Assembly (NCBI GenBank): GCA_951406725.2 | Contig: OX597821.1 | Span: 81,282,001-81,346,000 of the forward strand | DNA from: Octopus vulgaris | Taxonomy: Eukaryota | DNA length: 64,000 bases | Direction: 5' to 3' | In this document: in pieces, positions 1-64,000 of the stretch | Numbering within the stretch: position 1 is the stretch's first letter | Layout of the letters: each line of letters begins with the position of its first letter | Notes under the pieces: model-generated | Told to the model about the DNA's origin: nothing | What the model saw: the letters and a program-made list of their open reading frames with translations, nothing else | The model's database searches: none | Program-made: the position numbers and the translations under genes

Positions 1-436
1 TATGTATGTATGTATGCATGTATGTATGAATGTATGTATGTATGTATGTATGTATGTATGTATGTATGTATGTATGTATGTATGTATGAATGCATGCATG
101 TATGTATGTATACATGTATGTATGTATGTGTGTATGTATGTATGAATGTATGTATGTATGTATGTATGTATATATGCATGTATGTATGTATGCATGTATG
201 TATGTATGTATGCATGCATGTATGTATGTGTGTATGTATGTATGCATGTATGTATGTATGTATGTATGTATGTATGTATGTATGTATGTATGTATGTATG
301 TATGTATGTATGTATGTATGTATGTATGCATGTATGTATGTATGTATGTATGTATGCATGCATGTATGTATGCATGCATGTATGTATGCATGTATGTATG
401 TATGTATGAATGTATGCATGTATGTATGTATGTATG

Positions 437-472
<36 letters not shown>

Positions 473-702
473 TGTATGTATGTATGTATGTATGTATGTA
501 TGTATGTATGTATGTATGTATGTATGTATGTATGTATGTATGCATGTATGTATGTATGTATGTATGTATGTATGTATATATGTATGTATGTATGTATGTA
601 TGCATGTATGTATGCATGCATGTATGTATGTATGTATGTATGTATGTATGTATGTATGTATGTATGCATGTATGTATGCATGCAAGTATGTATGTATGTA
701 TG

Positions 703-736
<34 letters not shown>

Positions 737-870
737 TGTATGTATGCATGCATGCATGTATGTATGTATGTATGTATGTATGCATGCATGTATGTATGTA
801 TGTATGTATGTATGTATGTATGTGTGTATGTATGTATGTATGTATGTATGTATGTATGTGTGTATGTGTG
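1..870. repeat. (TATG)n microsatellite, very long, with CATG variants
   Basis: Direct inspection; source of the spurious MYVC ORFs. Confidence 0.98.
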
Positions 871-1097
871 TATGTATCTATATATACACATAATATAAGC
901 CTATCCCTTTGTCTGTGTGTGTGATCTATCAACAACTATTTTTGCTCCATTTTCTATCAAGCAATTTGTCTGTCGATTTTTACATCTTATATATCTACTT
1001 TCATAAATGCACGCACATACACCCATGCATACACATACACACGCTCTCTCTCTCTCTCTCTCTCTCACACACACGCACACATACATACACAGATAGA

Positions 1098-1161
<64 letters not shown>

Positions 1162-1525
1162 CATATATATATATAACGTGTGCTTGATGTAGAAAGATTA
1201 AAGAAAAAAACATACCTTGATATATTGTACGCTAATACTCAGATAAGGATCAATGTCATCACTCCAAATAGGCAAGTACCACGTTCAAGTACTGTTATGA
1301 TGTGTGTGTGTGTGAGTGTGTGTGCACCCGCCAGTGTATATGTATGTTTGTAAGTATATATTTATGCATGTATATATGTATAAATATATGTATGCATAAA
1401 TATATACATACATGCATACGTACGTTCATACACGCACATACACACACACACGTGTACTTTTGCCCTCAGCCATATATATATATATATACACACTTTAACG
1501 ATATTTTTTTCTTTATGCTCTTTTG

Positions 1526-1650
1526 TCTTCTTCTTCTTCTTCTTCTTCTTCTTCTTCTTCTTCTTCTTCTTCTTCTTCTTCTTCTTCTTCTTCTTCTTCT
1601 TCTTCTTCTTCTTCTTCTTCTTCTTCTTCTTCTTCTTCTTCTTCTTCTTC
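1526..1650. repeat. (CTT)n microsatellite
   Basis: Perfect trinucleotide run. Confidence 0.98.
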
Positions 1651-1755
1651 AATAAACACCCACACCTATCTTTGTTATAAATTCTGTTTCAGTCACCAAA
1701 AAAAAAAAAAAAAAAAAAACCCAGTTACATTAACAGCAGCCCTGTCACCTAAATA

Positions 1756-2271
1756 CCGTAAATCCTCGAGTATAGTCCGCCATTGAGTATAAATACGCAG
1801 GGATTTTTAGGGGACTGTACCTCTGAAAAACCTAAACCTTGTGTATAATACGCAACCTTTCTTTAACTTGAGTCAAGGAGGTCTATATAACGTCCTTGGT
1901 TTGTAAAACTGTATACGGTAACGTCCTTTATTATTATTAATGTATATATAACAAAATGCAAACGTGTAGCCTTTTCTGTGCATTTTGTTTGCAGAAAATA
2001 AAGAAATAACAGTAATACCGTTTAATAAATGTTGCTTATTGCAAGTTATGGATGATTCTTTTATGACTTCATTGCTTTCAGGCTTAGCTTAAGGTATTTT
2101 CGCACCTGACATCACAAAATGTGTCTGAATAAACATTGCCGGACAGCAAATAGAGACTCGGACATTGCTTAGAAAATAATTTTCATTTTTAACCTCGTGT
2201 ATAATACGCAGTAGGGATTTTGACCTTTAAATTTTGGGAAAAAAATGCGGATTATACTCGAGGATTTACGG
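1756..2271. mobile_element. Non-autonomous Tc1/mariner-superfamily (Tc2/pogo-type) MITE
   Basis: TIRs CCGTAAATCCTCGAGTATAGTCCGC / GCGGATTATACTCGAGGATTTACGG with TA target duplication on both sides. Confidence 0.9.
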
Positions 2272-2294
2272 TACATTCAATATATTTAAAATTC

Positions 2295-2843
2295 TTTACG
2301 TTCTGAGTTCAAATTCCGCCGAGGTCGACTTTGCCTTTCATCCTTTCGGGGTCGATAAATTAAGTACCAGTTGTGTACTGGGTCGATCTAATCGACTACC
2401 ACCCTCTCCCTCAAAATTTCGGGCCTGGTGCCTAGAATAGAAAAGATTATTTTAAGGCAGAAAAGTTAGCACGCCGGGCGAAATACATTGCAGTATTTCG
2501 TCTGTCGTTACGTTGTGAGTTCAAATTCCGCCGAGGTCGACTTTGCCTTTCATCCTTTCGGGGTCGATTAAATAAGTACCAGTTACGCACTGGGGTCGAT
2601 GTAATCGACTTAATCCGTTTGTCTGTCCTTGTTTGTCCTCTCTGTGTTTAGCCCCTTGTGGGTAGTAAACAAATAAGTATTTCGTCTGCAGTTACGTTCT
2701 GAGTCCAAATTCCACCGAGTTTGACTTTTCCTTTCATCCTTTCAGGGTCGATAAATTAAGTACCAGTTGCGTACAGGAGTCAATCTAATCGACTGGCCCC
2801 CGCCTCCAAAATTTCGGGCCTTGTGCCTAGAGTAGAAAAGAAT
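2295..2843 (+). mobile_element. Cluster of three partial SINE family B copies (tRNA head plus Meta/MESC-like domain)
   Basis: Repeated GAGTTCAAATTCCGCCGAGGTCGACTTTGCCTTTCATCCTTTCGGGGTCGATAAA..AAGTACCAG. Confidence 0.85.
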
Positions 2844-3439
2844 ATATTTAAAATTCAACTTCATTCGCTGCGACAGTTTTTGCATGAGCTTTTAAAAATT
2901 TCTCATTAACGTACTGAGCAAAAGGCGGCGAACATGGCTCATAATGTTCTGAGTTCAAATCCTGCAGATATTAACTATGCATTTCATCTTTCCGGGGGTC
3001 AATAATATAAAGTACTAGTCAGTTATTGGTACCGATGATATCGATTATTCCCTCCTCCTCAAAATTTCTGGTGGATAGTCAAATGATAATTTGATTTTGG
3101 GGCAAAAAAATGAATGAACATGACAAAGAAATGATCAATTTGAGCTTAGCTGCAGTCCAACAGGCAACAGAAGATTGTCACTAATGACTTGTAGTGACAC
3201 GGCATTTTGTTATGCAACCATAATATACAACAAAATATATCAAACGATTTTACAAGTCAATAGCGTGTACTATTGTGTTAGCAGTGCGTTTAAGTCCATA
3301 GAAATTATAGCCAGCCTCTGATATTGTTACCACGTTTCGTATCTGAGACGGCAGATGTAAACGATGAGATCCAAGATTTAAACAATGGGTGATTGGTGTA
3401 TATACTATATTTCGGGAGTTTTTGCTATTTCATCAACAC

Positions 3440-3850
3440 CAGGGCTGGCGAAATTTTTTTTCCACGAGAGTTCCGGACCCCAGTTATGAACTCTTTTGCA
3501 TACAGCCAATCAGAGCTCAACTATCAAACTGATTTATGAGCGCATAACATGTGAGGGACCACAAGATAAGGTCACTTAGGTAAGGAATGACCATGTTTCA
3601 TTTCTCTTTTAATAATGCTCGTTGTTCTTCTTCTTGTTTCAACCATGGCTGCCTCTGCGTAGTTATTTGTATTGTTGTTTACTTTGTAAAACAGTAAGGG
3701 AAGAGGGTTGCTAGCACATCACCCTCTACCCACATTTTTCCCATCCGCATCTTTATCGTATGGGGCCCTAACAAAGTCCGATAATAGGTATAGATGCAAA
3801 TCTATCTAATTACTTGTCTCCTTCCAAAATCAGGCAGAACCGTGACAGTT
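3440..3850 (+). mobile_element. Left part of a TIR element (hAT-like termini), same family as 5961-6773
   Basis: Starts CAGGGCTGGCGAAATTTT; collinear with 5965-6230 and 6511-6610. Confidence 0.7.
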
Positions 3851-3854
3851 GCAG

Positions 3855-4498
3855 GAAATTTTATAAGCATAACACTTGGAACATCAGAAGGGTCTGCACA
3901 TAAACATCTGTCATTTCTTCTGTTAACTTTTTGATATTGGTCGAAGTTTTTCTCGTTTGAGAAAAACCAAATCATCAAATCTTCTGCTGGATTTTTTCAG
4001 TTTGTTTAAGAGCCTTTTAGATCTGATATAGTGATTTTCTTTTGCTTTTTGAGACACATTGACCCTTCCTCATTATATAAGACTTATACCTGATGTCTTC
4101 ATGGACAACATTTCCTACTGTTCCTTCCGACACATAGAGATCTTTTGCAATTTACCTCATGGAATTTCTGGGATTGTAATCAATGGTCTGTTGAGCTAGC
4201 TGGATAAATTCAGGTGTTCTGATGGTTTCAGAGCGTTTAGAATGCTTTTTATGCTTTGATATTGGTGATATGTTTCCATCTTCAGTCTCTCGCTCCTTAC
4301 AAACTTTGTAGACGAAAAATCTGGCAACTTTTAAAACTCGAAGTATTTCCAAATCACTAATCTCAGCCTTTGTAACCACAATAACAGCATACCTCTTCAT
4401 TTCTTGGGTAAGCTGAGGTTCTGCCATTTTCTGGAGCAAAGATTATACAGAATTAGCAAAAAATGCAGCAACAACCCCAAAATATCTTACGCATCCTG
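3855..4498 (-). mobile_element. Tc1/mariner maT (DD37D-type) transposon 5' fragment
   Basis: ORF 4152..4439 RTPEFIQ..QQTID.NP..SMR continues out of frame as IAKDLYVSEGTV..VVHEDIRYKSY; terminus TA-CAGGATG. Confidence 0.65.
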
Positions 4499-5027
4499 TA
4501 TATAAATGTACGATCCAAGGATCCGGTGTAGGAAGAAACTTAGCTTCAAGCAATCCGTAGTAAATATTTTTTTAAAAATGACTTTCAGGAACGAAAGTGG
4601 TTTATTGAGTCGGAGGGTGAATGTTTTCATATCGAAGTCTGATAACCTGCAATTGTTTTTTTTTATATTTCACGGTAGGCAACCAGGGTTGCCGGGAATA
4701 CAAATAAGAATACAGGAGTTGAGGAATGGAATAGATAACATCCGGGCAACATATGTTTCATAGTAAATGGAACCTCAGACGGGGTAATTATCGAAGCGAG
4801 GTATACACCAGATGCTATTCGTCAGGCCAAGGGTATCTGGATTAATTGATGATTACATTGTCGCAAGGATGTACATGTTAACATACAGAAGAGTAGCCTG
4901 CGGTATACACAGCCCGCCTGGATATTCATCACTTCCGAGGTTCCGCTCGCTATGAAACATATATAGCCCGGATCTTTTCTACTACATTCTTAACTCCTGT
5001 ATGTATATATATATATTCAATATAAGG

Positions 5028-5190
5028 AAGTAGCTCGCTTACGAACCACATGATTCCGGGTTCAGTCCCACTCCGTGGCACCTTGGGCAAGTGTCTTCTA
5101 CTATAGCCTCGGGCCGACCAAAGCCTTGTGAGTGGATTTGGTAGACGGAAACTAAAAGAAGCCCGTCATGTATATATGTATGTATGTATG

Positions 5191-5260
<70 letters not shown>

Positions 5261-5478
5261 TATATGTCTGTGTTTCTCCCCACCAACATCGCTTGACAGT
5301 CGATGCTGGTGTGTTTACGTCCCCGTAACTTAGCGGTTCGGCAAAAAGAGACCGATAGAATAAGTACTAGGCTTACAAAGAATAAGTCCTCAGGTCGATT
5401 TGATCGACTAAAGGCGGTGCTCCAGCATGACCACAGTCAAATGACTGAAACAAGTAAAAGAGTAAAAGAGTAGAAGAG
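5028..5478 (+). mobile_element. SINE family A (tRNA/CORE-type, internal microsatellite)
   Basis: GGTTCAGTCCC B-box, GTGGCACCTTGGGCAAG CORE-like motif, tail GGCGGTGCTCCAGCATG..TGACTGAAAC(AGTAAAAG)n. Confidence 0.88.
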
Positions 5479-5960
5479 ATGAAAATACGTCCTACAAAAC
5501 ATATCACACCTGTATTAGTTACAAAGGTAAACTATGTTGTTATATTCTGAATCGACATTCTAATCAAGTGGAACATTTACAAAAAGAGGACCCCGAGTCA
5601 AGTTTACAAAAAAGAAAAAAAAACACACCTCTTGACATACTGATTCACTCTCTATAGCAATACTCGAGTATCAGAGTTATCAGGCGTGTACACACTTGCA
5701 TAAATGATATTCTACAATAAGTTACGTCCTGGCATTTTTCCTAAATTTCTCTTGGCTCTCGGGGTTATCGAACAACTTTCCCTCGTAGACCTCAATGTCT
5801 GTTTATAAGACATTTCTGATATATTCGCAACCGATTTGAAATATTACCAATAAGGCGCAAGCATAGCTGAGTGGTTGAGAAACTCGTTTTAGAACTACGT
5901 ACGTGGTTCCAAATTCAGTTGGCATATTGGGAAAAATGTCTTCCAGCTTCAGCTCCGGGT

Positions 5961-6773
5961 CAGAGAAATTTTTTTCCCATGAGAGTTCCGGACCCCAGTT
6001 ATGAACTCATTTGCATACAGCCGATCAGAGCTAAACTATCAAACTTATTTATGAGCGCATAACATGTGAGGGACGATAAGGTAAGGTCACTTGGGTCAGG
6101 AATGACCATATTTCATTTCTCTTTTAATAATGCTTGTTGTTCTTGTTCTTGTTTCAACCATGGCTGCCTCTGCGTAGTTATTTGTATTGTTGTTTACTTT
6201 GTAAAACAGTAAGGGGAAAGGGCTGCCAGGATATAATAATAATAATAATAAACATTGTGTACAGTGCTCAGGTGCACTACAACTCATCGAAAGTGTATAT
6301 ATAATCAGGTGTAGTTTCGACGGATTTCGGAAAGCATGAGGGCCTTAAAGGATGCAGTGTCATGGCAGTCAACAACTGACGCAGGCAGTTTATTCCATGC
6401 TTCAGCAACTCTGAGTGTGAAAAAATGTTTCCGAAAGTCATGGGAGCTGTGTTGTTTTCTGACTTTGTAGGCATGTCCACGTGTGTTAGACACATGGAGA
6501 TCAAAAAGGTGTTATTTTCCCCATCCATATCTTTACCATATGGGGCCCTAACAAAATCCGGTATAGATTCAAATCTGTCTAATTACTTGTCTCCTTCCAA
6601 AATCAGACATAACTTGGCGATCAGTCGACTTACAACACCGTTCTTCATCCTGAGTTTATTTGGTAGAGTGTGTTTGTTAACTTGACATGGTCAAGGTGAG
6701 CCATGATTGGTTGCATGCAAATGAGTTCATTACTGAGGTCTGCAACTCACGTGGGAAAAAAATTTCGCCTCTG
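5961..6773. mobile_element. Non-autonomous TIR element inserted into a SINE A (5853-6866)
   Basis: About 65-nt imperfect TIRs GAAATTTTTTTCCCA.G.GAGTT.C.GACC.CAGT.ATGAACTCATTTGCAT; SINE A resumes at 6774. Confidence 0.8.
6231..6510 (-). mobile_element. CR1/L2-clade LINE 3' end nested in the TIR element
   Basis: TRGHAYK..RKHFFTLRVAEAWNKLP ORF2 C-terminus followed by a (TTA)n tail. Confidence 0.85.
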
Positions 6774-6829
6774 GGCCCGACCAATGCCTTGTGAGTAAAT
6801 TCGGTAGATGGAAACTGTGCGGATGCCTA

Positions 6830-6868
<39 letters not shown>

Positions 6869-7792
6869 GGAAAACTAGAAGGAAGAAGAAACCGGAAAGA
6901 CAGATGGAAAACATTTGATGGTCGGTTTTATCAGTTTGTCTTCAGAACTTTGCAAATTCGTGGGTGGGACAGAAGATCGTGGAGATCCACCACTGCCAAC
7001 GCCTGTAGGCGTGGCACATGAAAAAGACTAATGCATGAAAATAAATAACAGATGGGACGGTCACTGCTAGAATGCTTTTTATGCAGTGGTGTAGTTAGAG
7101 TGTGACACTCGGGGCAGCCCTTCAGTTTGTGCCTTTACTCCCACCTCCATCTCCCAGTTTATACACAGCAGATCCACAAATATCACCCAAGATGGAGCTC
7201 TCGCTTACCTCACCCTCGTCCCCTCTTATTTACGCTAGTATTTTGATCATAAGTTTTTTTTCGATATAAACCGACTAAACAATAATGAAACGAACAAGTA
7301 AAGTTCTCCTTAGTCGCTCCACCTGCTAGAAATAGCAACTAAAAACCTCGCATGTAGCACCCTAGCTCTCCAAGAAAGACAAAAAAAAGCATACATTCAG
7401 ATTGTATGATGGAGTCCTGTACTTACAGTAAGACGGTGGTCAGAGTGAATAGAAAATCCTTGACCATCGTCCTGTCTGCTCGACCATGGGTCAATCTAGG
7501 TTTAAAGAATACCTGGGTGGATTTGGCTATTGAGAATACAGGTGTTGGGGCTCTCAATTCAAATAGACTTCCTTCTATTTTATGTACCCAAATCGAAAAA
7601 TCAGTAGAAACTCCCACTTCGACTATCAGTCCCTCATCCGCTTGTCACATTGTGGCTCCCCCCTCCCTCAGATCAATATTTACTTATTGGTTATGATGAC
7701 GAAAGACCAAAGATTAATCTCTCACGACTCACTGACACTTGGCTACCCGAACTCTGTAATCCGGGTGCAATCTGCAAACTTCTACACACGCG

Positions 7793-7836
<44 letters not shown>

Positions 7837-8371
7837 TTCAAGAGAATTTTTCTGAAGACTAAAAAGGTGGGAGGGGAGTAACATTACCGAAAAGGTGTGG
7901 CATCCGTAATATTAAAGGTGTGTTCATAGCGATATTAAGGACGTGATTGGCTGGTTGCTTGCTTACTTTCTTATAACATAGAGGCGTGGCTAGTGGAACT
8001 CAGACACTCCCTAACTTACTGAAGTGATCACTTATTAAGATAGATTAAGGAGGTGGGTGTGGTGGTGGACAGTCCCCACCCTCTTCCTATTGTCATCCCG
8101 TATGGCAATGAGGCTAATACCCTAACAGGTAATTCAGACTAGCATAAGATAATGCTATCTTTTCGTAACCTATTTATTTGGAGTTTTGCCTTTTAGCCGT
8201 TCATGTCTGCCGGTCATTTGTTGTACACTCGAAGTAGAATTCGATAAACAAGGGATCTGGAAAGAACCGTTAGGACACTTGTAAGGGAAACAGCTTTTGT
8301 CTTACCTACACACAAACATAGTTATACTTATAGATACACACGGATACTCATATACGTACATGTGTGCGTGT

Positions 8372-8410
<39 letters not shown>

Positions 8411-8725
8411 TATGTGTATGTATGTGTGTGTGTGCATGTGTGTGTGTATATTTCTTTCTTTCTCTCTCTCTCTGAAAGTGTATGTGTGTGTGTGTGTGCA
8501 TCGATACATAAATACAAACACATACACACAAACACACACACACATACACACACACACACACAAACACACACACGCGCGCAAATACATACATACATGCGTA
8601 TATACCTACAAACATACATGCTCAGATATGTACCTACATTCATACGTGAATAAGTACAAACGTATACACAATACATACAAATACACGTGTACGCAAGCAA
8701 GCACACACACACACACACACACACG

Positions 8726-8757
<32 letters not shown>

Positions 8758-9760
8758 TAGAGAGAGAGAGAGAGAGAGGCTGTGATCCAGCACAGACCCT
8801 TAGCCACGCTGGTTGAAATCCACTAAGGACCCCAAGAACCCAGTAATCTGTGACTCAACGCAATGCAAAACGAAGGAGAAGAACGGACGGACGGAGACCC
8901 ACAGCCGTGAGAAGGTGAGTAGGATGGAATTTATTTATTGACTCTATTTTACCAAAATATGACCGTGCGGGTCTTGTCCGTCGCTAATGGGGTGCACCGG
9001 ACGGCACTGACCCCTTCTCTCTTCAATGGTGCACCCTCAGTTTTACAATGACACCCTATTTCGAAACTCCGTTATTACAAATTAGTGCCCAACCAGAATA
9101 TCCTGCAGCAATCCCAGGCACCAGAGTCTGGTGACGGGCCTGCGTGTGGTTATGAAGCTCACATTACAAGCATGTGGTTTCGGGTTCAGTTCCACTGGGT
9201 GGCATCGTTCGGCAAGTGGTTTTTTTTTGTTTTTTTACTATACCTCTGGCCCGACCAATGCTTTGTGAATGAATTTGGTAGACGGAATCTGTGTGGAAGC
9301 TCACCGTGTATGTGTGTGTGTGTGCGCGCGGGTGTGTGTGTGTGTGTGTGTGTGTTGGAAGTGCGCGTGTGTTTGTCCTCCCACTGTTTGACAATCGTTG
9401 TTGGTTCGTTTACGTTCCCATAACTTGAATAAGAAGTAACCAAATCTTCCTCTAATAATATCAGAACCACCTTTGCCTGAGTGGCGTTCGTTACGTAGGT
9501 TCTGGTCCCTCTTCCTACATGCACACACGCACGCACGCACACACACACACACGCACACACACACACACGCACACACACACGCACGCACATGCAACATTCT
9601 CCCTTTCTCTTTCTCTCTCTCCCTCTTCCTTGTTCTCTCTCTCTCACAGTTTTCTTTTATTAAAACTGAAACTGAGAGTTTGTGTCGCGACTCAGGTTTC
9701 ACATCCTCTTAGAATATCTATTGAGCACTCCTTTCTCATTCGCTCGACATTAACCTACAT

Positions 9761-9803
<43 letters not shown>

Positions 9804-9827
9804 TGTGTGTGTGTCTGTAGTATATAT

Positions 9828-10235
9828 TTCTTTACTACCCACAAGGGGCTAAACGTAGAGGGGACAAACAAGGAGAGACAAACGGATTAAGTCGATTACA
9901 TCGACCCCAGTGCGTAACTGGTACCTTTTTTATCGAGTCCGAAAGGATGAAAAGGCAAAGTCGACCTCGGCGGAATTTGAACTCAGAACGTAACGGCAGA
10001 CGAAATACCGCTATTTCTTTACTACCCACAAGGGGCTACACACAGAGGGGACAAACAAGGACAGACAAACGGATTAAGTCGATTATAACGACCCCAGTGC
10101 GTAACTGGTACTTATTTAATCGACCCCGAAAGGATGAAAGGCAAAGTTGACCTCGGCGGAATTTGAACTCAGAACGTAACGGCAGACGAAATACCGCTAA
10201 GCATTTCGCCCGGCGTGCAAACGTTTCTGCCAGCG
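9828..10235 (-). mobile_element. SINE family B, two tandem copies
   Basis: Reverse complement of the family B consensus, duplicated at about 187 nt spacing. Confidence 0.85.
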
Positions 10236-10682
10236 CTACTAATAATAATCTACTCTAGGTCGAGGTCGATAAAATAAGCAGGGTTTGAGCACTAGAGACG
10301 ATGTAATACTCTGGGACACTTCTCCAAATTCCAAGAACTGTAATTAAAATAAATTGTCCTATTTAGAGCGACGTTTGGGTGTTTATGTCAGAAATCCTTA
10401 TAAACTATTGCGTAAGGTGATAGCCGCTGGGCGATATGGCTATTTAGTTTCGCCCCAGGGATAACTTCTACAACAGTTTCGGTTTGACTGATACCGTTTG
10501 AGTGGAACATGTTAACCCAGTACAGCCTGTTGCACGGTCGAACTGAAGGTGACTAAACTAGCAAGATCACCAAGCTTGCTGGGTGAGTAGCATTGTTTTT
10601 GGACACACTGTGGGATGAGAACAAAACAAAAATCTTTCAAAGGTTGGATGAACTCAGGAGAGTCAAAGGACATCCAATTATG

Positions 10683-10730
<48 letters not shown>

Positions 10731-10762
10731 TTTATTTTAAGCAGCAGAAAATTCAACAAAAT

Positions 10763-10800
10763 CTGTTACTCTGAGTTTCTCGTTGCCGTTCATCAGACAG
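10763..10800 (-). ncRNA. Minimal type I hammerhead ribozyme motif (Penelope-like pLTR remnant)
   Basis: Minus strand reads CUGU-CUGAUGA-ACG GCAA CGA-GAAAC UCAGA GUA-ACAG: canonical core, stem I CUGU/ACAG, GNRA-capped stem II with one closing mismatch, GUA cleavage triplet. Confidence 0.6.
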
Positions 10801-10816
10801 TTTTTATATATATATA

Positions 10817-11020
10817 ATTCTTTTATTCTTTTACTTGTTTCAGTCATTTGACTGCGGCCATGCTGGAGCTCCACTTTTAGTCGAGCAAATCAACCCCAGG
10901 ACTTATTCTTTGTAAGCCTGGTTCTTATTCTATCGGTCCCTTTTACCGAACCGCTAAGTTATGGGGTGGTAAACACACCAACATCTGTTGTCAAGTGATG
11001 GTGTGAGGACAAACATAGAC

Positions 11021-11057
<37 letters not shown>

Positions 11058-11297
11058 CATACATACATACATACATACATACATACATACATACATACAC
11101 ACACATACACACACACACACACACATATATACTCACACGCATACGACAGGCTTCTTTTAGTTTCCGTCTACCAAATCCACTCACAAGTCTTTGGTCGACC
11201 CGAAGCTACAGTAGAACACGCTTGCTCAGAGTGCCACGCAGTGGGATTGAACCCAGAACCATGTGGTTGAGAAGCAAGCTTCTTATCACTCATACAC
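10817..11297 (-). mobile_element. SINE family A, full length
   Basis: Reverse complement of family A head, microsatellite and tail. Confidence 0.85.
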
Positions 11298-11461
11298 GCC
11301 TGTCCTGTCATAGAGTCTCGTCAGCCTCTCAAACCTAAAGACATGCGTGAAGTTAAGGTCTTTGTGGATGTGAAACCATTGGTCATTCTACAACCGGACA
11401 TAAACGGAATTACTTTTAATACGTTACTTCTCTACGCTTTTTCGGATATATGATACATTGA

Positions 11462-11503
<42 letters not shown>

Positions 11504-11646
11504 TACGGAGATGTACTTGCATAGCAAGTGACCTGATCTGAGATCGTGTGTTGAAACAAAAGACTATTGCAGCGTGGAAGGTGTTTATAAGCCATTTAAA
11601 AACATTCACGAAAACAGTTAGATTCACTTCAACATTTAAATTTAAT

Positions 11647-11695
11647 TTGCCAAAATATTTTCGTCGCTTTGAGACCGCGACCTGTTCACTGACAA
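11647..11695 (-). ncRNA. Hammerhead-like motif, G3-C8 core variant (left arm of palindrome)
   Basis: Minus strand reads UUGUCA-GUGAACA-G-GUCGC ggucucaaa GCGAC-GAAA AUAUUU-UGGCAA. Confidence 0.5.
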
Positions 11696-11715
11696 AATTC
11701 CGTCAGCATGGAATA

Positions 11716-11764
11716 TTGTCAGTGATCAGGTTGCGGCCTCAAAGCGACGAAAATATTTTGGCAA
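11716..11764 (+). ncRNA. Hammerhead-like motif, G3-C8 core variant (right arm of palindrome)
   Basis: Plus strand reads UUGUCA-GUGAUCA-G-GUUGC ggccucaaa GCGAC-GAAA AUAUUU-UGGCAA. Confidence 0.5.
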
Positions 11765-11788
11765 ATTGAATTAAAATGTTGAAGTAAA

Positions 11789-11862
<74 letters not shown>

Positions 11863-12059
11863 GTATATGTATATGCATGTGTGTGTGTGTCTGTGTGTGT
11901 GCGCGTACACGCGCTAGAGAAGTACAGTAAGAGTACACATGTCTGTAGAATGCTCACCCATTTACACATTGATTCAGGAGGAGATAATTGATTTAAGCGA
12001 ACAACAGAATCATCATTGTCGAACGACGGAGAACCACGCGCGCGCGCAACACTTAAAGA

Positions 12060-12433
12060 CGCATGGCCTAGTCATTAGGTTGTTGCCTAGACGATCGGCA
12101 GATTGTGGGGTCGATTCCCGTACCGGGCAGTGTGTTGTGTTCTTAAGTAATGCACTTCATTTTACTTTGCTCTAGTGCTGTATAGGGACCAGCGCATGCA
12201 AGAATAGGGTCGACGTATACCTCTGTCTGTTATAAAAGGTGACGAAAAGAGGTTGGAGCAGGACTTGCACTCCGATCTCGAAAAATCCTCATTAGCAACG
12301 ACTACCCAAACAGACCCACGGGTTGAAAGGTTATCACCTAAGTGGTGCAGGGGCCTCACCCGCCAGGTGACTAGTAGGTAACTACTAAGTGGCGGATGCA
12401 GCGACGCACTGTCACAACGCAGGAGCCATGTTG

Positions 12434-12495
<62 letters not shown>
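12060..12495 (+). mobile_element. SINE with tRNA head, CORE/Nin-like body and (TAC)n tail
   Basis: GCATGGCCTAGT..GGTCGATTCCC head; GTTATAAAAGGTGACGAAAAG Nin-like motif; (TAC)n at 12434-12495. Confidence 0.6.
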
Positions 12496-12496
<1 letters not shown>

Positions 12497-13973
12497 GACA
12501 CAGCTGTGATCAAGCAGATTTATGATCAAAGGAATTCCATTCGCGACCATTCTGTTATATAACAGTATCTATGACTACATTATATAATATAGCCTTTCCT
12601 CAATTCAGATGGTAAAGTGTGATTTAAAGGTGATTAAGTTGCTATTTCTAGCACGTCAAACGATCAAGTGGACGCTATCAGCGTTGACTCGTAATGACGA
12701 TTAATTATATGAACAGGTAAAATCGGTAGAGCTTCAGGAAAATATTGGGCAGCAATTTAGTTAAGACCTTTGAGATATTCTGAGTTCAAATTAAACCAAA
12801 GTCAACTCTACTTTTTCTCTCCTCCCTGGGTCGATAAAATAAAGTACAACTCAAGTGACAGAGGTGGAGAAATAGACTAAGTCTACAATGATCACCCGTC
12901 CACACGCACGTGCACACACATACACACAAACACACACGCACACGCACGCACACACGCACGCACACACGCACGCACACACGCACACACTTTCTGGTTGCAT
13001 GGCGTTGTTACTTGATTAAAAATCAAACGCTTGTCCTTTGCCCGATTGCTTACAGCGACATCTATTACTCATTGCTAAATGAGAATAAGGCCTCGATTTG
13101 GGTGAGGGGGTGAAGAGAGTAGAAAGATGGTTGGCGGTTTCACGTCCAGTACCTTGGGCAGGTCTCTTCCTTCACTCCGAGCCGACCACTGCATTACGAG
13201 TGAATTTGGTGGACGTAAACTGTGGAAGCCCATCGTACACATACAGGTGTGTGTGTGTGTGTGTGTGTATGAGAGAGATAGAGAGAGATAGAGAGAGAGA
13301 GAGAGAAAGAGTGTCTTTGTGGTTATCTTTGTCCTCACCATCGCTTGACGACCGGTGTTGGTTTGTCTACGTCAACATTAAATAAATTTCCGAAGGAATT
13401 CTATTCGACGTTCTAACGATTCTAGCAAACCAGTACCGGTTTTATTTTAATTGTACTTATTTTATCGACCCTCGGAGCGATGCAAATCAAACTAATCTCA
13501 TTACAAAGAATAAGTCATGGGGTCGATTTGCTCGACTAAAGGCGGTGCTCCAGCATGGCCACAGTCAAATGACTGAAACGAGTAAAAGAGTAAAAGAGTA
13601 CACCGGGGACTATATGTTCAACTAAACTCTTCTAGGCGGTGCTCCAGCATGACCACAGCCTAATGACTGAAACAAGTGAAGGGCAAAAGGTAACGTGTCC
13701 TTGTTTAAGACAGGATGTTATTTAAGGGATATTTGGCAGCCAATTTGAAGTCGATTATGCGCGCATGTTTGTTTGAAAGCTTATGCCCTCCGCCATGTTG
13801 GCTTATCTTGCAAGTACGACAACAAGTAGACGAAGACTTCCGCAGAACTCTGACGACACAATGGCTTCTGGGATTCATCGATAAGAATGTACAATATTGT
13901 ATATTTGTAATGTGCGTGTGAGTGCGTGTGTGTGTGCAAATGTGTATGTATGTGTGTATGTATGTTTTCTAAC

Positions 13974-14006
<33 letters not shown>

Positions 14007-14010
<4 letters not shown>

Positions 14011-14278
14011 GTAGGAGTGGCTGTGTTGTAAGTAGCTTGTTTACGAACCACATGGTTTCAGGTTCAGTCCCACTGCGTGGCACCTTGGGCAAATGTCTTC
14101 AACTATAGCCTCTGGCCGACCAAAGTGGAAAGAAGCCTGTCGTATATATACATATATATATATGTGTGTGTGTGTCTGTTTGTCCCCCACCCCAACATCG
14201 CTTGACAACCGATGCTGGTGTGTTTACGTCCCCGTAACTTAGAGACCGATAGAATAAGTACTAGGCTTACAAAGAATA
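14007..14278 (+). mobile_element. SINE family A, internally deleted
   Basis: Family A head and body. Confidence 0.8.
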
Positions 14279-14366
14279 TATACATACATACTGTAGCTAT
14301 GCTGGAGCACCGCCTTTAGTCGAGCAACTCTACCCCAGGACTTATATACATACATACATACATACA

Positions 14367-14425
<59 letters not shown>

Positions 14426-14657
14426 TATTTAATAAAAGTTTGATTGGGCTCGTGAAACGAACGTAGTATAGGTAATCGAAAATAAGCTCAAGATGTTATT
14501 GCTCAAGCCAGGTTCCCTGGCGCCATTGATATTGATACATGAATACAAAAAAGAAAAAAAATGCAGGAATAAATAAATAATTTGATATTAAATGCAGAGG
14601 GCATCAAAAACATAAACTACGAAAATATATATGAGGCAGAAAACGAAAACTATATTA

Positions 14658-15941
14658 TTGGGTTGTCCGGAAAGTTTTTGCCGATTTATAGTAGCTTACC
14701 TTTCGACTTATTTTATAACATAATTGAGTCCATAAAAAGGGATTTGACTACACCTCCATTTAGAGCACAGTTTAAGCTGTCTTTTCGTGGAAGAAGGTTT
14801 ATGTTCCTATAACCTGTGTTAATTCTGTAACCCTTTAAAATGGAAGATAAGAAAGTTCATTTTCAGTACTTGATGCTTTTCTTTTTCCGTAAAGGGAAAA
14901 ATGCTTCACAAGCAACCAAAGAAATATGCGCAGTTTACGGTGACTTTTCTTTATCCGAAAGAACTCTACGGAAGTGGTTCGCAAGGTTCCGAGCTGGAGA
15001 TTGTAGCCTTATTGATAAAGGGCGATCAAGCAGACCATCCACTACAGATGATGACGAAATCAAGTCCTTAATTGAGAATAACCCACATTGCACATCCCGA
15101 GAACTGGCAGAAAGCCTCAACCTATCAAAATCCGTCGTTCATGAGCACCTGGTAAAGCTTGGGTACACTAATCGCTACGATGTTTGGGTACCACATGAGT
15201 CAAGTGAGAAGAACTTTTTGGATCGCATTTCCATCTGTGATTCGCTTTATAAACGGAATGAAAACACACCTTTTTTAAAGCAAATTGTGACAGGTGATGA
15301 GAAATGGATTATCTACCGAAATATTCAGAGAAAGCGATTCTGGAGTAAGCGACATGAGCCACCTTTAACCACCCCAAAAGCGGGTCTTCACCCTAAAAAA
15401 GTCTTGCTTTGTGTCTGTGGGGGATTGGAAAGGAATTCTGTACCATGAGCTTCTCCCAAGTAACCAGACAACTAATTCTAAGAAGTACTGCACTCAACTG
15501 GACGAGTTAAAAGCAGCAATTCAAGAGAAACGTCCAGAATTGGCCAACAGGAAGGGTGTTGGTTTCCAACATGATAACACAAGAGCGCACGTTTCTTTGG
15601 GAACCAGATAAAAATTGCTGCAGCTCGGCTGGGATATGTTACCCCCAGCCTCCATATTCACCAGATATTGCTCCTTCGGATTTCCACTTGTTCAGGTCTC
15701 TGCAGAAAAGTCTTAATGGTAAAAATTTCAATTCCTTGGATGATGTAAAAAGATACCTTGATGAGTTCTTTGCCATGAAACCACCTCAATTCTGGGAAGA
15801 GCGTATTTTCAAGTTAAAGCAAAGATGGAGACGCATTGAGCAACAAAATGGTTCATATTTGGTAGATTAAAAATGTAATGGCAAGTATTTATTGACCTTT
15901 TTCTTCCCTTCAAAAATCGGCACAAACTTCGGACAACCCAA
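14658..15941 (+). mobile_element. Full-length mariner (DD34D, mellifera-subfamily-like), inactivated
   Basis: 1284 bp; TIRs TTGGGTTGTCCG(G)AA..TGCCGATTT with TA TSD; transposase 14840-15870 with WVPHE, IVTGDEKW, QHDN, PYSPDIAPSDFHLF. Confidence 0.95.
14840..15870 (+). pseudogene. Mariner transposase pseudogene
   Basis: Three overlapping ORFs (14840..15448, 15411..15611, 15556..15870) join into one transposase across two frameshifts and one stop. Confidence 0.92.
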
Positions 15942-16840
15942 TAGTTACTGATTGTCATAGTTTTGAATTTTTCGGCGAATAAATCAATCGTTAGTTTCGG
16001 GGATCGGCACAATTTTCACTCTTTTTGTCTAAATTGTTTTAATGTTTCTATTTACAGCTACTTCCTCTTAAACGTTTCCTTTGCAATAAATAAGTGCATA
16101 AGCACCGTCGTTTCTTTAAGGATCTGATTCATCAATGTATATATGAAATGTCCTTTGTACTAAAATAAATTACTGTATTTACTCAAGCATAGGTCGCACT
16201 ATTTTATACTTGATTATAACTGAAAAACAAAAAAAACTTGGATGCGATTTGTATAGGAGGCAAAGCTAAAGCTATAAAGGGAAACGATTTTATACCAAGA
16301 GTTAACAGAAAATTAGAGGTGCGACTTATACACAAATAAATACGACGGTAAACATGCAGACGTCAGAATGATATTGTATTGTATGTTTTGTTTTTGTTTT
16401 TGCTATTATGATATGTGTTGCAAATACAAAGGTAAGTTATCGATGATTTACGGGCACGATTTGGTATCGATTTGGAATCGTTTTTCTTATCGGTAATGAC
16501 CTTTGGAAACGTTTGCACAATTTTGTCAAAAAAGAAATAATGGAAACCTTCCGTCAGCTGAAGAATGATAATTTGACGCCAAGAAGAAAAGGTGACTTTT
16601 CGATAAATGACTCTTACCATTTTCGGGAATAGTGGCATGATGCTGTATACTGGATTTTGTATTATGCTGTTATTCACGAGATTCCAGGGTCAGTTTACGT
16701 CGACACGAAGAGCAAACAACACACAACAACTGCGACCTGTACGAGATGCCAGTTGAGAAGACTCCTTCCTCTTCTGTAAGAAAATACCGGTTCCAACCGT
16801 CAACTTGATATAAGGGAAATAGCGATATATTGTAACTTGA

Positions 16841-17566
16841 AGGCGGTGAGATGGCAGAAACGTTAGCAGGCCGGGCGAAATGCTTAGCAGTATTTCGTCT
16901 GCCGTTACGTTCTGAGTTTAAATTCCGCCAAGGTCGACTTTGCCTTTCATCCTTTCGGGGTCGATAAATTAAGTACCAGTCGCGTACTCGGGTCGATCAG
17001 ATCGACTGGTCCCATCCCCATAAATTTCGGGCCTTGTGCCTAGAGTAGAAAAGGATATATTGTAACTTGGGTCGAACAGGTTTGAGACAAAAGGTTACAT
17101 ATAGTAATGACAACATCGAAACCATTTAAGACGGCGAGCTGACGGAATGGTTAACACGCCGGGCAACATGTCCAGCAGCATTTCGTCCATCTTCAGGTCC
17201 TGAGTTCAAATTCCTCCGAGGTCAATTTTGCCGTTCATCCCTTCGGGGTCGATAAAATAAGTACCAGTTTACCAGTTTAGCCCTGGGGTCGATGTAATCA
17301 TTTTACCCCTTCTCCAAGTTTGCTGGCCTTATGCCAAAATTTGAAACCAATATTGAAATTATTCAGAGAGGAATACTGTATCTTGTAGCTGTCAAAAACG
17401 CAATATTTCATATGGTCGTTGTCTCTACATTCTGAGTTCAAATGCCGCCGAGGTCAACTTTGCTTTTCGTGTCGATAAAATAAGTAGCAGTTGAACACTG
17501 GGGTCGATGTAATCAACTTACCCCCACCTCGAACTTGCTGGCCTTGTGCCAAAATTTGAAATCAAT
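16841..17566 (+). mobile_element. Three SINE family B copies (16841-17056, 17130-17350, 17415-17566)
   Basis: Family B consensus in direct orientation. Confidence 0.85.
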
Positions 17567-17959
17567 ATTTCGTATGGTCTGAACATTTTATTGTGCCATC
17601 TGCAACTACAACAGTCTTTGTATTTCATAAGCTAATTAAGGATAGAGGTTATGAGAGACTGCACAAATTCTTTGGGTTCAGTAGGATTGAGTGTCGGTCA
17701 GAGGAAGAAAACCCATTCTGCACGCACAACAATGGCACAGTTTGAGAGGAAGTTTGTAGCACACGAAAAGAGAGGTTGATGAAGATTTTAGTTGAGAGGC
17801 TCAGTTAGAAGGTTCTCATCAAAGACATGACTGAAGAGCTTGTTGGTATAGGGACGGAGATGGCTGGAGAGCTCATTGTTATAGGGACAGAAATGGCTGT
17901 ATGATTAAAAAGGCTCGCTTTGCAACTACGTGGCACTTTGGGCAAGTATCTTCTACTAG

Positions 17960-18600
17960 AGCGCAAATACGCTGTCGGGATCAGCAAAACACTGCAATAG
18001 TTCACGGCAATTTCCTCTGTTAAGGTTGTGACTTTCATCATCATTTTGTCCATGTAAAGGCAACTCTCTTGTTTACACTCGTACAACACTGCATCTGTTT
18101 ACTGCTTTGTTATGCCATTCTTTTTCCAGTTTAGCCGACTCACTAATGGCTGTCACAATATCGTACAGTCCGAAAGTCTTCAAGCTTTCATAACTACTTA
18201 AATGACTCATTGACTTACTGTGATGCTTTCAGTCACTCAGGATGTTTTCATAATTATTATAGCTTCCATCTGTCCACGACTGATTAGCTTTTAGTTGAAA
18301 CAAACAAACATGGCCAGCCATAGAGTTTCTCTGTGGCGCTACTTGCACGAAGCCAATCTGTTTATACCATTTTGTCTGGAATGTTCGAGTTTCAACTTTA
18401 GTCTTTAACGAAGAAGTCGGCCTGCCTACTCGAAGAATTTCACGTTTTTCCGTTTTCTTTCTAGCCCCAACTGGCTTACTTTTTATATCTAGTACTATGT
18501 GTTTCTCCACTTCTAAGTTAAGGGTAAAAATAAAGCAACCCTGCAAATCCCAACTGATCTTTACACACAGACACACAGAATAACAGCAATCGAACAACGA
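17960..18600 (-). mobile_element. hAT transposase N-terminal remnant (TTF zinc finger / DUF4371 region)
   Basis: RTFQTKWY..C.LF..SWT.G and, further on, HGQNDDESHNLNRGNCRELL (GH.DE..NRGN.RELL motif). Confidence 0.7.
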
Positions 18601-18699
18601 CAGCGGAGTGCACAACAAACACCAGCAATCCGACCGTCGCTTATACTCTTAACAAGAGATGTCAGTTAGTCTTTTACATCTATCACGCTCGTTCGTATT

Positions 18700-19132
18700 A
18701 GCGTGAGTTGCTGGGTAATTTTTCGTTCCTTTAAGAATATTGTAGAACGGAAACTTTTCATAGATTCGAATTTAAATCTCTACAGATGCTTGTTGCTTCC
18801 AGAAAACATTGAATTTGAATTCCTTTTAATTTTCACGATTATAGATAACAACTCGGGTGTAACTTCTGAGCCCGAGTCAGGCGAATGTGAACGATGTCGA
18901 GAGAACGTCGGCTACGAATGACATTTTTTGACACGGGGCAACTCTAAGACGACCGCCAGACGGTGAACGAAAAGAAATGAACTGCGACCAGGCTCAATAA
19001 AAGGAGCCCGACTTATTGGCTGCAATTACACACTTGAAGAAGTCAGTAATGAAATCAGCTTGCAAATACACGTTCACTTTACTAAATTTATACTCAGGCT
19101 AAGCCCGAACAGCCCCAGAACCGGGGTCACCA
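18700..19132 (-). mobile_element. Gypsy (CsRn1-like) 5' internal remnant with tRNA-Trp primer-binding site
   Basis: Minus strand TGGTGACCCCGG at 19132-19121 is complementary to the tRNA-Trp 3' end; downstream decayed gag-like FWKQQ.. and ERKITQQLT. Confidence 0.5.
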
Positions 19133-19192
<60 letters not shown>

Positions 19193-20094
19193 CATATATG
19201 CACATAAACATGTGTGTGCGTGTATGTATGTATATTTGTGTGTGTGTGTGTGTGCGTGTATGTATGTATATTTGTGTGTGTGTGTGTGTGCGCGCATATG
19301 CAGGAGAGTAGTTGGTTGAATAGGCCTCGGTACTTGATTGGTACTTTATTTTACCATCCCCTGTCTTCGTGTTTGTCTCCTTCATCGCTTGATAACTGGT
19401 GTTGGTTTGTTTACGATAGAATGAGTACCAGACCTGAAAAATAATAAGTACTGGGCTCGATTTGCTAAACCTTTGAGCGCGGTGCCCCAGCATGGCCGCA
19501 GCCCAATGACTAAAACAATTAAAAGATGAAAGATAAAACCAATAGTTTATTTTAATTAAACAGAATCTAAATTTGTGCCGTGGTTTATTATTCATAATCT
19601 CTTTTAACATTCCATCCATGTCTTTAGATCCTTGCGCCTTTGTTAAATTTTTATGGAAACTTAATAACAAACGATGAGAAGTTTTATATAACGAAATTAT
19701 ATTGGACCTTGTCACACCATTCTTTCCTACTCTAGGCACAAGGGGAGGTACTTAATTTATCGACCTCGGTGGAATTTGAACTCAGAACGTTTCTGCCAGC
19801 TCGCCGCCTTACTATGTCAGAATCATTAATTATATTTATACTCGCTGATAACACAGTCCTGATTCTTTTCTTTTTGAAAACGTGTCTAAAATATAGATAT
19901 TGTATCACCTGTATCAATCACCAGTATCTTTTTGTTGTTAAACACCGCTAATCACAATGCGCCTCCAATTCCGTCTTGATTGCGCTCTTCTTTTCCATCT
20001 TGGTTCAAATTGTTTCACTAAACCATCTTCCTATCCTTACAGAACCTTTTCTGAGTGCCATTTTCCAATCTCTAGTATACCATTCGGTAACTGC

Positions 20095-20277
20095 AAAAAG
20101 TGAGAGAAAGTTGTGGCGAAAGAGTCAGCAGAAATTCCCCATTACCTTCTGTCGGAGCCGAGTGGAGCTTAGGTGTTTCGCTCATAAACATACACATCAC
20201 CCGGTCTGAGATTCGAACCCGCGATCCCTCGACTGCGAGTCCGCTGCTCTAACCACTAGGCCATGTGCAATCACAAG
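20095..20277 (-). mobile_element. tRNA-derived SINE head (family D), 3'-truncated
   Basis: GGCCTAGTGGTTAG A-box and GGTTCGAATC B-box; identical to 22512-22694. Confidence 0.85.
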
Positions 20278-20449
20278 AGTCCATCACAAATATTGCATTC
20301 CAAATTTTAAAACAAATGGACTTCGTATTTTTTCAACAATCCATCCTTTTTCATCGAAGTTTTCATGATTAAAATGAATTTGTTTTGATATTTTTTCGTT
20401 AATGTTCGTCGTCATTTTTCATACATTTGTGTCATATATATGTATATGT

Positions 20450-20835
20450 GTATGCAGCGTTCGTAAAAATTTTTTATCTCGTTTGGCTTAACAGCCCTCC
20501 TTGTTTGTTTTACTGTTATTCTCCGTTGTCCTGTTTATATTTTGTACTGTCGTTACTGTCCTGTTTTTGTTACCATTTTTACCCCTCCGCAAAAAAATCT
20601 CAAATTTTATTTAATTTGATTTCTGCGGGAAGGAAAATATCATTGAAGTCATGTATCGCCTGACCTTCGAAACGTGGAGTAGATGAAATTAAGGCGACTG
20701 AAGAAGGGGAATTTTCCTTGTTTGTATGTCCTGTACTCTATTTTTTCGTCGTTTAAAAAATTGTCCATTTCCTCGGTTTTGTGTTAATGTTTTCGTTTCT
20801 CATTGTGTTCGACGTTTTTATTGGTGTCCTGTAGA
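20450..20835 (+). mobile_element. Penelope-like pLTR/3' remnant, related in inverted orientation to 22910-23012
   Basis: Shared CTGTCCTGTTTTTGTTACCA..ACCC(C)TCCGCAAAA; CGAAACG motif; flanked by microsatellites. Confidence 0.45.
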
Positions 20836-20933
20836 GGTAGGTACGTACATATATGTATGTATATATGAATATGTTTTATTTATTTATTTATATATGACTG
20901 AACGCACGCATCCATTTCTAAGTAAGATTGTTC

Positions 20934-20991
<58 letters not shown>

Positions 20992-21059
20992 CCGTATATA
21001 CTTATTTATTTATTTATGTAATTTTTACGAGGAAAAGTCCGATGAAAGCGAAATTCGGA

Positions 21060-21213
21060 ATACGAGGGGACGCTGAAAAGTTCCTGGCTTTGGGTAAAAG
21101 AAAATATAGGAGGATCAGTTAATTATGATTTGATTCAACATATTCCCCTCTCAGATTCACACACTTATTGCAGCAGTCCTTGAGGTTTTCTAAGCCCTGT
21201 AAAAGAACTCGGA
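21060..21213 (-). mobile_element. Mariner (irritans-like) terminal fragment
   Basis: TACGAGGGGACGCTGAAAAGTTCC terminus followed by a reverse transposase C-terminus (KCVNLRGEYVE). Confidence 0.6.
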
Positions 21214-22380
21214 TTTAAATACCTGATTTAAATATTCCTCTGCCAACACCTTCAAACATTCAGTGGACTTCATTACTCTCCATTTCATATTTGCCTCACC
21301 ACAATAAGGTACATATCGGTGACAATGTGTTCTACCGACTAGGTTAAGAACCACTCATCTACACCGACGATTCTCACCACCGATAAGAAGGGGTTTCAGC
21401 TACGGTTTTTACAAGGGAGTTCAATAATATATATATATATATATATATATACAGAGACATCTCAAAAGTAAGGAGACTTGCCTCTTTATACGTAAGTATA
21501 TACACACGCACGCGCACACACACAAATGCACAATGTGTGTGTGTGTGTGTGTGTTTGTGTGTGTCTCCCCACCATTTCACAAATTGCTTTGATTTGTTTA
21601 CGTCCAGTAACTTAGTGGATCGGTGAAAGAGACCGGTAGAATAAATGTCACCTTTTAAGAAAATAGTACCAGGGTCGATTTGTTTGAGTACCATGGAGTG
21701 TGAACCTGTACATTGTGGATAGACCTGGAACAAATAGCGAAATATCCTTAAAAAATCCCACCTGTCGTTTTAAAACCCTGTCGTCTCATTTCATGGTTGA
21801 GCTCCGTTCAAATTGCTGACACCTTTCAGAAGGACACAATACCACACGGTCTCATTTCTTTCCTCCAAGCAGTATCGTAGCTGAGGGTGGAGCTTAGTTT
21901 TTTTGGTGGGTGGGAGGCCTTGCACAAATGACGCTTTTATAGGGGCGGCACTTTTGGATCTAGAGCTGGGGGGGGGGCATACCTATGCAAGTGTGTACCC
22001 CCACCACCTTACTTCGTCTCCTCGTAACTTCCAGAAAAATGGATATCTTTTAATGGAATTTTCTACAAATATGCTTCAGATGGTGTAGATTCCGATTACA
22101 TCGGAATTTGTTGTGAAAACTTTTGCCGGGGAGCGGAGAGAGAAGTTTTTTAAAATTCACACGAATCGGCTTTGTTTCCCTAAAACTTTCAGAAAATGGA
22201 TATTTTTTAAAGAAATTCTCTACAAATATCTCAGAATGTGTAAATTACAATTATATCGAAATTTAATGCGAAAAGGAAAATGGTGAACACGCAAACATAC
22301 ATACTGACACACTTCACAATTTTTCGGGAAATTTCAAGTTCCATTTTGTGGATATTTGTGATGTGTCATTATGTATACGT

Positions 22381-22694
22381 GTTTGTTTGTTCCTTTTCAA
22401 GCCATGCTTGGCTCATAAGGGTCGGTTTCCCGGTTTCCTTGGCGTATAGGCTCCTCACCTGGACGGGAAGCCGGTCTGTCGAAGGTGAGCTGCAAGATGT
22501 AGGAGAGGAGGAAAAAGTGAGAGAAAGTTGTGGCGAAAGAGTCAGCAGAAATTCCCCATTACCTTCTGTCGGAGCCGAGTGGAGCTTAGGTGTTTCGCTC
22601 ATAAACATACACATCACCCGGTCTGAGATTCGAACCCGCGATCCCTCGACTGCGAGTCCGCTGCTCTAACCACTAGGCCATGTGCAATCACAAG
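22381..22694 (-). mobile_element. tRNA-derived SINE family D, full length (V-domain-like)
   Basis: tRNA head, GACAGACCGGCTTCCCGTCCAGG V-like motif, (AAAC)n tail. Confidence 0.8.
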
Positions 22695-23299
22695 TATATG
22701 TGTAAGCCCACTAATTTTTTTTCATATTATTAATCGTAATTTCCACACTGAAAGGTATTTGTAGAAAATTAATTAAAAAGTACAAATTTTTCTGAAAGTT
22801 CTGAATGTGAATTTTCTGAAACTGCTCCCCATCTACAGAACAAAAAATTCATTACAAAATACGATTTCATCTAAACCATATGAAGTGTATGTGTAAACAA
22901 TTTCGTTGGGATTTTGCGGAGGGTCAAAGTTGGTAACAAAAACAGGACAGTGGAGATATACAAGGAAACCGAACGAAAACAAACATGGAGGATCGTTAGA
23001 CCAGGCGAGGTAAAGTAGCGAACGCTGGAGAAATATTGCCTTTGACAAGAGAAAAGATAGAAGAGGAGACAAATAGAAATACGAGCAGTCTGTACGACAG
23101 CACTGAAGGAAAAGAAAATGATCACGCGAGGAAAAGAAAGATAGACGATGGTCACGTGTGAGCAACGAGAGAGAGAGAGAGAGAGAGAGTAAAGGAGAAG
23201 GGAGAGAGAGACAGAGAGAAAACAGTGAAGGGAATAAAAAAGAATTAGAGAAAGAATGAGAGAAAAAACGAAAGGGGGAGAGAGAACAGTAAAGGGTAG

Positions 23300-24170
23300 A
23301 GTCACATCAAAAATATATTAAGGTAAACTTACTTTGAAATGGATGCACGCGGGTGTTATTCAAATATTTATAATTCCGACATATACTGGGCTTAGTAAAT
23401 TAATTTGGTTTCTAAAGGAACATAATAAACAATTTGGTTTGAAATGGAATATTCTATCTAGATCCTTTCCATATGATAAAGGTAAATCCTTTTGTCCGCT
23501 CTGTACCGAAGAATAGTATCTCATTCTGTTCTCGGAGAATTCTCTTGTAAACACGTTTACAGAACGCGTTTATCGTTGCAAACATTAGCAAAAACATACC
23601 TTTAGTTCCTATAAACACTTTCTACCAATCTATATAATTCAATTTTTGACTATCTTCTTACATTTCATTTCCCCTACAAACATCTATTTACATGCCTTTA
23701 AGCTTTATTTCCACTCATCGCATTATATTTCGCCACTCTGAATTTTCTGTTAATTTCTCTCTTTCTCTTCCTCTTTCTCTAAATTGCCTTTGACGTTAAA
23801 TCTATTAACGGTTTTTAAAAAAAAAATAACTTGCCAGCGTTCTCTTCATCATATACGCGGTAATCACATTTAGTTAAAATGGCTAATTGATGTATTTTGT
23901 TCTCTTTTTCCCCTGATGAGATGATTACATTGTTTTACATCATTTTATTCCCTCAGGAATAATACCAATGTTTTCTTCGAAACATATGTCGAAAGTGACA
24001 CCTGCGTTTAACTCTACTTCTTAATTTTTCTATGTCATACAAGGACATTTCACTAAACCTTGGAACTTCTGCCTTTATAAGTAGGCTGTAAAATCCTTCG
24101 CACTTTTATAAATTTTTGTCTCCCTGGTAACTATTTTTTCCGTGTTATTTGTATACATTGAAAAAATACA
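23300..24170 (+). mobile_element. Penelope-like element (Neptune-type) GIY-YIG C-terminus plus pLTR
   Basis: TGLSKLIWFLKEHNKQFGLKWNILSRSFPYDKGKSFCPLCTEE*YLIL..LVN..E..RCKH; hammerhead-like motif downstream; inverted PLE-like segment upstream (22700-23290). Confidence 0.75.
23905..23995 (+). ncRNA. Hammerhead-like motif with extended stem II, downstream of a Penelope GIY-YIG remnant
   Basis: CUGAUGAG at 23913-23920 ... CGAAAC AUAU GUC at 23978-23990, with palindromic stem III ACAUAUGU; stem I degenerate. Confidence 0.5.
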
Positions 24171-24177
24171 CACGCAC

Positions 24178-24761
<584 letters not shown>

Positions 24762-25744
24762 CATATTATATTATATTGTATTCTTTTCATTTGTTTCGGG
24801 CAAATACCACAGAATGCGCTCGTAAAAGTTCCTATGTTTCTTGTTATCGGCCACCACAAAAAAATTTCAAAATGGACTTTTGTTTTATTACCTGCATGCC
24901 TGCTTAGCGGTATTTCGCCCGTCGCTACGTTCTCAGTTCAAATTCCGCCGAGGTCAACTTTGCGTTTCGTCCTTTCGAAGTCGATAAATTAAGTACCAGT
25001 TGAGTATTGGGGTCGATGTGATCGACTGTACCCCTCCCTACAAAATCCAGACCATGTGCCTATAGCAGTAAGGATTATTTACATGTCTGTTCAATGATTA
25101 GAGAAACACAAAGGGTGGGGAGGTTTTCGAACTTCCTCTCTCTCTCTCTCTCTCTCTTAGGCTTGTTGTGATGAACCACAAGTAACGCCCAATGATTTTT
25201 CTCTTTCTTTTTATTTTTATCCTTTGTCTCTCTCTTTGATGAGTTGTAACGATTCATAAGTAACACCCAAAATTTAACGGAGCTTCACGATTGGTGTAAA
25301 ATGGTAAACATCGGATTAACATCGGATTAACAAAAAAAAAACATTAATGTAAATGCCCGAGGAAGCAACACATGTAATAGAAGCATACTCAAACTTCATA
25401 GGTATTAGAAATAATATTGAATGATATCAAATGGATGTGAAAATGTTCTCACAAATGAACATGTGAGCTACAGAAACGTATGTCGCAATACATTAATAAA
25501 ATCTAAAAATTTCCATCCACAAGTTATATATATGTGTGTGTGTGTGTGTGTGTGCGACGAACTCTTCAGTTTTCGTCTACCAAGTCCACTCACCAGGCTT
25601 TGGTCGGCCTGAGGCTATAACGGGAGACACTTGCCCAAGGTTCACTTAGTGGACATGAAATCACGTAGTTAGGAAGCAAACATTTTAACAAAACAAGCAT
25701 GACTGTAGTTCCGTCTTAAAGCATGGACATACTGGGCCCGTTGG

Positions 25745-25957
25745 GTGACTGGTTATAAAGTAACAGGAAAAAAAGTTACAGTAATAAAGTCAGAATTTTG
25801 GCTAGGAAAAAAGTCACAATTGATTTATGGGATCTGGACAAAACCCCCTCGAACCCCCACTTCCGGACAAAACCCCTGTGACTTTCTTTCTTGTGACTTT
25901 ATTACCGTGACTTTTTTTCCTGTGACTTTTTACCTGTGACTTTTTTTACCTGGATTC
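25745..25957. mobile_element. Foldback/MULE-like MITE with tandem subterminal repeats
   Basis: (AGGAAAAAAGTCAC)-like repeats on the left, (GTGACTTTTTTCCT)-like repeats on the right. Confidence 0.6.
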
Positions 25958-26929
25958 GGCCTCACATGTCAAGGGGCCCCAGTTCTTATCTGTGTAGGTT
26001 GTGACTTGCTGTCAATAACTGAATACGATAGGGCTCACTATATTGATTTGCCTAGGGCCCTATAATGCAGCTAAAACTATTCTGCATGCCTTCCCTTAAA
26101 TTTATGAAGAGACGATGTACCAGATTGATTCAAAGCCAGAATATAAAGAGACATAACTAAATACTGTTAAACATTTTATCTGGCGCTCTAACAATTCTCA
26201 ACATATATTCCTTCTAAATATATTAAAGAATCTTATAGAAATAACAGTTTCCCCTGGTGTACATAACTGAATGAGGATGCATGCCTTTATTTCGATTATT
26301 ATTTACTGATTTCCTTTCCTTTCTCTTTGTTTTCTCTGTTTTCTTACTGTAAACCTTTATAAATTATATTCTTTTCCACGAATTATTGCACATAAATTTA
26401 AATGTAAAAAATTGTTTCATGGCTCCTACGACTTTTAAGGCTTCTTTAGTTTATGCTAAATCCAGCATCCGCTGGGCGTGTGTTGATTGGGTCGACTTTC
26501 ATTTAAATCACTGTATCCCTACTTTTAACCAATTTCCCTTTGTGCTTATGAAGAAACTTATCACATTCTTTCGAACTCTAACCTGTCGTTATAGAACTAA
26601 AGTAGCCTCCGTTGTTCGTCGTGCTATTATAATTCAGCCTCGCTTTGAAGCCTTCTAGTCTTAATCTATGTCAATTTATTCGCTAGTTCATCCTGAAAAA
26701 GTTCCTCCGCCCGAAATGTTTAGATACTGAACTCGATGGTACACATACTACTATGCAGCAGCTACACTGACAAAAAGCGTTTCAAAACGCTTTAAGCCGA
26801 TTAATAAAGATGTCATCAGGATGAATTTTAAAATCAATTATATATCTTCAAAAGAGTTTGAATATATTGTTGACGTATCTACGCATGATGCCGCTATAAA
26901 TACTCTGCATGTGATGATATGTCCAACTA

Positions 26930-27775
26930 AGGAATGAAATATATGCATGGCATGTTTTGATTACTTGTCGACAAGAATGATTCACTACATAAATATTACA
27001 AACATTAAAGGTCTTAGCAAAGGATCACAACATTAAAACAGTAACTGTGGAGTGTATCAAGCCAGTGTAGCATTTTCTAACGAGTTTCATTCTCTGATAT
27101 CCTCACTTTGTTGTGATATTATCCTGAGACAAACTGCCATGAACTCTACTCTTCTGTCGAGATTCCGTTTGGTGGTGCTGAGCCTGTTCTAACAGCCTGT
27201 GGTCTCACTACTGCTTCAGTTCCCACTTTCTTTGTTTGACAATCTAAAAACTGATTCCAAATTCATGATTGCTAAAGCTAGATCACATTCTCTGGATGAC
27301 CAAGAATTTAAAAATTCCGAGCTAATGCGTTTAATAAAGAGGGTTATTACTGAGCCGAATACTGAGTCTCCTTGGCAGGCGCAGATCTAGTAATAGCCAC
27401 GAGAAACGTATGGTCGTCGATTATTCAGACAGTAAATCGCTGTAGGTTGCTAAAGGCCTGCTCTGTACTAAACATCGAGATGGTTGAGGAAGTGACATAG
27501 TATAATATCTTCAGTACGCTTCACCTACGAAGTACTTACTTTCTGGTGGACAAACCTTAAACTATATTTGTGACTGCCATTGCTTGTATCAATTCAGATA
27601 GATTCCCCTTGGAATCACAAATTGTGTAGATACGGTGACATAATTGAAAAAGGACTCACAGCCACTTTTGCATATATTAACAATGTAACTGTGGCCATAA
27701 CAAGAGTGTTCGTGATCACAACTTGAAGTTCTTAGATACAGTGAACAAGTACAACCTTACTTTAAACAAAGTATG
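26930..27775 (+). mobile_element. Gypsy LTR-retrotransposon pol remnant (protease end and RT)
   Basis: LCCDIIL; LFDNL..D.K..AKARSHS.DDQEF..SE..RL....EP..SPWQAQ; KRMVVDYS; FSTLHLRSTY; IPLGITN; FAYINNV (decayed YxDD). Confidence 0.8.
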
Positions 27776-28439
27776 TTATTACGCTTTTTGTTTTAATTTT
27801 CTTTCATTAATACGCTCCAGCTCGGCACACATATATACTGTGGGAATAGGACGTCTATGAGCTTTATCGTTTTTATTACTATTTAATCGGTTCTATACTG
27901 CTATGAACTGGTTAAATGCATAATTCCCTCAACTTAAGTACTCACGAAACACTCGCCTCTCTTTTTTTCGCAACTCCTATATTATCTCGTTCCCTAGGAC
28001 TACCACTATCCAATTTTCCATTCTTTTCCCCCTCAAGCTATCAACATTCTGAAATTCCTTCTCTATGTACGTTTTATTTCTGCAGACGTCGATTTATAGG
28101 ATGTTGAAGCTAAACATAGACTGTATCAACCTCATAAATTACGGAAACATTGCTCTGTCTTTGTTAATAAACAACAATATCAATAAAATCAACAAATCAG
28201 GAGATGATTTTTTCCCATTTGGTATAATTCATGCATTCGTCTTATTGTTTAGCACTGCACGTTGCGAAGTGCTTATGGTCGCGGTATGTTATTAGTACCG
28301 TATTGAACTAGAGAAAAGTCAAATTAATACCAGTAAGTTAACTCAGCACACCCTGGTACCAAACGATACGAAAATACTTATATCCGGCACCCTACTAACT
28401 GCCACAACTGATGACTTTAATTCAAGTGTTTTGATATAG

Positions 28440-28653
28440 GTTTCAAATTATGGCACAAGGCCAGCAATCTAGGACGAGAGGTAAGACGATGATATCGACC
28501 CCAGTGTTCAACTGGTACTTATTTTATCGACCCGGGAAGGATGAAAGGCAAAGTCGACCCCGGCGGAATTTGAACTCAGAAAGTGGAAAACAGACGAAGT
28601 GCTGCTAAGCATTTTGCTCGGCGTGCTAACCATTCTTCCAGCTCGATGCCTTA
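28440..28653 (-). mobile_element. SINE family B
   Basis: Reverse complement of the family B consensus. Confidence 0.85.
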
Positions 28654-28662
28654 CAACTGTTG

Positions 28663-28759
28663 TATTATAGGGGTCAATCTTACTGAGCTAAGTTTATGAT
28701 TTATTATATTATAGGGATCAATCTTACTGAGCCAAGTTTATGATTTATTATATTATAGG
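28663..28759. repeat. Short tandem duplication, about 44-nt unit, two copies
   Basis: TATTATAGGG.TCAATCTTACTGAGC.AAGTTTATGATTTATTA repeated. Confidence 0.85.
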
Positions 28760-29186
28760 TCTGCCTCGGAAAAGTTATTCAGTTAAGTTTTTGATATTGA
28801 ATAAAAAAAAAATAATCTCTCTTTCTGTCTGTCTGTCCCCCTCACTCTCCCTTTCCTTCTGTTCAGAAACGTTCGATTTCTTTTCCCATCACGGTGTACG
28901 AACTAAATGTGTCACGCGAGTTTGGATTCTGTGATGTTTTGTGGCCAAAAACTGTAAGGTTTAAAACAGCCAAAAAATATAACTTACATCTATGAATTGT
29001 AACACAAGGTAAGATGAAAAGCGAAGTTGACTCCCGCAAGATTTGAACTTAGAGTATAAAAAAAGATCTTCATGCTACAAGAACCATTACTATTTAGCCA
29101 CTCCACTGCCTTCTGATTTACAATATTGTTCTGCTTCAATCTGCTTATATATAGCGTTAACATTACAACGAAATCGAAGACAATCA

Positions 29187-29224
<38 letters not shown>

Positions 29225-29239
29225 TAGCCCCTTTCTCAG

Positions 29240-29900
29240 AAGGTCTAAAATCATTATGGTGTGAAATTGGAAAAATTTTAATTGGGATGCGAAATGGCTC
29301 GACAAAACAACACTATGAAACTGCCACCAAAGCAGTGTGAAGGCTACATTATGAGATGCCATTAGGAAGATACCTCACAGATGGCTACTAGTACCAAAAT
29401 GTCGATTTCATAGAAATATTTCTTAAATATTTAAATGCCAGGTTGACATACCAAACTGGGTTGCCATAGCACAAGCAAACTTTATGGCCAAAAATGAAAA
29501 GACCGCCTTGGAAGAAGACTTATGGGCCCATAGCCTGTCTTAACATTATACAAATTCTACAGAAACTGCCTGAACCAGTTCTCCTAAGACTATTGGGAGA
29601 CTAATAATAGAGCCACTGACGAGCATGTAGGAAATAAGGCGGATGCGCCGAAGAATTTTTGGTAAATAAAAGTTTGCTAAATTAAGAAAAGATCGAAGGC
29701 ATCTTGAGATAGTATGGCTTAAATAAAGAAAGGCATTCGATTCTATTCCCCACTCAAAGGCTATTGAAGTCAGTGCAGCTGGCAAAAGTATCTATTGTCA
29801 TTACTTGCTGCCAACGAAAGTCTCATAAAGATCTTCTCTTTATTCCTCACACATAACTTAAAGTGGAATGATTGCCTCTGATGTTATAAATATTTCAACG
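29240..29900 (+). mobile_element. Dong/R4-clade non-LTR retrotransposon RT remnant
   Basis: YGPIACLNI (YRPI.CL), GCAEEF.VNK, IVWLK*RKAFDSIPHS. Confidence 0.7.
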
Positions 29901-29959
29901 GAAATGTAATGAACAACTTCCTAGATTCTAAACCAAGATTCGAAACCTGATCTACATCA

Positions 29960-31001
29960 TTCTATAGATTCTTTCCTTTAGCACCACACCACACGGCCGA
30001 TACAATAAAGAGAAAATTGATAGAACACATATAAATGTCAGATGGAAAAAGGAGACACAACCGTGTAGAATGATTAAGAGAACGTTTATTGGTGTAAGAA
30101 CACGTGTGTCTGTGCGTGCATCATGTATACAGAATAACAGACAGGCCGTCATGAGAACAAAATGAATGTGTGTATGTAGACATAGATGTTTGTGCGTGTT
30201 AAGAACATATAAGGATGGCAATGAAGAAGAGACAACGAAAGAGTCTACAGCCATCGAAGTGGGGAGTAAGTTCACAGACACAAGAAAGATAAATAATACC
30301 AGTTGGTAGTCATTAGTACACGGTAGTTGAAACACTGTATGAAGAAGTCGCGGCCATGATCCGAGCCGGTTGCAGGTACATGTCGTACGTGAAGTCGTGG
30401 CTGTGATGCTGCTGCCTGGGTCACTTGATACAGAAGTTCTTGCAGGTTGTACATTCGCTGTTGATCCATGGTGAAGTAATTCACGAACAGTGAGGTGTTG
30501 AAACCTAGGTGAATTGCTTGCTGAGCTGTGTACGTAGAGAGATGATGCTGACGACGTCAAGAAGGACATGATGGTGGCGACGAAGAAGGAGGTAGCCGTA
30601 ATGCTGTTGGACGAAGCTGGTAAATCTCAACGTAGCTGCTTTGGTGGTGTTGTCTGGCGTTGTCGCTGGAACTGGCTGTGTCTTTGTGGTCAGTGGCTAG
30701 ACCTTAAAAGGTCTGGAACCAAAGACTTCGAAAGAGAAAAGGCTGAGTTTTTATAAGGAACTGTAGGCTCAAAACAAGGTAGAGAACAGGCTGTCCCACG
30801 TGATCTTATTTAGGGCCTCCACCTGGTTATACACAGCAAATTGGCGCAATCGAGTAAGAGATAAATTGCACCAATACCAACCAATCGGAATAGTGGACAC
30901 AACGGGATCCAAATAGCGGCCAAAGGCTAGCTGTTCCCTGCTACGTTCGAATGCACGTATATATAATAATGGGAGAGAGGAATTTCAGAGTCTACGCTAC
31001 A
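29960..31001 (-). mobile_element. Probable solo LTR (left boundary uncertain)
   Basis: Minus-strand start TGTAGCG, TATA-like TTATAAAA near 30750, AATAAA near 30085; homologous to 31276-32209. Confidence 0.6.
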
Positions 31002-31275
31002 CATTGTAGCACCAGCACTGATACAAACATTTGAGATACTTGACTGGTCTATAAAAGATCCGGTCCAAAGACATTAAAATCTGCAAGATCCTAAATATCA
31101 AAAGCAAACTTTCACAGAATGTGATGTAGACAGACACTATCTCAGATGAAAATAAGGAAGAGGCTTATAATCAGTGTAGACAGCCTTTGACTGTTGTATA
31201 ATACCACTCTGACGTAGTTAATTATTTTACCTTGCAAGATTCAATGCCTGTGCACCAATAAGTGATCGATCCTAT

Positions 31276-32209
31276 TGTAGTACGACCGTACGAAAGATGG
31301 TGACGAAAGAAGGTCTTTTTTTAAACGCCGCACGGTCGCCTACAAAAGAAGCCAGCTTATGTGCCAAAAGGAATAAGGAGAAAACACAACCGTATAATGT
31401 AAGAGAAAAGGGTTTTATTTAGATGCGTTCGTGTCATAAGAGTGTCTGTGTACCTGTGTGCGTTATAAGTATGTACATAATAATACAGAGCATAGAAAGA
31501 GTCTTTAAGAGGACGCTAGATGGATGTTCAGACACAAATGGAGATAATTACTAGTTTGTAGTAATGGACACAATAGCAGAGATTCAGAATTTGGGGCAAA
31601 ATGTGGAGAGCCGGTTACTACGCGTGTAGAGGTTGTGGATGCTATCCTATGCCGGGTTACTTGGTACAGAAAGTTCTCGCAGGTAGACTGAGCTGTTAAC
31701 CTTGGTGAATATTCACAAACAGCGTGAAGTTTAAACCTGGGCAATGTTGCTGTGCACGTATTGATGCTGGTGGTGTCGATAAGCTGAAAGGTGACATTAA
31801 GGTGAAGGCGACGGTGGTGAAAGGTCCTGAAATGCTGCGGTGGTGTTGGTGTCGCAGTCGCTGGAACATGGCTGAGTCGCTCGAACTGGCTGTCTGTCGC
31901 TGGATGATCTGTGGTCAATGATGTAGAACCAAAGACGAATTACGGTTTGTTGATATAGCCTTTTAAAGGGTTTTAGGAGCTCCAGAAAAGAACCTAGAAG
32001 ACTCTGTCAGGGGACCTTATCTGAAGGTTGCGATTGGTTGGTTTACGCATTGGCGCGAAATAAAACAAGAGATAAACTGCACCAAAACCAACCAATCAGA
32101 GTAGCGGACACAACAGGGCCTAAGCAGCCGAAAGCCGGCTGTTATACGCCACGTCCGCATTCGTATTATATCTCTCAAAGAGAGATAATGTATTTCACTA
32201 AGAGTTACA
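31276..32209 (-). mobile_element. Solo LTR with 4-bp TSD (Gypsy-type)
   Basis: TGTA...TACA termini flanked by CTAT on both sides (31272-31275 and 32210-32213); minus-strand AATAAA near 31415. Confidence 0.8.
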
Positions 32210-32792
32210 CTATTATTGACAATTTCTCTGAAAATCTGTTACATGTTACCAACAGCTAAGTAAAATAAAATAGCGTTCTATCTATTAAAAAGAGTAAGCA
32301 TCTAATCTGAACCCACGAACCATGGGTAAGTAGTTTGATATACTATCCACTAGGCCATTTCATCCCGAAGTTTAAGTCTGTATCTTACAAACCAAAAAGG
32401 ATTGATTTATCAGGCGTAGACTAGAAATAGCTCTCAAATCAATTTTAAATAATATTCTACCGTCTTGAATAAAAGAGATATTAGAAAATACGATTTCTGT
32501 TATATAAAAGCAAGAAGATGAAAAAAACCCAAAAAAACATAATGATCATGACGGAACGCTTTTTATGACAAGTTTGCTCGGGCAAAGCTCATTTGGTGCT
32601 AAATGACAATTGTCATATAATGGTGATTCTTCGGTATTGGTCTCCAAGGTGTCGGTATGAGGAGATGATATCATTTACCTTCTTTTTCAGCCTAGCCTCT
32701 TTGTCATGAGTGGCGATTGTGTAGGCGAATGATGTCGTCTATCATAGGCCTATATAGTCTTATAATTTAAAACTTCCGGTGTTGTGAGAATA

Positions 32793-32960
32793 GGCGCAGG
32801 AGTGGCTGTGTGGTAAGTAGCTTACTTACCAACCACATGGTTCCGGGTTCAGTCCCACTGCGTGGCACCTTGGGTGTCTTCTACTATAGCCTCAGTCCGA
32901 CCAAAGCCTTGTGAGTGGATCTAGTAGACGGAAACTGAAAGAAGCCCGTCGTATATATGC

Positions 32961-32994
<34 letters not shown>

Positions 32995-33201
32995 ATGTGT
33001 GTGTGTCTGTGTTTGTCACCCCAACATCACTTGACAACCGATGTTGGTATATTTACGTCCACGTAACTTAGCGGTTCGGCTAAATAGACCGATAGAATAA
33101 GTACTAGGCTTACAAAGAATAAGTCCTGGGGTCGATTTGCTCGACTGAAGGCGGTGCTCCAGCATGGCCACAGTCAAATGACTGAAACAAATAAAAGAGT
33201 A
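32793..33201 (+). mobile_element. SINE family A, full length, CpG-retaining
   Basis: GGCGCAGGAGTGGCTGTGTGGTAAG head through AATGACTGAAAC tail. Confidence 0.9.
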
Positions 33202-34410
33202 ATGAATGAATTTCATTATTATAGAGTTAAAGGTGCCCATAGTCTCTGCAGGACTTCCCAGGTATCTGAGATTGATATCTGAGTTGACGCTGAGGATATT
33301 GTTGATATTATTTTGCCTTGTCACCACAAGGATATTCTAGCTACGAATATTCCGTCGGTTATTACATCTAAGACTAAACCGTTTAATATAAATTCTTTAT
33401 TTTTAAGACGGTTAGGACGATACGGTATGACTTGAGGGGCATTTGGCTGCTATTTTTAACAAGCACAGCGATTGCGTAAAAGTCACCTTTTTAACTCGTG
33501 GTGTTTGGTTGATATCTTCTTGACAGAGGAGCGGAAAATAGGATTTAAATTCGAGGATCGAATTTTATGGAGCTAAATTTGGACGAAGTGTTTAGTGGAA
33601 GAGGCAGGTGTAGATGGTGGTGTGTGACTTTTCGGTTAAGAAATAAACCATTGTATAATTAGTAGAAGAGACAGAGAGGCTATAGACACAGTGCAACGGT
33701 AGGATAGTTAGAAGGTGCTGCATAATGGTGAATATTTATCTTATCGAATAAAATTACCCTTTATTTTTGTTATTAAAAGGAAGGGGTATGATTTTAATTC
33801 GTGTGGGCTAACATACAATATAAAACTCTCTTTTGACATCCTATAGTACGTGAAAACAACGTTTAAACTATTTGACCACCACCAACAACATTTCGACAGC
33901 ATCGTTTACCTTTTAGAAAGTATTTCCGGTGGAGATAGCAACTGTCTGTTCCCAGTCTTTATATTTGCAAGTGATCGCAAATGTTGATTTACCCCTGTTT
34001 TACTTCAAAAGAAGGAATGTTTGCTATTGATTTAGACCAGCTTACCTCAGGAATCCTCTAAATCGTTGAAATTACTGATGACACAAGACATTTGACATGA
34101 CACGTAGCTTAAGACAGGCGCATTACACTGCTGTGTAGTCTTGTACTCAACTTGTGCACCCTCTGCAACTTACTGTAAAGGCTACAGTTTCAAATCTCAA
34201 AAGTTTACATTTCTACAGCTAACCGTTTGTGAACTATGACTGATGGAAGAGTTATTACATTTTAGTATTGGATGGAAGGTCTCGTAGATTCAGTTGTGAT
34301 CGGGAGGGCGAGTCAAGAGATCAATGTGGCATAACTACACATGTCTGCTTCTTAACGACTTTCGGAAAGATGTAACGTTTTTTTGATGAAAATTTCCAGA
34401 GATACATTTT

Positions 34411-34641
34411 AAAGGGTTCTCAACCGGGGTCCATATAAGATCTTGTTAAAATTTATGTACAATAAACTGGTTATATTTCTACAAAACACAAGATATTTAG
34501 ACATATTTTAATAAATTCTTAATAATATTTAGTCATAAAAATATAATAGGAGTTTTTAGACACGAAATAACTATGAGGGTCCAGTAAAGTAATATAGGAA
34601 TCAAAGAGATCCTTAGGCAAAAAAATGGTTGAGAACCTCTG
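34411..34641. mobile_element. hAT (Charlie-like) MITE
   Basis: Termini AGGGTTCTCAACC / GGTTGAGAACCTCTG. Confidence 0.65.
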
Positions 34642-35479
34642 GTGTAAATTAATTTGTTGTGAAATTTTTTTCGTTAGAGAAGGAAAGGAGTTTCGGATTA
34701 TTCACACGCCCCGATTTGTTTCCTCATAACTTTCAGAAAAATCGCTGTTTTTAGATAAAAATTTTCAAAAAATATGTTTCAGGTGATGTGCATTACAATT
34801 ATGTGGGAATTTGATGTTAAAAAAAGTTTGGGGTGGAGTCGGATAAGTCAGACACCTCGACTTTGTTTCCTTCGTACATATTGATGAAGTGGTTGAATTA
34901 GATTTCCCTTCCGAATTTTTTCCACATCATATTCCAATATCATCGTAATCTGTTTGTTGAAATTTTTATGTGAAAATATCAATTTTCCAGTAATTTATGA
35001 GAATAGGGGAAGGGCATACACACGTAGTTATACCACCAATGCTAGTGGAACCATTAGAATGGACATCAGTGCCATGGAGAGGGGAGACTGGTATGCATAA
35101 GTGACTGCTGGTATTCCATAAACAACTCTGCCTGGACCTGTGCCTTGGAATGAACTGCACAAATGATTTGTATATAGTGATTGAATATTAGTCTTGTATA
35201 TTAGCTCCATCAAATTGATATTACATGTACAGGTGTATGGTGTACTACATATCAGATGTCAAAATGATTACGGAACAATGTGAGACAAAGTGTTTTGCTC
35301 AAGAACACAACAGACCACTTGATCCAGCAATCAAAATCCTGATCTACGGATCATGAGTGGGCACCCTAACCACTAGGTCATGTGTCCTCATTGTACAATA
35401 AATACACATTGAATAAATACATACCAGACTGAAATAAATACTGTGCTTGCTATAACTGACTAAAATCTTGTTCGTCTAT

Positions 35480-35575
35480 CAACCACTCTGGTCTATTAAT
35501 CTGTTGATCTATAAGTCAACCACTCTGGTCTATTAATCTGTCCATCTATAAGTCAACTGCTCTGGTCAATCTGTC
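35480..35575. repeat. 37-nt tandem repeat, about 2.5 copies
   Basis: TCAACCACTCTGGTCTATTAATCTGT..ATCTATAAG repeated. Confidence 0.85.
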
Positions 35576-35745
35576 TTGTAGCCTAACGGTCTGTCACTCT
35601 TTTCTATTTGTATGTCAGCCAATCTACCATTCTCATCTATCTGTCTGTTAGTCTATCTACTACTCTCATCTATTTGTGTGTTGGTTAGTCCACATTACTT
35701 CATAACGGAGAGATGGGACTGTTTTCCTGGTTTGTTTGGCATATA

Positions 35746-36720
35746 TGGAGCAATCTCGAGTATAACCAGCGGAAATTGCAAAGATAATCTGGATCTCGAC
35801 TGAGAAAGAAAGCTACGAATGACCCGTCCTTGTTTTCTTTGTATCGTCTGTCTGGATGTTTTATTGTCCCTTTTTTGTATCACCTAACTGTCTGGATGTT
35901 TTGTGTTCTTGTCCCATTTTTGTATATTTTGTATATAAAAATATAGCGATGTGCATACACTTTGGTCTCTTATATGTAAACTGGTTATATTTCTACAAAT
36001 TTTGTATGACTCTATTATTCTTTCTATTCTTTCCTTCTTTCTATCAGTCTTTCACACTTACCTCGTTCATTCCATTCGTCATTCTTTTGTTCCCCCTCTC
36101 TCACATTTCCTGGCCTTCTCTTCATACTCACTTTCCCACCTCTTTCACTTTACTCTGTCCCTTTCATTTTTTTCTTGCCTCTCCTTAATTCGTCTATCCC
36201 TCTGCCTCTACCTCTTTCTCTTCTCTCCCCACCTGACCGGTGTTCAGCAAAGCCTGACCTTTCTTTCGTGGTTCGACTACCATCCGTGCAACATCTATAT
36301 TCCTCCCTGTGCCTGTCAAATCTTATGTCCCTGCTGTAAGCCCTTACTTCCACACACACCAGCTTAATTTAATTCATCTTTAGTCGAAAGACACCTGTTG
36401 TTATGTCTTGTTATTTGCATTTGTATTTGTGTAACATTTCTCCGGTTTTTTCCGGCCTTGTTTTCATATACATTTGCTGCTTTCTTCCATGGAATCTAAT
36501 GCTCTTAGCTTAGTTTTTTCCTTGGGACTGGCCAGATTGGAGCAATCTCGAGTATAACCAGCCGAAATTGCAAAGATAATCTGGAACTCGACTGAGGAAA
36601 GAAACCTCCAAACGACCCGTCCTTGTTTTCTTTGTATCGTCTGTCTGGATTTTTTGTTGTCCCTTTTTTGTATTACCTAGCTGTCTGGATGTTTTGTGTT
36701 CTTGTCCTATTTTTGTATTT
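35746..36720 (+). mobile_element. Penelope-like partial tandem: direct repeats 35746-35930 and 36538-36720 around a pyrimidine-rich spacer
   Basis: About 185-nt direct repeat GGAGCAATCTCGAGTATAACCAGC.GAAATTGCAAAG... with scattered mismatches. Confidence 0.55.
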
Positions 36721-37567
36721 TATATATATATATCATCATCATCATCATCGTTTAACATCCGCTTTCCATGCTAGCATGGGTTGGACGATTTGACTGAGGA
36801 CTGGCGAACCAGACGGTTGCGCCAGGCTCCAATCTGATCTGCAGCTGGATGCCCTTCCTAACGCCAAAAGATATATATATATTCTTCCCTAGATGGGACA
36901 CCAGTCTGTTACAGGATTACTCATTTTTACCAGCTGAGTGGACTGGAGCAATGTGAAACGAAGTGTTTTGCTCAAGAACACAATGTATCTCCCAGTCCAG
37001 GAACTGAAACCACAATCTTGCGATAATGAGTCCAACACCTGAATCACTAAGCCATGCACCTCCTTTTTATTTGTCTGTTAGTCTGTCTTATATTCTTGTC
37101 TCTCTGTTTGTTAGTCTCTCCATACCACTGTCTCTATGTCTGCCAGTCTATCTATCATGTTCATCTGCCTATCATTCCATCAAGCATTCACCTGCTTAAC
37201 CAGCTAACACTATGTTTGCCTAATCTGTCTCATAGTCTCTCTTTTCACCTTGTCTCTGTACCACAAGCATCTTCAAAAGCACTTATCCAACAGACACACT
37301 GCTCTCTCTCTCTCTCTCTCTTTCTCTCTCCCTCTATCTCTCAGCCCCCCCCCCCCGCTCATTCCATCACCTTGTCCTCCATACACTCTTTTATATGTAA
37401 TAGGACCATAATATCTCATCAGATAACGCATCATTATAGTTAAGTGTATTTTTTATCACTTTCGAAGAGTTTGCTCCAATTTCCAATAATAATGATAATA
37501 TATATATATAACATGAGCTGTTAGTCTTGCTTTAAAGTTTGTTGTCCTCTATAACAATTACATATGT

Positions 37568-37621
<54 letters not shown>

Positions 37622-38224
37622 TATATCTGTTTGTTTGTGTCTGTGACAATGCTCTCATGTAAATGTGTACTTATATGTATTGTTTCATTTTAATATGTAC
37701 ATGACTATAGTTGCGTACGCCTGAATATGTACACATTTATACTCTTACATGTGTGTCGGTTAATTTGTGTGTGTGTATGTTTATGTGTGAATGTATGTGC
37801 TATCTTAATCTATATATGTATGTGCATGTATATATGCTAGTCCTGTGTATATTAACTTAAGTGAATATCTGTGTATACATATATCAGTATTCATCTGTGT
37901 GTATACATGTGTGTGTGTATGTATATCTATTTGTTCCTGTCTCTGCACATATGTATTTATTACATATACAGCTATGTTTGTTAATGTGTATTTATCTTAT
38001 TGATAGTTGTGGGTGTTTGTCATATTTAACCCTGTGTGTGTATACACGGACTGTATATGTTTGTCTGTTGGTGGCTTTGTGTGTGTTTGTATTTATCTAT
38101 GTGTGAACATGTGTGCTGATAAAATTCATACCCACTCGAGTCTGTAGTGCGTGGGAATAAAGCATTTAAAAAGCTTTGCACTTTTCTCTCCTCCCACTAC
38201 ACAATCATTGGTGAATGTATGTGG

Positions 38225-38266
<42 letters not shown>

Positions 38267-38299
38267 TAATATACTAATGAGTAAATATATATATATATG

Positions 38300-38575
38300 C
38301 CAGTGCCGCTGGACTGGCTCCTGTGCAGGTGGCACATAAAAACCACCATTTAAGCATGGCCGTTGCCAGTACTGCCTGACTGACCCTCATGCCAGTGGCA
38401 CATAAAAGCACCCACTACACACTTGGAGTGATTGGCGTTAGGAAGGGCATCCAGCTGTAGAAACACTGCCAGATCAAGATTGGAGCCCGGTGCAGCCATC
38501 TGATTCGCCAGTCCTCAGTCAAATCATCCAATCCATGCTAGCATGGAAAGCAGACGTTAAACGATAATGATGAAA
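38300..38575 (+). mobile_element. Family C repeat (RTE-LINE 3' UTR or derived SINE) with (GAT)n tail
   Basis: GTGGCACATAAAA repeats, GGCGTTAGGAAGGGCATCCAG, GCATGGAAAG..GACGTTAAACGAT. Confidence 0.8.
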
Positions 38576-38859
38576 TGAATATATGTATATATATATATAT
38601 ATATACACACACACATACACACAGACACAAACATATATACATACACAGACATATACACACACACAGACACACACATACACGCACGCACACACACACACAC
38701 ATACATATATATCCTATAACTTGGTGGTTCAGCACAAGGGACTGATAGAATAAGTGCCAGGCTCAGAAAAATAAGTTCAGGGGTCAATTCATTCGACTGA
38801 AAATTCTTCAAGTCTAATGACAGAAACAAATAAAGAAAGAAGGGAAAAGATATACATGT

Positions 38860-39560
38860 ATATCTGAACCTCCCAGATGAGGATGACAAAGGACCAAGAT
38901 ACCTGGCGGCTTGTACTCAAAAGGATCCATCCTTCACAGCAGGAGTGTTAAGGTCACATCTGCTAGTGAAGAGGATTGATGAGCAAGCGTCATGTGCCAG
39001 TACCATTTAAAAAGTACTCATGCCGGTGCCATGTAGAAGCATTTGTATGGTGCCACGTTAAAAGCACCCAGCTCACACTGTGAAGTGGTTGGCATTAGGA
39101 AGGGCATCTAGTCAAAGAAACCAAACCAAATCTTACTGGAACTTGGTGCAGCTCTCCAGCTTGCCAGCTCTGGTCTAACAGTCCAAGCCATCCCAGCATG
39201 GAAAACAGATGTTAAAGGATGATGCACACACACACACACATACTTAGTGCAATATATCACACACGCACTACACGACCCATTTCTTCCCTCATACTCTAAC
39301 TTCTAATGTTTCACCTTGTAAGCTACAAGATGACCCCTCGACTGCTGGTGCCACAAGGAAAGACACTCTGTGAGTGATTGGTAAATCAAACAGCAGCAAT
39401 GCATGGAGTTTCTTAGTTGCACTGGCACACGACTGTTGCAGGCCAATCCTCTACACCAGGGAAGTGACCTTAATGCTTCTGCTTTGGAGGAGGGGTCTTT
39501 ATGAGTACAACTAGGCACCAGGTATATCGGTCTTTTGTTATCTCGTCTGAAAGGTTCAGA
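38860..39560. mobile_element. Two RTE-like LINE 3' ends in inverted orientation (38860-39225 plus; 39420-39560 minus)
   Basis: Shared TCTGAACC..CAGA.GAG..ACAAA.GACC..ATACCTGG...TTAAGGTCAC..GAGGATTG; the plus copy runs into a family C tail. Confidence 0.6.
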
Positions 39561-41191
39561 TATATATACATATACATATATATTTTTCATCTTTTTATCT
39601 TTACATTAGACCGAGGCCATACTGGGGCACTTACCTTGAAGGAATTTTAGTTGAATGAATTGACCCCAGTATATATTTTTATGAGCCTGTTACTTATTCT
39701 ATCAGTCTCTATAGATTATGATATATCTATAATACATTAAAAGTGAGCTTGAATCTTGCTTGCTTGCAATGTTACTCAGCCAAACTGGTGCATAATGGGA
39801 AAATACTATGAATTAAGTTGCCCTTGAAATGTAGGGGTTCTTTGGGATATAAATACCCAAAATGGTGCATAATGGGAAAATATTCCAAAAATAACTTAAC
39901 CCTGAAAGGGAAGAAACTCTTATCTTTCGATTAGACACACGGATGTGACAACGAAAAATACAATTTGTTTTTTACATAAAGGTTTCTATTTTTCGCTTTC
40001 ATTAAACACAATATTTTAATAATTTAGAAATATTTCTAAGTGAATGTGATTTCAAAAATGTAAGTTGTTTGTACAGTAAGTATTTATATTTTAGCTTTCT
40101 TTAAACAGACAATATTTTAACATTTTTAAAAATTATTTTCAAGTGAATATCATCACAAAAATTTTTTGGCATACCTAAAAAATATTTTAAAGTGAAAATG
40201 ACTTTAAAAACATCGTAAATATTTTGTAAAAGATGCATTTATAACCTCGGTGTTAAATAAAATTTTTCCATAGTTTTTTTTCGAGTGCATTCAATGTATC
40301 TCACCTCCAAAGATTTGGCTGCTATTTCTAGCACGCCCTGCTACCACATAACAGCCATTTGCGATAAAGGACCTGAAATACCTGTTACATGATAGCAAAG
40401 TGTGCAAGAAATAGCAACCAAATCTTTCCTTTTCTGGGGAAAGGAGCCATTTACGTGTGATTTTGATGTCACATTTGTTGAAAGCTTGTAAAATAACCTG
40501 GAAAAGAAAAAAAAAACCCACAAAACAAAACTCTGATGCTGGGAAACTCAGACTTTCCCAGTGACCCAATGGGTCACAGATAGTCTATCATATATATATA
40601 TATATAAGACACAAAACTATCAATTCTTGTATTTTAAATGTCTCTTGCATCAGAAGATACATACATATAAACGAACTGAAAAGGTGGAATAAAGCACAAG
40701 GATATAAACTACAGAATCATCGGTTCTATCCTTACTACAGTACTGTTTGGTTAGTTGCATTATTTTTGATACCTTCATGATTAATAATTGGGGTCTAATG
40801 GACTGCTAACTTCCTCTAAATATGGCCTTGTGTCTAATGCTTAGTGCCTGCTGCCATACACACAGTCATCAAAAACTGACTGGCTAGCCTATGTTCCATG
40901 GAGAATAATCAATATCCTGGGTAGGGTCCGATTGTACCCAATTGTCTTGCCTGTGATACACAAGTTCATAAGTCAGGGATAAACTCTGAACTCAACAACC
41001 AGTAAAACTTCCAAGACACTGTCAATGAAATTTTTAAAAACATCAGATAGTGCACAGGCATGGCTGTGAGGTTAAGAAGCTTGCTTTCAAGCCATTTTGT
41101 CTTGGCACCTTCAGCAAGTGTCTTCTACTACAGCTCAATTCCAACCAAAGTTTTGCAAGTGGATTTGGTAGACAGGAACTGGAAGAAGCCC

Positions 41192-41239
<48 letters not shown>

Positions 41240-41247
41240 CATATATA

Positions 41248-42089
41248 CAGGGTGTCCCAAAAATCACTGATGGGTTTCAATTTTTAATAACTTCCTTAAC
41301 TTTACAAATAAATGCTTGAAAGTTTGATATAATATAAAGGACATAATGAAAATTAATATGTACAAATGAAATTTTGCAGCACCACTACATCACAAATGAA
41401 AAATTACTGTTATTTTTGGCTTTGCACACCTGTGCTCTTCCCAGAACTTGCACCATAACACCCTCAAGAGTTTCAGACCCGACTTCTTTGATTTCTTTAT
41501 TGATGTTCTCCTTCACTTGCACCAGGGTATCTGATTTGTTGATGTAACCCCTCTCTTTCAGGTATCTCCACAACAAAAAATCCAGGCTGGTCAAGTCTGG
41601 GGAACGTGAAAGCCATTTAAAGTAGACCCCACATGATTCCAGCAAGATGGGGCAACTGCTTATACCACAAGAGAAACAATGCAGTTGTTATGGCAATGTT
41701 TTGGAGAGAGAACAATCTCCTGCCACGGCAATGTCAATTGACCTTCACATTATCCAGACTTGACTAGACCAGATTTTTTCTTGTGGGGATACCTGAGAGA
41801 GAGGGTTTATGTCAACAAATCAGAGACCCTGGTGCACCTGAAGGAGAACGTCAATAGAGAAATCAAAGAAGTTGGGTCTGAAATCCTTGAGGGTGTTATG
41901 GTCCAAGTTTTGGAAAGAGTACCGGTGTGCAAAGCTGAAAATGGCTGCCATTTAAGCGATGTCCTTTTTCATATGTGATGTAGTGGTGTTGCATTATGTC
42001 CTTTATATTGTATCAAAATTTCATGCATTTATTTGTAAAGTTAAGGAGGTTATTAAAATTTGAAATCCATCAGTGACTTTCGAGACACC

Positions 42090-42092
<3 letters not shown>
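41248..42092. mobile_element. DD41D (rosa-type) Tc1/mariner element with about 370-bp inverted arms, inserted in the (TA)n of a SINE A
   Basis: TA-CAGGGTGTC termini; plus-strand FQQD-x41-DFFLWGYLRERVY; the same C-terminal coding region is present on the minus strand in the left arm. Confidence 0.88.
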
Positions 42093-42135
<43 letters not shown>

Positions 42136-43279
42136 TATTGTTTTGTAATGGTTAGATCAACAGAAAAAGTACTCCATCTGATGAGAGATAAATATTGTTA
42201 GTTTGTAATGCCATGTGGGCAGTGCCTGAAGATTGTGCTAGGACACCAGATGTGTTAAAAAATACCGTCTGGCATGCTCTCATCACATGAAATTAATAGT
42301 AGCACATGAAAACCTTATATTGTGTTTATTAAATAATATACATGCACACACGCACACATATATATGTATATATAGATATATGCATACATACATAAATAAA
42401 TAAATAAATATTAATGTGTGTGTGCGCGTGTGTTTGAGTATATCTTTGTCTTGAAAATCCTATAATGGTTGTAAAATGAATGAGTATTACTGTCATACAA
42501 GTGAAGTTGTTCATTTCCAGTTTTCCGTGAAAAATGCCTGGCTATGGGAAAATGTTACTTTGTTAGGAAACAGGCGAAGGTTGGTGACAAGAAGTGCATC
42601 CTGCTGTAGAGAATATGCTTCAACAAATTCCATCAGACCCATACAAGCAAGGAAAAGAGGACATTAAATGATGATGATGATAATAATAAGGATGAGACAC
42701 TAAACTTATTTTGAGTCCCTTATTCAGTAACTGTTTTGTTTTTATGCAGTTTTTTAAAAACTAAATACCTGTGTGTGTGTGTGTGTAGATGAGATTAAAT
42801 GTATGTGCATAAATATTTGTGAATGTACATGTGTATATGCTGAGAGTAGACAAGGTATATGTAAGCGTGTATATATTTCTATGCGCCTGTGGACATGTGT
42901 GTGTGTGTGTGTATGTGTGTGTGCATGCATGTGCGCTTGGTTATGTCCTTATAATCCCTTAAAATAAAGCCAATTCTTCTAAGAGGAGACCAAGAAAAGT
43001 ATGTGGAACCATCAATGTGTGTGTGTGTGGGGGGGGAGATGTGTGATGTGTGAGGATATTGGACAATAAGGAAATAGTTAACATATACTGGAAGAGATAT
43101 ATTGACTCAGGTTGTGGATGGGTAGGATTAGGGTGGAGAGGAGTGCGGGGGGGGGGGATAAACAGAGTTTCAGTAAAGGTCATCTGACATACTGTGGATG
43201 GGGACTGGACATTCCTTTCAGTCCTTGTTGATTTGGTAGAGAGTGGGGTAAACACCAGCCTTCCTGTTTCATAGTGACA

Positions 43280-43560
43280 GTAGTGGTGGTGGTGGTGGTG
43301 GTGGTGGTGGTGATGGTGGTGGTTGTAATGATATTGATGATAGTTGAAGTTTGTGTGGTGAGGGCGGAAGAGATGGGTGTTGGGTTTTCATGGTAATGAA
43401 AGTTAGCGATAGAGTGGTAGTAATGATAGTAATAATGATAATAGTAGTAGTAGTGGTGTTGGTGGTTGGCAGTAATGATGGTGGTGGTGTTGGTGGTGGT
43501 GATGATGTTGGTCTGGTCATGGTGATAGTGGTTATGATGCCATAATGGTGGTGCTGGTAG
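43280..43560. repeat. (GGT)n/(GAT)n/(AGT)n low-complexity tract
   Basis: Direct inspection. Confidence 0.85.
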
Positions 43561-44183
43561 TAATGTTGTTATTGTTCAGCCCCAGTCTGATCAAGCAAAA
43601 CCTGTAATCAAGTGTGCTCCAGATATGCCCATCCTATTTTTATTTTCAAATGGTGTATCTAGCACTGTACTATTCAATCTATATCCCCTTCTTAGATTAT
43701 AGTAGAATTTATGGGTGGATTTGACTGCTGACATACTGGTGTTGTTGCTATTTATTGTTGCACTGTCCAAAGTTAGCCCTGAGCAAGAAGCCCTATAGCA
43801 CAGAGGTAGTCAACTGATCCCTTTTCTTACCTCTCTCTCAGTCCTATCAAGTACTTCCTCCAATTCTCATCCCCTAACAGTTATCACTCCCCTATCTTAT
43901 GGTACTACTCAGCTGCTGTAATTACCTGAGAGCAGAATCACTCATATGACACCCCCTCCTTTCTAGTTATCTCATCTCTCTCCACCCTGCTCCCAGGAAC
44001 CATTTCCATTCCTCATTATCATCCCTGCCCACTCTATTTCTACCAATCACCTCCTTGCTGTCCCTTCAGCCACTGTTCCCTCTCCTCTATTTTTACTCCA
44101 TTCTTAACACTTCTTTCATCTGCTATTATTTTCAATGTCCTCTCATATCTATCATCATGCCCCACTTATGTACCTCTATATTA

Positions 44184-44386
44184 AGGTGGTGAGCTGACAG
44201 AAACATTAGCACGCAGGGCAAAATGCTTATCGGTATATCGTGTCTTTACGCTCTGAGTTCAAATTCCACCAAGGCTGACTTTGCCTTTCATCCTTTTGGG
44301 GATTAATAAATTAAGTACCAGTTATATACTGGGGTCGATCTAATCGACTGCCCACCCCCCTCCCCAAAATTTTGGGCTGTGTACCT
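44184..44386 (+). mobile_element. SINE family B, CpG-decayed
   Basis: Family B consensus with CG to TG/CA changes. Confidence 0.8.
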
Positions 44387-45112
44387 ATATATCCCCTCAC
44401 TTTCTGCTCCTAAAACTTGCACATCATCCCACTACTGTCTCATCTGTTCCCATTCTTAAGCCATTCCTCTATCCCTCACCTTACCCTCTCCATACTGGTG
44501 TTTCCTTACAATCTCACATCCACCATTATCACTCCCTATAATTACCTCTACCCCTATCTCTAGCCATCTGTTACTCTCACCTCACTCTATTATACAAGTA
44601 TCCTCTTTCTCATCCCTTTCTATCATCTACTGCCTGTATCCTCTCCTAAGCTCACCCTCTTGTACCCCATTTCTACCTTCCTTTATTTCCTTCAGCCATG
44701 TATCTCCTCAACAAGATTCTTGTACTTGTCCCTTAATCATACTTTAGCCTTTCAAAACCTGGCATAAAGGCACCTACCTTCACTTTCCCCTTGCAAGTAG
44801 TGGGAGTTTTCTTCCCCCCCCCCCTGGTACTTTTTCTATCTTGCAAGTTTACTCAGCAACCACACTAGTGCCGGATCACACGGTATGCTCTGTAAATTGG
44901 TTGGTATTAAGAAGGGCATCCAGTTGTAGAAACCATGCCAAAGCTGACATTGGAGCTTAATGCAGCCCTGCAGCTGGCTGGATCCAGTCAAACCATCCTT
45001 CCTTTGCCAGCAAAGAAAACAGATATTAAATAATATGTTTGTATGTATCTATGTGTATATCTATCTACCTACATATATATATATATATGAGACAAATTAA
45101 AAATAAAGATCA

Positions 45113-45533
45113 ATACATATAATTCTTTTATCAGAGCAAATTTGGCTTACAGTTGTTTGCAAATTTGGCTTACAGTTGTTTGGCTTACAGTTGTTTGGCT
45201 TACAGTTGTCCTTATAGGTACATTACTGATAGGTTTACTCAATTGGTCTATTGATCAATTAAGGCAAATTGAATGACCTAGGGAAATTAATGCTACTTTT
45301 GTCAGAGCCATTTCTGGATATAACAAGCAGAGCCCTTAATGATTGGCCATTCCTCAAGTGTTCTGTTATATCCAGAAATGGCTCTGACAAACGTAGCAGT
45401 AATTCTTTTAGGTCATTCAATTTGCCTTAATTGATCAATGGACCAATTGAGTAAACCTATCAGAAACGTACCTATAAGGACTACTGGAAAGAGCTGGAAA
45501 CCAAATTTGCTCTGATAAAGGAATTATATGTAT
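45113..45533. repeat. Long fold-back inverted repeat (arms 45113-45325 and 45364-45533)
   Basis: Arms are reverse complements with few mismatches; the left arm carries four copies of TTTGGCTTACAGTTG. Confidence 0.9.
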
Positions 45534-45769
45534 GACTGTTATTTCTAACTCGTTTCTTATCATTCTGTGTGAAAAACCAGTTTATCTGGAGCCCATCCAT
45601 GGATTTACAATATAGAATTGTGATGAAACATAATGTGGGACCCTACCAAAAGATTAATTTGAGTTCTTCATTAATCTAAGTACTCTTGTTAGCCTGATGC
45701 GCCAACAGAGAGCTTATGAAATATTTTGCCTGGATTGATAATCCCACACTATTTGTTCTGTTATATATA

Positions 45770-47320
45770 TCGTAAAAACCCATGTAATTTATGCACTTTT
45801 TTCGCAAAAACAAAAATAAACTTCAGTGGGCATGTAAATTACATGAGTAGATCGTTTCCAGAATTTTTTTAGAATTTCTTTTTTTTGTTGAAGAATGACA
45901 TACAAATGTAAACATTTGTATGGGAAGTTGACACATTTAGAATAGATTTTCACAGAAAAAATATAATGAAGTTGACTTTTATTTAGGCTGGACGGTATAA
46001 AGCTTACTTTTTCTGTATAAATTTACTAAAACCATTAAATGGTTACCTATTTTTTGAAGTTTGACATTCATGATGGCAATCACAGTCTGGGCCATATTTT
46101 ATATTGCTTGGAGTTTCTACCTATCGCAATGGAGCCCAACAATTTCCTTAAATAAATCAGTTTTTCTCCGCTTAAGAAGTCTAGCTTGCATTTGCCTCCA
46201 GGAAGCTATTGCTCACTTTCTCCACGTTAGGACAACGAAATTCATCACGGCTGACATCACCCCTACCAGCTCTTACTGCACCTAACAATGACGACAACAT
46301 GATAATTCATCCTTGTGCATGTAAACTTACTAAGTGTATATGACTTAGCATTCCTATAGAAACCTTCATTTACCTTGTACGATGTTTAATGTCATTTCAC
46401 ATTCATGTTGAATTATGCAGCAATCTTATCTTCTCTTCATAGAACACTTGTAATGTATGTATTACCAGTTCTTTTGGTATAGTAGATTTTTGCTATTCTT
46501 GTTTATGTCTCCTCACAGACGTGTACATTCTAACAAGTCGCTTCTTAAACTTCGCACCTCTCTTGTTCAATAAACACTGAGTTAAACTTCCAAAGCTGTT
46601 TATTTTCTCTTTTTGATTTCTAATGTTTATTTTAGTGGGTTACCAAACTATCAGTTTGGTCTCCCGACTAAAACAGTAATGACAAATTTTTAAGTTTGCT
46701 TGACATTTTATAAGTGTGAAAGAGATTGAAATTTCGATACTCCGTATCAAAGGTTCTGACAAGAATGGGCAGAAAATCAGAGCTTGAGACAAGAAGACAC
46801 TTTCAACCAATCAGAATTCTGTTTACATAATCAGTTTGATCGGTCACCTTCCTTTGTCGGTCGAGTAAAGTGTCATCCAAACTGATGTTTATTGGTAATT
46901 AAACTTATTTTTCAACACTTGTGCGCATTTATCAGTTCTGTTTTGTTGATAAGAATTATCGACTTCTCCTGTGATCATGATTTTGAGAAGACATACAGAA
47001 GTATGCTAAAGATCAGACATAATCTCTTGTGGGCAAGAAATGTAAAATAAAGTTTATTATAAACACCACAAATACTTCGTAATTTAATAGCATTCAATGT
47101 GATAACTGTTGAACAGAAATTATTTTTGTTTAATGGAAATTTAATAAAATCTAGTCAGGCGTAAGAGTGGCTGTGTGGTAAGTAGCTTGCTTACGAACCA
47201 CATGGCTTTGAGTTTGGTCTTGTTGTGTGGCACCTTGGGCAAGTGTCTTCTACTATAGCCTTGGGCCGACCAAAGCCTTGTGAGTGAATTTGGTAGACGG
47301 AAACTGAAAGAAGCCTGTCG

Positions 47321-47385
<65 letters not shown>

Positions 47386-47772
47386 ATGTTTGTGTGTCTG
47401 TGTTTGTCCCCCCAATATCACTTGACAACCGATGCTGTTGTGTTTATGTACCAGTACTTAGTGGTTTGGCAAAAGAGACCAACAGAATAAGTACTAGGCT
47501 TACAATGAATAAGTCCTAGGGTTGATTTGCTCAACTAAAGGTGGTGCTCCAGCATGGCTACAGTCAAATGACTGAAACATGTAAAAGAGTAAAGAGTATA
47601 AGTAAGTGAAATTATGTTAAATACAACTAAACTATAAACCTTTTTCTCCTAGCCATATCAGCAATTCCGAAAACTTTTGGGTGCGAATTTTACACAAGAA
47701 GAAGCTTTTTTTTAACAATTTTTATCCTGAAAATCACCTGCGTAAGTTACACAGGTGTGTAAATTTTTATGG
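45770..47772. mobile_element. Old Tc2/pogo-like element containing a SINE A
   Basis: Degenerate termini TA-TCGTAAAAA.. / ..TTTTTATGG-TA with subterminal GCGTAA.TTACAC motifs. Confidence 0.4.
47158..47597 (+). mobile_element. SINE family A, full length, CpG-decayed
   Basis: Complete head, body and tail. Confidence 0.88.
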
Positions 47773-47829
47773 TATATATATATATATATATATATACTGT
47801 AAAAATTTGTACACCTGATGATAATATAT

Positions 47830-48690
47830 CCTTCACAGATCTTTCTCATTTAATATTTTCATTTTGTTGAGAAGGTGGTCTGAGCACAACTTATTATGAT
47901 GTGTAGCGTGATGTCTTTCATTGTTCGTTGTGAAGAGATTGGTAACCGAGGCCAGGCTGGTCTTGTCCATGATGGATCTAATGTATTGCATATACATCAC
48001 TGTTGTCGTTTCTTTCACTTGGTTGGATATGGTACTTGTGATTGGATATGGTACCTGGGATTTCTCTCAGTATGTTTGCGCATCATTCTGCTTTCATTTC
48101 TGTATCTTCAAAATGAGTTATGAATATTTTGGAAGAGTTATATGTAACTCCAGATATTTTTGTCTTCTGTTTATGTTGTTGAGTGTGAGAGCTGGTTGTA
48201 TTTTATGTCCTCATATCCATCCACCACATGTGCTGGTACAGACATGTCCTTTGCCTCCTTCCAGATTATCCTACCAGGACCTTACTCTTGTTCAATGTAG
48301 CAGCTGTGGGCTGGAAGAGGTGCTGAGGCAGGCCCCACATTAGATAGCTGGATGTGATTAAGGAAGATTGCCAGAAACTCAACGCAGAGGAGCTGGTACC
48401 GGACCACCAGCATTGGAGGACACTGGTAGACCTGGTCGGCTCTACTCACAATGATGCTTCTGGAATCATTAACTTGGGAAGACCCTGGCCCCATCAAGCA
48501 AAAGCATGATTGAGTAAGTGGTTTTACTAGCAAAAAAGGAGAAAGTGGATTTGGTAAGTGCTACTTTGACACAGTGTTGCCTGAAGAATGGTGAGATGTT
48601 GATGTCATCTATATATAAAGATGACTGTGTGTAGAGATATGGGAAAGTTGTGTAGATATAAACTGAAAACAATGCCTTCTGGTTAATTAA
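47830..48690 (-). mobile_element. Highly decayed Penelope-like RT remnant
   Basis: LTKSTFSF, CLMGPGSS (GxxMGSPLS), PPMLVVRY, YIEQE, MQYIRSIMDK (LPYI-like) occur in the expected order. Confidence 0.45.
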
Positions 48691-48869
48691 TAATTATCAT
48701 TCTGACTCTGGTTCACCAAAACCAATTGGTAAAAAATTATTTTCAGTAATAAAATACGATACACTGAAATGTAAGCAGTTCAGCCAATTGCCTTCATACC
48801 ATAATTCTGTTTGATTCAGCAAAAGATACATACTGACCTTCATCAATAACGGTCAAATTAACTGGCTGT

Positions 48870-49160
48870 ATACAATAAAAAAACAGAACTGCAATTGAAG
48901 CGGGGCAGATGCTAGAACAGATCCAGAAGTGCAAGTGGGGATGGATAAGGAACACGTTAAGGAAACCAACATCCTGTGTAATAAGTCAGGGAGTGAGGCA
49001 GGAAGAAGAGAGGATGCTCTAAAGACAGCTGGAGGTGGGATAGTGGGGTAGGGGTAAATAAACAGGGGTCCAACTGCAAAGAAGCAGAAAAAAAGGCTCA
49101 GAGTGGAGATCAGTGGAGAAATATCATCAATAGCTTAGGCTCTACAGCGAGCATAATTAT
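48870..49160 (+). mobile_element. RTE-clade LINE 3' fragment
   Basis: IQKCKWGWIRNTLRKP..GRKKRGCSKDSWR, matching the W.WIGHTLRK and RGRPK.TW motifs. Confidence 0.6.
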
Positions 49161-49450
49161 CAAGCATCATTGATTAAGGCTACATGGAAAAGTTCATGGT
49201 TCAATGGTTAATAATAGAGAACATGCTGTTGTACACCAACATGGTAACATAGAAAAATAGATGTCCTCTTTCTCTCAGTGCATCACATTCATTCCAAACA
49301 CATGTTCCTCCAATTGCATCTTGATTCACAGAGACACATCTCATTCCTCTGATCCTCTCATAGCAGATCATTGGCACACACCTTTCAGCTTTTCTCCATG
49401 CTAAGTAACTGGACAACATGAGGACACACAAATATATATATATATATATA

Positions 49451-50660
49451 TTGGATCAACCCATAAATAATGCATTTTTTTCAATTGCATGAATCAAAAG
49501 TTGGAGGGGGAGGGGATAAACTACCTGCATCAACTTGCAAGTTTTAAAGAGTGCAGTTCGATTTTAACACTTATTTTTCCAAAGCTATAATGGAAGTGAC
49601 AAAGAAGCATATTCAGCATATTTTACTTTATGAGTTCAATTTATTGCCTTTAGGCAAGAATGCAATGGAAAATGCAAGGAATATTAATGCAGTAAATGGG
49701 GATCGGACAATAAATGTAAGCCAGTGACAATGGTGGTTCCAGAAATTCTGAGCTGTAAACTACAACGTAGATGTGCCTTGTCCTTGAAAATCTGTTCAGC
49801 TCGATGAAGATGTCCTGCAAACCCTGGTGGAACAAAATCTTATTGTAACTGTTAAAGAACTAGCAGAGAAGCTAGGATTTGGTCATTTAACCATTTATTG
49901 ACACCTACGTGCCATCGGAAAAGACAGCAAATTGGGTCAATGGGTTCCTCACAAACTTTCCATGCAGAAAGTGAATGCATACTTTTCTTTGCTGCCACAT
50001 CCCATGAATGAACCTTTTTTGGACAGAATAGTGACTGGTAATGAGAAATAGGGTCTCTATAAAAATGTCAAATGCCGAAGACAATGAGTAGGGAAAGGAG
50101 AAACACTGGCACCCCAGGCTAAAGAAGGTCTTCACCCACGTAAAGTGTTGTTATCTGTTTGGTGGGATGTGAAAGGTTTAGTCCACTTTGAAATTTTAAA
50201 CCCAAGCCAAATAATAATAAAGGAGATCTACTGTGAGCAGCTTGAGCAACTCAGGTCAGTGCTAGAAGAAAAACAACCATCTTTGGTTTCAAGATGAAAG
50301 ATGTTCTTCCATCAGGATAATGCTCAGCCACATACAGCGAGGATGACATTCCAAAGGCTGAAGCAGTTTGAATGGGAAACGATACCCCACCCACCATATT
50401 CACTGGACATTGCCCCATCTGATTATCATTTATTCCACAGTCTTCAAAATCATTTGGATGGAATAAATATGAATTCTGTAGATGAGGTCAGAAGAGGCTC
50501 CTCTTCCAAAGTTCACTTTGGAAGATGGGCCTTGGAAGTCTACCAGGAGAGCATTGTTGAAAATGAATGGGAGTATATTTTAGATTAAAGAAGAACTTTA
50601 TAGAAATTTTGAAAAATAAAAGATGTATAAAAAAACTACCTCATTTATGGGATGACCCAA
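49451..50660 (+). mobile_element. Full-length degenerate mariner (DD34D, cecropia-like)
   Basis: TIRs TTGGATCAACCCATAAATAA / TCATTTATGGGATGACCCAA with TA TSD; transposase 49590-50588 with WVPHKL, IVTGNEK, LHPRKVLLSVWWD, HQDNAQPH, PPYSLDIAPSDYHLF; many stops. Confidence 0.92.
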
Positions 50661-52632
50661 TAAATATATAGCATCATCATCATCATTTCAACATCCCCTT
50701 TTCCATGCTTGGATGGATTAGACAGAGTTTATTGAGACTGATTTTCTACAGCTAGATACCCTACCCACCACTAGCCCTCACCTGTTTCAAATCAAGATAA
50801 TGTTTCACCTTGGCCAAACATGTATTTGCAGAATCCTGGAAATGAATGACACTCCTTGTATAACAGTGACACTCATTACACCTATCACACAATGTCAAGA
50901 CAAGAACACACACGCTCACACAAACACACACACAACAGGCTTCTTTCACTTTCCCCTCAATCAACTCCACTCACAAGGCTTTCGTTAGCCTGTAGCTTTA
51001 ATAGAAGACACTTGCCCAAGGTTGTCACATAATGTTACTATGTAGTTGAGGAGTAAGTTTTTTAACAGCCATACCTATGCCTTGATGATGATGATGATGA
51101 TGAACTATATAAACCAAAACTGTTTTTCTTATATCAGAATCACACAACATAAAAATTAAAGGAATCAAACTATAGATAAAATATGATATAAAATAAAAAT
51201 ATATTTGAGACAATAGTTACATTACAGTAATTATATTCTCAGTGTGCTGATGTTCCTTCAAAAAAATTAAATAATGAAAGTTCAAAAGTTGAAGGAACAA
51301 CAGCTAAAAAACAGTGAAGAAAAGTGTCTGGGATCCTGTAAGAAGGTCATAAGCCCTTCCAGCAAATATGATTGAGGGGTCAGCTGTTAAATTACTTCAC
51401 TGCTGACAACACATTATAAAAGATGACTGAGGTACAAGATATTATCACCAATGGTTACTTGTTGTCTCTCTTACAGCATCACCCTTTCCTTTTTTGATAT
51501 TGTTACATCGTGTATTACATGAAAGTTGCAGTGTAACAAGTGTTTGTGTATAATAATCTATATTTCTCTACGATGTCAAAACATTTGTTAATAGTACAAT
51601 CTTTGGTTATCAATAGCTTTTGCCACAATTTTGACTCTGTGTGGCAGTACAACATACAACCATTCACAAAGAATTGTATGTTGTACTCTAACAAATAGTG
51701 ACCAGTTTTTAAAGGTAAAAATGCAGTTATCTTAAATGTTTCACTAAAACATGTGGTTGCCTCAAATGCATGTCATGTTACAATAGGTTATATTAGTACA
51801 TGGCAACAACTAAGATTTATAAAACAATCTGTTGCTATATTGTATTACTATATGCAACATGTTTTAACTAAACTGTATGATACAACCTATTGTTAAGTAA
51901 AATCCATATTAGCAATGTAAGAAAGTTTGTAATACAAAATGCTTTTAATTAAAATCTATCTTAATTCCCATGGTTACTAAAAATTTATAATACAACATGA
52001 TATTAACTAAAATCCATATTGATCATTGATTACCCAAAGTTACGTGTTGCCATGAATAATTTCTCCAAAAGTCATTAACTAAAAAATGGACATTATAACA
52101 AAAATTAACAATTTCAACAACCTATATCTTAATTTTAAAACAGTTATTCTCATTATCAAGTCTTTGGTAATGACAAAAATTTTCTTCTTATAGAAGAAAG
52201 TGCATAAAAATATGGTTACCATTAACTGAAGAAATAGATTGATCATTTTTCTTTTTTTCTAACTTCACTGTTACACATTTTTTTCTGCTTCAAAAATATG
52301 GAATGCAATTCACCACTTCTTGGTGGTGATGGCCTTTCTGACTGCTGCTTGGCAACTGCACACAAAACGGTGCCAATATCTTCCAAATAAGTTATATATA
52401 TGTACATGTGTGTGTGTGTGTGTATATATACATATGTGCATGTGTATACATATATATATGCACAAACATATATATGTACATATATGTATATACATATGCA
52501 TATATATTAAGATTATTTACAGTTGTCTTAAACTGTCTCAACCAATTTTAAAATTCATTCAGGTGATATACAGCCTCAAGTGAATTCCAGTCATAGAAAA
52601 GTCAGTATATCCAATAAAAATTCTGTTTTTTC

Positions 52633-52754
52633 TCAGTAATCGAGCCCATAGCCAAGCCCACTCCATCTGTCAGGGACAGGAGGAAAATATCGATCCATGG
52701 CTTCTAAGAACCGACTCTTGTACAATTCAGGAAACACAACTGTTGGCATTTTAG
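52633..52754 (-). CDS. PIKFYVE: PIKfyve terminal coding exon SKMPTVVFPELYKSRFLEAMDRYFPPVPDRWSGLGYGLDY*
   Basis: Acceptor attacag, TGA at 52635-52633; VPDxW C-terminal motif. Confidence 0.96.
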
Positions 52755-55700
52755 CTGTAATTATATAAAAAGGAAAATGATATTAAAAAGAAAGGTTGAA
52801 AAGAAACAGATTATAAATTTGATTCAATGAAAGTACAAATGAGTTGTGAAAATTATGCAACAGAATTTGAAACAACTCTTGAAATATAATAAAACTTACA
52901 GGCACCACCCAGGAATCCTGTAGCTTTTACAACCATCTCAAGCTTTTTGTCCCATGTGAATGTTCGAATGTAATCTGAAATAAAGAAAATATAACAATAT
53001 CCTATATTTTATGCTATTTTAAGTTATTTTATTGTATTCTATGGTTTATCTTTAAACAGAAATATTCCCAAAGAAAATTTAGGATAAGAAACTACCATTT
53101 TTGAGTTCAAATGTTTATTTTTCATGCATTTTGTCTTTATTTTCTTTTAATGATCTCTTCCCAATGTTTTCATGTTTGCATACAAAAACTTACCCTTTTA
53201 TTTACAAACTATTTCCATCAAGCCTGACTAAAATTATTGGGAAGAAAAGAAAGAAGTTATTCTTGCACTGGTGGCCTGGTCCAATTGTTTCAGGCAGAGT
53301 GAAGTCCATCAAACGCCCCAAAGTGCCAGATGGTGGTGTGAAATTAGGCAAAGAGGTAAGACAGCCACCCAAGAATAGGTTCAATCATCCAAAAGACTTT
53401 CACATAATTTCTATGTATCTAATCGACATATAAATCTTGGGTTAACTAAATGCTTTTGTAAAGACACCAACCAATGAGATACACTGAGAATGAATCTAAG
53501 GATGACAGGATTGCAGACTGCATAAACAAGAAAAAAACAGATTAAAAAAAATCCACTTACCTATAATACCAACCACTAATTCTTTCATTTGATCGTCCTG
53601 TCCAACCAACAAAGAGTAGTCCATGATGAAGTTGCTGGCTAGAAATTTGGAATCACTGTCGATAGCTTGAGCTAGAACAGCTTTCGAGTGAGGTCTGATG
53701 TAGAGAGGAGAGTCAACACTGACTGAAAGAGGGAGAGAGAGAAAACACACACAGATCAACAACAGTGTAATATAAAGTTACCATGTTTTATCTTGGCATT
53801 TGCTATTGTCAATAAATGATCAGGACATTATATGGCCCAGAAAGCCTCCCTCAGAGTTTTGTTTGGGTATGAACATAGAATAGAAAAAAAAAAGAAAGCT
53901 GGTTTGGCAGAAATTGAAAAGTAAAGTACAAGTTTTGTGGTATTTTGTCAATTACAATCACTTCCAATGAATGCCAAATAATTCAATGTGTCATTCCCTA
54001 ACTGAATCTGCTTAGCTTGTCTCTACTGTAACAATCGCTACAACCTATGAACATAGACAGACTGCATGGCAAAAAGACCATATGGCCCTTAGGGATTCAA
54101 ACAACATTTAGTGGCAAATGCATGAGTGTATACCAGATCTGAATAGGGAATCTTTTCTATTAACTAAGACTAGTGATGTCACCGTCTAGTAAGCCACTAG
54201 TGTATAAATAGTATATATAGATATTGTACATAAATATATATTTTCAAAAGGAAAATAATAGTCCAAAAAATAATAATTTTGAAAACAACAATTAATCTCA
54301 GACATTTAGGCCTCTGATTATCAATAGTTTATATAACCCGTGCTAGCGTGGAAAATGGACGTTAAACGATGATGATGATGATGATGATAAACATTCTATA
54401 GACCTGGGTGGTCATAGCAGATCAACAACAACAGGAGTTCTTCATGACACTACTTCCAGAAACTTACTAAAAATTGTATTAACATTGTTTTTAATCTTTC
54501 AGAATATTTTCTAGTCTCTTGTAAACAATAATCCTGGATTCCCAAACTTCACAGACACAATAACAGAAGCAGCAACAGCAGTAATATTAACATCAATCCT
54601 AATGAGATGGTTGTTCCTCATCAAAATGTTTTATTAGAAGACCTAAAACAAACCATTAGAATGTTGCCTTTTGCTGAGCTACTGTAATGGTTTTTAACCA
54701 ATAATTTCCAGTTTTGACCAATTCATCATCATCATCATCATCGTTTAGCGTCCGTTTAAACGATGATGATGATGATGATGATGAATTGGTCAAAAATTCA
54801 TCATCATCATCATCATCATCGTTCTGCAAACTCACCTTGAAGAAAATTCTGATCTAACAACACTTCTTCTTCCTGTTTCCCAGATAAATTGACCAATCGA
54901 TTTCGAACAGATCCTTTCAGGTCAAACGTCTATAATTAGAAAATATTTTGACAAAAATTTAATAAAGTGTAATAAAACAGAAACATCACACATTCAGTTG
55001 TTTGTGGTTTATATTCACAACAACATCATTGGATGATTCTACAAATTTTGAATATTTACATATAAAGAAATCAAATCAAAATTGCTGATGTGGCTGATGA
55101 TAGTCCATTGACATTTCCTCCTTGAGGCCCAACATCCTGAGATCGGTCCTTACCACTTCATCCCACGTCTCCCTGTGTGTCCCTCTTCTGCAGGTACCAT
55201 CTGCTTTCAGTGATTGGTACTTCTTTATGCACCTGTCCTCATTCATATGCATCACATATCCAAACCAACGTAATCTTCTCACTCGCACGCTACATTTGAT
55301 TCCTCTTATGCCCAACTTTTCTTTCGATACATTTGCACTTTGTCATACAAGCACACTGATGCTGTACATCCAACTGAGCATACTACCTTTATTTCTCTCC
55401 AGTCTACACATGTCTTCTGCATTTAGAGCCCACATTTCACTGCCATAGAGTATAGCCATTCACACATAAGCATCATATAGTCCGCCTTTCACTCTGAGAG
55501 AGAGTCCTTTTGTTGCCAACAAATGTAATAGCTTTCTGAACTTCCTCCACCCAATTCTTGTTCTAGAAACAATACTTTCGGAACATACTCCCCCATTGCT
55601 AATTTGGTTACCTAGGTAACTGAAACTATCTACAACCTTGAGAGCCTCCAAGGCATTTGAGAGAATCTAAGTCCCGTCTGCTTTTAGTGCTTATTGTCCC

Positions 55701-56539
55701 TGCACATCTGCCACATGCAAAAACGACTTTATCTGTAAATTTACCTGTGATACCACTGCACCTCTTATGTGTCCCTAGTTTACACTGGGTGCAGCAAATG
55801 GAATTTCTTCCAACTCCTTTCCACAATATTGAGCAGGGCCATTTACCAAATGGAAAGAGAGTTTCATCTTCTTTCTTACTAACAACAACTTTGGTCTTAG
55901 CTAGGTTAACTTTAAGGCCCTTTGTTTCCATACCTGGAATTTCTTCTCCAATTCTGCAGTAAGAGTAAGGTCATCAGCATATAGCAGTTCCTACAGGCAC
56001 CCAGTTTTGAATTCCTATGTTATGGCCTGGAGGACTATAATGAATAAGAGTGGGCTGAGATACGAGACCTGGTGAAACCCTACCTGTATGCTAAATTCAT
56101 CACTGTATTCATGGCTGATTCTCACCTTACTGACAGCACCACTGTACATGGCTTGTACTCTCCTTTACTCCTCTACTCCTAACTTCCTTAGAGACCACCA
56201 TATAACAGTGGAGAACTCTGTCGAAAGCTTTCTGCAGGTTGACAAATGCTAAGTACAATGGCTTACTTTTGGTCAAGTACTTTTCCTGCAGCTGTCTCAC
56301 GAGGAAGATGGCATCTGTGGTACTCTTCCCAGGTACAAAACCAAACAGCATCTCATCTAGTTTAATTCTATTTCTAATCAATTGAGCTATAACCCTCTCA
56401 GTAATTTTCATAACTTAGTCTAGCATTTTAATGCCTCTGTAGTTGTTTCTATTTAAGGCATCACCTTTACTCTTGTAGCAGTTAAATATAATACTACTCC
56501 ACCAGTCATTGGAGATGGTGTCTTCCTGAATAACTTGAT

Positions 56540-56570
<31 letters not shown>

Positions 56571-59500
56571 GTTAGAACATTCATCATGACCCTAGCTGTA
56601 TTTTCCTCAACTTATTTTTCCCAGAGGCACCAGCAAAAAGCAGTAAAAATAAATTTTCAACCAAAACTTTTAACAATTTTCAAGATGGAGAAATCACCAC
56701 TGTTTGCAAACAGGCGTTATATCCCCTTCTAGCGACGAGTGAGTTTTTGTTAAAACTTTTGTTTTCTTTATTTCACCATCGATGAAAAAAAATATTTTGT
56801 TGATATACGGGCAACACACACACACGAACACATATGCGTACAAAAAACATGTATGCAATAGGTGTACGTACATATGTGTGTGTGTTGCCCATATATATAT
56901 AGAAACCAATTTCAATGGATTTTGCCCAAATTTGACATCGATGTTACTTAGTTTGGTTTGAAATAAAGAACTTGATTCGCTTAATAATCCTTACTTAATC
57001 CCGGGCAAAGCTGGGTTATACTGCTATGCCAGCGCCGCCCCAACTGGCTTCCATGCCGGTGGCACATAAAAAGCACCATCCGCTCGTGGCAGTTTGCTAG
57101 CCTCGTCTGGCACCTGTGTCAGTGGCACGTAAAAAGCATCCACTACACTCATGGAGTGGTTGGCGTTAGAAAGGGCATCCAGTCGTAGAAACATTGCCAG
57201 ATCAGACTGGGCCTGGTGCAGCCTTCTGGCTTCCCAGACCCCAGTTGCACCGTCCAACCCATGCTAGCATGGAAAGTGGATGCTAAACGATGATGATGAT
57301 GATATATATATATAGCAGGAAAGCGGGAGAGAGAAAGAAGCTAATTTTTAATTGTAAATGTTGATTCAAATGACTACTGTAGATATAAAAAGAAAGAAAA
57401 TAGCAATATCAAGTAACATGGATTTAGAACAGAAAGATGTTCAGGTGTGCTGTTTACCTGAGAGACTTTTCGATTGTATAACAAGTTCTCCATCACCAAC
57501 AAATCCTGCTTCATTACTGTGCTGGTCTGATTGTTACGAAAACCTATCGTATAAACTCCTAGAATCTTTGCAAGAACTGTTGGTTTCTGAAAAATTAACA
57601 ACCAAAACAAAAACATTAAAAATCTTTATATTTATGCAAAAGTGCATCACAAATTAAACAATTACTTGGAAATTATAATTATTATTGTTGTTGTGTGAGC
57701 AGTATGAGATGTGATGTTGTATCATCCAAATTATCTTCCTGATCAAAACAACTTCACTTTGTGGTGCAGCTGTTCCTTTAAAACTGGACATGAAAAGGTG
57801 ACAAAAGCAGGAAAAAACTGGAAATCTTAAAATGCAGTAACATCAAGGAAGGTTTTTCTCAGAGAAGGGTCTTGTACCAAATTTTAGTCTCTACTTTCTA
57901 AATCTCTTCTGAGAAAGTTTCTATGTGGCCACTCAAATAGTTAAAATCAGCAACTGAATCTCTTCCAAATCATATTCTAAAAAACACCTTAGAAATTGTA
58001 TGATGTAGTCCTAGATACATTTAGTCCGAGGGGAAGAAGACAGGACACTGATGGCTTCATTGAAGGCTTGCTTGCTTAAGACATAAATGGTACTAAATGA
58101 CAACAAAGAATATATTTTCTTCCTGACTTTAATTCATAATAATGTCAAAGGCCATTCAAGAACCAACTAAGGAACAGTTGGATGACCACTCAACCTGCTG
58201 GAAGTAGCAGCCAAACCTCATTCAATCTTACAAAAGAAAAAGAAAAAACAATTTGAACAATGTATATCTAAAGATAAAATTGGATAGTCATAGAGCTGGA
58301 CTACTTTTGATCAGAAGTCTGACCAATGAAAGCAATTGTTCATGAAGTAAAATGTATGACCAGGATTATAAAGCAGAACATTAAGAGACTTACTTGTTCT
58401 AGGTAAGCTTTGGTAATGTATTGGAAATAGTTGGGTGCAAACACTTGGAAAGAACCTGCCTCTGCATTAGACATCTGTTTCAGGATGAAACGATTATCTG
58501 TAAAATTCAACAAAAATAACAAATAATGGTATAAAAAAGCAATATATACACAAACAAAATTTTAATCTTTTCCAGTGCCTCTGAAAGAAATATATTTATT
58601 CAAGCATTTTGGTATTAAATGATGCTCAAATATCTGTAACTTCTTAAAGTTAATGTTTGGCTTTTATCTGTTGCCTTAAGAATGTAAGTAAACAACTATT
58701 AAACAAAAAATTTTTGCTAATATTTTTAAAAAAAATGTATGCAATATTTATTATGGATTTAACATCAAAGAAACAATATTCTCAACAAGACTGAGGGAGT
58801 GAAATAGAAGAAAACAACACAGAAGCAAACTAGATGCTTTACAAAATGCTTAGAAGATGGCTGTCATTAATCTGCCTGAGTCATCACCAAACTAATGTCA
58901 TCTTGAAAAAAATCCAGTCACTGGAGATGGATGCAAAGGGATGATGGAACCTGGTCAGAGAAATGATGTACAGGTGTGAAGCAGGTTAATGATGTTTGCC
59001 TGTAGGCAAGTCAAACCTGCAGGACTCCACAATTTGAATGGTGGTGATGATTTCCTGTGATGAAAGGACTTAAGACTGAATGTAAATGGTTAAATACTAG
59101 TCAATTCATCCAGTGGGGGCAAGGGGATCGCATCAGTAATAGGTATGCATTCTATCTAATGACCCCTATCATCCTACTGGTGACCAGTATAGGGAACTTT
59201 CAAAAGGCAGCACTGGCATAAACAAGTTGCTTGCAACTGCTAGTAATTTATTTTATCTATCAATTCTAAAAATTCTCTTTTTAGGAATAATAAAAGGAGT
59301 CCAAAGGCTGGTTCTCTTTCTTCTCCAAGCAAATTAAAAGGCTTTGTACTTAAGAAGAAATCAATATCTTCAGTAAAAGAGAGAGAAACATATTCAGTTC
59401 TTAATACTCTGGTTATGAAACTTGAGTTACAGCCATATCACGTTGAAAGCACCAGTTCTCAACCGATCACCGAAGTTAAGCAATGTCCAGCCTAGTTAGT

Positions 59501-62500
59501 ACTTAGATGGGTGACCGCTTGGGAAACCTAGGTGCTGTAAGCGTCACACATTTTAATGGCGGTGCATCAGCATGGCTGAAACTACAGCAAAAACAAAACA
59601 AAAATGACTGAATCTTTGTGGTGAAAAATAAAAATAAATAAAGAACCAGAAGATATTTACTGAGAAAATTTGAATGTCCTGACTGAGCTCCATATTACTT
59701 GTTTTTGTTATTTATCTAACAAGTTTAACATATTTTCTAACTTAGCAATAATTATTAGCTTATTAATATTTTTATAAAATCTATCTTTTAAATTTTCTAT
59801 GAGTGGCTGTGTAGTAAGTAGCTTGCTTACGAACCACATGGTTCTGGGTTCAGTCCTACTGCGTGGCACCTTGGGCAAGTGTCTTCTACTATAGCCACGG
59901 GGCTGACCAAAGCCTTGTGAGTGGATTTGGAAGACGGAAACTGAAAGAAGCCTGTTGTATATATGTATGTGTGTGTATTTGTTTGTGAGTCTGTGTTTGT
60001 CCCCTCAACATTGTTTGACAACCGATGCTAGTGTGTTTACTTCCCCGTAACTTAGTGGTTTGGCAAAAGAGACCACTAGAATAAGTACTAGGGTTACAAA
60101 GAATAAGTCCCAGGGTCAATTTGCTCAACTAAAGGCAATGCTCCAGCATGGCCACAGTCACATGACTGAAACAAGTAAAAGAGTAAAGAGTAAAAGAGAA
60201 TAACCAATTAAAAAGAATATCTCAGGAATTTATTCTAGAAATCCTTTGAGCTGATCTCCTAATTTTAATAATTATGAACGCATTATAAGGAGTTTGTTAT
60301 TTATAATTTTCATGTTTGTTTCCTGTCTTAGAAGTCATATGGCAACGTCACTGGTGCTGGTTGCACTCAAGAAGCACTCAATACACACTGCAAAGTGGTT
60401 GGCATCAAGAAGAGCATCCAGCCATGGAAACCATACCAAAGCTGACATTGGAGCTTGACACAGCCTTACGGATTGCCAGATCCTGTCAAACCAGCATGGA
60501 AAATAGACATTAAATGTTGATAATGATAATGATCATGGTGATGATGATGGTGGTGATGATGATGGCGATGATGATATATATGTATTTATGTGTGTGTGTA
60601 TTTAAAAGTTTTTGCGAAAAATACTTGATTCAATCATAATATTTAAAGAAAGATTTTCTTAAACATTATGAACTATTTGAAAATAATTTTTTTGGAAACC
60701 GTAACGTCTCAAATCTTATGGAAAGATTTATATATTTATACACATACATAGGCAGTATGGCACCGACATGAGTGGCAGCAGGCCATAAAAGGAAGAGTAA
60801 GTCAGCCGTTCTGCAGGACATTGGATAACTGATACGGCAGAGGAGTCGTAGACCAACTGTTTGATGGTTATTGTGATCAAATAAAATGTCTGATGGTTAT
60901 TGTGATCAAATGAAATGTCTGTACCATCAGACAACAGTTGGATGTCAAGCAGCAAGTGAGTTGCTACGGTAGGGCAGCCTGCACTCTTGTACACTACTTG
61001 GTATTTAGTATGGAGGCCCAGAGAAGCAGTTTGGTGGCAGTGGAGGATGCCAACAGCATTACTTACTGTCCAAGGGCATTTTGTTCAGAGAAGTCTGAAC
61101 AGAACAATCAATGTCAATTTATAATGGACAGCTTCCACACCCGATATATATGTGTGTGTGTGTGTGCATACAGACATGTATATGTGTGTGTTGTTTTGCA
61201 TTCATGATTTACACCAAACAGATTTTTTTCAGAGCTATGATTTAAAAGGCCAAGTCTACAGAAATATGTATACATACCACAGGTCTTTGAAAAAGCTGAT
61301 CTCGATTTTCCACCTTTAGCCGACCAATGTTGACAGTGATTCATTGAGCGAATAAAACTGAAACAGATGACATGAATAATATGGTCATATTCCAAAATAA
61401 CAAAAAATGGCACCATTATTACCATCAAGTGAAGGAACTACCATCAAGGGAAGTGGGGCAGCACAGAAATGGTAAATAGTTTACAGCACAAAAGAAATCA
61501 CTTTAAACTAGCTATAATAGTATTGAAAGTGGTTTATATGATTGGAACTATAATTTCAAAGTAGTCATGGTGTCATAGTTAATTGCGAAGACTTTGCAAT
61601 TAAAAAAAGTAGAAAACTTTTCAAATATAAAGTGGAAGTATACAAAAATAAACATTATTTTCTATCTTACTGTTAGTTTTGTTTCATTTTGGAAAATATA
61701 TTTATTTTATGGTTTATTATTGTTTATATTTTGAATTGCATATATATATGAGGCCACCAAAATCTTTTAAGTGCTTAGGGTCTTTATGGGTCTTATTCCA
61801 GCTCAGTGCTAGACATGCCCATCACTAAGGAGGTACACTGGACAGCACTACTCCCACACTATTCAATGGTGCACCCTCAGATTTAGAAAATACAGTTTGC
61901 AAAAAACCTTCCCACAATACATGGTTCCAGATTCCGTCCTATTGCAAGTGGGACTGAACCCATTTGGGCAAGTGTCTTCTACTATAGCCTCGGGCTGACC
62001 AAAGCCTTGTGAGTGGATTTGGTAGACGGAAACTGAAGGAAGCCCATCGTATATATGTATATATATATATGTATGTGTGTATATATGTTTGTGTGTCTGT
62101 GTTTGTCCCTCCAACATCACTTGACAACCGATGGTGGTGTGTTTACATCCCCATAGCTTAGTAGTTCGGCAAAAGAGACCGATAGAATAAGTACAAGGCT
62201 TACAAAGAATAAGTCCTGGGGTAGATTTGCTTGACAATAATATCTTATTCCCACATGAAACTTCAAGACTTAAAAATGAAAATTTATTTTTCTATATATG
62301 CAAAAATTTGAATGAAGATATTACAGGTCTGAGGTGTCACATCTGAACTCAAATCCCTCGTTGCAACAAAAACAAAATTGTTACAGTTACTTACACATCT
62401 TCTCCGGCAGGAAATACCAAAGAACGTAGTTGTCTGAAATGTTCAGCGAAATGTACACGGCAATAGAAACGAGATGAGGAATCAGAAAATTCTAGAAAAT

Positions 62501-63093
62501 AGAAAATAAATTAAAGTTAAAATAATTAAGAAAAAAAAATGTTTTGTTAATTAAATCACAATCTTTTAGACTCATCTTTTTTCAAATTGGGTTCAAATTG
62601 GATGAAATCAGAGAGACTGACTTGTCTGTCTAATGATATCAAGAGAAACAGATACCAGAAAACATTCTATTTACAGGAGTTATAAGGCAGTGATTATATT
62701 ATTTTGCTCGTTATGTTACTCAGTAATAAATGCTCTTTTGAAGCATTGATTTATGAACAAAGGAAATATAACAGTAAAGACTCCAGGGTGGGTAGGTACC
62801 ACTGACAATAAAGAAGCTAGGGGAAAATGAGAATGGAGAAAAAGATGAAATGCAGCAAAAATTATGAAGATAACGAAATAGCAAAAAGAAGAAGCAATAA
62901 GAAAAAGAAGATGAAAACAAAAGATGATTTGAAAGATGGAAAAGGAAGAAAAGAATAAAGTAGGAGGAAATGTTGAATTAGAAACAAAATATGATGAAGG
63001 ACTTACGGATATCAATATGTGGGTTAATGGCCACCTTGCAGGGTTTGCTCTTCTCCCCATCAACAGGAATTGAACTACTTCCATCATTAACAT
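52633..63093 (-). CDS. PIKFYVE: PIKfyve/FAB1 1-phosphatidylinositol-3-phosphate 5-kinase, 3' part (9 exons; 5' part lies beyond window end)
   Basis: Manual splicing of complement(join(52633..52754,52900..52974,53561..53722,54836..54929,57458..57586,58394..58497,61278..61357,62395..62491,63007..63093)). All introns are GT-AG with consistent phases; 950 nt, open to TGA. Motifs NPHIDIQFSD, GGKS, RFILKQ, LAKILGVY, LLVMENL, FDLKGS, MDYSLLVG, VGIIDYIRTFTWDKKLE, PTVVxPELY match the PIKfyve kinase domain. Confidence 0.97.
52900..52974 (-). CDS. PIKFYVE: PIKfyve exon DYIRTFTWDKKLEMVVKATGFLGGA (activation loop)
   Basis: Acceptor tttcag, donor gtaagt, 75 nt. Confidence 0.97.
53561..53722 (-). CDS. PIKFYVE: PIKfyve exon VSVDSPLYIRPHSKAVL...MDYSLLVGQDDQMKELVVGII
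   Basis: Acceptor ctttcag, donor gtaagt, 162 nt; MDYSL catalytic motif. Confidence 0.97.
54712..54823. repeat. Palindromic (CAT)n/(GAT)n hairpin with a third arm, next to a PIKfyve donor site
   Basis: TTTTGACCAATT(CAT)nCGTTTA gcgtccgtt TAAACG(ATG)nAATTGGTCAAAA, followed by ATT(CAT)nCGTT. Confidence 0.9.
54836..54929 (-). CDS. PIKFYVE: PIKfyve exon TFDLKGSVRNRLVNLSGKQEEEVLLDQNFLQ
   Basis: Acceptor attatag, donor gtgagt, 94 nt; DLKGS motif. Confidence 0.96.
55095..56535 (-). mobile_element. RTE-clade LINE RT and C-terminal fragment in a PIKfyve intron
   Basis: FGFVPGKSTTDAIFLVRQLQEKY..FVNLQKAFDRV, ELLYADDL, GLKVNLAKTKV, RRLRWFGYV; frameshifted. Confidence 0.92.
57025..57303 (+). mobile_element. 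Family C repeat with (GAT)n tail
   Basis: Same consensus as 38300-38575. Confidence 0.82.
57458..57586 (-). CDS. PIKFYVE: PIKfyve exon KPTVLAKILGVYTIGFRNNQTSTVMKQDLLVMENLLYNRKVSQ
   Basis: Acceptor tttttcag, donor gtaaac, 129 nt. Confidence 0.96.
58394..58497 (-). CDS. PIKFYVE: PIKfyve exon DNRFILKQMSNAEAGSFQVFAPNYFQYITKAYLEQ
   Basis: Acceptor tttacag, donor gtaagt, 104 nt; catalytic Lys in FILKQ. Confidence 0.96.
59425..59542 (+). rRNA. 5S rRNA copy (dispersed variant or pseudogene) in a PIKfyve intron, antisense to the gene
   Basis: 118 nt TTACAGCCATATCACGTTGAAAGCACC...CCGATCACCGAAGTTAAGCA...GTTAGTACTTAGATGGGTGACCGC...GTGCTGTAAGC. Box A and box C are recognisable; the first two bases are non-canonical and the copy is not in an array. 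Confidence 0.85.
59801..60198 (+). mobile_element. SINE family A, CpG-decayed, intronic
   Basis: Near-complete family A copy. Confidence 0.88.
61278..61357 (-). CDS. PIKFYVE: PIKfyve exon VFIRSMNHCQHWSAKGGKSRSAFSKTC (Gly-rich loop)
   Basis: Acceptor tttcag, donor gtatgt, 80 nt; FIRS..W.A.GGKS motif. Confidence 0.95.
61965..62236 (+). mobile_element. SINE family A, partial, intronic
   Basis: Family A body. Confidence 0.8.
62395..62491 (-). CDS. PIKFYVE: PIKfyve exon QFSDSSSRFYCRVHFAEHFRQLRSLVFPAGED
   Basis: Acceptor ttttctag, donor gtaagt, 97 nt; QFSD..FYCR motif. Confidence 0.95.
63007..63093 (-). CDS. PIKFYVE: PIKfyve exon (D)VNDGSSSIPVDGEKSKPCKVAINPHIDI(Q)
   Basis: Acceptor ttcctccag, donor gtaagt, 87 nt; INPHIDIQ resembles PIKfyve INPHVELQ. 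Confidence 0.85.
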
Positions 63094-63329
63094 CTGGAGG
63101 AAAATATTAGGGAATAATGATATGTACACATTTATTACAAGAACATTGATGTACAATGATTGTTTGTCTCAAGAATATAGGATATTGGAGTTCAAATTTT
63201 GCCCAGTCTCAACAGAATTAAAAACAGATTAGACAAGTAAAAAAGAAAATTGAACATGTCCAGGCCTGCATCCCACTCAACCACACATTTTATGACACAG
63301 TACAATCCCAGAGTGAAATACAATATTGA

Positions 63330-63800
63330 CTAGTTACCAGTGGACCCATAGGTCACTTCCATACTCTTTTGATCAGTAACTTCTGTGCCACAGGTCTGCT
63401 TGAACAATAAGACCCATTCAACTGATGTTGATATGAGTCAGCAATATTGTATCACCCCTCACCTCAATCTTTTGTCATGTCATCTGGGACAAATCCAACA
63501 TCTTCAGATTTGACTATATCACATCTTCCTGTAACCATATTTGATCATCCTCTTCCACTGCCCATAGCCAGAATTAGTTTTCAACTGACACTCATAATCT
63601 ATCCACATCATACATTACCTTTGCCGGTGCAATCATCTCTCTTGCAGATTTCAGCTGATGTCTTTAATGCCCATATGCTCTCTCAGCTCACTTGCACACT
63701 GCTTTTAAGCAATTTCACATTACACATCCTATACATCAATTCATTTCTCTCAAATGCAGATAAAGATCTGCATTCAATACATGTCATACCTACATGTAGC
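63330..63800 (-). mobile_element. Decayed RTE LINE 3' fragment
   Basis: MYRMCNV..ELREHMGI..LQER*LHRQGNV..DMTKD in RTE C-terminal order. Confidence 0.55.
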
Positions 63801-64000
63801 ATCAAATCTCTTAAATAGATATGTTTCATTTAACAAATATAATGCTTCTTTTTTTCAATTTAAGAGACTTATATAACCAACTGCTTTTTTGAACATCCAA
63901 GGAAGCTGCAAGTTCTATTTAATATCAAATGGGGGAAAAATATAATATTTATATCAAAAAGGGTTTCATTTGTATCAAACTAATCTTTTGATTAAGTTCA

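What the first reader, a model, noticed from the sequence alone, without database searches (positions are those of the whole stretch)
59425..59612. Divergent 5S rRNA copy fused to the SINE-A/LINE-type 3' tail: candidate 5S-derived SINE
Seen: 15 nt after the 5S end comes GGCGGTGCATCAGCATGGC...AAATGACTGAA, matching the tail of SINE family A in this window (GGCGGTGCTCCAGCATGGCC..AAATGACTGAAAC). The 5S keeps its helices (TTACAGC/GCTGTAA, CCTAG/CTAGG) and appears, against the typical metazoan 5S as I recall it, to carry paired compensatory changes. Established: SINE3 elements are a 5S Pol III head plus a LINE-recognised tail. Inference: either a 5S-headed SINE family sharing a partner LINE with SINE A, or a one-off template-switch chimera. 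A T4 run at 59551-59554 could end Pol III transcription before the tail.
Basis: partly seen in the sequence, partly recalled or inferred. Interest (0 to 1): 0.7.

Follow-up and report, generated by a model that had tools for sequence, protein, structure and literature searches.

The report
Hundreds of separate 5S–LINE fusion fossils
This is a decayed copy of 5S ribosomal RNA joined to the last ~50 bases of a jumping gene; it is one of at least 75 such fusions in this genome, each with its own seam, likely made one at a time when the jumping gene's copying enzyme hopped onto an unfinished 5S RNA, so it is probably not a self-spreading new element.

Summary
The 5S copy (59425-59543), the trailer, the T4 run and the retroposon tail are real. 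The tail is not SINE A's: it ends a CR1-like LINE subfamily, with a private 13-nt deletion, and the final AAATGACTGAA is probably flank. The 'compensatory' changes belong to the species' 5S; this copy's own changes are decay. It is neither a SINE3 family nor a one-off. The genome holds at least 75 5S+short-tail fusions and at least 53 5S+whole-SINE fusions. Junctions differ (73 distinct strings in 75 copies), trailers match individual genes of the real 5S cluster, and no mutations are partner-specific. Nearly every dispersed 5S copy is such a fusion. The seam lies at the base of the tail's first hairpin, where headless LINE copies also stop (22 of 30 in one subfamily) and where U6 and pre-tRNA heads are joined. 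Best reading: repeated template jumps by the LINE reverse transcriptase onto U-ended precursor 5S RNA. This is a known kind (U6/L2 in platypus, 5S/L1 in mammals), here with a fixed jump point and a record of an older 5S gene type. The scan already noted similar fusions elsewhere in this genome.

The parts
59425..59543 (+). 5S rRNA retrocopy of the older gene type (G61, A102, G119). The first 2 nt differ from 5S, so the insert likely starts at 59427. Decayed.
   Evidence: Rfam 92.2 bits; 12 of 119 differences to cluster gene L119; 8 differences to the old-type majority
59544..59550 (+). 3' trailer of the precursor 5S RNA (TCACACA type)
   Evidence: Shared by 50 dispersed copies fused to different partners; analogous gene-specific trailers follow the cluster genes
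59551..59554 (+). T4, likely the copied U-tail of the Pol III transcript; would also terminate read-through
   Evidence: Run length after this trailer varies from 2 to 8 in 66 copies
59555..59576 (+). LINE 3' tail from the jump point: AAT (parent AAC, CpG decay) plus hairpin 1
   Evidence: Parent LINE upstream sequence; hairpin fold and covariation
59577..59588 (+). LINE terminus; hairpin 2 lost by a 13-nt deletion just before this stretch
   Evidence: Alignment; the deletion occurs at only one other place, on a plain LINE copy with another end
59589..59604 (+). A-rich (CAAAA)n tail; likely 3' end of the insertion
   Evidence: Same tail on LINE copies L292 and L294
59605..59612 (+). Probably genomic flank, not part of the element
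   Evidence: This 8-mer follows 0 of 60 sampled LINE tails; no target-site duplication seen

Best explanation
The element is a dead chimeric retrocopy, likely made in one insertion: the reverse transcriptase of a CR1-like LINE likely primed on its own RNA tail, copied about 50 nt to the base of the first hairpin, then jumped onto the U-ended 3' end of a precursor 5S rRNA and copied it to its 5' end. Shown: the anatomy, the LINE parent, the recurrence with different seams, gene-specific trailers, no partner-specific mutations, and a shared stop point at the hairpin base. Inferred: template jumping rather than RNA ligation; why copying stops there (a stall, or an RNA trimmed to the protein-protected tail); and that the copies stay silent because they lack the upstream element of the true genes.
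For: Parent: the tail ends a family with 1003 exact tail matches; one copy has a 1038-aa endonuclease + RT ORF ending 22 nt before the tail. Recurrence: of 153 distinct dispersed 5S copies gathered (set enriched for short tails), 75 have a short tail, 53 a SINE A head, 12 other SINE heads, 1 a second 5S, 12 other. In samples not selected on the partner, 23 of 25 and 29 of 29 copies have a repeat directly 3', in the sense direction where its orientation could be read. Independence: 73 distinct junction+tail strings in 75; the 22 least diverged copies all differ; 20 of 43 new-type copies carry at least 7 nt of trailer identical to one of several cluster genes. Copies with the same partner share no more non-CpG changes than others (0.061 vs 0.097, p=0.98; 0.051 vs 0.087, p=0.84). 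Jump point: 22 of 30, 5 of 30 and 22 of 30 tail copies in three subfamily samples lack the LINE body (6 of the last 22 break inside hairpin 1). U6 and a tRNA sit at the same seam. Jump signatures: a 5S-5S-retroelement triple with one extra A; an extra G before 5S position 1 in 30 of 66 copies vs 14.5% in flanks, p=2e-9. Non-templated addition is required for R2 jumps (PMC8857657, abstract).
Against: Mechanism is inferred from DNA fossils only. Part of the junction variety in old copies can be later T-run slippage and decay. A master identical to the 5S gene would leave no diagnostic mutations; three T3 copies and seven SINE A fusions share the simplest junction. No convincing target-site duplication was found (7 of 69 non-simple repeats of at least 7 nt vs null mean 2.9, max 8), so single-step insertion is not shown by a footprint. 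The source gene of the TCACACA trailer is absent from the assembled cluster. The CR1 label rests on recalled motifs, not on a tree.
Confidence: 0.8

Rival explanations
1. A true 5S-headed SINE (SINE3) family, or a small one hidden among the chimeras, amplified from master copies by the CR1-like LINE.
For: Head + CR1-type tail is the SINE3 layout (PMC4994717, passage); copy number may exceed 100 (75 gathered; about 300 old-type 5S copies by a rough overlap estimate from 5 shared hits); 39 of 66 old-type copies have only T2-T3 at the seam and could read through.
Against: No diagnostic substitutions, which SINEBase names as the practical test against pseudogenes (PMC3531059, passage); trailers and tails mix freely; tail-bearing LINEs far outnumber chimeras (1003 and 1851 exact tails), the pattern expected for independent chimeras (PMC4494074, passage); this copy's deletion is not shared by any other 5S copy; this copy has T4.
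Confidence: 0.08
2. RNA ligation (RtcB type, as for U6/L1) joins precursor 5S to a cleaved LINE tail fragment, and the joined RNA is then retrotransposed.
For: Shown for U6/L1 (PMC6789731, search listing only); a fixed cut at the hairpin base would also explain the hotspot.
Against: The same 5S ends are joined to intact 5' ends of SINEs and of 5S itself, which should carry triphosphates, and pre-5S should end in 3'-OH (both recalled, not tested). Headless tails stop at the same place with no RNA partner.
Confidence: 0.09
3. Two steps: dispersed 5S copies arose first and LINE or SINE pieces later inserted at their T-run.
For: These elements favour AT-rich and (TA)n sites (33 of 69 5' flanks end in ATAT/TATA); no duplication brackets the unit.
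Against: Partnerless copies are almost absent (1 of 25 and 0 of 29); the 29 cluster copies examined, with longer T-runs, show no such insert directly after the T-run; heads are variably 5'-truncated as after reverse transcription.
Confidence: 0.03

Closest known systems
U6/L2, U6/Mon-1 (platypus) and U6/L2, U6/RTEX, U6/AnolisSINE2 (anole) template-switch chimeras (PMC4476161, passages)
   Same: Pol III RNA placed 5' of a short tail of a stringent LINE or of its partner SINE; recurrent separate events; short or absent duplications.
   Different: Head is 5S, mostly full length with precursor trailer (platypus U6 heads are mostly 5'-truncated); invertebrate host; CR1-like LINE; one fixed jump point shared with headless copies.
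5S/L1 chimeras of mammals (PMC11838501, passages)
   Same: 5S rRNA joined to a LINE 3' part in separate events.
   Different: Those are frequently antisense and truncated, about 10.5% of 253 chimeras, with 7-15 bp duplications; here sense, with 3' trailer, and nearly all dispersed 5S copies are chimeras.
SINE3 / AmnSINE1 (5S head, CR1-recognised tail; PMC4994717 and PMC4494074, passages; the 2003 original not read)
   Same: Same module order and tail type; these fusions look like the birth step.
   Different: No body, no master, no diagnostic changes, heterogeneous seams.
R2 reverse transcriptase end-to-end template jumping (PMC8857657, abstract)
   Same: Serial jumps and extra non-templated bases at seams.
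   Different: Shown in vitro for an R2 enzyme; untested for this endonuclease-type LINE.

Membership tests
SINE3 (5S-derived SINE) | 5S-derived head, at least 60% identity over at least 60 nt | tested here: met
SINE3 (5S-derived SINE) | 3' tail shared with a partner LINE | tested here: met
SINE3 (5S-derived SINE) | At least 100 interspersed copies with the same modules | tested here: inconclusive
   75 short-tail copies gathered, split over at least 3 tail types; no full census possible
SINE3 (5S-derived SINE) | Descent from a master: shared junction and substitutions absent from the RNA gene | tested here: not met
   73 of 75 junction strings distinct; no partner-specific alleles; deletion private
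SINE3 (5S-derived SINE) | Pol III transcript that runs from head through tail | not testable with these tools
   T4 at the seam in this copy; no confirmed RNA run available
Small-RNA/LINE chimeric retrocopy | Small RNA 5' of, and in sense with, a 5'-truncated LINE or a SINE | tested here: met
Small-RNA/LINE chimeric retrocopy | Each copy an independent event drawn from the cellular RNA gene | tested here: met
   Gene-specific trailers in 20 of 43 new-type copies; star-like divergence
Small-RNA/LINE chimeric retrocopy | One target-site duplication around both parts | tested here: inconclusive
   No excess of non-simple duplications; none seen for this copy
CR1-group LINE (the partner) | Endonuclease + RT ORF2 | tested here: met
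   PF14529 and PF00078
CR1-group LINE (the partner) | Clade placement on an RT tree | not tested
   No named reference set at hand; label from recalled C-terminal motifs

The most novel reading that the evidence does not exclude
The LINE's ~50-nt double-hairpin tail acts as a detachable priming cassette: its reverse transcriptase habitually stops at the base of hairpin 1 and jumps to any free RNA 3' end. A stringent LINE thereby retroposes 5S, U6 and pre-tRNA and has built hundreds of ready-made SINE3 prototypes, all stillborn because this animal's 5S genes need an upstream element that retrocopies lose. That would make testable what limits the birth of 5S-derived SINEs.
Probability: 0.35. Interest if true: 0.62.

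Novelty: new variant of a known kind. Interest (0 to 1): 0.38.

Why it matters
The locus itself is a dead copy. The class shows the proposed birth step of SINE3 repeating many times without take-off, gives a precise stop-and-jump point on a LINE RNA that can be tested in vitro, and preserves precursor 5S 3' ends and an older 5S gene type not found in the assembled cluster. It also warns that repeat annotation can call such fusions a 5S SINE family.

Tried and rejected
SINE A as tail donor: rejected. Tail as ordinary 5S spacer: rejected, cluster spacers differ. Shared-deletion subfamily: rejected. Apparent shared 3' end with L186: not supported, TACAGC-ending copies have unrelated downstream sequence. 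Target-site duplications: no clear signal beyond (TA)n tracts. Expression: no RNA holder listed; laid contigs cannot show transcription. ARAGORN found no tRNA in the window or in 35 tail loci; Rfam found one. Whole-5S minimum-energy folds were uninformative, and single tail folds had weak z-scores of -1.0 to -1.8. Pfam found nothing in the L208 partner. The protein homolog search gave no clade name. Paper searches listed no report of 5S/LINE chimeras in cephalopods; subscription papers, Repbase and Dfam entries, and the supplements of PMC13282606 (which lists one recently active 5S-class SINE family) were not seen and could already describe them.

Full report
Observation. Rfam places a full 5S rRNA at 59425-59543. 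It is followed by a 7-nt trailer, T4 at 59551-59554, AAT and a tail starting at 59558. The window lies on contig C8 of a 2.8-Gb animal genome; that it is an octopus is my inference from the repeats and agrees with the scan's notes.

The true genes. A 51-nt 5S pattern gave 45 hits, 20 of them in one cluster at C4:35.21-35.29 Mb. These share an upstream AT-rich element (27 of 28 cluster copies with a 5' end, against 1 of 101 dispersed copies) and end in gene-specific trailers followed by long T-runs. The finding differs from a cluster gene at 12 of 119 sites. Most features that looked divergent are this species' 5S. Against the majority of its own type the copy has 8 differences, 5 of the 6 internal ones in CpG dinucleotides. 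It keeps 31 of 37 listed pairs against 35. It is decaying, not co-evolving.

The tail. The tail with this loop has 1003 exact matches. In 25 of the first 30 it ends a longer element, and one copy holds a 1038-aa ORF with endonuclease and RT domains ending 22 nt before the tail. I call it CR1-like from recalled motifs only. A sister subfamily (about 70% amino-acid identity) and SINE A carry related tails. All fold into two adjacent hairpins, with two-sided changes at 3 of 13 pairs across 9 distinct, related sequences; these are few independent events. The finding matches the subfamily that ends TACAGC plus CAAAA repeats, with one 13-nt deletion. That deletion occurs at one other place, on a plain LINE copy. 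So the insert runs from about 59427 to 59604, and the likeness of 59602-59612 to SINE A's tail is probably coincidence with flank, though this is not proven.

How many, and of what kind. A pattern over the 5S end and this trailer gave 50 dispersed hits and no array. Read by eye, 38 continue into the 5' end of SINE A, 8 into a short tail, 2 into other SINE heads and 2 into other repeats. A 5S-end + tail pattern gave 52 hits. In all I gathered 153 distinct dispersed copies, enriched for short tails by my searches: 75 short tail, 53 SINE A, 7 and 5 two other SINEs, 1 second 5S, 12 other. In two samples chosen on 5S sequence alone, 23 of 25 dispersed copies and 29 of 29 distinct copies (from 30 loci of 32 hits) have a repeat directly downstream; short tails are 5 of 25 and 7 of 29. 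A rough overlap estimate from 5 shared hits gives about 300 old-type copies.

Master or separate events. Among 75 short-tail copies, 73 trailer+junction+tail strings are distinct; SINE A fusions show 39 strings in 53, the simplest one 7 times. Decay explains some of this, but the 22 least diverged copies also all differ. Trailer types and tail types mix in most combinations. Of 43 new-type copies, 20 carry at least 7 nt of trailer identical to a cluster gene, from several different genes, and L173 and L179/L208 also match that gene's internal variants. Copies with the same partner share no more non-CpG changes than copies with different partners (old type n=77, p=0.98; new type n=40, p=0.84). 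By the SINEBase criterion (PMC3531059, passages) and Kojima's argument (PMC4494074, passages) these are RNA-gene retrocopies, not a SINE. A master identical to the gene cannot be excluded by mutations alone.

Two ages. Copies with the TCACACA trailer, G61 and G119 are 5.2% diverged; copies matching the present cluster are 2.2% diverged (p=5e-9). The old type shows no cluster in this assembly, so the finding likely records a 5S gene type since replaced, or one not assembled. Contigs of two coded runs with different organism labels (X15, X16) cover the 5' flank and 47 nt of the 5S; one of them may be the source sample.

The jump point. Short tails begin 1-4 nt before hairpin 1. Tail copies without any LINE body are common: 22 of 30, 5 of 30 and 22 of 30 in three samples (6 of the last 22 break inside hairpin 1). 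In the first two samples only one other copy breaks within 85 nt upstream. A whole U6 and a tRNA with an insert lie at this seam; a second U6, a tRNA-like head and a further 5S appear by eye. Signs of end-to-end jumping: a 5S-5S-retroelement triple with one extra A between the 5S copies, whose partner resembles RT/GIY-YIG clusters (no Pfam hit), and an extra G before 5S position 1 in 30 of 66 copies. R2 jumps need non-templated addition (PMC8857657, abstract). No target-site duplication signal was found beyond (TA)n tracts.

Mechanism. Likely: priming at an AT-rich site on the LINE tail, copying through two hairpins, a stop, and a jump onto the U-tail of pre-5S. Ligation is less likely because intact Pol III 5' ends are also partners. 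Why none amplified is inferred: 39 of 66 old-type copies lack T4 at the seam, so termination alone does not explain it; loss of the upstream element could. That such an element is required is recalled from other animals and untested here.

Comparison and verdict. The kind is known: U6 with L2, Mon-1, RTEX and AnolisSINE2 (PMC4476161, passages), 5S with L1 (PMC11838501, passages), double jumps in a fungus (PMC2104539, listing only). PMC4758252, PMC9115989 and PMC13282606 (passages) do not describe it in the passages seen; the last lists one recently active 5S-class SINE family that I could not compare. New here are full-length sense precursor 5S heads, near-universal fusion, one fixed jump point and a two-age record. 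The scan noted like fusions in this genome before. New variant of a known kind; interest 0.38.

Noticed in passing
G000:C4:35.207-35.293 Mb (L117-L136): 5S gene cluster with genes in both orientations, several trailer types and a shared upstream AT-rich element; all 26 full copies examined have A61, a C-A mismatch in helix II where the older type pairs.
   Followed up: partly
L179/L208 (C25:5355022-5355202, minus strand): Two perfect 5S copies in tandem, each with trailer, joined to a 5'-truncated open RT frame that resembles Penelope-like elements (label partly recalled).
   Followed up: partly
L239, L246, L258, L277, L299 (just 5' of the central tail): U6 and precursor tRNAs with trailers, one with an intron-like insert, fused to the same LINE tail point.
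   Followed up: partly
L241-L268 and L271-L300: Most copies of two LINE subfamilies consist of the ~50-nt tail alone, often inside (TA)n tracts.
   Followed up: partly
L091, L093, L103, L111, L181, L187: A-rich stretches between a trimmed 5S end and the partner, possibly fossils of oligo(A)-tailed 5S RNA.
   Followed up: no
L201: The first part of the tail is present twice at the seam, as after a restart of copying.
   Followed up: no
L178: A lone 5' half of a 5S gene with the cluster's upstream element on another chromosome, likely a DNA-level copy.
   Followed up: no
window 59811-60190: A nearly full SINE A copy 200 nt downstream; a separate insertion, one of several in the window.
   Followed up: partly
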